Source of the DNA: Limisphaerales bacterium
GTDB taxonomy: Bacteria; Verrucomicrobiota; Verrucomicrobiia; Limisphaerales; JAKEEH01
Length of the DNA: 56,356 bases
Assembly (NCBI GenBank): GCA_022616725.1
Contig: JAKEEH010000463.1
Coordinates: 1-56,356 of the forward strand
Direction of reading: 5' to 3'
Below are positions 1 through 56,356 of the stretch, piece after piece. A program made the translations under genes and the position numbers. Below the pieces are notes generated by a model. That model was given only the letters and a program-made list of their open reading frames with translations. It made no database searches and was not told the origin of the DNA. Position 1 is the first letter of the stretch. The number at the start of each line of letters is the position of its first letter.

Positions 1-305
1 AGTCGAAGCAGTTAAATGGTTAAAATAGTTAAAAATGGCGAGTTGTTGAAACGGGCCGTCGATGCGGGTTGAAGGGTTAAAGCGGTGAAAGGTTGAAGGG
101 CATGAGTCAGTGATCGGTGCTTCAGTGTTTCGGTCGGGCGGTCTTTCAGTAGGTCAGTGATCGGTGAAGTGAGCACGGTGCAGTGACTCGGGCCACCCTG
201 CGCTGAAGCAAGGGTGTTAATAAGAACGTCGTTCGGCATATCGTTTCATTTTTTCTGTTCGCCCCGGGCGGTTTTTCGCTCCGCCCGGGAGCTGCGTCGG
301 AAAAC

Positions 306-809
306 TTTCCCGACATAAACAGTATAGGGCACGATTTTTCTGGAAAACTGGCAGTGGCGGCTCCTGACGGGTCTTGTCGCGACAAGAGCCGACAAGACCC
401 GACAAAATAGGGCTTGCGTGGGTTGCGCGGGGTTTGGTGGCGTTGTCGGATTTCATAATATCTTTTGAGTTCGTTTGCCGCACCGACAGCGATGCGGACC
501 ACGAAACCTCGCACATGTTTTTGGCGGGAGGGTTCTCAGTGTACGGCGTTGCATGCAATTGCATGCAAGTGCGTGCAACGGCGGGTAAAAATAGCCTTTG
601 ACAAAACCGATTTTTGGGCCGGTTTTTCACAGGCTTGAATGGTTAAAGGCGCGAATCGGTGCATCGTTGAATCGTTACATCGGTGATCGTGATCGGTTTG
701 TTGGTGGCGTCAGCAAACGGAGCTGACGCCGGCAGGAGATTGGTTCGGCTGCTGCCCTGGCCGGGATTTTCCCGACACAAACAGCATAGGGCACGATTTT
801 TGGGGAAAA
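306..809. repeat. 42-bp direct repeat pair (306-347 and 768-809) in a repeat-rich non-coding region
   Basis: TTTCCCGACATAAACAGTATAGGGCACGATTTTTCTGGAAAA vs TTTCCCGACACAAACAGCATAGGGCACGATTTTTGGGGAAAA, 38/42 identical. Each copy is followed by a 10-mer tandem and CAAAATAG...TTGCGT. Confidence 0.9.
549..568. repeat. Perfect 20-bp palindrome
   Basis: TTGCATGCAATTGCATGCAA is its own reverse complement and is also a tandem 10-mer. Confidence 0.9.
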
Positions 810-1014
810 GGCGAATGTCCGATCCTGTCCGGTCCTGTCCGGTCAGACGCGGGCAAAATAGTTGTTGCGTATTTTGGGGAAAAACACGTGAAAACACGTG
901 AGCAGTTGAAGGGTTGAAGAGTTGAAGCGGTGACGAGTGAACCGGTGATCGGAAATTCATTGTGAGAATCGCTCCAGCGATTAGCCTTTCCTTCGATCAT
1001 TCGCGTCGCCGCTT

Positions 1015-2277
1015 ATGAAAAACAATTTCCTCTTCGAACATCAGGAGTTAACGCGCCGATATTTCCTTCGCCTCGGCGTCGTGGGTGCCGCCACCATGGG
1101 GTTTTGGCCATTAAGCGGCGCGCCCGGTGATCCGGGGCCCGAAGCGTCCGGAAATCATCTTGCCCCGCCCGATCTCGAACCGTACTTCACTCCACAGGAC
1201 AAATTCCGCGATGTCTCGCGCGGCAAGCCTCTGCCACATTCCTTGCCCGACGATAAAAAGCGCGAGGTCGGTCTCACTCGTGAAACCTGGAAACTGGAGG
1301 TCATCTCCGATCCCGACCGCCCGGCTTCCATTCGCAACCCGCTAACAAAGAAGGACGGCACCGCGCTCGATTTCCCCGGTCTCCTCAAGCTGGGCGAAAA
1401 ACATTCCGTCCGTTTCGCCAAGTCCATGACCTGCCTGAACATTGGCTGCCCGCTTGGCACAGGAATTTGGGAAGGGGTGCCCCTGCGCGAACTCGTCTGG
1501 CTCACTCAACCGCGTGAGAACCTGCGCCGCGTTTTTTACCACGGCTACCATAACGACGATCCGCAGCAGATGTTCCGCAGCTCCCTGCCGATCGACCGCG
1601 TGCTGGAAGATCCATTCGACCTCCCGCCGGTCATCTTGTGCTACAAGCTCAACGGCCAATGGCTCGAGAGCGAGCGGGGCGGTCCGGTCCGCATGGTCGT
1701 GCCGGAGGCCTACGGCTTCAAATCCATCAAGTGGCTCACGCGCATCCTGCTCACAAACCTCTATCACGCCAACGACACTTACGCCGACGGCAACAACGAC
1801 GTGGACAGCGCGCTCAAAACCTTCGCCGCGACACTCTCTGTCCCCGGCAACGTCAAACCCAACCAACCGATCCCCATTACTGGCTACGCCCAGGTCGGCA
1901 TCTCCGGCCTCTCCAAAGTTCAGATCTGGATTCAATCCAACGCCGCCCAACGCCCGCCCCGCGACAAATACTTTGCGACGGCACCGTGGACCGACGCTCA
2001 AATCCTACCGCCACCGAAACATTGGGGCGCTCTGGCAGATGAAAGGATTCTGAAGAGCACGATCGGCTTTGACCCGGCGACCGGCCAACCGCTTGCGTGG
2101 CCGATGCGACTGACGAGAGTTCATTGGGCGGCTCTCCTGCCCGGTCTTCCGCCGGGCGAGTACACCTTGCGCAGCCGCACGATCGACGGCAAAGGCGTCG
2201 CTCAACCTTTGCCCCGCCCCTTCCAAAAGTCCGGCCACTCCGCGATCGAATCCGTGGACATTACCGTGAAGGCGTAA
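1015..2277 (+). CDS. Tat-exported molybdopterin-dependent oxidoreductase (sulfite oxidase/MsrP family)
   Basis: Twin-arginine LTRRYFLR; candidate Mo-ligand Cys in MTCLNIGC; WEGVPLRELV; YKLNGQWL..ERGGPVRMVVPEAYGFKSIKWL; C-terminal GEYTLRSRTIDGKG..QP. Confidence 0.85.
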   Translation: MKNNFLFEHQELTRRYFLRLGVVGAATMGFWPLSGAPGDPGPEASGNHLAPPDLEPYFTPQDKFRDVSRGKPLPHSLPDDKKREVGLTRETWKLEVISDPDRPASIRNPLTKKDGTALDFPGLLKLGEKHSVRFAKSMTCLNIGCPLGTGIWEGVPLRELVWLTQPRENLRRVFYHGYHNDDPQQMFRSSLPIDRVLEDPFDLPPVILCYKLNGQWLESERGGPVRMVVPEAYGFKSIKWLTRILLTNLYHANDTYADGNNDVDSALKTFAATLSVPGNVKPNQPIPITGYAQVGISGLSKVQIWIQSNAAQRPPRDKYFATAPWTDAQILPPPKHWGALADERILKSTIGFDPATGQPLAWPMRLTRVHWAALLPGLPPGEYTLRSRTIDGKGVAQPLPRPFQKSGHSAIESVDITVKA

Positions 2278-2344
2278 GCGCGCCAGAAACCAGATTTGAG
2301 CGATCCGGGGAGATCGCGAAAGACTCGAGTAGAAACGAATCGGC

Positions 2345-2373
2345 TTCCACCAACTCGCTTCCCCCGTTAGTGT
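2345..2373 (+). promoter_or_regulatory. Putative sigma70 promoter for rnr (leaderless geometry)
   Basis: TTCCAC-N17-TAGTGT, ending 7 nt before the GTG at 2381. Confidence 0.4.
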
Positions 2374-2380
2374 TCCTCCG

Positions 2381-4519
2381 GTGAGGGATAACCTTTTGAA
2401 ACTTTTAGGCCGCAGCGATTACGTGCCGGCGAATGTGCCCCAGTTGCTCCGGCTGCTGCGCCTGAGGCCCAACCAGCAGCAGGAACTCCAGCACGTTCTC
2501 CGCGAACTCGAACATGGCGGCACAATCGCCCGCATCAAAGGCAATCGTTACATCCGTCCCCGCGAGGCCGACCTCATTCCGGGACGCATTCGCATCAACC
2601 GCCAGGGAAAAGGAATCCTGCTCCCGGATGACGCCGATCTCAAGGAGATCACCATTCCCGAAAGCGCCACCTCCACTGCTCTGCACGAGGATCACGTGCT
2701 CGTGCGCCGTGACGTTCGGCCCCGCGGCGCGCGCGCGCATGCGCCCGAGGACAACACCGGAAAAGTCATCCGCGTTTTGGCCCGGCGGCGCACCCAAATT
2801 GTCGGCACCCTCCAGCGCAGCCGCCAATTCCTCTACGTTATCCCGGATGACCCTCGCGTTCCGCACGACATTTATGTGCCCGAACCGCGTGACGTGGGCC
2901 GGCCCGCTCACGTTGGTGACAAGGTAGTCGTCGAACTGCGCGACTGGCAGTCGCGCCACACCAGTCCCGAAGGTGAAATCATCGAGGTGCTCGGTGCGCC
3001 CGATGCCGAAGGCGTGGACATGCTGTCGGTCCTGCGCCAATACGACCTGCCGCTCCATTTTCCAAAACCGGCCCTCCATGAAGCCCGTTCCTTTGGCGCT
3101 GCGGTGCGCCCGCACGAACTGGCCGGACGCGAAGATTGCCGGGCTCACCGCGTCATCACTATCGATCCCGACGATGCGAAGGATTTTGATGACGCCATCT
3201 GCCTCCAGCGCGTTTCGCGCGACCAATGGAAACTTTGGGTCCACATCGCGGACGTGTCGCACTACGTCAAGCCGGGCAGACCGCTCGATCTTGAAGCTCG
3301 CAAACGCGGCAACTCCACCTACCTCGTGGACCGCGTCATCCCCATGCTCCCCGAGGCCCTCAGCAACGAACTCTGCTCGCTCAAGCCGGACACCAATCGC
3401 CTCACCAAATGCGTTGAGTTCCTCCTCTCGAACGATGGCCGCGTGCTGGCGCGCCGGTTTTACTCCGCCGTCATCCACTCGCAACGCCGCTTCGCTTACC
3501 CGGAAGTGCTCGCCATTCTCCAGCGCAAACCCTCCGGGCCTATCGAGCAGATGATCCACCACGCCAATGACCTCGCCCAACGCATTCGTCGCCTGCGTTT
3601 CAAGGCCGGTTCTCTCGACCTCGATTTCCCGGAAATGAAAATTCGTCTCGATGAACGCGGCCGCGTCGCCCGGATCGAGAAAGTCGAGAACGACATTTCC
3701 CATCAATTGATCGAGGAATATATGCTCCTGGCCAACGAGGCCGTCGCGACCCGCCTCCTCGCCCTGAATCGTTCTGCGATCTTCCGTGTCCACGAGCCTC
3801 CTGACGAGCGGCGCTTGCAGGAGTTTCGCGAAGACGTATTAAGTCACAATATTCCGTGCGGGAACCTCAGCCGGCGCAGCGAGGTACAGAAGCTTCTCGA
3901 AAAGCTTGGCACGCTGCCCATCGGCCCCGCGCTAAAAATCGGCTTTCTCAAATCCCTCATGCGCGCCCGCTACGCCGTCGAACCGCTCGGCCATTACGGT
4001 TTGGCCAAGGGCAAATACACCCACTTCACGTCGCCCATCCGCCGCTATGCCGATCTCGTCGTCCACCGCGTTTTGTTCGGCCAGGACAAGGCTTTCGGCC
4101 AGCAGCTTCGCGAGACGGCTGATCACATTTCCGATACCGAACGCAATTCCGCGGATGCCGAACGCGACAGCAAAGACGTGAAACTCTTCGCGTTCCTCAA
4201 TGCGCAACTCGCGTCCGGCCGGCCGCAGTCTTATCCCGCGCTTGTCATCGATGTGCGCAATTTCGGTTTCTTCGTCGATGTCCCCGGCCTGGCCATGAGC
4301 GGCCTTGTCCCTTTGTCATCGCTCGTCGATGACTTCTTTGTTTTCGAACCGGCGCGCAACCACCTTGTGGGCCGCCGCACCCGCCGCATCATCCGCCTGG
4401 GCGACCGCGTCGAAGTCCAGGTCGCCAAAGTGGACACGTTCAAAAAACAGGTCGAGTTCCGCCTCACCACCGCGCCCGCTGCAACCCCCAAACGCCGCAA
4501 AGGCCCCTTTTCAAGATGA
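2381..4519 (+). CDS. rnr: Ribonuclease R
   Basis: RNB motifs TIDPDDAKDFDDA, VHIADVSHYV, RGNSTY, LIEEYMLLAN, YTHFTSPIRRYADLVVHR; C-terminal S1 domain and basic tail. Confidence 0.95.
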   Translation: MRDNLLKLLGRSDYVPANVPQLLRLLRLRPNQQQELQHVLRELEHGGTIARIKGNRYIRPREADLIPGRIRINRQGKGILLPDDADLKEITIPESATSTALHEDHVLVRRDVRPRGARAHAPEDNTGKVIRVLARRRTQIVGTLQRSRQFLYVIPDDPRVPHDIYVPEPRDVGRPAHVGDKVVVELRDWQSRHTSPEGEIIEVLGAPDAEGVDMLSVLRQYDLPLHFPKPALHEARSFGAAVRPHELAGREDCRAHRVITIDPDDAKDFDDAICLQRVSRDQWKLWVHIADVSHYVKPGRPLDLEARKRGNSTYLVDRVIPMLPEALSNELCSLKPDTNRLTKCVEFLLSNDGRVLARRFYSAVIHSQRRFAYPEVLAILQRKPSGPIEQMIHHANDLAQRIRRLRFKAGSLDLDFPEMKIRLDERGRVARIEKVENDISHQLIEEYMLLANEAVATRLLALNRSAIFRVHEPPDERRLQEFREDVLSHNIPCGNLSRRSEVQKLLEKLGTLPIGPALKIGFLKSLMRARYAVEPLGHYGLAKGKYTHFTSPIRRYADLVVHRVLFGQDKAFGQQLRETADHISDTERNSADAERDSKDVKLFAFLNAQLASGRPQSYPALVIDVRNFGFFVDVPGLAMSGLVPLSSLVDDFFVFEPARNHLVGRRTRRIIRLGDRVEVQVAKVDTFKKQVEFRLTTAPAATPKRRKGPFSR

Positions 4520-4738
4520 CCATCAAATCCGGCGGCGCTCTCGATTCTCATTCACCGATTGAACTCTCCATTTAACTGCGGGCGTCGGCTGCAACCCGCC
4601 CTCAACAAGGCGGCCCCACTCTTTGAACTCTGCACTTTGTACCTTGCACTCCCCACTGGGCCCTCAACCTCAACCATCAACTCTCAACTCGAGATCGCCC
4701 GCCGTCCGTTCCCGCCGTGGTGTGCTGCGCATTCCCAA

Positions 4739-4808
4739 GCCCCGCCCCTTCCAAAAGTCCGGCCACTCCGCAATCGAATCAATGGACATTAGCGTGAAGG
4801 CATAAGCG
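4739..4808 (+). pseudogene. 70-bp duplicate of the molybdo-oxidoreductase 3' end (matches 2211-2280)
   Basis: 65/70 nt identical; reads PRPFQKSGHSAIESMDISVKA* vs PRPFQKSGHSAIESVDITVKA*. Confidence 0.9.
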
Positions 4809-4915
4809 TTCTACGCCTTTCAAATCTCAAATGTTCGGCAAAGACCGGCTCCTCGGCCGCGACGAATTCATTCACATGGGCGCCACGCCAAAGCCGTGAT
4901 GGCGCGGCTCCGTTG

Positions 4916-5611
4916 CTACAACAACGACGGCCCTTGCTCTACGAACCGTTTGGCTTCTTCCACCGTGTAGGTGGTCTTGCAGTTCGGATTCGGACACAAG
5001 AGGTAATACTCGTAATAAAAGTTGTGCTTCGGCTTCTTGCGCGGCGTCTGCTTGATGACCGGAGTTGAACACTTCCGGCATGGTTCGCCTTCCTGCAAAG
5101 CAGGCCGTACGTCCTCGCTTTCCGGTTTGTTCTCGTAGCCTTCATCCGCCGGAAGATTGGACTGGCGCAACGCAGCCATCGAGAGTTGATCGCAACACTC
5201 ATTTTCCAGATTCCCTGCGTGTCCCCTAACCCAGCGGAATTCCACCTGATGCATTTCGCACAACTGGTCGAGCCTCCGCCAAAGATCAACATTCTCCGGC
5301 CGTTCCGTGTTGGTGCGCCACCAATCCTTCTTCTTCCACGCCACAACCCAGCCTTCCATCATCGCTTTCACCAGATACTGCGAATCGCTGTAAACCGTGA
5401 CCTTGCACGGCTGCTTCAACAATTCCAGCCCAGCAATGGCCGCATAGATTTCCATCCGGTTGTTCGTGGTCTTCCGAAATCCGCCACTGATCTCCGCGCG
5501 TTTCCTGGGATGCAACAACACCACGCCATAACCGCCCGGCCCCGGATTAGGTTCGCATCCGCCATCCGTGTAAATCTCGACGTGTGATATCGACTCCTGG
5601 CTCATGCTCAT
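4916..5611 (-). CDS. rnhA: Ribonuclease HI with C-terminal Zn-ribbon extension
   Basis: YTDGG, TTNNRME, SDSQY, WVRGHAG..ENECCD carry all catalytic acidic residues; extra tail CRKC...CPNPNC. Start could be 5605. Confidence 0.92.
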   Translation of the reverse strand: MSMSQESISHVEIYTDGGCEPNPGPGGYGVVLLHPRKRAEISGGFRKTTNNRMEIYAAIAGLELLKQPCKVTVYSDSQYLVKAMMEGWVVAWKKKDWWRTNTERPENVDLWRRLDQLCEMHQVEFRWVRGHAGNLENECCDQLSMAALRQSNLPADEGYENKPESEDVRPALQEGEPCRKCSTPVIKQTPRKKPKHNFYYEYYLLCPNPNCKTTYTVEEAKRFVEQGPSLL

Positions 5612-5621
5612 TCGTAGTCAG

Positions 5622-6668
5622 TCATTTCGCCGGCCGAAATTCTTTCAGCTTCGAGCAATCAACGAGTCGGTCAAGTGTCTTAAGTGTGAAAACTTTTCCT
5701 CGCGTCGCCAGCAAGAGCTTTTTCATGTCTTCGCGCCGAATTCCAAATCCCCGCCCTGCGATACATGCGATAACCTGAAACTTCGGCTCGTCTCCCTGAA
5801 TGGCGGCCATGCTCAACGCGCCAAGATGCTGGATGCGCGTGACTTTGTCTCGAGCCGTGCCGTCGTCTTCAGTGATTTTGGCTTCAATAACGACCTTCGG
5901 ATTGAACTCGTCTGGTACAATGAAGTCGGGCGCTTGATCAAAGCCGGAAATTCGTTCCGCCCGCCGCGTCTTTCTGAAGCTGATCGTACTTCGCGCTAAG
6001 ATTTCCTCAACAGCCGATTCCATTACATCGCCAACCAACTCACTGACAGAGTCGCGATGGCCAGCAAAAGGGCGTCCGAGAAACCGCTCGTACAGGAGCA
6101 TCGCGTATGGTACGCCCATGCCGGCTAGGTTCCGGACGGCAATCAATCCACCAACGGTGTCAGCCTTCTGAAGCCGATGGATGCTGCCGGCGGGAACAGT
6201 CGGACAGCCCTCTTCGAGCAGTTCGCAGGCGGTTTCGATCATCGCCGCGATCCGCATCTTTACTTCGCCTTGCGGGCGCAAGGGCCTCAGTGGTTCCATT
6301 CGAATGCGTCTGTCCAACGTGCGAGCGAATCCCTGTAGGACGGCCACCTGCTTTCTTTGAGTCGTGACGTACGCCCATTCCGGTGGCGTAAACCCAAGCA
6401 TCGTTCGCAGCACGATGAAACAAATCGGAGTGCTGCTGACGAGTTCGATCAATTTCTGCTTGGGGAGGGAGGCAAAGCCTTCGGTGGTTCTCTTCAAAGC
6501 TTCGTAACCGGCTTCGAAGTCGGGATACTCAACGAAGCCGCCGCCCTTGGGGAGCACAAGAAACTCAGAGGCCAGGCTGGAAAACACCGCATCCACGAAC
6601 TGGTCAGGAGCAGCAAGGATCTCCGCGAAGTCGGCCTCAAAAGGCAACCTCATCAGTTCCCTTTCCAT
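5622..6668 (-). CDS. Putative restriction endonuclease, PD-(D/E)XK fold
   Basis: APDFIVP...VIEAK motif in the C-terminal half; overlaps the 3' end of a DNA methyltransferase gene. Confidence 0.72.
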   Translation of the reverse strand: MERELMRLPFEADFAEILAAPDQFVDAVFSSLASEFLVLPKGGGFVEYPDFEAGYEALKRTTEGFASLPKQKLIELVSSTPICFIVLRTMLGFTPPEWAYVTTQRKQVAVLQGFARTLDRRIRMEPLRPLRPQGEVKMRIAAMIETACELLEEGCPTVPAGSIHRLQKADTVGGLIAVRNLAGMGVPYAMLLYERFLGRPFAGHRDSVSELVGDVMESAVEEILARSTISFRKTRRAERISGFDQAPDFIVPDEFNPKVVIEAKITEDDGTARDKVTRIQHLGALSMAAIQGDEPKFQVIACIAGRGFGIRREDMKKLLLATRGKVFTLKTLDRLVDCSKLKEFRPAK

Positions 6669-8841
6669 ATTTGACGGCAGATTCGGAGAGTTCCCAACAC
6701 TGGTTCCGACTGGCCCGCGTGAACTTCTCGCCGAGTTCGTTCAACACTGCTGCCGGACCGCCGAACTTCTCGATCCATGACATCACCAGCTTTAGGCGTT
6801 CAGAGATACAGTGTTTGACGCTCCATTTAGCTTTCAAGTTCCATACGGCAAGCCGCACGAGATGCCCATAGGTGATGCAACGCAGATCCCCTTGTGTAGG
6901 TCCTAGACCAGCTTCAACGAGTTTGCTGGCGTCATCGTGGATCAGATCTGCCAATTCTTTAGCATTCATCGCCAACCAGCGACGAGGAAATCGGCCAGTC
7001 GCGCGGCACACGAACACGGTGTCCACGATGGATGAAGTGGTGCCATTGATGTGAATGGAAGCCCCCATTTCGGCGGGGCACGGAAGGGATGCCGAGCAGA
7101 CCAGGGAAGCATCAAGAATGGCAACGGCTACCGGTACGTAAGCTTCCATATTATTGTGGTGAAATGTGAACACGAACGGCCCACCGCGCTTGAGAACGGT
7201 AGCTGCCCGCTTGAAAGCGTCGGAGAGGCCCTCCGCAAAATGTTCAAGGTCTCGCCCCATGCTGATGTTTCCAGTGAGTTCGTTGATGTGGCGTGTTGAC
7301 CCCTTTGTGAACTCGGGGTGAGATTGGCCGACCAATCCACGAAGCCACACGTAACAGAAATCCATTAGCTCAGCGTACTGGACGTTTCCAAAATAGGGCG
7401 GGTCGGTCAGGACAGCGTCAAACGAATCGCCGTTGAACCGTGCTTTGGCAGCATCCTCACACCGGAGACGAACTTCTCGAACGGCTGCTTCTGAGTTGCC
7501 ATTGCGATGTTCGCCGATCCATTCACTCTCGATTGGGATCTCTTTCTTTCGATGGCCCGTTTGTTGAACCTCAAAAGGATGCTCACAGTACCGTTTCGCT
7601 TTGGCGAATTTCCCAACGATGTTCAGCCAACCGCCGCTGCCGATGGGGCCGGACTTCCGAGGACTCGAAACGCCGAGAAGATTAGATTCGCATTGGATAA
7701 GGCTAACCGGAAAGCCGTGGACCGAGAAGATGTCCATCGACTTGAGAGCCATCGTGTCATATCGGCAGTGCATGTTTTGGTAGCGCAGCAGGTCGGAGAG
7801 ATTGGTCGCCAGCGCTTCCTGAAGAGATCTGTCACGAACGATCCGAATCGCGCGGCAGCTCAATTCCAACCCAAGGAGCTGTCGGGCATTGAACAGTTCG
7901 CGGTAGTAATGATAGCCCCAGCGGTGTAATCGCTCAGTCTCATCACCAGCGGGGATTTCTTCGTCAGGCACGTGTCGAATCTTCGCTTTTGCGAGTCGTC
8001 TCTCGGCTTGATGATATTTTTCGATGTCGTCCGCGTCCGGTTTCTTGAAAAGCCGCCCAGGTGTTTTCGAGAAACACTCCTCGCAATAATACTCAATGGC
8101 GAAAAGCCGGTGCCGAGGCGCAATGCCTGATGGATAGCTGTTCGACACGCCGCAGTGGCAGCACTTAACCCGGTTGTGCCGTGCCGTGAACTCCGTGCTG
8201 AACTCACCTCCGCAGTGTGAGCATGACTTGGGCTGCTTTCGCGATTTGCTGTCGTAGAGTTCTCCACATTTTCGGCACACGAACACATTCGTTGGATGGC
8301 GCACGTCCTCGGAAAGCATGTAATTCGGAAACAAATCAATCCGTTGCTCACATCTGGTGCACTGCACTGTCTTTACCCAAAGGAAGTATTTCACCTTCGC
8401 GTCGCTCGAGTGACAGAGCTTGCACTGAGTTCGGTACAAATCGCCCACTTCCTGTTCCAGTTCGTCGCGCAGCCGATTTGCTGCGCCCACGTAAGCCGCA
8501 ACGTCCAATGCACCGAGTTCCTGCCGAACGATCCACCATGACATCGGGTTAACATCAAGTCCGGTCACACCGCAGCCGGTCCGATTTGCCTCAATCAATG
8601 TCGTCCCACCACCCATAAATGGGTCGAGGACCCGGATTTGTGGAAACGAGTGCCCCTGGTAAAATGTCTGCCGCAGTGGCTCATGGGTGAACTCGGAAAG
8701 AAGCACGGCCCGAAACAGTGTTCCCGGCCGGCGAGCGAACCACTTATGAACGGCGATCACAGGCCGGTAATTCTGTTGGATTTGCTTTTCACGGAGGGCG
8801 AGCTCAGCAACAAACGGTACATCGAAATCGCGTTCAATCAT
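6637..8841 (-). CDS. Amino (m6A/m4C) DNA methyltransferase with multiple Zn ribbons (DUF1156/COG1743-like)
   Basis: HKWFARR; motif I DPFMGGGTT; motif IV TDPPY about 400 aa later (alpha-type order); six CxxC pairs between them. Confidence 0.88.
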   Translation of the reverse strand: MIERDFDVPFVAELALREKQIQQNYRPVIAVHKWFARRPGTLFRAVLLSEFTHEPLRQTFYQGHSFPQIRVLDPFMGGGTTLIEANRTGCGVTGLDVNPMSWWIVRQELGALDVAAYVGAANRLRDELEQEVGDLYRTQCKLCHSSDAKVKYFLWVKTVQCTRCEQRIDLFPNYMLSEDVRHPTNVFVCRKCGELYDSKSRKQPKSCSHCGGEFSTEFTARHNRVKCCHCGVSNSYPSGIAPRHRLFAIEYYCEECFSKTPGRLFKKPDADDIEKYHQAERRLAKAKIRHVPDEEIPAGDETERLHRWGYHYYRELFNARQLLGLELSCRAIRIVRDRSLQEALATNLSDLLRYQNMHCRYDTMALKSMDIFSVHGFPVSLIQCESNLLGVSSPRKSGPIGSGGWLNIVGKFAKAKRYCEHPFEVQQTGHRKKEIPIESEWIGEHRNGNSEAAVREVRLRCEDAAKARFNGDSFDAVLTDPPYFGNVQYAELMDFCYVWLRGLVGQSHPEFTKGSTRHINELTGNISMGRDLEHFAEGLSDAFKRAATVLKRGGPFVFTFHHNNMEAYVPVAVAILDASLVCSASLPCPAEMGASIHINGTTSSIVDTVFVCRATGRFPRRWLAMNAKELADLIHDDASKLVEAGLGPTQGDLRCITYGHLVRLAVWNLKAKWSVKHCISERLKLVMSWIEKFGGPAAVLNELGEKFTRASRNQCWELSESAVKYGKGTDEVAF

Positions 8842-9054
8842 TCCTGCGTCACCTTAAGGCGTCAATAGAGGCCCGGGCAAGCTAAGTCGTTTGAGTGCAG
8901 TGCAAAGTGCACCCGGCGAATGAGTCTTTCTCTAAGAATGCGACAGCGCAAACAGCGATAGAAAATTTCAGGCAATGAAATTCCATTTTGCGAAATGCCC
9001 ACACCGAGCCGCAGAAGCAAACATCTGAAAGGGTTTTGAATTTGCGCGGATCAG

Positions 9055-9423
9055 TCACAGATGGCGAGCGCGATTGATGATTTCGAGCAGCTTTTCCAAA
9101 TCGTCGCGCGAGGGTTTTTGGCCGGAGAGAGTGCGAAAAAACACGGGAAGCTGGGTGACGAGTTTCTGATCCTTCAGCACGTAATCCGGGATGCGCCCGG
9201 CGTCGACGGCGGCGTAATCGAAGAATTTGAGCCAGTCCTCGGAGCCCTGCTTAAGGCCAAGTTGCTTCGCCCAGGTGCGCAGCGTCTCCTCGTCGCGCGG
9301 CGGCGCGAGCACCCCGCGTTCGATCTTGCTCCAGTTGCTGGGGTCGTGGCCGTGTTTCTGGCAGAATTCACGCAGGCCAAGCCGTTGTCGCGCCCGCAGT
9401 TCTTTGACGAAGGTTCCAAACAT
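9055..9423 (-). CDS. XRE-family helix-turn-helix regulator
   Basis: MFGTFVKELRARQRLGLREFC...DPSNWSKIERG HTH pattern; ATG at 9423 preferred over the longer ORF start. Confidence 0.85.
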   Translation of the reverse strand: MFGTFVKELRARQRLGLREFCQKHGHDPSNWSKIERGVLAPPRDEETLRTWAKQLGLKQGSEDWLKFFDYAAVDAGRIPDYVLKDQKLVTQLPVFFRTLSGQKPSRDDLEKLLEIINRARHL

Positions 9424-9533
9424 ATCGTTTATGATTGTGGTAATAGAAATACCACATGCGGTAACGCTGTCTACAGGAATCGACATTGCCCCAATCAAAC
9501 TCTCACAACTGGATGCAGTAGGTCGAGATGTAT

Positions 9534-9550
9534 TTATCGTTTATCGATAA
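9534..9550. promoter_or_regulatory. Palindromic operator candidate TTATCG-N5-CGATAA
   Basis: Perfect 6-bp inverted repeat just upstream of the -35 of the DUF2975/XRE operon. Confidence 0.6.
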
Positions 9551-9557
9551 TAAAGTA

Positions 9558-9586
9558 TTGACTTACGCGACATGACGTGCGATACT
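9558..9586 (+). promoter_or_regulatory. Sigma70 promoter for the DUF2975 operon
   Basis: TTGACT-N17-GATACT, ending 6 nt before the ATG at 9593. Confidence 0.65.
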
Positions 9587-9592
9587 GCCGCC

Positions 9593-10102
9593 ATGAAAGA
9601 TGAATCTGCACGGCGGTTGAGGAGAATTCAGGTTGTAGCGAAAAGCTTTAGATTCCTGTGTTTGCTCGGCATGGTCGTGCTCCTGGGGGCGCTGATCATG
9701 ACCATTTTCAAGCCGGATGAAATCGGACTCACATTCGGTGACTTCAGGATGGAAAAATTCAAGCCTGAATATGCCTGGCTCAAGCGCCCGCTCATTGTTG
9801 TTCTGCTGACAATTCCCGCCACGTTTGTCTGGCTGTTGTATCGCTTGTTCGGCCTTTACAGCCGGGGAGTGATGTTCGGCGAGGCCAACGTGCGTTACAT
9901 CAAATGGCTCGGCTACTGGATGATTGGCGCGTGGGTGATTTCCATGCCGATCCAGTTGCTGCAGTACCTCCAGAACACCAATGCGATGAATTTCATATTT
10001 ACTCTGGACGGTTATTTCGTTGGCGGGGTGCTGGTACTCCTGCTGGCGTGGATCATGGACGAAGGCAGGAAGTTGCAGGAAGAGCAGAGCCTGACCGTGT
10101 GA
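9593..10102 (+). CDS. DUF2975 family membrane protein
   Basis: Four TM segments; GVMFGEANVRYIKWLG and AWIMDEGRKLQEEQSLTV C-terminus; adjacent to an XRE gene. Start chosen from promoter geometry (ORF track starts at 9572). Confidence 0.85.
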   Translation: MKDESARRLRRIQVVAKSFRFLCLLGMVVLLGALIMTIFKPDEIGLTFGDFRMEKFKPEYAWLKRPLIVVLLTIPATFVWLLYRLFGLYSRGVMFGEANVRYIKWLGYWMIGAWVISMPIQLLQYLQNTNAMNFIFTLDGYFVGGVLVLLLAWIMDEGRKLQEEQSLTV

Positions 10103-10197
10103 GGCAGATGAGCTGGCCACGCGTTTCCCACTAATTCGTGAAATTCGTGTCTCTCTCGCATAATCCAAAATCGCCAATCGCCAATCGCAAATAGCAA

Positions 10198-10449
10198 ATG
10201 CCGATCATCGTGAATCTGGACGTCATGCTGGCGAAGCGAAAGCGCCGCCTGAACGATCTTGCTGAAGCGGTCGGGATCACGCCGCAGAATCTCAGCGTGC
10301 TCAAGACCGGTCGCGCGCGAGCCGTCCGCTTTTCCACCCTGGAAGCCATCTGCCAGTATTTGGAATGTCAGCCTGGCGATATTCTAGAATTTCGTTCGAT
10401 GGAACAGATGGACTCCGGTCCCGTCGCCACTACGCCGGAGGTTCATTAA
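10198..10449 (+). CDS. XRE/YozG-like HTH transcriptional regulator
   Basis: MPIIVNLDVMLAKRK...NLSVLKTGRARAVRFSTLEAICQYLECQPGDILEF, the usual partner of DUF2975. Confidence 0.92.
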   Translation: MPIIVNLDVMLAKRKRRLNDLAEAVGITPQNLSVLKTGRARAVRFSTLEAICQYLECQPGDILEFRSMEQMDSGPVATTPEVH

Positions 10450-10560
10450 GCGGCCCGAGCAGTGCCATCGGAAGCTCTGGTTATTGATTCAGTCTTTAAG
10501 AAGCTTACTTCACGAGTCCACTTTCAATTTTCAAGTGGCTGCCCCATCTTCAAGTTGGAA

Positions 10561-12459
10561 ATGTCGGCCATAGTCACCGCTACTGATGTCGTCGTGCGAT
10601 ATAACGAGCAGGTCGTGCTCAACGGCGCCACGCTCGGCATCGAGGAAAAGGATCGTATCGGGCTGGTCGGACGCAACGGTTCCGGCAAAACGACGTTTCT
10701 CAGGGTGCTCGCCGGCCTGCAAACGCCGGACAGCGGCGCTGTGACAAAGCGCCGTGACCTCGTGGTCAGTTATCTCTCCCAGGATTTCACGCTCGACTCC
10801 GACAAGAGTGTTCGGGAGAACGTGCGCGCGGGCGCGCGGCACGTGCTCGATTGCATCGCCGAGTTCGAAGGGTTGCCCGCCGAATCGCGGCGCCACGCCG
10901 AACTCGAGGAACGAATCGTGGCTCTCGATGGCTGGTCGGTCGAGCGCCGCATCGAGACGACTCTGTCGCATTTGAATTGCCCCGACGGCGAGCGTGGCAT
11001 CGATTCTCTTTCCGGCGGGGAGAAGCGGCGCGTCGCCATGGCGCGCGCGATCGTGTCGCAGCCCGAGTTTCTTATCCTCGACGAGCCGACCAACCATCTC
11101 GACCCTGAATCGATCGATTGGGTGGCGGACTTCCTTGAAAATTTTCGCGGCGCATTTCTGGTGGTCACGCACGACCGTTACTTTCTCGATCGTGTGGTGC
11201 GCCGCATGGTCGAGCTGGCCGAGGGACGGTTCTTCGCGCACGACGGCAATTACACGGATTACCTGCTCGACAAGGCGGAGCGCCAGGCCGCCGACGCGGT
11301 CGTGGAGCACAAACGGCAGATGTTCCTCCGCCGGGAGTTAGAGTGGGTGCGGCGCGGGCCGCCCGCGCAGCGCACGAAGTCCAAAGTGCGTTTCGAAAAG
11401 TTTTACGAAGTGGAAAGCCAGGCTGCGCCGACAGTGGAAGAGGAAGTCGAGCTTTGCGTGCCGCCGCCACCCCCGCTTGGCAATCGCGTTGTGGAGTGCA
11501 GCAATCTCGGGGTCGCCGTGGGCGGATGCAGGTTATTCGGCGGTTTCAATTTCACGTTCGAGAACGGCCAACGCGTGGGCGTGGCTGGGCGCAATGGCCT
11601 TGGCAAGACGACGCTGCTCAAGACGATCATTGGCGACGTCGCACCGACCGAAGGCACGGTCAAAGTCGGCCAGCTCACCAGGTTCAACTACGTCGATCAG
11701 GACCGCTTGCGGTTACGCGAGGAACGCACGGCGCTTGAGGAAGTGAGCGACGGGGCCGAGTGGGTCATGTGGGGCCAGGCACGGCTCTCGGTGCGCGCAT
11801 ACTTGAAACGCTTCCTTTTCGCGGATGATCGTATCGGCCGCCTGGTGAAGCACCTCTCCGGCGGGGAACGCAGCCGGCTGCTGCTAGCGCGCATTTTGAA
11901 ACAGGGCGGCAACTTCCTGATCCTCGACGAGCCGACGAATGACCTCGATCTGCCGACGCTGCGCGTGCTGGAGGAAGCGCTGATTGCTTTCCCGGGTGTG
12001 GTCCTGGTCGTCAGCCACGACCGCTATTTCCTTAACCGCGTGTGCACGGATATCCTGGCTTTTGAAGGGGACGAGCGCATCACGCACAGCGCGGGTGATT
12101 ACGACTATTATCTTGAGAAGCGCGCCCGCCGTTCGCAACCGGGAACGGACAAGCCGGAAGCCGCGACGCGCAAGCCGGAATCCCCAACCAGGCTGCAACG
12201 AATTCTCCGGCCCCGCAAGATCACCTGGAAGGAAATCAAAGAACTCGAAGGCATGGAGGCGCGTATCCTGAACGTCGAAAGCGGGATTGCGCGCATCGAG
12301 GACCTTTTTGCCTCGCCCGATTTCCATCGCACGCACGCGCTCCAAACCAACGCGCTCAACGCCGAACTCGCCGCCGCCAAATCAAATCTGGCGGAACTTT
12401 ACGCCCGCTGGGAGGAACTGGAATCTCTCCGCCTCGCGTCCGAATCCAAGCCAAGGTGA
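10561..12459 (+). CDS. uup: ABC-F family ATPase (Uup-like)
   Basis: Two NBDs (GRNGSGKT, GRNGLGKT, LSGGE, LDEPTN), no TM segments, C-terminal coiled domain ending LYARWEELE. Confidence 0.85.
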   Translation: MSAIVTATDVVVRYNEQVVLNGATLGIEEKDRIGLVGRNGSGKTTFLRVLAGLQTPDSGAVTKRRDLVVSYLSQDFTLDSDKSVRENVRAGARHVLDCIAEFEGLPAESRRHAELEERIVALDGWSVERRIETTLSHLNCPDGERGIDSLSGGEKRRVAMARAIVSQPEFLILDEPTNHLDPESIDWVADFLENFRGAFLVVTHDRYFLDRVVRRMVELAEGRFFAHDGNYTDYLLDKAERQAADAVVEHKRQMFLRRELEWVRRGPPAQRTKSKVRFEKFYEVESQAAPTVEEEVELCVPPPPPLGNRVVECSNLGVAVGGCRLFGGFNFTFENGQRVGVAGRNGLGKTTLLKTIIGDVAPTEGTVKVGQLTRFNYVDQDRLRLREERTALEEVSDGAEWVMWGQARLSVRAYLKRFLFADDRIGRLVKHLSGGERSRLLLARILKQGGNFLILDEPTNDLDLPTLRVLEEALIAFPGVVLVVSHDRYFLNRVCTDILAFEGDERITHSAGDYDYYLEKRARRSQPGTDKPEAATRKPESPTRLQRILRPRKITWKEIKELEGMEARILNVESGIARIEDLFASPDFHRTHALQTNALNAELAAAKSNLAELYARWEELESLRLASESKPR

Positions 12460-12671
12460 AAGGTCTCGATAAAATCTGCCCCTCACCCCAGCCCATGAAG
12501 ACGGCCATACCCATGACAATCAATCTTTTGGGTTCCCGACATTGTGAGGGAAGTCAGACGGTAGTCCCCCTGGCTGTACGCGATTAGCCAAATCAATCGC
12601 TAACCACAAGCGACGGGAACGTTTCCGCGACGCGGTGTAAGGAATTCGCTCAATTCCCGACCAACCCACGT

Positions 12672-14294
12672 ATGTCCGACCACTACGATGTGATCATCAT
12701 TGGCACCGGCGCGGGCGGCGGCACGCTCTTGAACCGCATTGCGCCGAGCGGGAAGCGCATCCTAGTGCTGGAGCGCGGACCGTTCCTGCTGCGGGAAAAG
12801 GACAATTGGAGTTATCATGGGTCGTTCAAATATTATTCCTCGGAAGCGATGTACAATAAGGATGGCGGGGAGATTTATCCGGGGTTCTGTTATTATGTCG
12901 GGGGTAACACGAAAGTTTATGGCGCGGCGCTGTTCCGTTTGCGTGAGCGCGACTTTGAGAAATTTCAGCATCGCGATGGCATTTCGCCCGAATGGCCGCT
13001 GAAGTATCGGGACTTCGAGCCTTACTATACCGAAGCGGAAAAAATGTATCAGGTTCACGGCAAAGCGGGCGAAGACCCGACCGAGCCATGGCACTCCGGG
13101 CCGTATCCATTTCCGCCGATCAGCCACGAGCCACGCATCAAGGAAGTATTCGAGGTCCTAACTGCGCGCGGGTTGCGTCCGTATCCGGCGCCGATGGGCA
13201 TCCGCATCAACGAAGCGCTCATGCACCTCAGCCCGTGCATCCGTTGCGACACGTGCGACGGCTACCCATGCATGGTGCACGCGAAGTCCGATTCCGAAGT
13301 CAGCGCCGTCCGGCCCGTTATGCAGCAGCCGAACATCACGCTGGTGACCGAAGCGAAGGTCGTACGGCTGCACACGAACGCTTCCGGGCGCGAGGTCACG
13401 GGCGTAGTCGCGGATGTAAAGGGCGAGTTGAAAATGTTCTCCGGCGACGTCGTCGTGGTCTCTTGCGGCGCAGTGAATTCGGCGGCTCTGTTGCTTCGTT
13501 CTGGAAATGACAAATATCCAAATGGACTGGCGAACTCTTCTGACCAGGTCGGGCGCAATTTGATGAAGCACGTGCTCGGGTCGCTCGTCGGCGTGTCCAC
13601 TGTCAAGCCCAACCCCTCGAAATTCCAAAAGACGATGGCAATCAATGATTTTTACTGGGGCGAGCCCGGCTACGACTTTCCCATGGGCAACATCCAGTTG
13701 ATGGGCAAGACCGTTCTAGAAGGACTCAAAGGTCACGAGGACAAATATGCACCGCTGACCATCCAGCAGGTCGCCGACAGCTCCATCGACTGGTGGCTCA
13801 CTACTGAAGACCTTCCGGCTCCGAACAACCGCGTGACGGTGGATGCTGAGCGCATCATCATCGACTACACCGAAAACAATTCCGAACCGTTTGAACGGCT
13901 GGTCAATCGCTGGAAAGGAATCCTGGGCCAGATCGGTTGCGGCTGTCATATCCTGCCGCAGAAATCCTACTTCTCACCGAAGAGCGGTTACTTCTCGACC
14001 AAGATGCCGATGCAGAGCCTGGGGCACCAGACGGGCACATGCAAATTTGGCGACGACCCGAAAACGTCGGTTCTTGACCTGAATTGTCGCGCTCACGATG
14101 TTGATAACCTCTATGTCGTGGACGGAAGCTTTTTTATTTCGAGCGGCGCGGTGAATCCCACCCTGACGATCATTGCCAACGCTTTGCGTGTCGGTGATCA
14201 CTTGCTGGAACGCCTGGGCGCGAAAACCGAAGCGAGCGCCCCGACTGAGCCAAGGTTTTCTCGCGCTTCGGAAGAACTCATTTTAGCCAAGTAA
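12672..14294 (+). CDS. GMC family FAD oxidoreductase
   Basis: IIGTGAGGG, VGGNTKVYGA, CIRCDTCDG, HQTGTC, DNLYVVDGSFF, VNPTLTIIANALR. Confidence 0.92.
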   Translation: MSDHYDVIIIGTGAGGGTLLNRIAPSGKRILVLERGPFLLREKDNWSYHGSFKYYSSEAMYNKDGGEIYPGFCYYVGGNTKVYGAALFRLRERDFEKFQHRDGISPEWPLKYRDFEPYYTEAEKMYQVHGKAGEDPTEPWHSGPYPFPPISHEPRIKEVFEVLTARGLRPYPAPMGIRINEALMHLSPCIRCDTCDGYPCMVHAKSDSEVSAVRPVMQQPNITLVTEAKVVRLHTNASGREVTGVVADVKGELKMFSGDVVVVSCGAVNSAALLLRSGNDKYPNGLANSSDQVGRNLMKHVLGSLVGVSTVKPNPSKFQKTMAINDFYWGEPGYDFPMGNIQLMGKTVLEGLKGHEDKYAPLTIQQVADSSIDWWLTTEDLPAPNNRVTVDAERIIIDYTENNSEPFERLVNRWKGILGQIGCGCHILPQKSYFSPKSGYFSTKMPMQSLGHQTGTCKFGDDPKTSVLDLNCRAHDVDNLYVVDGSFFISSGAVNPTLTIIANALRVGDHLLERLGAKTEASAPTEPRFSRASEELILAK

Positions 14295-14298
14295 GCGT

Positions 14299-15012
14299 AT
14301 GCAAAGCTCTTCACGTGTCGTTATCATCACTGGGGCCGTTGGAAACCTTGGCGCGGCCACCGCGCGCGCATTTCAATTGGCGCGCGAGAGAACCGTGTTG
14401 GTTGATCGCTCCCAGGAAAAGCTCCAGACGACGTTTTCCGACGTTGCCGGCTCGGCGGACCACTGGCTTGCGGGCGGCGTCGATCTTTCCGAGCCGGCCT
14501 CCCTCGCGAAACTTGTCGATGACACGCTCTCCCGCTTCGGGCGCATTGATACGCTCGTTCACACGGTTGGGGCATGGCGCGGCGGCAAACCTGTTCATGA
14601 AACCGACCTGGCGGATTGGGACTTCCTCTTTAGCGTGAACCTTCGCACGACGCTTCTGTGCTGCCGCGCAGTGATTCCTCATATGCTGAAGCAGGCACGA
14701 GGCAGAATCATCAACATTGCAAGTCGCGATGGCCTGAAAGGCAGTGCGGGCTATGCTGCCTATAGCGCCTCCAAAAGTGCCGTGCTGCGCTTGACCGAGT
14801 CTTTGGCGGAAGAGGTGAAAGCGTCGAATGTGAATGTAAATTGCATTCTCCCGAGCACCATCGACACCCCGCAGAATCGTGCCGCCCAGCCCGATGCCGA
14901 CTTCAGCAAATGGGTCGAGCCCTCGGCCATAGCCGATGTAATTCTTTTCCTGGCCTCGGACGCGGCGCGCGCGATTAATGGCGTCGCGCTGCCAGTGTAT
15001 GGGAAAAGCTAA
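14299..15012 (+). CDS. SDR family NAD(P)-dependent oxidoreductase
   Basis: TGAVGNLG, YSASK catalytic motif, VNCILPSTIDT. Confidence 0.92.
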   Translation: MQSSSRVVIITGAVGNLGAATARAFQLARERTVLVDRSQEKLQTTFSDVAGSADHWLAGGVDLSEPASLAKLVDDTLSRFGRIDTLVHTVGAWRGGKPVHETDLADWDFLFSVNLRTTLLCCRAVIPHMLKQARGRIINIASRDGLKGSAGYAAYSASKSAVLRLTESLAEEVKASNVNVNCILPSTIDTPQNRAAQPDADFSKWVEPSAIADVILFLASDAARAINGVALPVYGKS

Positions 15013-15053
15013 TGGCGCAATGGTTGGCTCAACCTGTCAAGTATCCCACTCTT

Positions 15054-16040
15054 TTATTGTTCGGGCTTGGATTCGCGTGTGGTCAAGTCGAGGAGCGCCT
15101 GGGCGACGTTTTTGCCCTCGTAAAGGACGGCGTGAACTTCGTCGATGATGGGTGTGCTGACGTTGAGCTGTTGCGCCAGACGATAAGCCGAGCGAGCGGT
15201 GGGGTAGCCTTCGGCGATCGCGACCGTGCTTGCGAGGATTTTTTCGACACTTTCGCCCCGGCCGAGTCGTTCGCCGAACGCGCGGTTACGGCTGAGCCGC
15301 GAGTAACAGGTCACCGTCAGGTCCCCAAGGCCGCTGAGACCCGAGAACGTTTCTGGCTGCGCCCCGCGCGCGACGCCGAGCCGGCGGATTTCCACAATAC
15401 CGCGAGTGATCAGGGCGGCTTTCGAGTTGTCGCCGAAACCGAGGCCGTCACCCACGCCGGCTGCAATCGCGACCACGTTTTTGAGCGCGCCGCCCAGCTC
15501 CACACCCAGCGGATCGGCGCTGGTGTAAACTCGAAATCTTGGGCGATGGAAAAGTTGCTGGACGGTTTGCGCGGCGTTCGCGTCGTCGCTGGCAGCGACG
15601 ATCGCGGTCGGAACACCTTTGGCAACCTCCAGAGCAAGCGTGGGGCCGGAAAGGGCCACTCGCCGCGCATGAGGGGCCGTCTCGCGGAGCACAGCGCACA
15701 TGGTTAGACCGGTTTCGAATTCGATACCCTTCGTGACGCTGACAACCAGCCCGTGATAATCGCGGAGCGAAGCCGTGACTTCGCGAAAGGCCTTTGACGG
15801 AACGGCCACGACAACGCATTCGGTGCCGGCAATCGCGCGCCCGGCATCAGGTTCGAGGCGCAAACTTTTCGGAAGGTTGATGCCGGGCAGATAACGCTCG
15901 TTCGCGCCGTTACGCTCGATCTCCTTGAGCCGTTGCGGTTCATGCGCCCACAGCGTTACGGCCGCGCTGCCGTTGCTTTCCTGAAGCAGTTTGGCCAGCG
16001 CCGTTCCCCACGCCCCGGCGCCGAGGACAGCGACCTTCAC
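15054..16040 (-). CDS. gpsA: NAD(P)H-dependent glycerol-3-phosphate dehydrogenase
   Basis: VLGAGAWGTALA, GVELGGALKNV, GLSGLGDL, SRNR; GTG start overlaps the plsY stop. Confidence 0.95.
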   Translation of the reverse strand: MKVAVLGAGAWGTALAKLLQESNGSAAVTLWAHEPQRLKEIERNGANERYLPGINLPKSLRLEPDAGRAIAGTECVVVAVPSKAFREVTASLRDYHGLVVSVTKGIEFETGLTMCAVLRETAPHARRVALSGPTLALEVAKGVPTAIVAASDDANAAQTVQQLFHRPRFRVYTSADPLGVELGGALKNVVAIAAGVGDGLGFGDNSKAALITRGIVEIRRLGVARGAQPETFSGLSGLGDLTVTCYSRLSRNRAFGERLGRGESVEKILASTVAIAEGYPTARSAYRLAQQLNVSTPIIDEVHAVLYEGKNVAQALLDLTTRESKPEQ

Positions 16041-16690
16041 GGGCTTTGTTCCTTGGGCTTGCGCGCGAAGCGGCTCTCGGTGCCGTTGAGAAGGCGCTGG
16101 ATGTTCGAGCGATGTTTGTAAACGGCCAGCGCGGCCATGGCGGCGGTGACACCAACAATTGTCAAGCTGTTGCGCGTGAAATATGCCGCGAACGGCAGGG
16201 CGACGGACGCCGAAATCGAGCTCAGCGAGACGTAACGTGTCGTGGCAAAAACAACGACCCAAATGATAAAAATGATAATCAGCGCGGCGGGCACGAGTGC
16301 CGCCAGGACGCCGGCAGACGTGGCGATGCCTTTGCCCCCTCTAAATTTCAGCCAGCAGGTGTAATTGTGGCCGAGGATAGCGCTAATCCCACCGATGATG
16401 CGAAGCGCCTCGTGAGTGGTGCGATCGGCGCCCGTGAAGCGGTTCGTAACGTATTGGAATACAAGGTCGGGCAACCAACCGCATGCCGCGTAACCCTTGA
16501 GTCCGTCGAAGACGAGCACGAAAATGCCCGCCGGTTTGCCCAGGATGCGGAAGACGTTTGTCGCGCCGATATTGCCGCTGCCGACGGTGCGGATGTCAAT
16601 GCCTTTGGCTTTGCCGACAACGAATCCCGTGGGAACAGACCCGAGCAAGTAAGCCGTCGCGGCGGTGAAGACGTAAGCGCCAAAGTCCAC
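16037..16690 (-). CDS. plsY: Glycerol-3-phosphate acyltransferase PlsY
   Basis: YLLGSVP, GSGNIGATNVFR, GHNY, FRGGKGIAT, HRSNIQRLLNGTE. Confidence 0.95.
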   Translation of the reverse strand: MDFGAYVFTAATAYLLGSVPTGFVVGKAKGIDIRTVGSGNIGATNVFRILGKPAGIFVLVFDGLKGYAACGWLPDLVFQYVTNRFTGADRTTHEALRIIGGISAILGHNYTCWLKFRGGKGIATSAGVLAALVPAALIIIFIIWVVVFATTRYVSLSSISASVALPFAAYFTRNSLTIVGVTAAMAALAVYKHRSNIQRLLNGTESRFARKPKEQSP

Positions 16691-16783
16691 AAGACGAATT
16701 TACGGCAATGGTTTTAGCGCGTTCAAGTGTTTGTTGCGACGGGCGCCCATTCTCACTCGCTCTCCCCCGCTCTCATTCCTTCT

Positions 16784-16812
16784 TTGCCATTGAAACGCCT
16801 TGCACCTATAAA
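16784..16812 (+). promoter_or_regulatory. Sigma70 promoter for aroE (leaderless geometry)
   Basis: TTGCCA-N17-TATAAA, ending 5 nt before the ATG at 16818. Confidence 0.6.
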
Positions 16813-16817
16813 GGCCC

Positions 16818-17741
16818 ATGGCCGCGTCCTTCACAGCGCCAATCGATGCAAGCACGCGTTACTGCGCAGTCTTTGGACACCCGATCCGCCATTCGGCGTC
16901 GCCTGCCCTGCAAAACGCGGGGATCGCGGCGCTCGGCCTGAACTGGCGCTACATCGCCTTCGAGGTCGATCCCGAAAGGCTGCGCGACGCGATTTTCGGG
17001 GCGAAGGTAATGGGGTTCGTCGGCCTGAACCTGACCGTGCCGCACAAACTCCTGGCGATGGACATGGTCGATGCTCTGGACGAAAGCGCGCGCTCTTGGG
17101 GCGCTGTGAATACGATTCGCTTCGAGGGCTGCGACCCGTTCGGGACATGGAAGTCTGTGTCCGAATTCTCCGTCGCGCCACACGAAGTGCGCACCCACGG
17201 TTTCAACACCGACGCCGACGCAATCATCCAGGCGCTGCGGGAGGACCTTGGCTTCGAGCCAGAGCGAAAGCGAGTCCTCGTGCTCGGGGCCGGCGGCGCT
17301 GGCCGCGTCGCCGCGCTGCGTCTGGCCGCCGCCGGCGTGAGTGAGTTATCGTTGGTCAATCGCACCTTGATCCGCGCCGAGGTGGTCGCGGAAGAGATTC
17401 GTGAACGCTTTGGGCATGTCGCCGTCCAAACAAAATATCCCTCCGATAAGGTTGATTTACTGCTCAACGCGACCTCGCTGGGTTTGCAGCCGGACGATCC
17501 CCTGCCGCTCGATGAGACCCGGTTCCAATTTCGGCACGCCGATATGGCCTACGATATGATCTACCGGCCTGCCGAAACGCTGTTTCTCCGCGGCGCGAAG
17601 GCGGCCGGCTGCCGTGTGGCGAACGGTATCGGAATGCTGTTATTTCAAGGCGCGAAGGCGCTGGAGCTTTGGACCGGCAAAAAAGCGCCGATAAGTATTA
17701 TGCGCGAAGCGTTGGTTCGAGAAGTTTATGGTGCCCAATAA
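16818..17741 (+). CDS. aroE: Shikimate dehydrogenase
   Basis: GHPIRHSASP, NLTVPHK, GAVNT, NTD, GAGGAG, NATSLG, YDMIY, GMLLFQG. Confidence 0.95.
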   Translation: MAASFTAPIDASTRYCAVFGHPIRHSASPALQNAGIAALGLNWRYIAFEVDPERLRDAIFGAKVMGFVGLNLTVPHKLLAMDMVDALDESARSWGAVNTIRFEGCDPFGTWKSVSEFSVAPHEVRTHGFNTDADAIIQALREDLGFEPERKRVLVLGAGGAGRVAALRLAAAGVSELSLVNRTLIRAEVVAEEIRERFGHVAVQTKYPSDKVDLLLNATSLGLQPDDPLPLDETRFQFRHADMAYDMIYRPAETLFLRGAKAAGCRVANGIGMLLFQGAKALELWTGKKAPISIMREALVREVYGAQ

Positions 17742-17806
17742 TTTACGATTGGCGATTTCGGATTTACGATTGCCCAATCTTCAATCGCAAATCGTAAATC
17801 GCAAAT
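17741..17806. repeat. Heptamer-periodic inverted repeat (REP-like hairpin)
   Basis: ATTTACGATTGGCGATTTCGGATTTACGATT ... AATCGCAAATCGTAAATCGCAAAT; related to the tandem at 10162-10197. Confidence 0.75.
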
Positions 17807-17813
17807 CCTGTTT

Positions 17814-18920
17814 ATGACCTCACTCGAAGCCTGGAAAGCCGTCCCGTTCCACTTTTGGTCCGGCGTCTTTTTTGTCTTCGGTTGCATCACGGGCAGCTTC
17901 CTCAACGTCTGCATTCACCGCATGCCTCGCGGCCAAAGTGTGGTCTCGCCCCCGTCGCACTGTCCGGCCTGCAATTACTCCATCCCCTGGTTTCTGAACA
18001 TCCCGCTCGTGACATGGCTTTATTTGCGCGGCAAATGCGCCAACTGCCGGGCTCCGATTTCAATCCGTTATTTCCTCGTGGAGTTGCTCACAGGGCTGCT
18101 GTTCCTTGGCAGTTGGCTGGTAGCAGGCCGCACTTCGGTGTGGCTCACGATCGCCTACTGTATCTTTCTTTCCGGCCTCGTCGTGGCGACCTTCATCGAC
18201 TTTGAGCACTTTATCATTCCCGATGCGATTACGATTGGTGGTATGGTCGCCGGCTTCATCTTATCTTTCGCCATCCCCATCCTGCACAGCGCTGCCAACG
18301 CCAAACAAGCCCTTCAAAGCAGCATTTTCGGAATGGCCGTCGGCGGTGGCGTCATCTACGCGATTCTGCGCATTGGTAAGCTTCTGTTTGGCCGTGAAAA
18401 GATCAACCTCGACCCCAACAGCCGCATCATCTTTACCGAGACAACCTTGATCCTGCCCAATCGCGAAATCCCCTACGAAGATATCTTCTACCGGAAATCA
18501 GATGTTATCGCGCTTGAGGCCAAGTCCGTCGAAATGATCGACCGCTGTTACGGCTCTGTTCCGATTCGCATCACTCCGGACCGCCTGCAAATTGGTGAAG
18601 ACACCTTCGATCCCGAGCCCGTCAAGCACTGGGAAGTCGTTGCCGACAAAATGGTGTTGCCCCGCGAAGCCATGGGGTTCGGCGACGTAAAGTTCATGGC
18701 CGCAATCGGCGCGTTCCTCGGCGTCAAGGCGACCCTCTTTTCACTCCTGCTCAGCTCGATGATCGGCGCGCTGGTCGGCCTCGTCCTGATCCTTTTCCGC
18801 CGCCAGGAATGGTCCAGCAAAATTCCTTATGGACCCTATATCGCCTTCGCCGCCGCGATCTGGGTCTTTGGCGGCCATCGCCTGCTCGATTGGTGGCTCA
18901 GTGGCCGCGCCTTCTATTGA
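17814..18920 (+). CDS. pilD: Prepilin peptidase (A24) with an internal soluble insertion
   Basis: GSFLNVCIHRMP, SHCPAC, GKCANC, FIDFEHFIIPD, AMGFGDVK, IPYGPYI. Confidence 0.92.
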   Translation: MTSLEAWKAVPFHFWSGVFFVFGCITGSFLNVCIHRMPRGQSVVSPPSHCPACNYSIPWFLNIPLVTWLYLRGKCANCRAPISIRYFLVELLTGLLFLGSWLVAGRTSVWLTIAYCIFLSGLVVATFIDFEHFIIPDAITIGGMVAGFILSFAIPILHSAANAKQALQSSIFGMAVGGGVIYAILRIGKLLFGREKINLDPNSRIIFTETTLILPNREIPYEDIFYRKSDVIALEAKSVEMIDRCYGSVPIRITPDRLQIGEDTFDPEPVKHWEVVADKMVLPREAMGFGDVKFMAAIGAFLGVKATLFSLLLSSMIGALVGLVLILFRRQEWSSKIPYGPYIAFAAAIWVFGGHRLLDWWLSGRAFY

Positions 18921-18926
18921 GAAACC

Positions 18927-19334
18927 TCACTTCTCCACCGGCTTGCCCGCCTTTTCCCACGCTTTGATCCCGCCTTCGAGATTATAAACATTTGTCAATT
19001 GCAGACTGGCCAGCTTCTCCGACGCTTTCGCGCTTCGTCCGCCAACGGCGCAATTCACAAGATAAGTTTTGCTCTTATCCAGCCCGGCGACCCTCTTTTC
19101 AAAGTCGGCGCTGTTCCAATTGAGATTGGTTGCGCCGCTGATATGGCCCTCCGCAAATTCCCTGGGGGTTCGCACATCGAGGACCACTGTATTGGTATGC
19201 CTGCGTAGTTTGTCGAACTCCTCCACGCCGATGTTCTTGAATTGCTTGCGGTTCCGCGACTCCTGGGCTGCCGCAGTACAGCACATAATCCCGACCATCA
19301 CGAGGCTGATCCACCCTCTCACGTCCATATGCAT
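18927..19334 (-). CDS. Exported rhodanese-like protein
   Basis: Signal peptide, LDVRTPREFAEGHISGA, NCAVGGRS active loop, LEGGIKAW. Confidence 0.9.
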   Translation of the reverse strand: MHMDVRGWISLVMVGIMCCTAAAQESRNRKQFKNIGVEEFDKLRRHTNTVVLDVRTPREFAEGHISGATNLNWNSADFEKRVAGLDKSKTYLVNCAVGGRSAKASEKLASLQLTNVYNLEGGIKAWEKAGKPVEK

Positions 19335-19514
19335 TCTGTTTTAGCTGGGCTGTCCAGCCGCCAAGTCCTCATCGCATTTAGAACTGATTAGCTGGTTGTC
19401 GGTGCCCAGCTAAAACAAAATACACCAACGGCACTTCACTTCTTCATGACCCGGCCATGCCGCAGCCGGTTTCACTCCTATTGCGGCCAGGCTCGGCAAG
19501 AGTCAAATTGCCCC

Positions 19515-20048
19515 ATGATGGGAATTGAACTCTGGACCATAGGCCATTCGACTCACAGCGCCGACGATTTCGTCTCTCTCCTGCAGGCCCAGCGCATCGA
19601 GTTGCTGGCCGACGTGCGGCAGTTTCCGGGGTCGCGGCGCTATCCTCATTTTAACCGCGAAGCCCTTAAGGCATCGCTTGCGAAGGCTGGGATTGGTTAC
19701 AAACATTTCGCCGACCTGGGCGGGCGTCGTGTGCCAAAACCTAATTCGCCCAATACCGCCTGGCGCAACGACGCGTTCCGCGGCTATGCCGATTATATGA
19801 CAAGTCCGGAATTCGACCTGGCAATTAACCGTCTGGCAACCACAGCGGCAGAAAAGCGTACCGCCGTGATGTGCGCCGAAGCGCTCTGGTGGCAGTGTCA
19901 CCGCGGGTTGATAGCCGACTACTTCAAAGTTCGCGGCATCACGGTCTGGCACATTCTGCCCGGCGGCAAGATCGAGGAACACCCTTATACATCCGCCGCG
20001 CAGATTGTTAACGGGCGGCTCACCTACGCGGCTCTGCCGCTCACTTGA
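19515..20048 (+). CDS. DUF488 family protein
   Basis: WTIGHST, LADVRQFPGSRR, LGGRR, MCAEALWWQCHR. Confidence 0.9.
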   Translation: MMGIELWTIGHSTHSADDFVSLLQAQRIELLADVRQFPGSRRYPHFNREALKASLAKAGIGYKHFADLGGRRVPKPNSPNTAWRNDAFRGYADYMTSPEFDLAINRLATTAAEKRTAVMCAEALWWQCHRGLIADYFKVRGITVWHILPGGKIEEHPYTSAAQIVNGRLTYAALPLT

Positions 20049-20049
20049 T

Positions 20050-20862
20050 TTACGACTTCCCCTGGTCGTATTCGCCCAGCGGCCGAATCCAAATGTTGCG
20101 GAACCGCACGGGATTACCATGCTCGTAGAGTTCGATGGGGCCTTTCGGCGGGTGCGGCTTGTCGTAATTGCCAAATTGGCGATGGCCTGTGCGGCCAACC
20201 AACTCCGTGCGGTGATGCAACACGCAGCCATTATGTATCACCGTGATCGCGGCCTTGCGCAGCAACTTGCCCGAATCATCCCAACGCGGGCTCTCGAAAA
20301 TAATGTCGTAAGTTTGCCATTCGCCGGGCGGCTTCGATGAGTTCATGCGCGGGGGAAACTGGCCATAGAGCGCGCCCGCCTGCCCGTCGGCATATGTCAC
20401 GTTGTCGTAGGAATCGAGGATTTGCACCTCGTACAAACCGAAAATGTTGACGCCGTTGTTACCGCGTCCCTGTCCTTCACTTTCCACCCTGGACGGCGTC
20501 GCCCACTCCAGGTGCAGTTGAAAATCGCCAAACTCGTCCTTCGTTCGGATGATTCCGGATTTCGGCGTCACCTCCATGTAACCGTTTTCGATCTTCCACG
20601 TCACTTCACTGCCTTTGGCGGATTTCCATTTTGAAAAGTCTTTGCCGTCGAAGAGCACAATCGCGTCCGACGGCGGCGGAGCATCATGAGTGAATCTCGC
20701 GCCCGGTTTCACGATGGGCGGATGCGGGCGATCGCTGTCATGCACGTGCCACTTGGTGCCGGGAATGATCGGCGTGTCCTTGTAACCGGGCTTTTTCGAG
20801 TCTGCCGAAAAAGCCGAAGCAGTGATCAATGCGAGAACCAACGTCAATGGAGTCTTGTTCAT
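20050..20862 (-). CDS. DUF1080 (3-keto-disaccharide hydrolase-like) exported protein
   Basis: Signal peptide MNKTPLTLVL..., PPSDAIVLFDGKD, FGDFQLHLEW, YEVQILDS, GEWQTYDI, VRFRNIWIR. Confidence 0.9.
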   Translation of the reverse strand: MNKTPLTLVLALITASAFSADSKKPGYKDTPIIPGTKWHVHDSDRPHPPIVKPGARFTHDAPPPSDAIVLFDGKDFSKWKSAKGSEVTWKIENGYMEVTPKSGIIRTKDEFGDFQLHLEWATPSRVESEGQGRGNNGVNIFGLYEVQILDSYDNVTYADGQAGALYGQFPPRMNSSKPPGEWQTYDIIFESPRWDDSGKLLRKAAITVIHNGCVLHHRTELVGRTGHRQFGNYDKPHPPKGPIELYEHGNPVRFRNIWIRPLGEYDQGKS

Positions 20863-20942
20863 GCCGCGATTGTTTCCATCACGACGCAAGAAACGCAAGC
20901 CCGCCGTGCTGCCTCTATGCCCCAAAATCGCCGGAACGCACG

Positions 20943-21740
20943 TCAGGTGATCTTCAGTTTCGAAACATCTTCTCGCAGTCCGGGCCACTTCATCCTCAGC
21001 CTGGTCACGGCCGCCACGACGGTCCTGCCAATGACAAAATCGCGGTACCAATTGCGATTTGCCGGCACGATGTGCCACGGCGCCTGTTTGTGGCTCGTCG
21101 CGTTGATCATATCCTCGTACGCCTGCATGTAATCGTCCCATCGCTCACGCGTCTTCAAGTCAGCCGCCGAAAACTTCCAAAGCTTATGCGGTTCCGCCAG
21201 GCGCTCCCTCAGCCGCTCGGCCTGCTCTTCTTTGCTTATGTGCAAATAGAACTTCAGCAGCACGACCTGGTTTTCGACCAGCATTCGCTCGAAGTCCACA
21301 ATCTGGCCGTAACGCTTTCGCCAGACTCCTTCAGGCACGATCTTCAGCACGCGTTCCGCCAGGACGGCCTCGTAATGGGAACGGTTGAACACGCCAAAGT
21401 TTCCGAAACGCGGAATCGCCTTGTGGACGCGCCACAGGAAGTCGTGCGCGCGCTCTTCCTCCGAAGGCACCTTGAAGTTGGCGGTCTCCACCCCAATGGG
21501 ATTCACGTGCTCAAGCACAGAACGGATCGCCCCGTCTTTGCCGCTGGCGTCCATGCCCTGGAAGAGCAGCAGCACGGCATGCCGTGAGTTGGCGTAAAGC
21601 AGTTCCTGCAGCTCACCGACCCGTTCCGCATATTCCTCTGTCTTTTGCTTCGTCTCGTCCTTTTCGAATCCGCCACAGTAGTCGGGATCAAAATCTTTTA
21701 ATCGGATCTTTCTCTTGATCACCAACGGCTGCCCTTTCAC
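20943..21740 (-). CDS. ppk2: Polyphosphate kinase 2 family protein
   Basis: FQGMDASGKDG Walker A, FNRSHYE, KFYLHISKEEQ, WHIVPA. Start uncertain; GTG 21740 chosen. Confidence 0.92.
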   Translation of the reverse strand: MKGQPLVIKRKIRLKDFDPDYCGGFEKDETKQKTEEYAERVGELQELLYANSRHAVLLLFQGMDASGKDGAIRSVLEHVNPIGVETANFKVPSEEERAHDFLWRVHKAIPRFGNFGVFNRSHYEAVLAERVLKIVPEGVWRKRYGQIVDFERMLVENQVVLLKFYLHISKEEQAERLRERLAEPHKLWKFSAADLKTRERWDDYMQAYEDMINATSHKQAPWHIVPANRNWYRDFVIGRTVVAAVTRLRMKWPGLREDVSKLKIT

Positions 21741-22002
21741 GGCGCAACCCAAGCACACTTCGTCCGACCCGCATAGCGAAATCCCTCGGGAGGTCAAGCC
21801 CATGTACCCTTCCAGCGGATGCAATTTAGCCAGCCAAGTACTGACCAACGGACTCCGTCTTCACTCTCAACGCCGCACTTAAACCCAAGACACTGTCCAG
21901 CAACGCGACAGATCACAAAAAAGTTGGCATCAAACTTCAAAAAGCATCACTTGTGCCGATTAAATTCTTGAGTTATGGCGCGCGGTTCAATTTAATCTCG
22001 TC

Positions 22003-23508
22003 GTGGCACAAGGCTTATATATTTCGCAGCGGATGTCCCTGCAACAGGTGCTGGCCCCACAGCTCCAGCAGTCTTTGCAGTTGTTGCAGGCCCCCACCCT
22101 CGAACTCAAAGCCCTCGTCGAACAGGAACTCCAACAAAACCCCGTTCTTGAAGAGGTCCTGGTCGAGGACATGGAGCAGAAGGAAAAGACCGATCGCGAA
22201 GGCGACACCACCATCACGGAGCGCGCCGATCCCGCCGAACCGCCGGCCGATGTCAATTACGACCCCGCCTCCGAGAAGGACGGCGGCAATGACCCCGTGG
22301 ACGATTTCCAGGCCGAATTCGAGCGCCTGACCCAACTCGACCAGGAATGGCGCGACCACTTTGCCCAGACCAACCTGCCCATGCGCCAGTCCGCCGAAGA
22401 CGAAGAGAAGCGCCAGTTCATGTTCGACTCGCTCGTCGCCGGCACCTCCCTCCAGGAAAACCTCATGGAACAGGTCCGGCTCTCCGACCTCGCCGAAGAG
22501 CAGCGGCCCATTGCCGAGATGATCATCGGCAATATCGACGACTACGGCTATCTGAAAACCAGTGTCGATGAATTGGCCTTCTCCACGGGGGTCGCGCCGG
22601 AAAAGATTCTCGAGGTGCTTAAGGTCATCCAATCCTTTCATCCTCCCGGCGTCGGCGCTCGCGATTTGCGCGAATGCCTCATGCTCCAGCTCGAGCGCGA
22701 TCAGCGCCAGGACACCATCGAGTACCGCATCGTTAATGAATTCATGGACGCGTTGGGCAAGCGCCGCCTGCCCGAGATCGCCCGCGGCATCGCCCAGGAT
22801 ATCGAGGAAGTCCAGAAAGCCGTCGCCCGCATCGCTTTGCTCGAGCCCCGTCCCGGCCGCGCTTATCTGCCCGACAACGATCAGTTCATCATGCCGGAAG
22901 TCTTCGTCACCAAAGCCGGCGACGAATTCACCGTCACCACCAATAACGAACAGATCCCTCACCTGCGCATCAGCAACACTTACAAGGACCTGATGGCCCA
23001 GGCCGACAGCTCCACCGAAGTCCGCGATTACATCCGCGAGAAAATCCGCGCCGGAAAATTTCTCATTAAAAGCCTCCAGCAACGGCAGCAAACGATCCTC
23101 AACATCGGCAAGCAGATTGTGAAGCGCCAGCGTGAGTTCATGGAGAAGGGCGTCGCGTTTCTCAAGCCGATGACCATGGTTCAGGTCGCCGAGGTCGTCG
23201 GGGTGCATGAAACCACCGTGAGCCGCGCGGTCTCCGGCAAATACATGCAAACCCCGCAGGGAATTTTCGAGATGAAATACTTTTTCACCTCGGGAATTCA
23301 GACCGCTTCCGGCGAAGGCATGTCCAACACCAGTGTCAAGGACATGATTTCGGAGTTGTTTAAAAAAGAAAATCCCCAGAAGCCCCTCTCCGATCAGGAG
23401 ATCGTCAAGATCCTCGGCGAGAAAGGAATCGTCATTGCCCGCCGCACCGTCGCCAAATATCGCTCCGAACTGAACATCCTGCCTTCCAATCTCCGGAAGG
23501 TCTACTAG
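22003..23508 (+). CDS. rpoN: RNA polymerase sigma-54 factor
   Basis: Gln/Leu-rich region I, PPGVGARDLRECL, HETTVSRA HTH, RpoN box ARRTVAKYR. Confidence 0.97.
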   Translation: MAQGLYISQRMSLQQVLAPQLQQSLQLLQAPTLELKALVEQELQQNPVLEEVLVEDMEQKEKTDREGDTTITERADPAEPPADVNYDPASEKDGGNDPVDDFQAEFERLTQLDQEWRDHFAQTNLPMRQSAEDEEKRQFMFDSLVAGTSLQENLMEQVRLSDLAEEQRPIAEMIIGNIDDYGYLKTSVDELAFSTGVAPEKILEVLKVIQSFHPPGVGARDLRECLMLQLERDQRQDTIEYRIVNEFMDALGKRRLPEIARGIAQDIEEVQKAVARIALLEPRPGRAYLPDNDQFIMPEVFVTKAGDEFTVTTNNEQIPHLRISNTYKDLMAQADSSTEVRDYIREKIRAGKFLIKSLQQRQQTILNIGKQIVKRQREFMEKGVAFLKPMTMVQVAEVVGVHETTVSRAVSGKYMQTPQGIFEMKYFFTSGIQTASGEGMSNTSVKDMISELFKKENPQKPLSDQEIVKILGEKGIVIARRTVAKYRSELNILPSNLRKVY

Positions 23509-23517
23509 AAGAGCCGG

Positions 23518-26500
23518 TCACGGTTTGCCCTGGTTTTCCGGCGGCTTCGGCTGCTCAGGGAACATATCCTTGATCGTCTTGATCGGTTGGAATGGGAAGA
23601 GCAGGATCTTCGGCACGATATACAACGGCTCCGCTTTGGGCTGCGCCAGCGTGCCCGTCACTTCGTACTCGAACATCTTGGTTACCGGCCAAAAGACTTT
23701 GCTGATGACCGCGCCGATGGCCGGCAGGTCCCGCAGCAACTCCGCCTCCATCCGCAAATTCACGTTCTGTTCAAAACCGATGGTTCCCTGCACTTTCATT
23801 CGCATCCCGGTCGCGCGAATCTCCAGATCCCGCGTCGAGATGATGCTGTTGGTGATGAGTAAATTCGCGACCGCCTGCGAGGCGCGGCTGTTGCCCAGCC
23901 CGGGGACGAACGCATTCAGGATCGGCGAGAACAACCCGAACACCGGGATGTCCCAGATCAATCCATCCCGCAGGTGAACGTTCCCGTACCCCGTCCAACT
24001 GTTCCGCTCATCCGAGTTGGCGGACACAACCGTCAGTTCGCCATTGAGCATTCCCTCCAACTGATTAGTGCTGCCTCTGACATCGGTCATGAAGGAATGA
24101 AAATCCACTTCCGCGAGTGAGACTCTGAACGAAAAATCGGTTCCCCGTTTGCGTGGAAAGCTGAAATTTGCATAACCCATCGCGCGGCCTCCATGGAATA
24201 TGCCGTGCATGTTGGTCATCGACATCGTCCGCCCGATCCAATGAATATTTCCGGCGATTTGCTGAAAATTGAATTGCCGCCAGTGAAACGTCCCGCCGGA
24301 GATCTCAAAGTGCAAATCATCCTCATCGCTCCCCTTCTTCAAATCGACCGACCCGTTCAGCCGAATCGTCGGTGAAACGTCGAACACGTAATCCTCCATC
24401 ATCAGCCCCGTTTTCCTGCCAATCGTGCGCGCCACCGCGTGGGGGTTCAAATTGCCAAAAGCATTCGTAAGCCACACTCGCAGTTGCCGGAAATCAATCC
24501 CGATCCCGGGCGCAACGCCTTGCTCATTCGGAGGCCTTTTGATCTGCGGGTTGAGCAGCGCGAGGAACATATTCGTGAAGACCAAATCCGTTGAGGCTTC
24601 GCCGATCGCTTCGCCGCGAAACTTGAAATCCCTGGCCGCGACTTTTGCCACTACCCCGATGTGTTCGGGCTTTCGCCAGTTCCCCCAAACCTCGCCTTCG
24701 ACAAACGGCGGTGTCGTAAAGGCGAAAAATTCAAACGCCTTTTGCTCGGAATCTTTCTTGAAAAGCGGTTTAAACGCATTCGGGTCGATCCGGCTGCGCA
24801 GTTTCCAGTGAAAATCTTTGGTGGCCGGCGTGGACGTGTAATCCCCAACGAATTCACCTTCGGGCCGCCGCAACCGCAACCCGTCGATATGCCAGATTTG
24901 GTTCGTGTAATGAAACGGCGCTCCGGCAGCACTGAAGCTGACATCTTTATAAGAACCGGCGCCGACGTCGAAGTCCCCTGCCAGCGAAACGCTCGCCAGT
25001 AACTCCTTTTGCGCACGCGCGTCCGCGCTCCAATTGGTCCAGGGCGGCAGCGTCAGGCTCCCGTTGGCGCGAAGCTTCGGCGGGCTCTCCCACGAGTAAC
25101 TGCTGAGGAACTTTTGCGCGTTCGTGGTCAACAGCGGCGCGATGCGATGCACGTCAAAGCTGCTCGAGCCCTCAAAGGCTAACTTACGAGACTCAACCTC
25201 CACTCTTGCCTTCGCCAGCGCGTCACCGCCGTAAAGCCCACCCTCAAACGTCGTCATCAACTCCGGCCATGACCAATCAACCTTCAGATGAACGCGATCA
25301 GCCTCCAACCGATCGCTGGAAAGGTTCGATATCGAGCTCTGCGCTGCCAAAGTTATCGACCGCAGCCGCTCCGGCCAGGCGAGATTTGTGGTCAGGAGGC
25401 ACAAGTTGGTTTTTTCCGGTAGTGTACAGCCGAGCTTAAGAGCCACCGCCTCCGCTCGCCCCCATTCAGAGCTTGGAGCAACAAATTGGCACTGGGCTCC
25501 CACGGTGGCGGGAAGCCAATTGGTGAACGGATGCGTCGCTAACAGCTTCATTTCAGCGGTCCCAACCGATCGCGAGCCCGCTTTGAAACCCTTCACGAGC
25601 GCCTTTGCCTCGCTTTGCGCCAGGGCAGCGTTTGTCGGACAGAGTGTCAGCCGCGAGGTGACAAAAGCGTATTCGCCGGTCGCCCACAGTGTTTTGGCGT
25701 TCTTCAATTCGATCCTCAGGTTGGCGTTCGTTGGCCAGCTCCTCGCATATTCGGGCGCCACTTCGAGGTTCAGGCGCACCTCGGATGCCTCTCCCCATTT
25801 CGTGCCTGCCCAGCCTGCGGTCAAGGCCAGGTCGGCCTGACCAGGGTCGCGGGACGCTTTCCCCGGAAACAAACGGGCTGCCAACACAAGGTTGGTTCCA
25901 GAGCCCCACGGCGATGCAACCCCCGGCGCGTTAAACGTAAGATTTGCCTCGAAGCTGCGCAAATCTGCGGCGTCACCTCGAAAAGTGCCCTCGATTTCCG
26001 GTTGCTCGGCAAAGTTCAACTGCGCGGCAATGCGAACGATCTTTTCCCAAAGATCCGGCCCGGGCGGGCGCGGCCGCCGAGGACGCCGGATGCGCCAATC
26101 CCGGATCAGGGAACCATTCGTGATTACGCCGTTAAAACTGACCTGCGCGCCCAGCAAATTCCCTTCGAGAAACCGCAGACGCCATTCGTCGTTCGGCAAA
26201 AAACTCAACTCGCCAGCAACGTCATTCAGTGTGAACGGCCGACGCGTTTCGCCCGGCCGGCTGAGAGGCCACACCAGGCGGCCACCCGCCAAACGAAATG
26301 AGTTTACATCGAGCTTCAGGTGAGTGAAGGCCTCAAAATTCAGCCCGCACTCGGCGCGCTGCACGAACAGATTGGGTCCTTGCAGACCGTTGGTGCGGCG
26401 CAAGTGCAGGTCGTCCGCCACGATGCCTTGGGGCCAGAGCAGGCGCACGCGGCTGAACTCGATCTCCCATCCCGTCGCCCGCGCCTGGTTGATGAGTCGC

Positions 26501-26670
26501 TGCTTGAGAAACTCCGGCAGACCGACCTTGTTCAGGAAGAAACCCGTCAATACAACCAGGAAAGCCGCCAGGAGCACCAGGATTCGAAACCACCGGAAGC
26601 TTGTTCTCAGAATACGCTTCCACTTCGGGCGGCGGGCGAGCGGCTCAACGTTCGCGCACTTTCGCTTCAC
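23518..26670 (-). CDS. AsmA-like/YhdP-type bridge-like envelope protein
   Basis: One N-terminal TM anchor, about 1000 aa of beta-rich sequence, AsmA-like C-terminus (GNVHLRDGLIW...YEVTGTLAQP). Confidence 0.72.
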   Translation of the reverse strand: MKRKCANVEPLARRPKWKRILRTSFRWFRILVLLAAFLVVLTGFFLNKVGLPEFLKQRLINQARATGWEIEFSRVRLLWPQGIVADDLHLRRTNGLQGPNLFVQRAECGLNFEAFTHLKLDVNSFRLAGGRLVWPLSRPGETRRPFTLNDVAGELSFLPNDEWRLRFLEGNLLGAQVSFNGVITNGSLIRDWRIRRPRRPRPPGPDLWEKIVRIAAQLNFAEQPEIEGTFRGDAADLRSFEANLTFNAPGVASPWGSGTNLVLAARLFPGKASRDPGQADLALTAGWAGTKWGEASEVRLNLEVAPEYARSWPTNANLRIELKNAKTLWATGEYAFVTSRLTLCPTNAALAQSEAKALVKGFKAGSRSVGTAEMKLLATHPFTNWLPATVGAQCQFVAPSSEWGRAEAVALKLGCTLPEKTNLCLLTTNLAWPERLRSITLAAQSSISNLSSDRLEADRVHLKVDWSWPELMTTFEGGLYGGDALAKARVEVESRKLAFEGSSSFDVHRIAPLLTTNAQKFLSSYSWESPPKLRANGSLTLPPWTNWSADARAQKELLASVSLAGDFDVGAGSYKDVSFSAAGAPFHYTNQIWHIDGLRLRRPEGEFVGDYTSTPATKDFHWKLRSRIDPNAFKPLFKKDSEQKAFEFFAFTTPPFVEGEVWGNWRKPEHIGVVAKVAARDFKFRGEAIGEASTDLVFTNMFLALLNPQIKRPPNEQGVAPGIGIDFRQLRVWLTNAFGNLNPHAVARTIGRKTGLMMEDYVFDVSPTIRLNGSVDLKKGSDEDDLHFEISGGTFHWRQFNFQQIAGNIHWIGRTMSMTNMHGIFHGGRAMGYANFSFPRKRGTDFSFRVSLAEVDFHSFMTDVRGSTNQLEGMLNGELTVVSANSDERNSWTGYGNVHLRDGLIWDIPVFGLFSPILNAFVPGLGNSRASQAVANLLITNSIISTRDLEIRATGMRMKVQGTIGFEQNVNLRMEAELLRDLPAIGAVISKVFWPVTKMFEYEVTGTLAQPKAEPLYIVPKILLFPFQPIKTIKDMFPEQPKPPENQGKP

Positions 26671-26712
26671 TTATCGTACTTCCCATGGTCCCGAATTGCT
26701 CGCCAGCGCTTT

Positions 26713-28548
26713 TTACTGATCCACGGCGGCCTGGCTCGATCGAGGCGGCGGATTGCTCAGATCACGAATGAGTCCAAGATATACCGCCAGCGGAAACTCA
26801 AAAATCCAGTTCTGACCGTCAATCGCCGCCAGCGCATAAGGATACAGTGAGGGAGCCTTGCCGCCAAACTCCACAGCCAGATTCTGTGGCTTGTCTCCAT
26901 TCTTCAATTCGAGGGTGATTTTATATCCTTCTCCCGTAAAACCAAACTCCGCCTTCTGTTCGTCACCGCGGGCGACCCATACGGTCGCGCGCAATTCGCT
27001 GAGCTGGTGCAATGCTTCATCCACCGCTTCACTGACGATCACTCCTTCTGATCCCGGCGCCAGTGTCCATGCGCCTGCAGCGTTCCGCACCAATTGCCGT
27101 GTGTAGCCGTTATGCCGGACACTGACGCGCGTAACCTGGTTCGTGCTGAACGACCACACGCGACGGTCGCGCAATTGCCAGGAGGCATACGGCACTGCCG
27201 CCACCTCGGAAACCGGAACGGTATAGACCGACTTGTCTTCCGCCCCGCGCGCGTACACCGCGTCTCCTCGTTTCATCCCAAGGTCAAGCTGAGCCAGTAG
27301 ACGGTTGGTAACCTGGCCCGACAAATTAGTGATGGTGCTTTTCAGAGAATAGCGGCGGGCGAATGGCTCCAGCCCGTAGGTGGCAAAGTCCGTCACGACA
27401 TCCTTTTCGACGGTGCCTTCCAGCTTGCCCAGCCGGATCAAGCAATCTCTCATGATGTCCGAGTCGGCAAGCGTGCCGTGAGCATCCAGGACGACCCACG
27501 CGCCGTTGAACTGCCGCCGCACGCTGAAGGTTTCGCCGCCGGCATTCGCCACCTCCACTGTATCGACCGCTTCTGGCGCGACCGAAACCAACCGTCGATC
27601 GCGCAATTCGGCCGCCGGAATCTGCAGGGCGTCCACGACCGATTTCGGCACGAGCATTACGTGAGGGCGGCCTGCGCGCCGGAAAAACACCTGCGCCGCG
27701 TCATTCGTCGGACTCTTGCCGAATTGAAATACAGCCGCGTCGTTCGTACCCAACCCGAAAACCAACTCCGTCTCGGGCGGCTGCAGTCCAAAGGTGTCAA
27801 AATCGTCGCGCGGGTGATCACTCACGTATTGAGAAATTCGCGCAGCCCGAATGTTTTGAATCAAATGAAGCACTTTGGCCGTATGCGCGCGCGCCAGAAT
27901 AGGCTTTGTCAGCAAATAAATCTTATTCGTCGGATCAGCCTGTATGGCAAAACTGCGCGCCGCGGACCGCACCTCAATCCGGTCAAAATTCAATCCCGCA
28001 AATGTGATCAGCGTCGGGTCCCGCCAGTCGTTGGCGACCCGAGGGATCTGATCGAGGATATCGGCGCCAACCACATGCACGCCCGGTGAATTATTAACCT
28101 GCACATAAATCTGATCCCCGACCGCGGTTTTCGAGCCGAACAGGATTTCGAGGCGCTGGGCACCCTGCTGGAGCGTGATCGTGGCCACAGGCACATCCAG
28201 GCCGTAAGCGGCCACGGAGCGTTTGGCCTGGGCCAACTCCTCGAGCGAAATCAGAGTCTGGCTCCGCAAACTGGAGAGGGAGCGAAGGAACGCTTCAATG
28301 GTATGGGGTTGGGCAGAATAAGCCAGCGGCGCGGTGAGACTCCAGAGGCCGTTCGTGCGCTCGACGCGGAGCAGAAACTGGTTCGTGCGCCGAATCTGAA
28401 TCGCCGAGACCTCGGTAGCCTTCACAGGCACCAGCGCCGGGGGAGCGGCCGGATTGGCCGTGCTCTTGTGTCGTTCCTCGTAAAAGTAAATGAAACCGAA
28501 CAGCAGTCCGGCGCAAACAAGCAGCGCGCAAGTCGTCTTCCAGTTCAT
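26713..28548 (-). CDS. DUF4340 domain protein (three internal repeats)
   Basis: N-terminal TM; repeated YGL/FGL-P and WRDPTL/LRDRRL/LRDRRV units; lies downstream of a GldG-like gene. Confidence 0.8.
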   Translation of the reverse strand: MNWKTTCALLVCAGLLFGFIYFYEERHKSTANPAAPPALVPVKATEVSAIQIRRTNQFLLRVERTNGLWSLTAPLAYSAQPHTIEAFLRSLSSLRSQTLISLEELAQAKRSVAAYGLDVPVATITLQQGAQRLEILFGSKTAVGDQIYVQVNNSPGVHVVGADILDQIPRVANDWRDPTLITFAGLNFDRIEVRSAARSFAIQADPTNKIYLLTKPILARAHTAKVLHLIQNIRAARISQYVSDHPRDDFDTFGLQPPETELVFGLGTNDAAVFQFGKSPTNDAAQVFFRRAGRPHVMLVPKSVVDALQIPAAELRDRRLVSVAPEAVDTVEVANAGGETFSVRRQFNGAWVVLDAHGTLADSDIMRDCLIRLGKLEGTVEKDVVTDFATYGLEPFARRYSLKSTITNLSGQVTNRLLAQLDLGMKRGDAVYARGAEDKSVYTVPVSEVAAVPYASWQLRDRRVWSFSTNQVTRVSVRHNGYTRQLVRNAAGAWTLAPGSEGVIVSEAVDEALHQLSELRATVWVARGDEQKAEFGFTGEGYKITLELKNGDKPQNLAVEFGGKAPSLYPYALAAIDGQNWIFEFPLAVYLGLIRDLSNPPPRSSQAAVDQ

Positions 28549-28551
28549 GGC

Positions 28552-30066
28552 TCAATGACGGCGCTGGACCCAAACGATGGCGCCCAACAACAAAACCGTC
28601 CCAGGCATCCCTAACAACAACATTAGACGCGCCGCAGTCACCTGCGATTTAGTCATGATTAATCGAAATTCCGGGATGGGCTTGGCGGCGAGCGATCCCA
28701 GCAATTCCGACCGGTCGAGGAGCCAATTGATTGCCAGCGTGGCAAAATCGCGATTGGCCGCTGAATCCAGCATGTTGTTTCCCAGGAAAATTGAGTCGCC
28801 CACCGCGACCATCCGCGTGGTGCCTCGCTCTGAGGTCAGCCCCGGGAGCTTGCCCTTCTCCACCGCCACCGCGATGGAGATATTGGTCCGCAGATCGCCG
28901 GGGCTTGGCATCGGAATGCCATTTTTGTCAAAGTCAGTGTTTAGAGTGGCGCTGGAAGACGTGAAAACCACCTCGGTCACAACCGGCGCACCGGCTTTGG
29001 TGGCAACGCGGTCCGATTTACGCAACGAGCGCGGCAGCATCACGTGCAGACTGGAGTTGACCAGCGGCGCCGTGATGGGGTGTGTGCTGAAATCACTGAT
29101 CCTCAGGTCGTTGCCATCCACGGAATGCGCAATGTCCCGCGCGGCGTCGCGCCCGACCAAAACCCCCCATTCGCCCAGCACGCGCTCCAGTCCGATGTCC
29201 CGCGTCGCCGAAAATATGTTGAACATCACCAGCGCCCGCCCGCCGTTGTTCAGATAAGCTTGTATTCTTTCGAGTTCTGGCTCGCTCAAGCGGTGTCTCG
29301 GGCCCGCGATTATCAAGAGACTGCAATCGGAGGGAATGTCATTCGTCCCCAACGTGGAGAAAACGGACCATTCGACGTTATTGTCCTTCAAAATTCCGGC
29401 AAACTTCGAAAAGCCCATCTGCGAATCGGTGCCGTCACGCCCTTCCACCACGTGTTCCCCGTGCCCGGTCAAAAAATAGGCCTTGAGCGAACGCGCGCTG
29501 GTGATGCTGTAAATGGCGGACGTAAACAGCAGTTCGCCCTTAAAAGAACTGCGCCGCACTTCCCGGCTCTTGCCCGACATCAGCGGCTCAAGGTCCAGGT
29601 CGGACAGTTCCCTTTCATGGACGATCTTGTAGCGGCCATTGCAATCGAAGATCACAATGTTCTTATCCGTGGGCCCGGAGAGCTTATATTTGAGTTTCAC
29701 CAATTGTGCCCCGGCGGGATCTCGGGTGTAATCGACCGTCTCCACTCCGATGCGCCCGTTGGCAAACTTATATTCCTGCAACAGATCATTGACCATGTCG
29801 TATAACGACGAGGTGTCCTGGCGATCGTAATAAACTATGACGTGAATATTGTTCGTCACCGATTGCAGAATCCGCTTGGTTTGGGGGCTCAGTTCGTTCT
29901 GCGCGAAATTGGAGATCGGAATGCGCCGGTAATGTCTGGCCCCTAAATAGTTGGCCATGGTCACTACGGCAATCAGGGCCAGCACCGACAGGAACACATT
30001 CAGGCTGATCGTCCATCGGCGAGCCAGGGAAAAGCTGGGCGGCGGCGATTTCGACTTCATGCTCAT
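28552..30066 (-). CDS. GldG-like ABC auxiliary component
   Basis: N- and C-terminal TMs, LSPQTKRIL, YFLTGHGE, LIIAGP, VAVGDSIF, ANRDF..INWL. Confidence 0.85.
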   Translation of the reverse strand: MSMKSKSPPPSFSLARRWTISLNVFLSVLALIAVVTMANYLGARHYRRIPISNFAQNELSPQTKRILQSVTNNIHVIVYYDRQDTSSLYDMVNDLLQEYKFANGRIGVETVDYTRDPAGAQLVKLKYKLSGPTDKNIVIFDCNGRYKIVHERELSDLDLEPLMSGKSREVRRSSFKGELLFTSAIYSITSARSLKAYFLTGHGEHVVEGRDGTDSQMGFSKFAGILKDNNVEWSVFSTLGTNDIPSDCSLLIIAGPRHRLSEPELERIQAYLNNGGRALVMFNIFSATRDIGLERVLGEWGVLVGRDAARDIAHSVDGNDLRISDFSTHPITAPLVNSSLHVMLPRSLRKSDRVATKAGAPVVTEVVFTSSSATLNTDFDKNGIPMPSPGDLRTNISIAVAVEKGKLPGLTSERGTTRMVAVGDSIFLGNNMLDSAANRDFATLAINWLLDRSELLGSLAAKPIPEFRLIMTKSQVTAARLMLLLGMPGTVLLLGAIVWVQRRH

Positions 30067-30815
30067 TTCCAGCGGCGGCTTTCTATGACCTTGAAGGTCA
30101 GGAACAAAAACAACGCAGTGAGGCTCAGGTAAAATACCAGTGGCCGCGTATCGATCACGCCCCGGGCGAAATCCTTCATGTGCTCAATTAAACCGACGTG
30201 GCTCAGCAACTGCGCTTCCCAGCCGGTTTGAGTCGAAAACACCATGGCGATAAAGCTCATCAGAAACAACGCCGCGCCGCCAGCGATGCTAACCATGGCG
30301 GCAATAATCTGATTGCGCGTCATTGCCGAAGCGAAGCAGCCCATTGACATATACAAAAAGCCCAGCAGCACTACTCCGAGGAAGGTCGTTCCGATCGTCG
30401 CCGGGTCCAGCAGCGTCGTATCGCGGCTGTAGTAGCGCACCACCGCCAGACTGCCGAGCGAGGGCAACCAAAGAAGAATATAAAATATCAGCGCTCCGGT
30501 GAATTTCGCCAGCACGACCTGCGCGTCGCTGACCGGCGCGGTCATCAATGTCTCGAACGTTCCCGACGACTTTTCCATCGCAAACGAACGCATCGTAATC
30601 ACCGGCGGGGCCAGCAGGACGATCATCCAGAAATAAATAGTGCCATAGAACAGCTCGGTAACCGGGCGGTCGGTGGCTTGGGCTTTCAATGCGACGATTA
30701 GATTGTTGAAGCTGGCGCCGAAGAGAAAAGCGGCGCACGCGATCACCACGTAACCTGTCCACGAACAAAAATGCGAGCTCAATTCACGTCGAATCAGCGT
30801 CCAATACACTTGCAT
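30063..30815 (-). CDS. GldF-like ABC-2 permease
   Basis: RRELSSHF, ITMRSFAMEKSSGTFETLMTAP, VLAKF, TRNQIIA, FARGVID. Confidence 0.88.
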   Translation of the reverse strand: MQVYWTLIRRELSSHFCSWTGYVVIACAAFLFGASFNNLIVALKAQATDRPVTELFYGTIYFWMIVLLAPPVITMRSFAMEKSSGTFETLMTAPVSDAQVVLAKFTGALIFYILLWLPSLGSLAVVRYYSRDTTLLDPATIGTTFLGVVLLGFLYMSMGCFASAMTRNQIIAAMVSIAGGAALFLMSFIAMVFSTQTGWEAQLLSHVGLIEHMKDFARGVIDTRPLVFYLSLTALFLFLTFKVIESRRWK

Positions 30816-31780
30816 CAACTCGCTTCCTCCTCTTTTTCGCCGTGCGTCACGCGCACGAAGATGTCTTCCAGCGAATGGCGGCTGCGTGTCAACTCACGCA
30901 TCTGCCACCCTTGCGCGCAGACCGAGGCAAAGACTTGCGGGCGCAAATCGACGCCCGGCTGCCCGGTCAGAGAGCACCGGATATAATCTCCGTCCACAGG
31001 GGCAAGGTCGAAATGTTCAATTTCCGGCATCTGTTCCCAGCAGGCTTTCAGTTCGGCCACGGGCGCAGCAATCTCTGCGATGACCTGCCCGCGATCGCTC
31101 ATGAGGTGTTGCAGATTCTCCGTCGTGTCCGCAGCAAGTATTCGGCCCTGGTGCAAAATCAGGACCCGGTTGCACGTCATCTCGACTTCCGGGAGAATAT
31201 GCGTTGAGATCAGCACCGTGTGCTTCTGTCCGAGGTCCTTGATCAATTGACGCACGGCGCGAATCTGGTTTGGGTCCAGCCCAATAGTGGGTTCATCAAG
31301 GATAATTAGTTCCGGCTCGTGAATCAGCGCGTCGGCCAGGCCCACGCGCTGCTGGTAACCTTTCGAGAGGTGGCCGATGATTTTGCGGTGCACTTCCGCC
31401 AATCCGCACTGCTGCATCACGATCTCTGCCCGTTCCCGGCAGCGGTTGCGAGTTAAGCCCTTCAAAGCCCCGCGAAACCGCAGGTACTCGCGCACGCGCA
31501 TGTCCCGGTGCAGCGGGTTGTTTTCGGGCATGTAGCCGATGCGCCGCCGGACCTCGTCAGCCTCGGTAAAAACGTCGTGCTCCGCCACGCGAACGGTGCC
31601 GGCGCTAGCAGGCATGTAGCACGAGAGAATACGCATGATCGTGCTCTTGCCCGCGCCATTCGGGCCGAGCAGGCCGACGATTTCACCACGCGAGACGTTG
31701 AACGACACATCGGTCACGGCGGTGTGTCCGGCATACCGTTTCGTAAGGTTCTCAACTTGTATCATCAGTCCATCGCCCAT
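30815..31780 (-). CDS. GldA-like ABC ATPase
   Basis: GPNGAGKST, LSKGYQQRVGLA, LDEPTIGLDP, STHIL. Confidence 0.92.
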   Translation of the reverse strand: MGDGLMIQVENLTKRYAGHTAVTDVSFNVSRGEIVGLLGPNGAGKSTIMRILSCYMPASAGTVRVAEHDVFTEADEVRRRIGYMPENNPLHRDMRVREYLRFRGALKGLTRNRCRERAEIVMQQCGLAEVHRKIIGHLSKGYQQRVGLADALIHEPELIILDEPTIGLDPNQIRAVRQLIKDLGQKHTVLISTHILPEVEMTCNRVLILHQGRILAADTTENLQHLMSDRGQVIAEIAAPVAELKACWEQMPEIEHFDLAPVDGDYIRCSLTGQPGVDLRPQVFASVCAQGWQMRELTRSRHSLEDIFVRVTHGEKEEEAS

Positions 31781-31866
31781 GGCTCAAACCACAGTCTAGC
31801 CAGCGAAAAACAACAGAGCCAATAAAAACTCGATTTTGCGAGCGTACTCGCCCGCGCACATTCCTG

Positions 31867-33333
31867 TCACCGCAGCCTCATCTCCACGGTTTGTTGCACC
31901 AGTTCAAGGTAGGGCCCGCGGCGCCGTGGATAGATAATGTCCAGTTGCGCCTTCTCGCCCTTTGCCTTGGCATAGAGTTGCTTCGCGGTCGCCAAGACAC
32001 TGGTCGATGCCTGGCCATCGATCCGGCTGATCACCATCCCTTTTTGCAGCTCTGCCGCGGGACTCCCGCGCTCGACCCCCGCCACAAGCAAGCCTTCCAC
32101 CCGGGGAAATCCGAAGCTTTGTGCCAGCTCCGGCGTCAATTCCTGGACCGATGCACCCGTGCGAGCGCGAATCAATTCCGCATTGAAAAAGCTCCGTTCG
32201 GGCACCATGCGCACGTCAATGCGCTTTTGGCTATCACCCCGTGCTACCGTGAGTTTGACTTTCCTGGTTTGCGTTGTCGTGTCGCCCTCTTTCGACGATG
32301 CATCCGTCCGTCGCAATTCCTCGATAAAGTCCATGAAACTGCGTGGTTTCTTTCCATTTACCTGCAGGATCTCATCGCCCGGTTTCAAGCCGGCCTTGCC
32401 GGCCGGGCTCTCGTTCTGCACTGACATCACCTGCAATGGCGAACCGCCGGGCCGGACCCGCGCGCCAAACCACAGCGACTCCAGGCCTTCCGGCGAATAG
32501 ATTTCTGAAATAGCCGCGGACACGCGCTTAACCGGAATGGCGAAACCGATGCCCTGGCCTTCGCGATAAATCGCGACGTTAATTCCGATCAGTTCTCCCC
32601 GAAGGTTCACCAGCGGTCCTCCGCTGTTGCCGGGGTTGATGGCGGCATCAGTCTGAAGCCAATCCAACACGTCCATCGGTTCACCTTCCGCCGGTGGCCG
32701 ACGGCTTTTCGAGCTGAGAATGCCCCGGCTCACCGAACCGCCAAGCCCGAACGGGTTGCCGAGAGCGAGCACAGTCTCGCCGAGCAGCAGATCGTCATCG
32801 GCGGCAAATTTTACCGCTTTGAACTTCACCTGGTTGGTAGTTCTGATTTTCAAAAGCGCGACGTCCGTCAGCGAGCTGAAATTCATCGCGTCCGCCTCAT
32901 ACTCGCGCCCGTCCATGGTTTTGATTGTGATGCGCGTCGCTCGTCCAACCACGTGATAGTTCGTCAAGACGAATCCTTCCTCGTCGATAATCACCCCCGA
33001 GCCAAGGCTGTGCGCGGTATTGGGCGGACGCCGCCGATAATAGGGCCCAAAAAATTCACGGAACAAGTCCTCGACCGGATTTCTCACCTCCACCACCGTC
33101 TCTGTGGCGATATTCACGACTGCGGGCATGACCAGTTGCACGGCATCCACCACTGCATCCCGTCGAATATCCGGAGTCGCCGCGGTTGAATCGTGTGGCC
33201 CGACAAGACTGAACCCTAAAAATATTGCCGTGACCGACGCGAGGGCACTCCGCCCCGCGTGCGACCGCCGCCGGTAAACGGACAGGGGCGAGACCGCCCG
33301 CGCTCCTTCCGCCGATCCACTCAGTTCAGTCAT
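31867..33333 (-). CDS. HtrA/DegP-like serine protease with two PDZ domains
   Basis: GSGVII, TNYHV, DVALLK, QTDAAINPGNSGGPL, two SPA-containing PDZ segments; ATG 33333 has GGGGAG upstream. Confidence 0.92.
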   Translation of the reverse strand: MTELSGSAEGARAVSPLSVYRRRSHAGRSALASVTAIFLGFSLVGPHDSTAATPDIRRDAVVDAVQLVMPAVVNIATETVVEVRNPVEDLFREFFGPYYRRRPPNTAHSLGSGVIIDEEGFVLTNYHVVGRATRITIKTMDGREYEADAMNFSSLTDVALLKIRTTNQVKFKAVKFAADDDLLLGETVLALGNPFGLGGSVSRGILSSKSRRPPAEGEPMDVLDWLQTDAAINPGNSGGPLVNLRGELIGINVAIYREGQGIGFAIPVKRVSAAISEIYSPEGLESLWFGARVRPGGSPLQVMSVQNESPAGKAGLKPGDEILQVNGKKPRSFMDFIEELRRTDASSKEGDTTTQTRKVKLTVARGDSQKRIDVRMVPERSFFNAELIRARTGASVQELTPELAQSFGFPRVEGLLVAGVERGSPAAELQKGMVISRIDGQASTSVLATAKQLYAKAKGEKAQLDIIYPRRRGPYLELVQQTVEMRLR

Positions 33334-33656
33334 GTTGCTCTCCCCGCGGTGCAAGGCGCTCCGCTTGCCGGGTGCTACCTCAGTCTGCAAAAGCGGGCTG
33401 GAAATGGCAAGGCCGGGCAACCGCGGGCGACACGCCGCGGCAACGGCATTGGTATTGAAGCGACCCTCGTCATTTTTTTCACTTCCTTTCAATTTCTTTC
33501 AATTCTGGTCGGTTTTTGCCTGACCTCGTCCAGGGTTGCGTCCGTTGGCGTTTCGGCCCCCACCCCCAAAAGCGTTCATTTCTGTTCTTTTCACCGTATC
33601 GCGCGCCAGCCTCATTTTCCATTCGCCTCAACATGCTGATGTCTTAACTTGAGGCG

Positions 33657-34574
33657 ATGGCCAAAGCGTTTTGGACCGCGACGTGGATGTTGCTCTGCTG
33701 GATGGCAGCGCGCGTCGAGGCTGCGCCGCCGGTGACGGTATTTGAAACGACGTCGGCCTATCATAACATCATCGTTTACGATCAGGACGGTATTCGCGTT
33801 TTGAGTTTCGACGGGTCAATGGAAACGAAAATGTCGCTGCGTTACCCGCTCCGAGGGCATTTTGAATACACCGAATTCTTTCACGTGCCCTGGATCTGGA
33901 ACAACCAGATGACGAACATCCTCATGATCGGCCTGGGCGGGGGAAGCACGCAGCGCTCCTATTCGCATTACTATCCTTATTTGACCGTGGAGACGGTGGA
34001 GATCGACCCGATGGTGGTGCAGGTCGCTTCGAACTATTTTCATTTCAAGGAGTCGCCCCGGCAAAAGGTGCACGTGTCGGACGGGCGGGTATTCCTGCGG
34101 CGGACGGAGAAGATTTACGGGGCGATTTTGATGGATGCCTACGTCGAGAATCGTTACGGCTCATCGATTCCATATCACCTCGCGACGAAGGAATTCTTCG
34201 AGCTGGCGGCACGGCATCTGCCGACCAACGGCGTCTTATGTTACAACATCATCGGCACGATGGACGGCTGGAAGGCGGATCTGGTCGGCGCGATTTACAC
34301 GACTTTGAAAACGGTTTTTCCGCAGGTGTATTTTTTTCCGGCGAGGGAATCACGCAATGTGGTGGTGGTGGCAACGCGGTCGCCCGAACCAATGGTGTCG
34401 GCAACGCTTTACGCTCGAGCCACCGCCCTGATCAATTCGCGGCGGATAACTCTCGATACATTTCGCAACCGGCTCTATTCCTTTCGCACCGCGCCCCCTG
34501 CCAACCACCTCCGCAGCCCGCTGTTGACGGACGATTTCGCCCCGGTGGACGGCTTGCTGCGGGTCGGGGAGTAA
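33657..34574 (+). CDS. Spermidine synthase-like SAM-binding protein with signal peptide
   Basis: ILMIGLGGGS, VEIDP, DGRVFL, MDAY, HLATKEFF, LTDDFAPVD. Confidence 0.8.
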   Translation: MAKAFWTATWMLLCWMAARVEAAPPVTVFETTSAYHNIIVYDQDGIRVLSFDGSMETKMSLRYPLRGHFEYTEFFHVPWIWNNQMTNILMIGLGGGSTQRSYSHYYPYLTVETVEIDPMVVQVASNYFHFKESPRQKVHVSDGRVFLRRTEKIYGAILMDAYVENRYGSSIPYHLATKEFFELAARHLPTNGVLCYNIIGTMDGWKADLVGAIYTTLKTVFPQVYFFPARESRNVVVVATRSPEPMVSATLYARATALINSRRITLDTFRNRLYSFRTAPPANHLRSPLLTDDFAPVDGLLRVGE

Positions 34575-35377
34575 TGGAAGAATTCAGCGCTGGTTCCAAA
34601 GTTGTCCTGCTTGACTTGGCCTCACCCATTCTCGCAGCAGCGACTTCACTGATTCCAAACTGTCTCTCTCCTTTGAGCGTTGTTCGCAGGTTCGCCAGTT
34701 CAAGCGCATCAGAAAAATTGCGCTGACCTCAATCAAACCTTCTGTTTTCACGGCTCAGGCATGCTCCGCGCCAATGTCACTGGAAAGTTTTGTGGACAAA
34801 TCTTGCCAGTGAATTCACCTCCAAATTATCGCAAACTGTTTAGGTATGACACGAATTGTCATTTTTGGACTGCGAGATGGAGGCGGCGCGGGGGCACCGC
34901 TGCCGCACCGCGGCGCAGACGCACCCAATCCCTTCCTTGTTTCGCGCGTACCTTGTCAACCAATGCCAAGCTGTAAACGTCTCATGAACTCCAGCGCGTC
35001 GTCGCCGACACCCGCAAGCAACTCAACCAGCTCTTCGTCGAACCTTCCTTCATCGATGAATCGCCAGATGCAACGCAAAGCAATCAAATCCGTGGAACCA
35101 GCGCATCGTCAGAACCATTTCCGACCGGTCGAGAGTCGGTCTGAGGCCATTTTCCTAAGGAATTCGCAACTTTCGTCCCGACCTGTCGGTTTTTTGCCCC
35201 GCACTGCGAACGTTCCTTCTTCCTCGGGCAGAAGGTCAGGGAGAGGGCAAATGCCGCCAGGGCGCCGGCATTGAATTCGAGTTGCGGATGACCTCCGGTT
35301 ACGCGACAAATCAAGCGTGAAGCCTTTTCCTTGCGCAACTCCAGGCGCCAAACGCATGCGGCGTGCTCCTGCCTCCG

Positions 35378-36391
35378 ATGAAAGCCGCGATCATTGACGC
35401 TCCCCGACGGATGCGCGTTGGCGAGTGCAACGCCCCCGAGCCGGGGCGTGGCGAAGTGGTCGTGCGCGTGCGCGCCGCGGGCATTTGCGCTGGTGATTTA
35501 TACATTTACGTGGGCAAAAATCCTTATGCCAATTACCCGCGCATCGCCGGCCACGAAATCTGCGGAACGGTGGAGAAGGTCGGGCCGGAGGTCTCGGGAA
35601 TTTCGCAGGGGAGTGTAGTGGTCGTTGAGCCATTCATCGGCTGCGGCAAGTGTTACCCATGCCGCGTCGGCAAATCCAATTGCTGCGCGAACCTTGGCCT
35701 CATCGGCACCAACCTTCCCGGCGGCTACGCTGAATTTGTCGTGGCCCCGGCGCGCAACATTCACCCGGTGCCAGCCGGCTTGCCGCCAGTGATCGCCTCA
35801 TTCGCCGAGCCCCTTGCCATTGGCGTGCAAGCCTGTCGCCGCGCCGAAGTGAAGCCAGGCGAAGACGTGCTGATCCTCGGTTGCGGTCCTATTGGCTTGG
35901 CATTGATCGAAGTCGCCAAAGCCCGCGGTGCGCGCGTGGTCGCCGCCGACGTTTCCGAATCGCGGCTCGCTTTCGCCCGCACCCTTGGCGCGGAGGTTCT
36001 GAAAGCTGACAAAGAGCTGACGCGGAAAGTCCTCGAGCAAACCAACGGCGAAGGTGCAGCCGTCGTGATCGAAGCGACGGGCAATCCCGAAGCCATGGAG
36101 CAAACAGTCGAGTTGGTCGCCAGCGGGGGCCGCATCGTAATTGTTGGTCTCGTCAGGAAAGGCGTGAATATTTCGATTCCGGGTCTCGACATCACGCGCA
36201 AGGAGATGACGCTGCTCGGTTCGCGCGCTTCGGTGAACTGTTTTCCAGAAGCCCTGCAATTACTCGCCAGCGGGAAAATCCAGTATCCGAAAGTCGCCAC
36301 CCAATTGAGCATGTGGGAGGCGCCCGCAGTGTTTGAGAAATTGGTGAACGACCCGGCGTCGATGCACAAAGGCGTGCTAGTGATTGATTGA
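35378..36391 (+). CDS. Zn-dependent alcohol/sugar-acid dehydrogenase (MDR family)
   Basis: GICAGD, GHE, CGKCYPC..NCC structural Zn site, GCGPIG. Confidence 0.92.
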   Translation: MKAAIIDAPRRMRVGECNAPEPGRGEVVVRVRAAGICAGDLYIYVGKNPYANYPRIAGHEICGTVEKVGPEVSGISQGSVVVVEPFIGCGKCYPCRVGKSNCCANLGLIGTNLPGGYAEFVVAPARNIHPVPAGLPPVIASFAEPLAIGVQACRRAEVKPGEDVLILGCGPIGLALIEVAKARGARVVAADVSESRLAFARTLGAEVLKADKELTRKVLEQTNGEGAAVVIEATGNPEAMEQTVELVASGGRIVIVGLVRKGVNISIPGLDITRKEMTLLGSRASVNCFPEALQLLASGKIQYPKVATQLSMWEAPAVFEKLVNDPASMHKGVLVID

Positions 36392-36397
36392 GTTCGG

Positions 36398-37321
36398 ATG
36401 AAGCTTTACACGTTTGAAGTAGAAGGGCGGCGCTGGATCGGAGCAGGTTCCGACGGTCAATTGATCAATCTGGTTGCCGCGTACATGGTCATGACAGGTA
36501 TCCACGCGACAAAACCCGCTGCGCCCCACCGACTGCCGACCGACATGCTCGAGTTCCTTCGATTGGGCGAGCCGGCTCTGGAGGCGGCACGTGACGTTAT
36601 CAAGTTTATAGCGCGGCGCCCCGTGGTGCCTGTCGGCGAACGGCTCACTTATGCGCACGAAGAAGTGAAAATTCTCGCGCCCTTGCCCCGTCCCGGAAAA
36701 ATTCTCTGTTCCGGTATCAACTATCGCGGCCACAAGGCCGAAAATCCCGACGCGAAAATGCCGAGCGAGCCGTTTTTCTTTTCCAAACTGCCGTCGTCCG
36801 TGATTGGCCCGGGCGAACCCATTATCAAGCCTTCGCAAACCGAGCAACTGGACTACGAAGTGGAGTTTGCCGTTGTGATTGGACGTGCTATGAAGCGCGC
36901 TCCTGAGTCTGCAGTCATGGATTGCATCGCGGGATATACGATCCTGCACGATGTCTCCGCTCGGGATGTGCAGTTCAAGGACAGCCAGATTACGTTGGGG
37001 AAGAATTTCGATACCTTTTGCCCGCTTGGACCTTGCATCGTCACCAAAGACGAACTTCCCCAGCCCGCCAAGGTGCGTCTCCGCAGCTTTGTGAACGGCA
37101 AACTGATGCAGGACGGTAATACGGCCGATTGGGTGTTCTCTTTGCCGAAGCTGCTGAGTTTTCTGTCCGGCATCATGACTCTCGAAGCTGGCGACATAGT
37201 CAGCACGGGCACCCCCGCCGGGGTCGGCGTGTTTCGTAAGCCGCCGGTGTTTCTAAAACCAGGCGACGTGGTACGCCTCGAAGCGGAGGGCATCGGCGTG
37301 TTGGAGAATCCCGTGAAATGA
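36398..37321 (+). CDS. Fumarylacetoacetate hydrolase family protein
   Basis: KILCSGINY, DYEVE, HDVSARD, GKNFDTFCPLGP, TGTPAGVG. Confidence 0.93.
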   Translation: MKLYTFEVEGRRWIGAGSDGQLINLVAAYMVMTGIHATKPAAPHRLPTDMLEFLRLGEPALEAARDVIKFIARRPVVPVGERLTYAHEEVKILAPLPRPGKILCSGINYRGHKAENPDAKMPSEPFFFSKLPSSVIGPGEPIIKPSQTEQLDYEVEFAVVIGRAMKRAPESAVMDCIAGYTILHDVSARDVQFKDSQITLGKNFDTFCPLGPCIVTKDELPQPAKVRLRSFVNGKLMQDGNTADWVFSLPKLLSFLSGIMTLEAGDIVSTGTPAGVGVFRKPPVFLKPGDVVRLEAEGIGVLENPVK

Positions 37322-38835
37322 GTGCGCCCCTTCTGGCGATGCACGACATCCGCAAGCGCTTCGGCGGAGTGCAGGCGCTCAACGGTGTCAATCTGGAAGT
37401 GCGCTCCGGCGAAGTGCATGCGCTGGTGGGTGAAAACGGCGCCGGCAAGAGCACGTTGATGCATATCCTCGCCGGGGTTCATCAGCCCGACGAAGGGAGC
37501 ATCTCCTGGGATGGAAAGCAGCACGTGGTCATCGCGAACGAGCACGCGGCGCAACGCTTGGGCATAGCCATCGTCTTCCAGGAGCGAAGTTTGTTCAGTT
37601 CGCTGAGCGTCGCGGAAAATATTTTTGCGGGCCGCCAGCCTGTTTCGAGGTGGGGCGCGATTGACCGGCGCGCGTTGCGCGCGAACAGCGCCGCGCTGCT
37701 CCGCCGAGTTGGGCTGGCTTGCGACCCGGGAACCCCTTTGAGTGAGCTGTCCTCCGCACAGCAGCAGATGGTCGAAATCGCCAAGGCGCTCTCCCTTGAC
37801 GCGAAGTTGATCATCTTTGACGAACCGACTGCCGCGCTCACGGAAACCGAAACGACGGCGCTCTTCAGCGTCATTGCCCAATTGAAAGCGGCTGATGTGG
37901 CGATCATCTACATCTCGCATCGCCTCGAGGAGATATTCAAGATTGGAGATTGCGTTACTGTGCTCAAAGATGGGACTTGGCAAGGCACGTTCGCCGTAGC
38001 GCAAATCACGACCGACGACCTGATCAACCGCATGGTGGGCCGCGCCCTCTCGTTTGCCAGGGCCGACGGCGGAGCCCGGTACGGGCCAGTGGTGCTCGAA
38101 GTGCGGAACCTGACCGACCTCAGCCTCGAAGGCGAAGTGCGAACTCGCTTGCGCGGCATCAGCTTCCAGGCTCGAAAGGGCGAAGTGCTGGCCCTGGCGG
38201 GGCTTTGCGGCGCGGGACGCACTGAACTGGCGCTGGCCATCTTTGGAGCGCGGCCGCGCGAGTCGGGAGAGATTTTAATTGACGGTCAAGTGGTTGATAT
38301 CGACTCTCCGGCCGATGCGATTGCCGCCGGGATCGCGTACTTACCCGAGGATCGCAAGGACGCTGGCCTTTTCCTCGATATGACCATTGCGCAAAACGTT
38401 GCCGCAGCCCGGCTGAAGGACTTTGGTTCGTGGTGGTTCAGCGATGCGCGCGGCGAAGCCGCCGCCGAAGAGTTCCGAAAGCAATTGCGCGTGACGAGCC
38501 ACGGAGTTAAACAAGCGGTGCAAACCCTGAGCGGCGGCAATCAGCAGAAAGTCGTTTTGGCCAAATGGCTGCTGATCCAGCCAACGGTCCTGATTGTGGA
38601 CGAACCAACGCGTGGCATCGATGTGGGCGCGAAGGCCGAGGTGCACGCGCTGCTGCGCCAGTTGGCGCGGAAGGGCACAGCCGTGATCGTCATCTCGTCG
38701 GAATTGCCCGAAGTTCTTGCTCTTGCAGACCGGATCCTGGTGATGCGCGAAGGCCGGATCACAGGAGAATTCAAGGGCGAGGACGCGACTGAGGAAGCGA
38801 TCATGCGCTATGCTTCGCTCCACGTCCCAGCGTGA
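37318..38835 (+). CDS. Sugar ABC transporter ATP-binding protein (RbsA-type)
   Basis: GENGAGKST, DEPT, PEDRK, LSGGNQQK, DEPTRGIDVGAK. Confidence 0.95.
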   Translation: MSAPLLAMHDIRKRFGGVQALNGVNLEVRSGEVHALVGENGAGKSTLMHILAGVHQPDEGSISWDGKQHVVIANEHAAQRLGIAIVFQERSLFSSLSVAENIFAGRQPVSRWGAIDRRALRANSAALLRRVGLACDPGTPLSELSSAQQQMVEIAKALSLDAKLIIFDEPTAALTETETTALFSVIAQLKAADVAIIYISHRLEEIFKIGDCVTVLKDGTWQGTFAVAQITTDDLINRMVGRALSFARADGGARYGPVVLEVRNLTDLSLEGEVRTRLRGISFQARKGEVLALAGLCGAGRTELALAIFGARPRESGEILIDGQVVDIDSPADAIAAGIAYLPEDRKDAGLFLDMTIAQNVAAARLKDFGSWWFSDARGEAAAEEFRKQLRVTSHGVKQAVQTLSGGNQQKVVLAKWLLIQPTVLIVDEPTRGIDVGAKAEVHALLRQLARKGTAVIVISSELPEVLALADRILVMREGRITGEFKGEDATEEAIMRYASLHVPA

Positions 38836-38836
38836 A

Positions 38837-39832
38837 ATGCCCGAAGTAGCTCCAGCACCAGCAACGCTGCCGGTTGACACCGCGCCGCGGAAGCTTCGCC
38901 TCCCTGCGTTCTCGCGAGAAATAGGCCTGGCTGCGCTCACACTGTTAATTATCCTCCTCTTCTCCATCCTCTACCCATACACCTTCAAATCCGCGGCCAA
39001 CTTCAATGCGATCCTGCGAAATCTCGCCTTCGAAGGAATTCTCGCCATCGGCATGATGCTCATGCTGGTCGGCGGAGTTTTTGACCTGTCAGTTGGCGCG
39101 ATGGCGTCGATGATCGGCGTCATCACGGGTTGGCTGATGAAAAACGCCGGCTGGCCGGTTCCGTTGGCGATTGTGACGGGGCTGCTGGTGGCGGCGGCGG
39201 GTGGCTTTTTGAACGGCTTCATTGTCGCGAAAGTCCGAGTTAACGCTCTAATTACGACCCTCGGAACGATGGGCGTGTTCCAGGGCGTTGCTCTGTTGAT
39301 TGGCGGCCCTGGAATCACATTTTTGCCCGAATCCTTTACGAGATTCGGCCAGGCCGAAGTCGGCGGGATTCAAGCCCCTGTGCTGGTCATGCTCGCGTTG
39401 GCGATCATAGCCCAATACTGCCTCGCTCACACGCGCTTCTTCCGGCAGTATTACTATATTGGCAGCAATCCCAAAGCCGCACACTTGTCCGGGATCAGTG
39501 TCGAGCGGCTGCAAATGCTGTCTTTTACGATCATGGGAACGATTGCCGGACTGGCGGGCATAGTGTATGCCTCGCGCATCGCAACAGCGACATCGACCGT
39601 CGGCGTCGGAGCGGAGTTGCAAGCCATCACTGCCGTGATCCTGGGCGGAGCAAGCCTTACCGGCGGCAAAGGAACCATCTGGGGTGCGCTGATCGGAGTG
39701 TTTTTTATGGCGTTGATGAAGAATGTGCTGATTATCTCGCGCGTATCCTCGGAATGGCAGGGCATCATCCTTGGCGCGGTGCTCGTGCTCGCCGTGGCCG
39801 TCGATTCAATCATGAACCGAAAGAAAGCATGA
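38837..39832 (+). CDS. Sugar ABC transporter permease (RbsC-type)
   Basis: FDLSVG, ITTLGT, GSNPKAAHLSGI, ELQAITAVILGG. Confidence 0.93.
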   Translation: MPEVAPAPATLPVDTAPRKLRLPAFSREIGLAALTLLIILLFSILYPYTFKSAANFNAILRNLAFEGILAIGMMLMLVGGVFDLSVGAMASMIGVITGWLMKNAGWPVPLAIVTGLLVAAAGGFLNGFIVAKVRVNALITTLGTMGVFQGVALLIGGPGITFLPESFTRFGQAEVGGIQAPVLVMLALAIIAQYCLAHTRFFRQYYYIGSNPKAAHLSGISVERLQMLSFTIMGTIAGLAGIVYASRIATATSTVGVGAELQAITAVILGGASLTGGKGTIWGALIGVFFMALMKNVLIISRVSSEWQGIILGAVLVLAVAVDSIMNRKKA

Positions 39833-40863
39833 CAAAGAAAGTCAATCGCCGCCAGGCAATCCGCGCAGGCGCGCTGGCGGGAGCCGGAGCCGGGCTTGCG
39901 CTGGCCGGTTGCGAAAAGGCGCCTCAGCAGACAGGTGAATCGCGACAGCCGGGCGAGAGATCCTCCTTTGCAAACGAGGAGTATGTTTGGGTCTCGGCCA
40001 ACTCCAATCTCCCGCTTTTCACTGCGCATGATCATCCGGCGTTGCGGTTGGCCGGTGAAGAACTGGGCGTCAAAGTCCAGATTGCCGGACCCAACAGCAT
40101 CGACATCCCGGGGCTCGTGGCTGCGATCGAACAAACTGCCGCCCGCAAGCCAGCGGGAATGATGGTTGTCGGCTGGGATCCGTCGGCGTTGGTGCCCCCC
40201 ATCAATCACGCCGTCGAAAACGGCGTGCCGGTCGTTTGCGTCGATGCGGACGTGCCCGCCAGCAAGCGGTTGGCGTTTATCGGGACGGATTGGTACGATC
40301 TGGGCATTCGCCAGGCAGAAGCGATGGTGAAAGGCCTTGCCGGCAAACGGGGCAAGATCGCCCTCCTCGGCCTTATCGAACAGACCATCGATCAACAAGC
40401 TTTCGCCGGTTTCCGGTCTGTCGCGGAGAAGGCAGGCCTCACCGTTCTGGAACCGCAACAGGACAAAGGCAACCAGGCGGAGGCGGCCCGCGTCGCAGCA
40501 GCCATTCTCCAGGCGCATCCAGATCTCGCTGGTATGGCCGGCTTTGACTCCGAGAGCGGCCCAGGCATGGGCCAGGCGATCAGGGAAGCCGGCAAAGCCG
40601 GAAAGATCATTGCGACGTGCGTCGATGCCGAAGAACAACACCTGCGCCTGGTCAGAGATGGTGTGTTGACCGCGGCCGTCGGTCAAAAGCGGGAGCTCTT
40701 TACCTACGTCGGAGTCAAAGCACTCTTCGAAGCACTCCATTCGAAGGTGCGTTTCACATCCGACGATAAAGCGGCCGGTGTGATTCCCATCCCAGTGAAC
40801 TACAATACCGGCACTTACACAGTCACGCGCGAGAACATTGCCTTGTTTCTGAAATCCGCATGA
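39829..40863 (+). CDS. Sugar ABC substrate-binding protein 1 (Tat lipoprotein)
   Basis: VNRRQAI twin-Arg and LAGC lipobox; GVPVVCVDAD, AFIGTD. Confidence 0.9.
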   Translation: MTKKVNRRQAIRAGALAGAGAGLALAGCEKAPQQTGESRQPGERSSFANEEYVWVSANSNLPLFTAHDHPALRLAGEELGVKVQIAGPNSIDIPGLVAAIEQTAARKPAGMMVVGWDPSALVPPINHAVENGVPVVCVDADVPASKRLAFIGTDWYDLGIRQAEAMVKGLAGKRGKIALLGLIEQTIDQQAFAGFRSVAEKAGLTVLEPQQDKGNQAEAARVAAAILQAHPDLAGMAGFDSESGPGMGQAIREAGKAGKIIATCVDAEEQHLRLVRDGVLTAAVGQKRELFTYVGVKALFEALHSKVRFTSDDKAAGVIPIPVNYNTGTYTVTRENIALFLKSA

Positions 40864-41867
40864 GCGGATCTATGCGGCGTCGCGATGCACTCAAAGCGAC
40901 AGCGGCAGTTGCCGCCGTCGGCATTTTCCCCGGCTGTGAACAAAAGCCTTTCCCGCGAACCGCAACTGTTGCCCGCGGTTCCGGCGACGAAGAATACGTT
41001 TGGCTTTCAGCCAACGCGAATCTTCCACTTTTCACCGCCGCCGATCATCCCGCGCTCAAGCAAGCCGGCGATGAACTTGGCGTCCGCGTGAGCATCGCGG
41101 GACCAAACAGCATCGATATTCCGAGCCTTGTCACGGCCGTCGAACAGACTGCCGCCCGCCGGCCCGCGGGGATGATGGTTGTCGGGTGGGACCCGTCCGC
41201 GCTCGTGCCGCCTGTCAACGCTGCGATCGATGCCGGGATTCCGGTCGTGTGTGTCGATGCCGACGTGCCCGCCAGCAAACGCCTCGCCTTTATCGGCACG
41301 AAGTGGTTTGACATCGGCGTGCAGCAGGCCCAGGCGATGCTCAAGGCCCTGGGCAATCGCCGTGGCAAGGTAGCGTTGCTGGGGCTGATCGAGCAAACCA
41401 TCGATCAACAGGCATTTGAAGGCTTCCGCTCGGTTGCGGCGCCTGCCGGCTTGCACGTGATGGAGCCTCAACAGGATAAAGGCAATCAGGCCGAAGCCAC
41501 CCGCGTCGCCGCAGCCATCATTCAGGGAACACCGGACCTTGTCGGCATGGCCGGGTTCGATTCCGAAAGCGGCCCCGGCATAGGGCAGGCCGTCAAGGAA
41601 GCCGGCAAGGGTGGGAAGATTGTCGGCACGACTGTCCAGGCCGAAGGCCAGGTGCTGCGTTTCATCAAGGAAGGCCTGATGACCGCGGCCGTGATGCAAA
41701 AGCGGAAACTCTTTACCTATCAGGGCGTCAGGGCTCTGTTCGATGTTGTCCATTCGCCAGTCCGTTTTACCGCTGATGATCGCCGTGCCGGAATCTCTCC
41801 CATCCCCGTGAACTACAGCACGGGGACATTCGTTATCACGCGAGAGAACATCGACTTGTTCCTTTGA
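40860..41867 (+). CDS. Sugar ABC substrate-binding protein 2 (tandem paralog, Tat lipoprotein)
   Basis: MRRRDALK...FPGC; long blocks identical to SBP1. Confidence 0.9.
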   Translation: MSGSMRRRDALKATAAVAAVGIFPGCEQKPFPRTATVARGSGDEEYVWLSANANLPLFTAADHPALKQAGDELGVRVSIAGPNSIDIPSLVTAVEQTAARRPAGMMVVGWDPSALVPPVNAAIDAGIPVVCVDADVPASKRLAFIGTKWFDIGVQQAQAMLKALGNRRGKVALLGLIEQTIDQQAFEGFRSVAAPAGLHVMEPQQDKGNQAEATRVAAAIIQGTPDLVGMAGFDSESGPGIGQAVKEAGKGGKIVGTTVQAEGQVLRFIKEGLMTAAVMQKRKLFTYQGVRALFDVVHSPVRFTADDRRAGISPIPVNYSTGTFVITRENIDLFL

Positions 41868-42901
41868 TGAAACCACTGCGCTTTGCCATTCTTGGCGCGG
41901 GCTTTTGGGCCAACTACCAACTCCCGGCGTGGCAGCAGATTCCCGGCGCTGAGTGCGTCGCCATCTACAACCGCACGCTGGCGAAAGCGGAGAAACTGGC
42001 GGAACGATTTGGCGTCGCGGCGGTTTACGATGATGCCGACAAGCTTCTGGAGACAGAAGACCTGGACTTTATCGACGTCATTACGAACGTTGAGACCCAC
42101 AGCCGGTTCGTTCACCTCGCGGCAAAGCATAAGACGCCGGTCATCTGCCAGAAACCGATGGCGCTGACCCTCGGCGAAGCCGAAAACATGGTCACGGCGT
42201 GCCGTCGCGCGCGTGTGCCCTTTTACATTCATGAAAACTGGCGCTGGCAAACACCAATTCGTCTATTGAAACGTTTTCTGGACGAAGGGAAAATCGGCAA
42301 GCCGTTCCGCGCGCGGATGGACCTGATTTCAGGATTCCCGGTCTTCAAAAACCAACCTTTCCTGCGCGAGCTTGAGCAATTCATCATCACAGACTTAGGC
42401 AGTCATATACTTGACGTCGCTCGCTTCCTCTTCGGCGAAGCCGAGACGGTTTATTGCCAGACTCAGCGCGTCCACAAGAACATCAAGGGCGAGGATGTCG
42501 CTACCATCATGCAGCGCACGCGCGCCGGAGCGACCGTCCTTTGCCAGATGGCTTACGCGGAGAATTTTCTGGAACGGGATCGCTTTCCGGAGACCTGCAT
42601 TTTCATTGAAGGGCAGAAAGGCTCGATCGAATTGGCTCCCGACTATTGGATTCGCGTGACAACAGAGTCAGGCACGCACGCGAAGCGCTATCCCCCGGCA
42701 CGCTACTTATGGGCCGATCCAGCTTACGATGTTGTTCACGCCAGCATTGTGCCGTGCAACGCAAACATCCTGGGGGCGCTCCAAGGCGGGCATAAAGCAG
42801 AAACGACGGCGGACGATAACCTCAAGACCGTCCGCCTTGTCTTTGCCTGTTATGAGTCGGCGCGGTCGGGGAAGGAGATTCGACCGCAGATCAAAAGTTG
42901 A
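41867..42901 (+). CDS. Gfo/Idh/MocA family oxidoreductase
   Basis: ILGAGFWA, ICQKPMA, HENWRWQ, DLGSHILD. Confidence 0.92.
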   Translation: MKPLRFAILGAGFWANYQLPAWQQIPGAECVAIYNRTLAKAEKLAERFGVAAVYDDADKLLETEDLDFIDVITNVETHSRFVHLAAKHKTPVICQKPMALTLGEAENMVTACRRARVPFYIHENWRWQTPIRLLKRFLDEGKIGKPFRARMDLISGFPVFKNQPFLRELEQFIITDLGSHILDVARFLFGEAETVYCQTQRVHKNIKGEDVATIMQRTRAGATVLCQMAYAENFLERDRFPETCIFIEGQKGSIELAPDYWIRVTTESGTHAKRYPPARYLWADPAYDVVHASIVPCNANILGALQGGHKAETTADDNLKTVRLVFACYESARSGKEIRPQIKS

Positions 42902-44405
42902 GGCTCAATTGGACGTAAACCCAGTCCGCGTCGGTCGAACCACGCGTGGGGTTCGACAGCGAGTCCTCGACGTAATCGCCCACAAAAAAGTGCCCGTAGC
43001 CAGCTTCGAGTTGCGCGAATCGCGTCACAGCATAGCCCGCCACTACATCGACTTCACTGCCGACATAGCTGTCATAAGTAGAATTCACGCCGTAGCCGTT
43101 GCCATTGCCGACGTTCGTGTTGACGCCACCCCGGGCCACACCGCCGGCGTTGTAGAGGCTGTCTGAAGTATCCGCGAGCCAGAAGGAATGGCCCTCCACC
43201 GCGACGCTCAGCCGCGGATGCGGCTTTAGTTGAAAAATGCCACGCACATCATGGATGTTTTGCAGCGAGAACAAATCCATGTAGCCGTAGAACTTGTGGT
43301 TGGTCGGAAAGAGGTTTTCGAACGTGCTGTGTTTGTCGTCGGTGGGATCACTGTCGCCCGAGCCGTGCGCGTATTCGACACCCAGCCGTGGCGTGGCCCA
43401 TGCATCTTTGAAAGTATAACCGCCCTGCAGCACCACTGCATACGCCTCGTGGTCAAGCCGTGCTGCTGGCGCACCTGCGCGCGGATCGCGAAAGTTCCCA
43501 AGCTGCCCGATCAAGTCGATCGTGTAGTCCCAATTCCCAATCTGTCCCGGATTGGACTTCAACCGCGCTCCAAATGTGTAAATATCCCGCGCGCTCGGTT
43601 GCGGGAATTGCGGATGCGGCTCGGCGATTGCCGCTTCGGGGCTGGCATTGCGGGAGAGAAAATAGATATCAAGACTGTGTTTAGGGATCTTTGGGCTCGT
43701 CGCGTAAACACCCGAGAACCAATCGTAGTCATTGGCGACATTGAATCGGCCGTCCTCGGGAATGACCACGCGACTGGTGAAGAAGTCGGCGCCAAACCAT
43801 TCATTTTGCCAGCGCAACTTCGCAGCGTCGAACACGCGCCCGATGTTGTTCCAGGCGAATGCCCCGACCAGCCGTTCTTCGCCGTAGGACAGTTCCTGCC
43901 GGCCCACCTTCAGCGACAGTGGAAATTCCTTGTGGTTGCCGACGGTGAAGTACGCCTGATGCAGATCGATGCTGTCCTGTTCCGGTCCTTCCCCTTTCTT
44001 CGGCACGGGTCCGGTCGAGGCAAAGCGCTCGTCCCCTTGCGCGAGGCTGCTGCGGCCTTCGACCAGCGCGCTGAACCATTTGTCGGTGTAACCAGCGCGG
44101 ACGCGGAGACGCTCGAGCAGATAAGCGTTGTCCACGTCCGCGCCGTCCTTGCGGAAATCCAGCGAGGTTGTCGGGCCTGCGCCGGAGCCGGCGATTCCGA
44201 AATTATCCCGCAGCTCGTAACGCACGCGGGCGGATCCGCCGAAATCCCATTTCTGCATGTAAGGATCGTCTTTGCGCAGCCATTCATTGATGAACCCTTG
44301 GAACGGCGCCGGTGGTGGCGGCGGAGCGTATTGGCCATAAAGTTGGGTTGCGGCTGCGAGTACGATGGCGCTCGCGGATAGAGTGCTTTTGGAGTTGCTT
44401 GGCAT
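42891..44405 (-). CDS. Alginate-export (AlgE)-family outer-membrane porin
   Basis: Signal peptide, DLHQAY, KVGRQELSYGEERLVG, SGD, FENLFPTNHKFYG, C-terminal F. Last gene of the nrt operon. Confidence 0.85.
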   Translation of the reverse strand: MPSNSKSTLSASAIVLAAATQLYGQYAPPPPPAPFQGFINEWLRKDDPYMQKWDFGGSARVRYELRDNFGIAGSGAGPTTSLDFRKDGADVDNAYLLERLRVRAGYTDKWFSALVEGRSSLAQGDERFASTGPVPKKGEGPEQDSIDLHQAYFTVGNHKEFPLSLKVGRQELSYGEERLVGAFAWNNIGRVFDAAKLRWQNEWFGADFFTSRVVIPEDGRFNVANDYDWFSGVYATSPKIPKHSLDIYFLSRNASPEAAIAEPHPQFPQPSARDIYTFGARLKSNPGQIGNWDYTIDLIGQLGNFRDPRAGAPAARLDHEAYAVVLQGGYTFKDAWATPRLGVEYAHGSGDSDPTDDKHSTFENLFPTNHKFYGYMDLFSLQNIHDVRGIFQLKPHPRLSVAVEGHSFWLADTSDSLYNAGGVARGGVNTNVGNGNGYGVNSTYDSYVGSEVDVVAGYAVTRFAQLEAGYGHFFVGDYVEDSLSNPTRGSTDADWVYVQLSLNF

Positions 44406-44433
44406 TGGATGGAATTTTGTTGACAAAACAGAG

Positions 44434-45309
44434 TCACGCAGGGTTCAAAAGAAGTTCTGCTTTGGGACTGGGGCGCGGCGATCCATTCCCGGGATGGCCA
44501 GGCGGACCGCCTGCCTCGCCCCGTGAAAGCCCTCGATGCGCATGAACTTCAAGGAATTCAATCAGGCGCTCTCGCAAGGGATAGTAATCCGGGTGTTCCA
44601 TGACCGCCTTGCGGTCGCGCGGGCGTGGAAAATGGACGGAGACAATCTCGCCGACTTCAGCTTCAGGACCATTCGTCATGCAAACCACGCGATCGCTGAG
44701 ATAGAGCGCTTCGTCCACGTCGTGCGTGACCATAAGAGCGGTCATCTGGTTTTTTCGCCACAACTCCAGCAGAACCGCCTGGAGCTCATACCGCGTAAGC
44801 GAGTCGAGCATGCCGAAAGGTTCGTCGAGCAAAAGCATTTTCGGCTTCAAGGCGAAAGCCCGGGCGATTCCCACTCGTTGGCGCATTCCCTGACTCAATT
44901 CGCCCGGCTTCTTGTGCATTGCATCGCCGAGGCCAACCACAGTCAGATAATATTCCGCGATGTCCCTGCGCTCCTCAGGGTCAGCCGTATAGAAAACCTG
45001 ATCCACTCCGAGCATGACGTTTTCATATGCGGTCAGCCATGGAAGCAGCGAAGGTGACTGAAAAACCATGCCTCGATCCGGTCCCGGACCGACGAGTTCC
45101 CGTCCCGCCAGTACAATTCCGCCGCCGCTGATCGGGTTCAGCCCGGCCAGCATCGAAAGCACGGTCGATTTGCCGCACCCAGAGTGCCCGATGAGCGTGA
45201 CAAATTCGCCCTTGGCAATCGTCAGGTTGAAGTCGCGGACGATGACCGCCGGGCCCTTCGGCGTGTCATAGATTTTTGTCAGGTTCGACAGCTCTACGTA
45301 GTGGCTCAT
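44434..45309 (-). CDS. nrtD: Nitrate-type ABC transporter ATPase (NrtD-like)
   Basis: [44 protein letters not shown]. Confidence 0.85.
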
Positions 45310-46229
45310 GGGTCAATCTGAATTTCTTCTCGTTGAACTTCACTGCGCCGAATCGGCCGGCGACGCGCGCCGATCTTTGGCCGGTGCACGCTCAGGTCTT
45401 CAGGCTCGATCTCCGGCAGCACGAGTTTTCTCGTGACGGAAGCCTGGCGGTGTTTTCGCGAGCGCAGAAGGAATTCGATCACCTCCCGCCGAATCTGTTT
45501 GAATTGCGGGTCGTGGTTTAAAGCGCGGCGATCCCGCGGCCGGGCAATGTCCACGCGAAACGACGGACCAAGAGTGGCATTTGGTCCCGCCGTCAATGGA
45601 ATGACACGGTCCGCCAGCAGGATCGCCTCGTCCGGATCATTTGTGATTAGGACGACAGTCTGTTTGTGCGTCGCGCTGAGGCGGGCGATCTCGTCCTGCA
45701 GGTTCGCGCGCGTCAGTGCGTCCAGCGCGCTCAGCGGTTCGTCGCACAAAAGGATCTTGGGGTGCATCGCCAGTGTCCGGGCGACGCTTACGCGTTGTCG
45801 CATACCGCCAGAAAGTTCGCTTGGCTTTTTATCATGAGCTGCGGTCAGATTCACCATTTCAACGAACTCCTCGGTGTGTGCTACCCGTTCTGCCTCAGAC
45901 TTTGCTGGAAAGACCTCGTCGACAGCCAGCTTTACGTTCTCGAATACGTTCAACCACGGGAGCAGCGAATAGTTCTGAAACACGAGCCCGCGATCCGGGC
46001 CTGGGCTGCGCACAGGCTGGCCTTCTAACTTCACTTCGCCGGCGTCTGGCTGCAGTAGTCCGGCCAGAATCGACATTAGTGTCGTCTTGCCGGCGCCGCT
46101 GTAGCCCACGATGGCTACGAACTCGCCCTCTTCAATCGAAAGGTTGATGTCTCGCAAAACCTCCGTCCGCGAACCATTCGCGCCGTAAGCTTTGGAAACG
46201 CTTTGAACTTCGAGAAACGCAGGTCTCAT
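45306..46229 (-). CDS. nrtC: Nitrate-type ABC transporter ATPase (NrtC-like, no C-terminal binding domain)
   Basis: [34 protein letters not shown]-loop reads ITND instead of THD. Confidence 0.8.
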
Positions 46230-47020
46230 GCTGTTTTGAACCTGCGTTCGATGACACTCATGAGCCGATCCAGCACAAAACCGACGATGCCAATGGTGAT
46301 AATGCACAGGATGATATGCTCATAAACCAAGGCATTGTATTCCTGCCACAGAAATCCCCCAACGCCAGGGCGTCCTGTTAACATTTCCGCGGCCACGATC
46401 ACCAGCCAGGCGATGCCCAGGCTGAGGCGGAATCCGGTGAACATATAAGGCAGCGTCGCCGGGATCAGCACCTTAAACAGTGTTTTCGTCCGCGAGAGCT
46501 TCAGGACACGTGCGACGTTCAGATAATCCTGCGGCACGGCCCGCACGCCCACCGCAGTGTTGAGCACGGTTGGCCACATCGCGCAGACCGCAATGGTAAA
46601 GAGCGCGCCCAGTTCCGATGCCTGCTTGCCCGCGCCGAGAAACAGGACTAGGCCGAGCGGCAACCAAGCCAGGGGCGAAACCGGGCGCAAAATCTGGATA
46701 ATCGGGTCAAAGGTCTTGGCGAACGTTTTGGAGAGTCCGAGGCAAAACCCAAGCGGCGTTCCAATGAGCAACGCCAGCGCGTAGCCCTTTGCCACAAGTA
46801 CCAGGGAGTACCATGTGAAGCGCAGTATCCCCTGATCCATTTCGCCGCGCTTGGCAAACGGCTCGACCACGTAGGCCTTGCTCGCCGCCCAGGTCTTGCC
46901 CGGATTCGGAAGTTCCTTGGATACTGACGCGCTCACCACCTGCCAGAGAATCAGCACAGCGCCCACCCCGAGGATGGGGAGAATCAGCCAGTCAAGTTTC
47001 TTGAATTTTGAGTCTTTCAT
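46226..47020 (-). CDS. nrtB: Nitrate-type ABC transporter permease
   Basis: DPIIQILRPVSPLAWLP, WPTVLNTAVGV, WLVIVAAEML. Confidence 0.9.
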   Translation of the reverse strand: MKDSKFKKLDWLILPILGVGAVLILWQVVSASVSKELPNPGKTWAASKAYVVEPFAKRGEMDQGILRFTWYSLVLVAKGYALALLIGTPLGFCLGLSKTFAKTFDPIIQILRPVSPLAWLPLGLVLFLGAGKQASELGALFTIAVCAMWPTVLNTAVGVRAVPQDYLNVARVLKLSRTKTLFKVLIPATLPYMFTGFRLSLGIAWLVIVAAEMLTGRPGVGGFLWQEYNALVYEHIILCIITIGIVGFVLDRLMSVIERRFKTA

Positions 47021-47271
47021 CGTTGTTGTTCCAGAGTCCGCTGCACCCATGTCTCCGCCGCGGAAACCAGCACCAGCGTGAAACCGATGACCGGCGAGAC
47101 AATGGATTTCAAAATGATCGTGCTGTCCACGGAGCGATAAATCCAATGATCGCCCTGGTTGAGAGTCGCTTGCAGCAGCCCGACGCTCAGTCCGAGCTTC
47201 GCCGCCCGCGCCCATACCGACCGCTGACGAAACGCCTGCCGCCAGAGCGCACGCCGAGTGTTCGATCTCAT
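47017..47271 (-). CDS. nrtS: NrtS-like small membrane protein
   Basis: 84 aa, two TMs, AAKLGLSVGLLQATLNQGD...LKSIVSP resembling the NrtS VVG..LNQGD pattern; ATGA-type overlap with nrtB. Confidence 0.6.
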   Translation of the reverse strand: MRSNTRRALWRQAFRQRSVWARAAKLGLSVGLLQATLNQGDHWIYRSVDSTIILKSIVSPVIGFTLVLVSAAETWVQRTLEQQR

Positions 47272-47301
47272 AGCCGTGGTTAGGAACTGCTGGCGCTTCG
47301 G

Positions 47302-48597
47302 TTAGCCTTTGACATTGTGAACCGGGAAACTCTTTGCATACGCCTCCAGGTCTCCTTTCGGGTCGAATTTCACGCCGTCAAGCATCGTCCATGCGCTGTC
47401 GTCCTGGCCGCCATGCGCATAACCGATCTCCTTCATCGCCTCCTCATAGAGGTCCGTGCGCATCACCTGCTTCACGATGCCCTCGTAATCCGGCGCGCCT
47501 GTGACCATTCCCCAGCGCCGGAATTGCGTCAGCCACCATTTCGCGTAGGCCGGCTGCGGGTAATTGCAGTTTCGTTTGCTGAAATGCATCGGGAAGTCGT
47601 CTGTGGTTGACCGGCCATCTCCATAATCGAGTCTCCCCAGTAACCGGCCGAGAATGATGTCTTTATCGCAATTGATGTAGGTTGGCCTGCTGACAATCGC
47701 GCACTGCTCCGGACGATTGTTCATGTCATCGAGCCACACGCTGGCTTCGTGCAGCGCCTTGAGCACGGCTTTGACCGTTTTTGGATTTTTATCCGCAAAC
47801 TCAGCCGTGAACGCGCACGCCTTTTCCACGTGGTCCTTCCACATGTCCTGCGTCGTCACAGATGTGAACCCAATCTTGTCTGCGATTGCGCGCGCATTCC
47901 ATGGCTCGCCGACGCAGAAACCGTCCATTTTCCCGATTTTCATATTGGCCACCATCTGCGGTGGCGGGATCGTGATCAGCGCGACGTCCTTGTCGGGGTT
48001 GATGCCCCCGGCGGCCAAATAATACCGCATCCACATCGCGTGCGTGCCCGGCGGAAAGGTCATCGCAAATGTCAGCGGTTCGCCGAGCTTCTTCGCTTTG
48101 TCAACGAATGGCTGAAGCGCCTTCGGGTCTGCGCCCACCTTTCCCTTCCACTCCGCCTTGAGCGTAATGGCCTGGCCGTTGCGATTGAGCAGCCATGGGA
48201 TGACCATCGGTTTCTTTGGCGAACCCAGCAACCCCATGCTGCTGGCAATCGGCATGCCGAGCAGCATGTGGGTGCCCTGGTTGTCTCCGCTGGACAGCGA
48301 ATCGCGGATCGCTGCCCAATTTGCTCCCTTGGCGACCGTCGAATTGATGCCGTATTTTTTGAAAAATCCCTTCTCATGCGCGATGACAATGGGCGAACAA
48401 TCTGTCAACGCGATCATTCCAAAGCGCATGGTCGCCGTCTCGGGCGCGTCGCTGGCATACACGCTCCCGACCCATCCCCGCGGAACTGCGCCCACAAGGG
48501 CAGTGACGCCAAGTCCCTTCGCAGCGGAGCATAGAAAGCTCCGCCGCGTTACGTTATCCCGCGGCTTTAAGCCCGGATGATGTGAATTGGTCTTCAT
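47302..48597 (-). CDS. nrtA: NrtA/CmpA-family substrate-binding protein (Tat signal)
   Basis: VTRRSFL; GMIALTDCSP, NGQA, GTHAMW, PPPQMVANM, FCVGEPW, HVEK. Confidence 0.9.
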   Translation of the reverse strand: MKTNSHHPGLKPRDNVTRRSFLCSAAKGLGVTALVGAVPRGWVGSVYASDAPETATMRFGMIALTDCSPIVIAHEKGFFKKYGINSTVAKGANWAAIRDSLSSGDNQGTHMLLGMPIASSMGLLGSPKKPMVIPWLLNRNGQAITLKAEWKGKVGADPKALQPFVDKAKKLGEPLTFAMTFPPGTHAMWMRYYLAAGGINPDKDVALITIPPPQMVANMKIGKMDGFCVGEPWNARAIADKIGFTSVTTQDMWKDHVEKACAFTAEFADKNPKTVKAVLKALHEASVWLDDMNNRPEQCAIVSRPTYINCDKDIILGRLLGRLDYGDGRSTTDDFPMHFSKRNCNYPQPAYAKWWLTQFRRWGMVTGAPDYEGIVKQVMRTDLYEEAMKEIGYAHGGQDDSAWTMLDGVKFDPKGDLEAYAKSFPVHNVKG

Positions 48598-49690
48598 ATT
48601 GTTTGATTTCTGACTGGATTTGGTTGGCTTGACCGATCAGCAGGCGGTTCGCTTTGTGGAAAATGTCCGCGCGAAATACCCGGCTGATGGCGGGATTCTG
48701 CAACAAGAGCGGATCGGTGATCGCGCCCATCTCCGCGAGCCGGCCTGCGATCCACAGCGCCTTGTCCGCCGTCGGCTCGTTGGTGTTGAACCGTGAAAAC
48801 AGGACAAAATCGCCCAGTGGCTCCCGACGTTCGTCGCCGAATTCAAACGGTCCCACAAAGGCGGCGTTCAAACACGACGCCGGCGCGTTCACGTACCGCG
48901 AATCCGCCAGCGTGCGGCTCAGGTGCACCCGGTTGCTGCGCTGATCACAAAATGCGCACGCTTCCATCAAAGCCGCGATCAGCGCGCCGTGTTCCTCCGC
49001 CCTCTTCTCGGCGAAATCTCGCCGCACCATTAACACCTTTTCCGGATGCAGGGGCGCCAGCTCCGCGCTCGTGGCCACGCACCACCCAACGCGCGCTTCC
49101 ACTGCCAGCGAAGTCCAGGGCTCTCCGGCGCAGTAGCCGTCGAGATAACCCAGCGTCAGGCTCGGAAACATCTGGTCCGGTGGCACCATCACGATCCGCA
49201 CGTCGGTGTCCGGGTTCACACCGATCGACTTCAGCCATTGCCGAAGCAAGAAATGCTGCGACGAATACGGGAACACCGCCGCGAACGTATAGGGGCGCCT
49301 CCGGCGCGAGTTCAGAATCTGCTCGTGAAGCTTGTCACAACTGCGTTCCGCCTGTTCCCACACGGCCCGCGACAACGTGATTGCCGTTCCCTGCAAGCTT
49401 AACACCAGCCCTGTGACGCAATGGTCCTTCGGCCTCTCGCAACTCAGGTTCGCCGCGAAAGGCATCGCTGCCGGAGCGTGCGCCGCGTCCAGCGCTCCGT
49501 CCATCACCTTGCTTTGGACGGCGCTCCAACTGATCTCCCGCTTGAGTTCAACTTCGAGTCCGTAGCGCGCAAATAACCCCAACTCCCGGGCCATGATGAT
49601 CGGCGCGCAATCATTGACGGGCGCAAAGCCAATGCGCAAAGGAGCAGTCTTCTGCGAAACTGTGAATGCGCCTGATGGCCCCTTGCTCAT
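48554..49690 (-). CDS. NasS-like cytoplasmic NrtA-family nitrate sensor
   Basis: IGFAPVNDCAP, VFPYSSQHFLLRQWL, PPDQM, CAGEPW, HPEKVL; no signal peptide. Confidence 0.72.
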   Translation of the reverse strand: MSKGPSGAFTVSQKTAPLRIGFAPVNDCAPIIMARELGLFARYGLEVELKREISWSAVQSKVMDGALDAAHAPAAMPFAANLSCERPKDHCVTGLVLSLQGTAITLSRAVWEQAERSCDKLHEQILNSRRRRPYTFAAVFPYSSQHFLLRQWLKSIGVNPDTDVRIVMVPPDQMFPSLTLGYLDGYCAGEPWTSLAVEARVGWCVATSAELAPLHPEKVLMVRRDFAEKRAEEHGALIAALMEACAFCDQRSNRVHLSRTLADSRYVNAPASCLNAAFVGPFEFGDERREPLGDFVLFSRFNTNEPTADKALWIAGRLAEMGAITDPLLLQNPAISRVFRADIFHKANRLLIGQANQIQSEIKQYEDQFTSSGLKAAG

Positions 49691-49700
49691 CTTGGAAGTG

Positions 49701-49752
49701 CAGAGTTGTGAGTGCAAAGTGGAGAATTCAGCACTTTGCACTTTGCACTCTG
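49701..49752. repeat. Heptamer-built inverted repeat in the nrt operon leader
   Basis: GAGTGCAAAGTG (49710-49721) and CACTTTGCACTC (49739-49750) are perfect 12-bp arms. Confidence 0.75.
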
Positions 49753-49791
49753 AATTTGGAACAAAACTGCTTCGTCCATGGCGCGGCCTTT

Positions 49792-49808
49792 AGCCGCCGC
49801 AATGCCAA
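49792..49808 (-). promoter_or_regulatory. Possible sigma54 (-24/-12) promoter for the nrt operon
   Basis: Minus strand TTGGCATTGCGGCGGCT has GG-N10-GC with a good -24 and a weak -12. Confidence 0.35.
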
Positions 49809-50126
49809 CCCGCTTCTTTCGGGAGGTCAAAGCCTCATGAATTGTTTTGTATGAGCCGATGAATAGCTTTTGTTTTCGTCGCAACACCAATGCGCAACGG
49901 CGTGAAATCGCTTTCGAACGGCGGTCAAAACCTCTTGATTCGCGTGGCTCTCGAGACCTTCCCAGGCCGGCCCCAGCAACGCCGCATCGCAAACTGGCAC
50001 AAATTCCTGCGCCGTTTTGCCCATCGTGAACAGATCAGGCTTGGACACCGACTCCTTTGCGGAGCCATGGATAAGACTGGTCAACTTCGGCGACCCCGTC
50101 CAAAAGCCAAACGGTAAGGTATCGAG

Positions 50127-51977
50127 TCAATGATTCGAGATTCCCTGCCTTCGGGCCATTGCGGCGAAAGCACCGTTGGCCTTGAGCAGTTCGACAAAGC
50201 CTCCTTGTTCGATGATCCGCCCCTGCGATAACACGACAATCGTGTCGCAGTTGCTCAGCGTGGACAAGCGGTGGGCGACCGAAATCACCGTCCGATTCTC
50301 GGAGAGATGATCGATGGCGCGTTGCACTTCCGCCTCCGCTTGAGAGTCCAGCGATGCCGTCGCTTCATCGAGGACGAGAATCGGCGCGTTTCGAATGAAC
50401 GCCCGGGCGATCGCAATCCGTTGCCGTTGGCCGCCTGAGAGCGTCACGCCACGTTCGCCCACCGGGGTGTTGTATCCCTGCGGCAATTGCGTGATGAACT
50501 CGTGCGCATACGCGTCACGCGACGCTGTCTCGATTTCCGCCGTCGTCGCCTCCGCTTTGCCCTGGGCGATGTTTTCGGCCACCGTTGTGTCGAACAGCAC
50601 AATCTCCTGGCTGACCAGCGCGAGCAACTGCCGCAGGTCGCGAAAACTCATCTCGCGCAGGTCAATGCCATCAATGGATATCTTTCCAGAGACCGGATCA
50701 TAAAAGCGCAGCATCAGGTTCACCAGCGTGCTCTTTCCCGAACCGCTCGGCCCCGCGATGCCGACTTTCGCGCCCCGCGGAATGGCCAGGCTGAACTTTT
50801 CCAGCACCGGCCGGTCCTTCTCGTAGGCGAACGCAACGTGATCGAATCGGATTTCCCTCTTGAAAGCCTGGATGGGCTTTGGCGTCAGCGGCTCCCTCAC
50901 TGTTGGTTCCTCGCGCAGGATTTCCTCCAACCGTGTCACACTCGGGTTGGCCTGCTCGAAAAAGATGTGCACGCCCGCGAGCTTTTTGATGGACAAAAAC
51001 AACAGCATCACGGCCGTCAGGAAACCGACAAAATCGCCCACCGTCGTCTGCGTCCTGAAGATGAAGACCACCAGCACGCCCAGTCCAAACATTGAAATCA
51101 CTTCCAGGATCGGGTTCAGCAATTCCTTGGCTTGCACGCCTTTCATCCCATGCCGAACCAGTTCATGCGAGAGCTTGCGGTAACGCTCCATCTGGCTCGC
51201 TTCGAGATTGTAGGCCTTGACCACGCGGATGCTGCCGAGCAATTCCACAAGCTGGCTCGTCTGCAGCGTTTCAACCGTGCGCGTCGCCCGCGCCGCCCGC
51301 CGCGCCTTGCGTCCGAGCACCAGCAACGGCCCCAGGCACAGCGGCATGAAAATGAACGTCAGGGCCGTCAGTCTCCAATTCACCCATAGCAGCGCCACGA
51401 GCAAAGCCGCCATCCCGATCGATTCCTTCACCAGGTCAGCGCAACCTTGTTTGAGCGCGCGCTGCAATTTCGCCGTGTCCGCGTTGATGCGGGTCAGCAA
51501 ATCTCCGGTGCTGGAGCGGGTGAAGAAACCAAGAGACAACGTACTCAGCTTTTGCATGACATCGAGCCGGAGATCGTTCACAACCCGTTCGCTGACCCAG
51601 CCCATGCAATAGCTGCTGCCATAATCGGTCCCGCTGCGGATCGACACCAGCACCGCCAGGAACAGCAGCCCGCCCAGGACCATCCGCCAATCCAGCTCCA
51701 CCCCCGCCCGCGGCAGCCATGGATCGATGAGTTCTTTGGCCTTCCGCTGCAATGTCGCCGCCTGGCTATCGAAAAATCCGATCTTCTTCCTGGCAGTATC
51801 AACCTTGTCCCGCACTGTCGGTGGTTCGAAGCGCTCCATCAGTGTCTTGGTCGCCCAGACGAAGCTCGCGTTTGAGAGGCCAAACGCGATCCCGAACAAC
51901 ACTCCCGCGAGCAGCCGCGTCCAATAACGGCGGAGATAAAGCCACCCGAAGCGGAAGACCATTTTGATGTTGCTCAC
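50127..51977 (-). CDS. MsbA-like ABC exporter (fused TMD-NBD)
   Basis: TM domain, GPSGSGKST, LSGGQRQRIAIARA, LDEATASLD, AHRLST. GTG start at 51977 has TATAGT 7 nt upstream (ORF track extends to 52112). Confidence 0.9.
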   Translation of the reverse strand: MSNIKMVFRFGWLYLRRYWTRLLAGVLFGIAFGLSNASFVWATKTLMERFEPPTVRDKVDTARKKIGFFDSQAATLQRKAKELIDPWLPRAGVELDWRMVLGGLLFLAVLVSIRSGTDYGSSYCMGWVSERVVNDLRLDVMQKLSTLSLGFFTRSSTGDLLTRINADTAKLQRALKQGCADLVKESIGMAALLVALLWVNWRLTALTFIFMPLCLGPLLVLGRKARRAARATRTVETLQTSQLVELLGSIRVVKAYNLEASQMERYRKLSHELVRHGMKGVQAKELLNPILEVISMFGLGVLVVFIFRTQTTVGDFVGFLTAVMLLFLSIKKLAGVHIFFEQANPSVTRLEEILREEPTVREPLTPKPIQAFKREIRFDHVAFAYEKDRPVLEKFSLAIPRGAKVGIAGPSGSGKSTLVNLMLRFYDPVSGKISIDGIDLREMSFRDLRQLLALVSQEIVLFDTTVAENIAQGKAEATTAEIETASRDAYAHEFITQLPQGYNTPVGERGVTLSGGQRQRIAIARAFIRNAPILVLDEATASLDSQAEAEVQRAIDHLSENRTVISVAHRLSTLSNCDTIVVLSQGRIIEQGGFVELLKANGAFAAMARRQGISNH

Positions 51978-52223
51978 CGCACTGACTATAGGACGCTTGG
52001 AGAAAACGTCAGCCGGAATATTCGAAGTGGCCTTTGGAAAAAGATGTGATGCTGCCTCTGGACCTGCTTCGCGAACTTTCACACACGACTGTCCTACCAG
52101 GTATGGCTTCATGGGCGCAACGAGGCTCCAATTCTTTCACAACGTTGCGCTAGTCCTATGCGCCTTCCAAGCCCGCAACAAAATGGTTTTTGCGGAACCG
52201 GGTTCGTGGTATAGAAATGGCCG

Positions 52224-53750
52224 ATGCTTTCCAAAGTCTGTTCCGCCGCAGTCAATGGCATTGAAGCCTTTCCAGTGGAAGTCGAGGTGAACGGCGGGCA
52301 TGGTGATTTCCAGGTGGTGGTCGTCGGCCTCCCGGACGCCGCGGTCAAAGAGTCAAAGGATCGGGTGATCACCGCGCTGATGAATTCCGGGTTTAGGTTT
52401 CCCATTGGCCGGTTCACGATCAATCTCGCGCCTGCGGATGTAAAGAAGGAGGGGCCGAGCTTTGACTTGCCGATTGCGCTGGGGCTGCTGGCGGCCAACG
52501 AGCAACTCGAAACCGATCAATTGGACAATTTTATTGTCGTCGGCGAGTTGGCGCTTACCGGCGGGATCCGGCCTGTCAAGGGAGTGCTGCCGATTGCGAT
52601 TCGCGCCCGGGCCGAACGCAAGGCGGGCCTGCTCGTGCCGGTTGAGAATGCCCCTGAAGCAGCGGTCGTGGACGGCTTGCGCGTCATCCCGATCCAGAAT
52701 CTTCGACAAGCGGCGAATTTCCTCGAAGGCGAAGAGAAGATTGCCCCGGTAAAAGTGGACATCGAGCGAATCCTCGATCAGTGGCGCGACGACGACCTGG
52801 ATTTTGCAGACGTAAAGGGCCAGGAATCGGTCAAGCGCGCCCTCGAGATCGCCGCGGCCGGCGGACACAACGTGCTGCTCATCGGGCCGCCGGGCACGGG
52901 CAAATCGATGATGGCCAAACGGCTCCCAACGATCCTGCCGCCGTTGACCCTGGAAGAAGCCCTCGAAACAACCAAGGTCCACAGCATCGTGGGACTGCTG
53001 GCGCCGGGGCAGGCGCTGGTGACGCAGCGGCCATTCCGGGCGCCGCACCACACCACCAGCGACGCCGGGCTTTTGGGCGGCCAGGCGATCCCGACCCCCG
53101 GCGAGATTTCGATTGCGCACAATGGGGTATTGTTTCTTGACGAGCTGCCGGAGTTTAAGCGCAACGTGCTGGAAACGCTGCGCCAGCCGCTCGAAGAAGG
53201 GCGCGTCACGATTTCGCGGGCGGCAGGATCGATGACGTTTCCTTCGCAGTTCATGTTGGTGGCGGCGATGAACCCGAGTCCGGACGGCAAAATGCCGGGC
53301 GAATCGCGCTCCACGCCGCGCGAAATTCAGAATTATCTTGGACGCATTTCCGGACCGCTGCTCGATCGAATCGACCTCCACGTCGAAGTCCCGGCGGTAA
53401 AGTTTCGGGAGATCTCGGCGGCGAAAACCGGCGAATCCTCGGCACAGATTCGCGAGCGCGTCGTGAGCGCGCGCAAGCGCCAGCACGCCCGCTTCGCCGA
53501 CCGCAAAAGCGTCACCTGCAACGCGCGCATGGGAGGCAAAGAACTGAAGATGTTTTGCGCGCTGGAGTCCGCGACTCTCGAACTGCTCAAAAACGCGATG
53601 ACGGACATGAACCTGAGCGCGCGCGCCTACGATCGGATTCTGAAAGTAGCGCGCACGATTGCCGACCTCGCAGGCCGGGAACAGGTCAGCGCTGATGACG
53701 TCTCTGAAGCGATTCAATTCCGGTCGCTGGACCGGCAGTTGTGGGTGTGA
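52224..53750 (+). CDS. comM: YifB/ComM Mg-chelatase-like AAA+ ATPase
   Basis: VGLPDAAVKES, INLAPAD, GPPGTGKS, RPFRAPHH, FLDELPEF, SGPLLDRID, LSARAYDRILKVARTIADL. Confidence 0.95.
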   Translation: MLSKVCSAAVNGIEAFPVEVEVNGGHGDFQVVVVGLPDAAVKESKDRVITALMNSGFRFPIGRFTINLAPADVKKEGPSFDLPIALGLLAANEQLETDQLDNFIVVGELALTGGIRPVKGVLPIAIRARAERKAGLLVPVENAPEAAVVDGLRVIPIQNLRQAANFLEGEEKIAPVKVDIERILDQWRDDDLDFADVKGQESVKRALEIAAAGGHNVLLIGPPGTGKSMMAKRLPTILPPLTLEEALETTKVHSIVGLLAPGQALVTQRPFRAPHHTTSDAGLLGGQAIPTPGEISIAHNGVLFLDELPEFKRNVLETLRQPLEEGRVTISRAAGSMTFPSQFMLVAAMNPSPDGKMPGESRSTPREIQNYLGRISGPLLDRIDLHVEVPAVKFREISAAKTGESSAQIRERVVSARKRQHARFADRKSVTCNARMGGKELKMFCALESATLELLKNAMTDMNLSARAYDRILKVARTIADLAGREQVSADDVSEAIQFRSLDRQLWV

Positions 53751-53894
53751 GACTGAGTCGAGCTGAGTCACACGAACTGACTGAGAATTGAGTCAGTGTA
53801 GTAAGCCGGCGTCCGGCCGCAATGACCTGAATCATGCGGCATGCATTGGTGCCGCAGCTATGTCATAGTCCGCTTTGCTCGGCCGCTCACAACA

Positions 53895-53945
53895 ACCGCC
53901 TCTTCCTTTTCGCATTCCAACCGCCTTTTTCCTTTTCGCATTCCT
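53895..53945. repeat. Tandem ~25-bp direct repeat
   Basis: AACCGCCTCTTCCTTTTCGCATTCC followed immediately by AACCGCCTTTTTCCTTTTCGCATTCC. Confidence 0.8.
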
Positions 53946-54265
53946 GTTCATCGAAATAGTGAATGGCGGGATTAAATTTTTCGATTAACTCTCCGAGCGT
54001 CCCGGGGCTTAGGGTGGTGGCTCATGGATTCAATAATCTTTTTGTTAAAGCTCCGCTTTGCGGGGTGCCATCTCGATGAACCTTTTTCTCTCAGGGTGCC
54101 GCTTCAAGAAGCCGATCGTCGAAGCAGACCGTGCAGTTATCCCAATGTTCGTGGTTTTGCTCGCATGCGTCCTCTTGAACATGCGTTGCGCTCCATTAAT
54201 CACGTGGACTGCTGCTCCAGATTTTCACATGAACTCAAAACAAACCAGAAACACACGGAGCTGCT

Positions 54266-55252
54266 ATGAACAGAATAACCAAAATAACCGATAAACTACT
54301 AAACAGATTAAAACTGGGTGCTGCCCTCGGCCTGGCCTTTGGGGTTGTGCTCGCAGGATCGCTCGCTGCTGAGGCGAAATCCACCCCCTTTAGTCGGATA
54401 ACTGTGTTCGGCGACAGCTTGTCAGATATAGGGAATCTTCACCGGCTGACCGAGGGCTTTCCCCCACCTCCGTATGTCGAGGGACGCTTTTCGAACGGGG
54501 AGCTGTGGATCGAGTACCTGGCCGAAGATCTTGGCATGGACTTATTGCCGGAAGATAATTACGCGGTCGGCGGCGCGACGACAGGCTCGGTCAACGTGAA
54601 TGGGCCTGTCTTTGGCTTGAACCTCCCAGGTTTGCAGGATCAAATCGCGGCATTCCTTGCAGCGAGACAACCCAGCGGGGCAGATCCTGAGGCGCTCTAT
54701 GTCATCTGGGCCGGAGCAAATGACTTCTTTCTCGCGTTAGAAGGGGGGGTGGATCCCGCGACAATGATTGCGGGCGGCGTTTCGAATACCGTTCGGGCTG
54801 TGCACCTTCTCTGGAGCGCCGGCGCCGCGCACATCATGGTTGTGAATGTACCGGACCTGGGGCTGACACCGTCCGGCCTTGCCTCGGGCAGGAGCGCGGC
54901 CATTACTCAACTAGCTGCGGCTTACAACCACCTGCTCGGCACCGCTCTGCAGAACCTGGCCCATGCCGATGTCCAAACGATCTTTGTCGATGCTTTCGCG
55001 ACGCTTCAAGCGATGGTGACTTCGCCCGCAGATTTTGATTTCACAAATGTCACGACTTCGTTCCTCTCTACAGGCGGCGATCCATCTGAATTCCTGTTTT
55101 GGGACATGGTTCATCCCACCACTCGCGGTCACCAGGTGTTTGGACGTGAGGCGTTGGATCGCCTTGTTGACCACTTCTCCCCAAGTCAAGGAAAGGCGGC
55201 GCCACGACCTCAAGCCAATTCGCTCCGCGGCCTGGTGCATGCTCGACCGTAA
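54266..55252 (+). CDS. Secreted SGNH/GDSL hydrolase
   Basis: Signal peptide; FGDSLSD, GRFSNG, YAVGGA, WAGAND, FWDMVHPT. Confidence 0.92.
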   Translation: MNRITKITDKLLNRLKLGAALGLAFGVVLAGSLAAEAKSTPFSRITVFGDSLSDIGNLHRLTEGFPPPPYVEGRFSNGELWIEYLAEDLGMDLLPEDNYAVGGATTGSVNVNGPVFGLNLPGLQDQIAAFLAARQPSGADPEALYVIWAGANDFFLALEGGVDPATMIAGGVSNTVRAVHLLWSAGAAHIMVVNVPDLGLTPSGLASGRSAAITQLAAAYNHLLGTALQNLAHADVQTIFVDAFATLQAMVTSPADFDFTNVTTSFLSTGGDPSEFLFWDMVHPTTRGHQVFGREALDRLVDHFSPSQGKAAPRPQANSLRGLVHARP

Positions 55253-55461
55253 GAACGTCACTTGCAACGCGCGCATGGGCGGCAAAGAACTGAAGATGTT
55301 TGGGGGTTGGAGCCGGTAACCCTGGAGTTGCTCAAGGCGTGACGACGGACAAGACACCTAAACGCATGGGCCCTAACGATCAAGGTTCTTAAAGTGGTCA
55401 CCGCCAACGCCCTCTCCGAAACGATTCAGTTCCGCTTACTGACCGGCGGTTGTGGATGTAG
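55244..55461 (+). pseudogene. Degenerate duplicate of the comM 3' end (matches 53498-53750)
   Basis: First 58 nt are 53/58 identical (DRKNVTCNARMGGKELKMF), then frameshifts and a deletion; ends GACCGGCGGTTGTGGATGTAG vs GACCGGCAGTTGTGGGTGTGA. Confidence 0.9.
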
Positions 55462-55774
55462 GATCGGCGATGAAGAACACTTGATTATGTTGGTGTGCCG
55501 GAGGCCGAACCGGCTCCGGCACTCACAAACTGCCGTTTCGGTCTTTTCGGTTGAAGGCCGTGATGTTGCAAGGCAGTGTCGTAACGTGCTCGGGCGCTGA
55601 TGACCGCAGGTGAAACAGATAAAGGCTGGCATTTTGCAGGCGCGAGCGGTTTGCCCGGGCTGCGCGACTCTGCGAATCGCAATCGCCACGCCAACAGCAA
55701 AAGCGAATCGCCACACAGGAGAGGGATGATGCGTGTGTGAAGACTTTTTACGCCGCCCGTGAAAGTAAAGATTC

Positions 55775-55877
55775 GAAAGCGGCGGAAGACAGCCGCACTC
55801 CATGACGCTGCCGCGCGCGGTCAACGGCCTCTGAATTTCCGCCAGGTTGTGGAGTGCGGCTGTCCTCTGCCGCTTTC
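55775..55877. repeat. REP-like long inverted repeat
   Basis: 28-bp arms GAAAGCGGCGGAAGACAGCCGCACTCCA and TGGAGTGCGGCTGTCCTCTGCCGCTTTC, 2 mismatches, 47-nt spacer. Confidence 0.85.
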
Positions 55878-55915
55878 AATACCCGTCAATACCCGCTCAA
55901 TACCCCCTTCACCGC

Positions 55916-55944
55916 TTGCGTCCAGCTTCTCACGACGATACGCT
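55916..55944 (+). promoter_or_regulatory. Putative sigma70 promoter for ileS
   Basis: TTGCGT-N17-TACGCT, 17 nt before the ATG. Confidence 0.5.
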
Positions 55945-55961
55945 AACCCGTCCGTGTGAAG

Positions 55962-56356
55962 ATGGATTATAAGAACACCCTGAACCTGCCACGCACCGAC
56001 TTCCCCATGAAGGCGGAGCTCGTTGCCCGCGAGCCCCAGCGCCTGGAAAAATGGGCTGCCACGCGCCTGTACGAACGCATTCAGGCGGCGCGCGCCGGCG
56101 GTGAAAAGTTTGTCCTCCACGACGGACCGCCCTTTGCCAACGGCGACGTTCATATCGGCACCGCGCTGAACAAAATCCTGAAGGATTTTATAGTGAAGTA
56201 TCACACGCTGCGGGGCCGGCATGCTCCTTATGTTCCGGGGTGGGACTGCCATGGCCTGCCGATCGAATTCAAGGTCAGCCAGGATCTGCGCAAAGCCGGA
56301 CGGACCGAAAATGATCCAATCGCCATCCGCAAAGCGTGTGATGCGTATGCGCGCAA
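55962..56356 (+). CDS. ileS: Isoleucine--tRNA ligase (5' part, runs off the window)
   Basis: [54 protein letters not shown]. Absent from the ORF track because there is no stop in the window. Confidence 0.95.

Follow-up and report, generated by a model that had tools for sequence, protein, structure and literature searches.

Does a row of four genes in a Limisphaerales genome, encoding a putative XRE-type regulator, a Zn-ribbon DNA methyltransferase (MTase), a PD-(D/E)XK nuclease and a ribonuclease HI (RNase HI) with a Zn ribbon of its own, constitute a new defence system, or have these genes come together by chance? They lie within a stretch of 56,356 nt (contig JAKEEH010000463.1 of assembly GCA_022616725.1), referred to here as the window (Table 1). 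A sequence-only reading had proposed a four-gene cassette, restriction-modification (R-M)-like but with an RNA:DNA hybrid-processing subunit: the RNase HI would clear R-loops or primers so that the nuclease could cut invader DNA, with the XRE protein as regulator. The genes seem to be neighbours by chance and not parts of a single new defence system. Most likely, a mobile two-gene R-M module, self-contained, Type II-like and horizontally spread, has inserted between a native XRE gene and an ordinary rnhA.

Table 1. Features of the locus, with positions numbered from the first nucleotide of the window.
Feature	Position	Strand	Remarks
DUF2975 membrane-protein gene	9572-10102	+	divergent from XRE gene
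XRE HTH regulator	9055..9423	-	122 aa; apparently native flanking gene; TTG-start ORF is 9498..9055
Segment 5′ of MTase start	8842..8890	-	about 50 nt; holds box cttagcttgcccg; boundary approximate
DNA amino-methyltransferase (M gene)	6637..8841	-	734 aa
PD-(D/E)XK restriction-endonuclease-like protein (R gene)	5622..6668	-	348 aa
rnhA (RNase HI)	4916..5611	-	231 aa; apparently native flanking gene

Layout of the locus

As read from their open reading frames, all four genes are on the minus strand, in the order XRE, MTase, nuclease, rnhA; their co-orientation is as first described, and so are the spacings then given, an overlap of 32 nt between the MTase and nuclease genes (6637-6668) and 10 nt from the nuclease stop to the ATG of rnhA (5612-5621). 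With Met6 as the start of the nuclease, which is the first residue in most of its homologues (alignment A1) and in its Atlas record, the overlap shrinks to 17 nt; with Met3 as the start of rnhA, where its Atlas record begins, the gap widens to 16 nt. For the XRE gene, the ATG at 9423 is the likely true start, since nearly all of the best 120 homologues have the resulting length of 122 aa.

The XRE and MTase genes are separated by 213 nt, in which ORFs of at least 20 aa look spurious. Scans of the region for consensus promoters and terminators gave results at chance level: the sigma-70 consensus was matched at three sites, with 3.3 expected from shuffled sequences, and is therefore uninformative here. 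The same chance-level scan gave no promoter-like site upstream of rnhA. In the segment directly 5′ of the MTase start there is a box, cttagcttgcccg; a local alignment of 13 upstream regions shows similar boxes, of cttggcttgcccg type, in the corresponding position in several of the 12 Verrucomicrobial-clade loci included. The box is a possible promoter or operator, and the comparison gives a faint indication that the segment probably travels with the MTase-nuclease pair.

The XRE and rnhA genes look native, and the pair between them looks foreign, by two measures. The first is identity to the closest non-self relative: 95% for XRE, 86% for RNase HI, 74% for the nuclease and 65% for the MTase (the last among the best 80 of 543 loci only; see below). 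The second is GC3, with z-scores computed against 33 ORFs of the window: the MTase, at 0.601 (z = -2.62), is the lowest of the 34 compared (these 33 and itself), and the nuclease, at 0.625 (z = -1.99), is also at the low extreme, while XRE (0.682, z = -0.48) and rnhA (0.698, z = -0.06) are host-like. GC3 is a modest signal in this window, where the low value of the MTase is equalled by that of an unrelated ORF (54266-55252).

The pair's 3′ boundary can be placed at the nuclease stop codon, because the C-terminus of the protein aligns to its end with those of its homologues. Neither junction shows direct or inverted repeats that would mark the ends of an insertion. The window has no tRNA gene and no Rfam family, and so no tRNA-type integration site.

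Neighbourhoods of homologous pairs

Gene neighbourhoods were counted in the best 80 of 543 confirmed genome loci with a nuclease homologue. An MTase gene is directly upstream in 79 of the 80; the sole exception (L035) is on a contig that gives just 79 nt of upstream sequence. Where the junction could be evaluated, the MTase stop always lies 17 nt beyond the codon that corresponds in the alignment to Met6 of the nuclease (76 of 76 loci). Across many phyla, identity to the window proteins is 63-74% for the nuclease and 54-65% for the MTase, and the two values are correlated (r = 0.76, n = 72). The M and R genes are separately encoded, adjacent and inherited together, as in Type II systems, and the pairing bears out that part of the sequence-only reading which saw here an R-M-like MTase and nuclease; the motifs of both proteins, described below, do so as well.

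No third gene is conserved. The 267 ORFs flanking the pair in the 80 loci fall into 250 clusters, the largest common to three loci; since no flanking cluster spans more than this, the pair appears to require no ATPase, helicase or specificity subunit. An RNase H was found beside the pair in none of the 80 loci at E ≤ 1e-5, and there was no credible match even at E ≤ 10; at least 800 nt of downstream sequence was available in 73 of them. Homologues of the XRE protein were likewise found in none of the 80 (at least 600 nt of upstream sequence in 64 of the 79 loci with an MTase match), nor were DUF2975 or RNase R. The immediate neighbours, 140 in all, are a mixture of housekeeping genes and defence or mobile genes, and none matched Pfam RNase_H or an XRE-type HTH at E ≤ 1e-5. 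Helicases are rare beside the MTase: only two of the 140 neighbours are DEAD-box helicase genes that include an MZB domain, and a third related helicase is 1.3 kb from the pair in L077.

Genes other than rnhA are also packed tightly 3′ of the pair: of 74 loci, 12 have a co-oriented ORF, 100 aa or longer, that begins no more than 40 nt from the nuclease stop, and the families of these ORFs are unrelated. In three loci (L020, L021, L027) a tRNA-Thr_ED gene starts about 20 nt or less after the nuclease stop, and in L016 one overlaps it.

These counts bear most directly on the four-gene cassette. Its attractions are the co-orientation, the 10 nt between nuclease stop and rnhA start with no separate promoter recognisable, and the extra Zn-ribbon domain on the RNase HI. 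However, membership of either RNase H or XRE in the system finds no echo in the 80 loci or the 140 neighbours, conserved third genes are absent, and up to 12 of 74 pairs are packed equally tightly against unrelated genes. The sequence-only reading had itself named, as a result that would count against it, homologous MTase-nuclease pairs that never neighbour RNase H, and in the loci examined they never do. Further, rnhA and XRE have host-like GC3, the RNase HI falls within a housekeeping equivalog (see below), and its Zn-ribbon tail is lineage-wide, in relatives 71-86% identical, whereas the closest relative of the nuclease is only 74% identical. The cassette, and with it the hybrid-processing subunit, is extremely improbable. 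Restriction aided by an RNA:DNA-hybrid nuclease would have been a new class of defence; it is unsupported here, so the locus is not a candidate for one. In the accessible portions of the literature on RNase H, restriction-modification and R-loop defence, no such system was found.

A second possibility is that the pair is regulated by the XRE protein, as its controller (C) protein. As in C-protein R-M operons, a small HTH protein (Pfam HTH_31, 9.9e-07) is encoded upstream of an R-M pair, here co-oriented with it and 213 nt away. Unlike the HTH gene of such operons, this one accompanies the pair in none of the 80 loci, even though 600 nt or more of upstream sequence is available in 64 of the 79 that have an MTase match, and no XRE-type HTH occurs among the 140 neighbours at E ≤ 1e-5; on these counts the pair was rejected as a C-protein-controlled operon. 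The gene also looks native to the host lineage: its GC3 is host-like, and among 669 homologues the top 120 share 77-95% identity, with source names that are mostly Verrucomicrobia. No relative of the pair comes near 95%. A controller role is accordingly highly unlikely.

In a quick tree, 17 phylum labels undergo 32 label changes, as against a minimum of 16; the window falls in a mainly Verrucomicrobiota clade (20 rows, SH-aLRT 95). Strict pairing, the lack of a third partner, varied contexts and the wide spread over phyla argue for a mobile, self-contained unit, and the MTase-nuclease pair appears to have been inherited and transferred as such across many bacterial phyla.

The methyltransferase and the nuclease

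The MTase matches Pfam N6_N4_Mtase (1.1e-07; 32.4 bits, cut-off 26.7) and phrog_10183, a DNA methyltransferase (3.3e-93). In 19 MTase sequences a SAM-binding motif I, DPFMGGG (aa 73-79), and a catalytic motif IV, TDPPY (aa 479-483; general form (D/N/S)PP(Y/F)), are invariant, as are twelve Cys that make up three CxxC...CxxC Zn ribbons (aa 140-256). Both motifs are those of Type II amino-methyltransferases. Unlike known Type II methylases, however, this one has 734 aa, with the three ribbons inserted between motifs I and IV.

In other respects it resembles the COG1743/DUF1156 methyltransferases (of the COG1743-DUF499-SWI2/SNF2 nuclease operon, HmaB of Hma, and BREX-related systems): it has a DUF1156-like N-terminal helix region (PF06634, 22.6 bits, under the cut-off of 24), homology over the methylase core and a Zn-ribbon insert, and its PADLOC matches are DUF1156_MTase, HmaB and PglX. 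It also matches NF042963, the curated anti-phage DUF1156 methyltransferase, at 5.5e-31, but with 107.5 bits, far under the cut-off of 1000, and is about 230 aa shorter. As neither this cut-off nor that of PF06634 was reached, assignment to the curated anti-phage family was rejected. COG1743/DUF1156 methylases usually adjoin helicase/ATPase partners, according to the accessible parts of PMC7641849, PMC1874659 and bioRxiv 10.1101/2025.10.09.681413, which agree on this with the sequence-only reading. The window MTase differs in its conserved partner, a small nuclease that stands alone, in place of a helicase or ATPase. Membership of a COG1743 helicase system was also considered and rejected: there is no conserved third gene, no DUF499 among the 140 neighbours, and a helicase beside few loci. 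It appears from these comparisons that a COG1743-like methylase can pair with a simple nuclease in place of a helicase. Within the accessible portions of the DUF1156/COG1743 literature, no two-gene MTase-nuclease system of this type is described.

The nuclease gave no match at standard thresholds in Pfam, NCBIfam or PADLOC. Its assignment to the PD-(D/E)XK endonucleases comes from a D248...E262-x-K264 motif, invariant in 20 nuclease sequences; from weak matches of these to family profiles (TPD in 20 of the 20 members, EcoRII-C in 11, PDDEXK_11 in 7); and from an AlphaFold2 model (mean pLDDT 82.5) with an alpha-beta-beta-beta-alpha-beta core. An all-helical N-domain (about aa 8-197), which belongs to no recognisable DNA-binding family, precedes the alpha/beta catalytic domain (about aa 204-344). 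The top fold match of the model in the PDB is BstEII bound to DNA, a weak one (E 0.016, probability 0.96, TM 0.32/0.37), followed by EcoT38I, Ecl18kI, BsoBI and PspGI; Foldseek found nothing at E ≤ 0.001 in the PDB or in a viral fold library, and a profile of the nuclease found nothing below E 0.19 among the sequences of solved structures. A divergent family member (P0379) matches RE_BanI at 2.6e-4, under that model's cut-off. Fold, profile and language-model leads alike point to Type II enzymes (BstEII, BanI, EcoRII-C, DpnII).

The family is large, with at least 5962 clusters at 90% identity matching the nuclease and 1065 representatives at 50% identity. No homologue was found in the phage collection, and the plasmid collection has a single distant one, from a Microbacterium plasmid: 31.8% identical, and encoded with a 1-nt overlap behind a different, classical N6_N4 methylase of 308 aa. 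This pairing, together with the leads to Type II enzymes, suggests that members of the nuclease family act like restriction enzymes. An identity of 63-74% over many phyla is unusually high for such an enzyme, which counts against this view.

How do the two proteins work together? One possibility is an obligate complex, in which the Zn-ribbon methylase would recognise the target and the N-domain of the nuclease would dock, as a helicase-less offshoot of the COG1743/DUF1156 systems. It would explain the identity of 55-74% that both proteins keep across phyla, and is in keeping with their correlated divergence (r = 0.76), the overlap invariant in 76 of 76 loci, the distant relationship of the MTase to anti-phage DUF1156 methylases (seen with NF042963 and in PADLOC) and the lack of a recognisable DNA-binding family in the N-domain. 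Against it, the distant Microbacterium family member is paired with a different, small classical methylase, which suggests that the nuclease works alone, and the structures that its fold weakly matches are of DNA-bound Type IIP enzymes, which are stand-alone. Such a complex is considered unlikely. A fuller version, in which it would be motor-less, derived from COG1743/DUF1156 systems, with the methylase reading the target (possibly CAGCTG), the helical N-domain docking and the RNase HI brought under the transcription of the module, is also doubtful, if anything slightly more so.

A self-contained Type II-like pair remains the preferred reading. It shares several features with Type II R-M systems that have PD-(D/E)XK endonucleases: the M and R genes are distinct but adjacent and overlap in a compact operon; the amino-methyltransferase has both motif I and a motif IV of the DPPY type; the nuclease combines a D...ExK motif with an alpha/beta core; there is no ATPase, helicase or specificity subunit; and the distribution over phyla is patchy. 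The resemblance in fold and profile is weak (BstEII, BanI, the EcoRII C-domain, Ecl18kI, PspGI; TM 0.32-0.37). It is unlike known Type II systems in that Pfam, NCBIfam and PADLOC offer no model for its nuclease family despite the number of clusters, and unlike usual restriction enzymes in how strongly the nuclease sequence is conserved. The pair thus appears to be an uncharacterised yet ordinary kind of R-M system. What remains of interest is the restriction-enzyme-like family itself, which is very large and strongly conserved, and whose members current defence-finding pipelines would miss as the nuclease partner, for want of a model.

By analogy with such systems, the methyltransferase would mark host copies of a short recognition sequence, presumably by methylation of an exocyclic amino group, as its DPPY motif implies, and most likely at N6 of adenine. 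The endonuclease would cut the same sequence when unmethylated, for example in incoming phage or plasmid DNA. The M-before-R order and the gene overlap may couple expression of the two, in which case protection would be made no later than the nuclease.

As a separate observation, CAGCTG is depleted, which is a lead only for a putative recognition site; the accessible portions of the literature contain nothing linking CAGCTG to this MTase-nuclease family.

The probable insertion site and rnhA

The pair would have landed about 10 nt from the start codon of rnhA, downstream of the conserved XRE gene. With so short a distance, rnhA would now probably be transcribed by read-through from the module; the gap of 10-16 nt and the lack of a recognisable rnhA promoter make it probable that the gene is co-expressed with the pair here. 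Such co-expression would be a consequence of where the pair inserted and would not point to a shared function. The locus would clearly illustrate how genes can come to be tightly spaced through an insertion site rather than a common role.

A further possibility is local co-option: having been put in the same transcript by a mobile R-M module, RNase HI might contribute to or buffer its activity, for example by limiting R-loop-linked damage at cut sites. In its favour, the spacing of 10-16 nt makes co-transcription likely, and the 3′ boundary of the pair lies at the nuclease stop codon. However, a one-off arrangement allows no comparative support, and insertion just upstream of unrelated housekeeping genes elsewhere (the tRNA-Thr_ED genes of L020, L021, L027 and L016) suggests that placement beside rnhA is incidental. 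Co-option is very unlikely.

Insertion beside an ordinary rnhA agrees with the properties of the RNase HI itself, which has the features of a housekeeping enzyme. It matches Pfam RNase_H at 1.9e-40 and passes the cut-off of the housekeeping NCBIfam equivalog NF001236 (189.3 bits, cut-off 160). As in E. coli-type RNase HI, the core is full-length (aa 9-160 match residues 3-152 of the E. coli protein, 155 aa long, at 1.4e-44) and all catalytic residues of the DEDD(H) set are present: D16, E54, D76, H131 and D141 are invariant in 21 RNase HI sequences. No second copy of rnhA occurs within the 56-kb window. Unlike the E. coli type, the protein continues for about 70 aa past the core, in a conserved C-terminal extension that carries a Zn ribbon of four Cys (C178, C181, C206 and C211, invariant in the same number of sequences). 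This tail is kept in relatives 74-84% identical, and across the lineage in RNase HI proteins 71-86% identical. By these features rnhA is a standard housekeeping RNase HI with a lineage-typical C-terminal Zn ribbon.

An Atlas search with the tail gave no usable match, no solved RNase H chain covers it, and no RNase HI with a C-terminal zinc ribbon was found in the accessible portions of the literature searched for such a fusion. The top Pfam match of the tail alone is Phage_zn_bind (2.8e-4, under the cut-off). Conserved as it is in the RNase HI of the lineage, the tail may be relevant to how the enzyme is recruited to DNA.

A conserved methyltransferase-nuclease pair in many genomic contexts

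The order of the four genes and their spacing were as the sequence-only reading had described them (Table). The methyltransferase (MTase) ORF shares 32 nt with the nuclease ORF, a figure that falls to 17 nt for a nuclease beginning at Met6, as most aligned homologues and its language-model Atlas record do; the nuclease stop lies 10 nt before the rnhA start (16 nt with a start at Met3, as in the Atlas record), and the XRE gene is separated from the MTase gene by 213 nt. The genes flanking this stretch are ordinary chromosomal ones, and the remainder of the window carries rpoN, gpsA-, aroE- and prepilin-peptidase-type genes, ABC transporters and the like; no tRNA gene or Rfam family was found within it.

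Features of the four-gene stretch and its surroundings. GC3, third-position GC; z, relative to 33 further ORFs of the window, each 200 aa or longer (mean 0.700, sd 0.038); loci, tblastn matches (E ≤ 1e-5) among the best 80 of 543 nuclease-bearing loci.
Feature	Coordinates	Strand	Description	GC3	z	Loci
RNase R	2381-4519	+	flanking			0/80
RNase HI (rnhA)	5611..4916	-	231 aa	0.698	-0.06	0/80
RNase HI extension	4916-5161	-	aa 161-231			
Nuclease	6668..5622	-	348 aa	0.625	-1.99	80/80
MTase	8841..6637	-	734 aa	0.601	-2.62	79/80, directly upstream of nuclease
cttagcttgcccg-type / cttggcttgcccg-like box	within 8842-8890		~35-45 nt 5′ of MTase start			
XRE-family regulator	9423..9055	-	122 aa from ATG; longest ORF from TTG at 9498	0.682	-0.48	0/80
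DUF2975 membrane protein	9572-10102	+	flanking	0.712	+0.31	0/80
ABC-F ATPase	10462-12459	+	flanking			

Only part of this arrangement recurs in the related loci compared. A scan of one genome per species confirmed 543 loci, of which the best 80 (L001-L080) were retrieved together with as much as 8 kb of sequence to either side. The one locus without an MTase match, L035, has 79 nt of sequence upstream, and the match in L022 is partial. With the threshold relaxed to E ≤ 10, the best RNase H match across the 80 loci had E = 1.5, and a Pfam scan of 140 immediate neighbours found no RNase_H and no XRE-type HTH domain at E ≤ 1e-5. Sequence 3′ of the nuclease extended for at least 800 nt in 73 of the 80 loci and at least 2 kb in 63, and at least 600 nt were present 5′ of the MTase in 64 of the 79 loci with an MTase match. 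The sequence-only reading had joined all four genes into a defence cassette; its MTase-nuclease core stands, while membership of RNase HI and of the XRE regulator is not supported by the 80 loci compared. Classical Type II restriction-modification (R-M) systems are not known to contain RNase H.

The two nearest ORFs per side, 267 in total, fell into 250 clusters, the biggest covering three of these best 80 loci. Among the 140 immediate neighbours are housekeeping genes (inositol monophosphatase, tRNA-Thr_ED, citrate synthase, ribosome recycling factor, TsaD, MnmA-type and glycogen enzymes) as well as defence or mobile genes (GmrSD, at four loci, TIR, Shedu SduA_C, AbiJ, N6_N4 methylases, toxin-antitoxin parts and an rve integrase). 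The methyltransferase-then-nuclease pair is a conserved, self-contained module that occurs in many phyla and has inserted into many different surroundings. It often adjoins other defence genes, as at L006, L014, L052, L080, L053, L073, L026, L048 and L050; in L048 paralogous 323-aa N6_N4 methylases lie on both sides of it, with a related methylase in L050.

Tight packing behind the nuclease is not peculiar to rnhA. Downstream sequence of 400 nt or more was present at 74 loci, and at 12 of these a co-oriented ORF 100 aa or longer starts no more than 40 nt beyond the nuclease stop (no more than 20 nt at 8 of the 12); two of the 12, L074 and L075, are perhaps shadow ORFs. These ORFs belong to unrelated families. 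At the Nitrospirota loci L020, L021 and L027 about 20 nt separate the nuclease stop from the start of a tRNA-Thr_ED-type gene, and at L016 such a gene overlaps the nuclease end by 4 nt, a second instance of the module abutting a housekeeping gene.

Within the module the arrangement is rigid: in 76 of 76 loci the register of the MTase stop against the nuclease is identical, and the identities of the two proteins to those of the window are correlated (r = 0.76, n = 72). Both proteins are also unusually highly conserved. The boldest remaining reading is that they could form an obligate methylase-nuclease complex. Some copies are decayed: in L016 (1395-3590) the MTase has two in-frame stops in a conserved KFxKAKxYC stretch, and in L022 (5700-8000) the MTase region is split into small ORFs, with the nuclease ORF (377 aa) still open. 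The MTase matches in L051 and L068 are truncated.

Composition, relatives and the adjoining genes

The four genes differ in third-position composition (Table), the MTase having the lowest GC3 of all, with one unrelated window ORF about as low. The nearest nuclease relative among the matches listed is 74% identical, and the nearest MTase, within the best 80 of the 543 loci, 65%, in contrast to the closer relatives of RNase HI and XRE described below. By these signs rnhA and the XRE gene look native to the host, and the pair looks foreign. A quick maximum-likelihood tree built from 81 nucleases places the window sequence within a 20-row clade (SH-aLRT 95), mainly of Verrucomicrobiota; the 17 phylum labels on this tree need 32 changes, against a minimum of 16.

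The RNase HI is of a familiar kind (Pfam RNase_H, 1.9e-40; 189.3 bits against a cut-off of 160 for the NCBI RNase HI equivalog model), its residues 9-160 aligning with 3-152 of the 155-aa E. coli enzyme (1.4e-44). The remaining extension carries C178, C181, C206 and C211. There are 5490 related proteins at E ≤ 0.001; the best 120 listed have 71-86% identity across 95-100% of the length, range from 219 to 277 aa and, where named by source, are ribonuclease HI from Verrucomicrobia. Across 21 sequences (the window protein and 20 relatives, 74-84% identical) neither the catalytic residues nor the four Zn-ribbon cysteines vary, so the tail is a feature of RNase HI in this lineage and is not peculiar to this locus. 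None of the solved RNase H chains covers this C-terminal extension of about 70 aa, and a fusion of this kind was not described in those portions of the literature available to the search; the extension might act as a DNA- or partner-binding handle. Judging from the spacing, rnhA is probably transcribed by read-through from the module, which is regarded as a by-product of insertion.

The XRE regulator is very strongly conserved, with 669 relatives at E ≤ 0.001, the best 120 listed being 77-95% identical and mostly exactly 122 aa long. Its gene is divergent from that for the DUF2975 membrane protein, and the two may represent a native regulator and its target. One XRE relative (P0399) and two RNase HI relatives (P0138, P0231) each come from a contig of 10,816 nt, and none of the nuclease matches listed comes from a contig of that length; this coincidence hints, as a weak lead, at linkage of XRE to rnhA in a relative without a close copy of the pair.

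The pair as a predicted restriction-modification system

The domain labels first given to the four proteins were right. The MTase N-terminus is DUF1156-like, scoring 22.6 bits where Pfam requires 24. Motif I (DPFMGGG), motif IV (TDPPY) and twelve cysteines making three CxxC...CxxC ribbons are invariant in 19 MTase sequences, and the phage methylase family phrog_10183 matches at 3.3e-93. COG1743/DUF1156 methylases usually adjoin helicase or ATPase partners, as the sequence-only reading had held and as PMC7641849, PMC1874659 and bioRxiv 10.1101/2025.10.09.681413 confirm. The MTase is only distantly related to the anti-phage members (NF042963, 107.5 bits against a cut-off of 1000). Membership in this curated family was rejected: scores fall below the cut-offs and helicase/ATPase partners are not conserved beside it in the 80 loci compared. 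In PADLOC, one of the searches proposed at the outset, the MTase gave only partial matches, to DUF1156_MTase, HmaB and PglX.

The nuclease gave nothing at standard thresholds in Pfam, NCBIfam, PADLOC or PHROG. Its catalytic motif, D248...E262-x-K264, is invariant in 20 aligned sequences, among which there are weak matches to the PD-(D/E)XK families TPD (20/20), EcoRII-C (11/20) and PDDEXK_11 (7/20); a divergent relative, P0379, weakly matches RE_BanI at 2.6e-4. As a lead only, the Atlas places the window nuclease near clusters of DpnII (0.96) and BanI (0.93). An AlphaFold2 model from an alignment with homologues (A1; mean pLDDT 82.5, pTM 0.54) predicts a helical N-domain followed by a C-terminal alpha/beta nuclease core. 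Foldseek found no match to this model at E ≤ 0.001 in the PDB or a viral library; the top PDB hit was BstEII-DNA, weakly (E 0.016, probability 0.96, TM 0.32/0.37), followed by EcoT38I, Ecl18kI, BsoBI and PspGI. From the weak similarity plus the motif, it is reasonable to regard the nuclease as a putative restriction enzyme. This reading is supported by a Microbacterium plasmid, where a homologue (31.8% identical) follows, with a 1-nt overlap, a classical N6_N4 methylase of 308 aa that differs from the present MTase and is annotated as an R-M system component.

The nuclease family is very large, with at least 5962 of 8000 scored candidates, and 1065 representatives at 50% identity, matching at E ≤ 0.001; the best 119 non-self matches listed are 66-74% identical. 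One representative, P0308 (633 aa), joins a nuclease-family segment to a GmrSD_C domain (4.5e-25), which may reflect either a fusion or an error in gene calling that joined two genes.

With the catalytic motifs of an amino-methyltransferase and a PD-(D/E)XK nuclease, the pair has those features of a Type II system that can be checked from sequence, its fold-level match being weak and its activity predicted. By analogy with Type II systems, the methylase would protect host sites, DPPY suggesting N6-adenine methylation (with N4-cytosine as the alternative), and the nuclease would cut unmodified sites in incoming DNA; the gene overlap would couple translation, so that protection accompanies the nuclease. 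The pair is an uncharacterised R-M-like system of known type, and no description of it was found in the portions of the literature available.

Module ends and a candidate recognition site

A cttggcttgcccg-like box also occurs at the equivalent position in the Verrucomicrobial-clade loci L002, L004, L009, L010, L015 and L038. The shared box suggests that the module carries its own promoter-proximal sequence, with a 5′ end near 8890, and such upstream boxes are likely module-borne promoters. The Nitrospirota loci L016, L020, L021 and L027 have a different conserved, TATAAT-containing stretch at this position. The 3′ end of the module is placed at the nuclease stop, since the nuclease C-terminus aligns to its end with homologues. 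No terminal repeats were found at either junction.

CAGCTG is a candidate for the sequence that the pair recognises, from comparisons in which all sequences carry the pair. No other 6-mer in the window is as depleted (0 observed, 11.5 expected); in the Nitrospirota and Firmicutes subsets the depletion of CAGCTG is weak, with a rank of only 20th to 22nd among palindromes. In 81 pooled module-bearing sequences CAGCTG again shows the strongest depletion of any 6-mer (104 observed, 269.4 expected; z -10), and it is under-represented in 76 of them individually.
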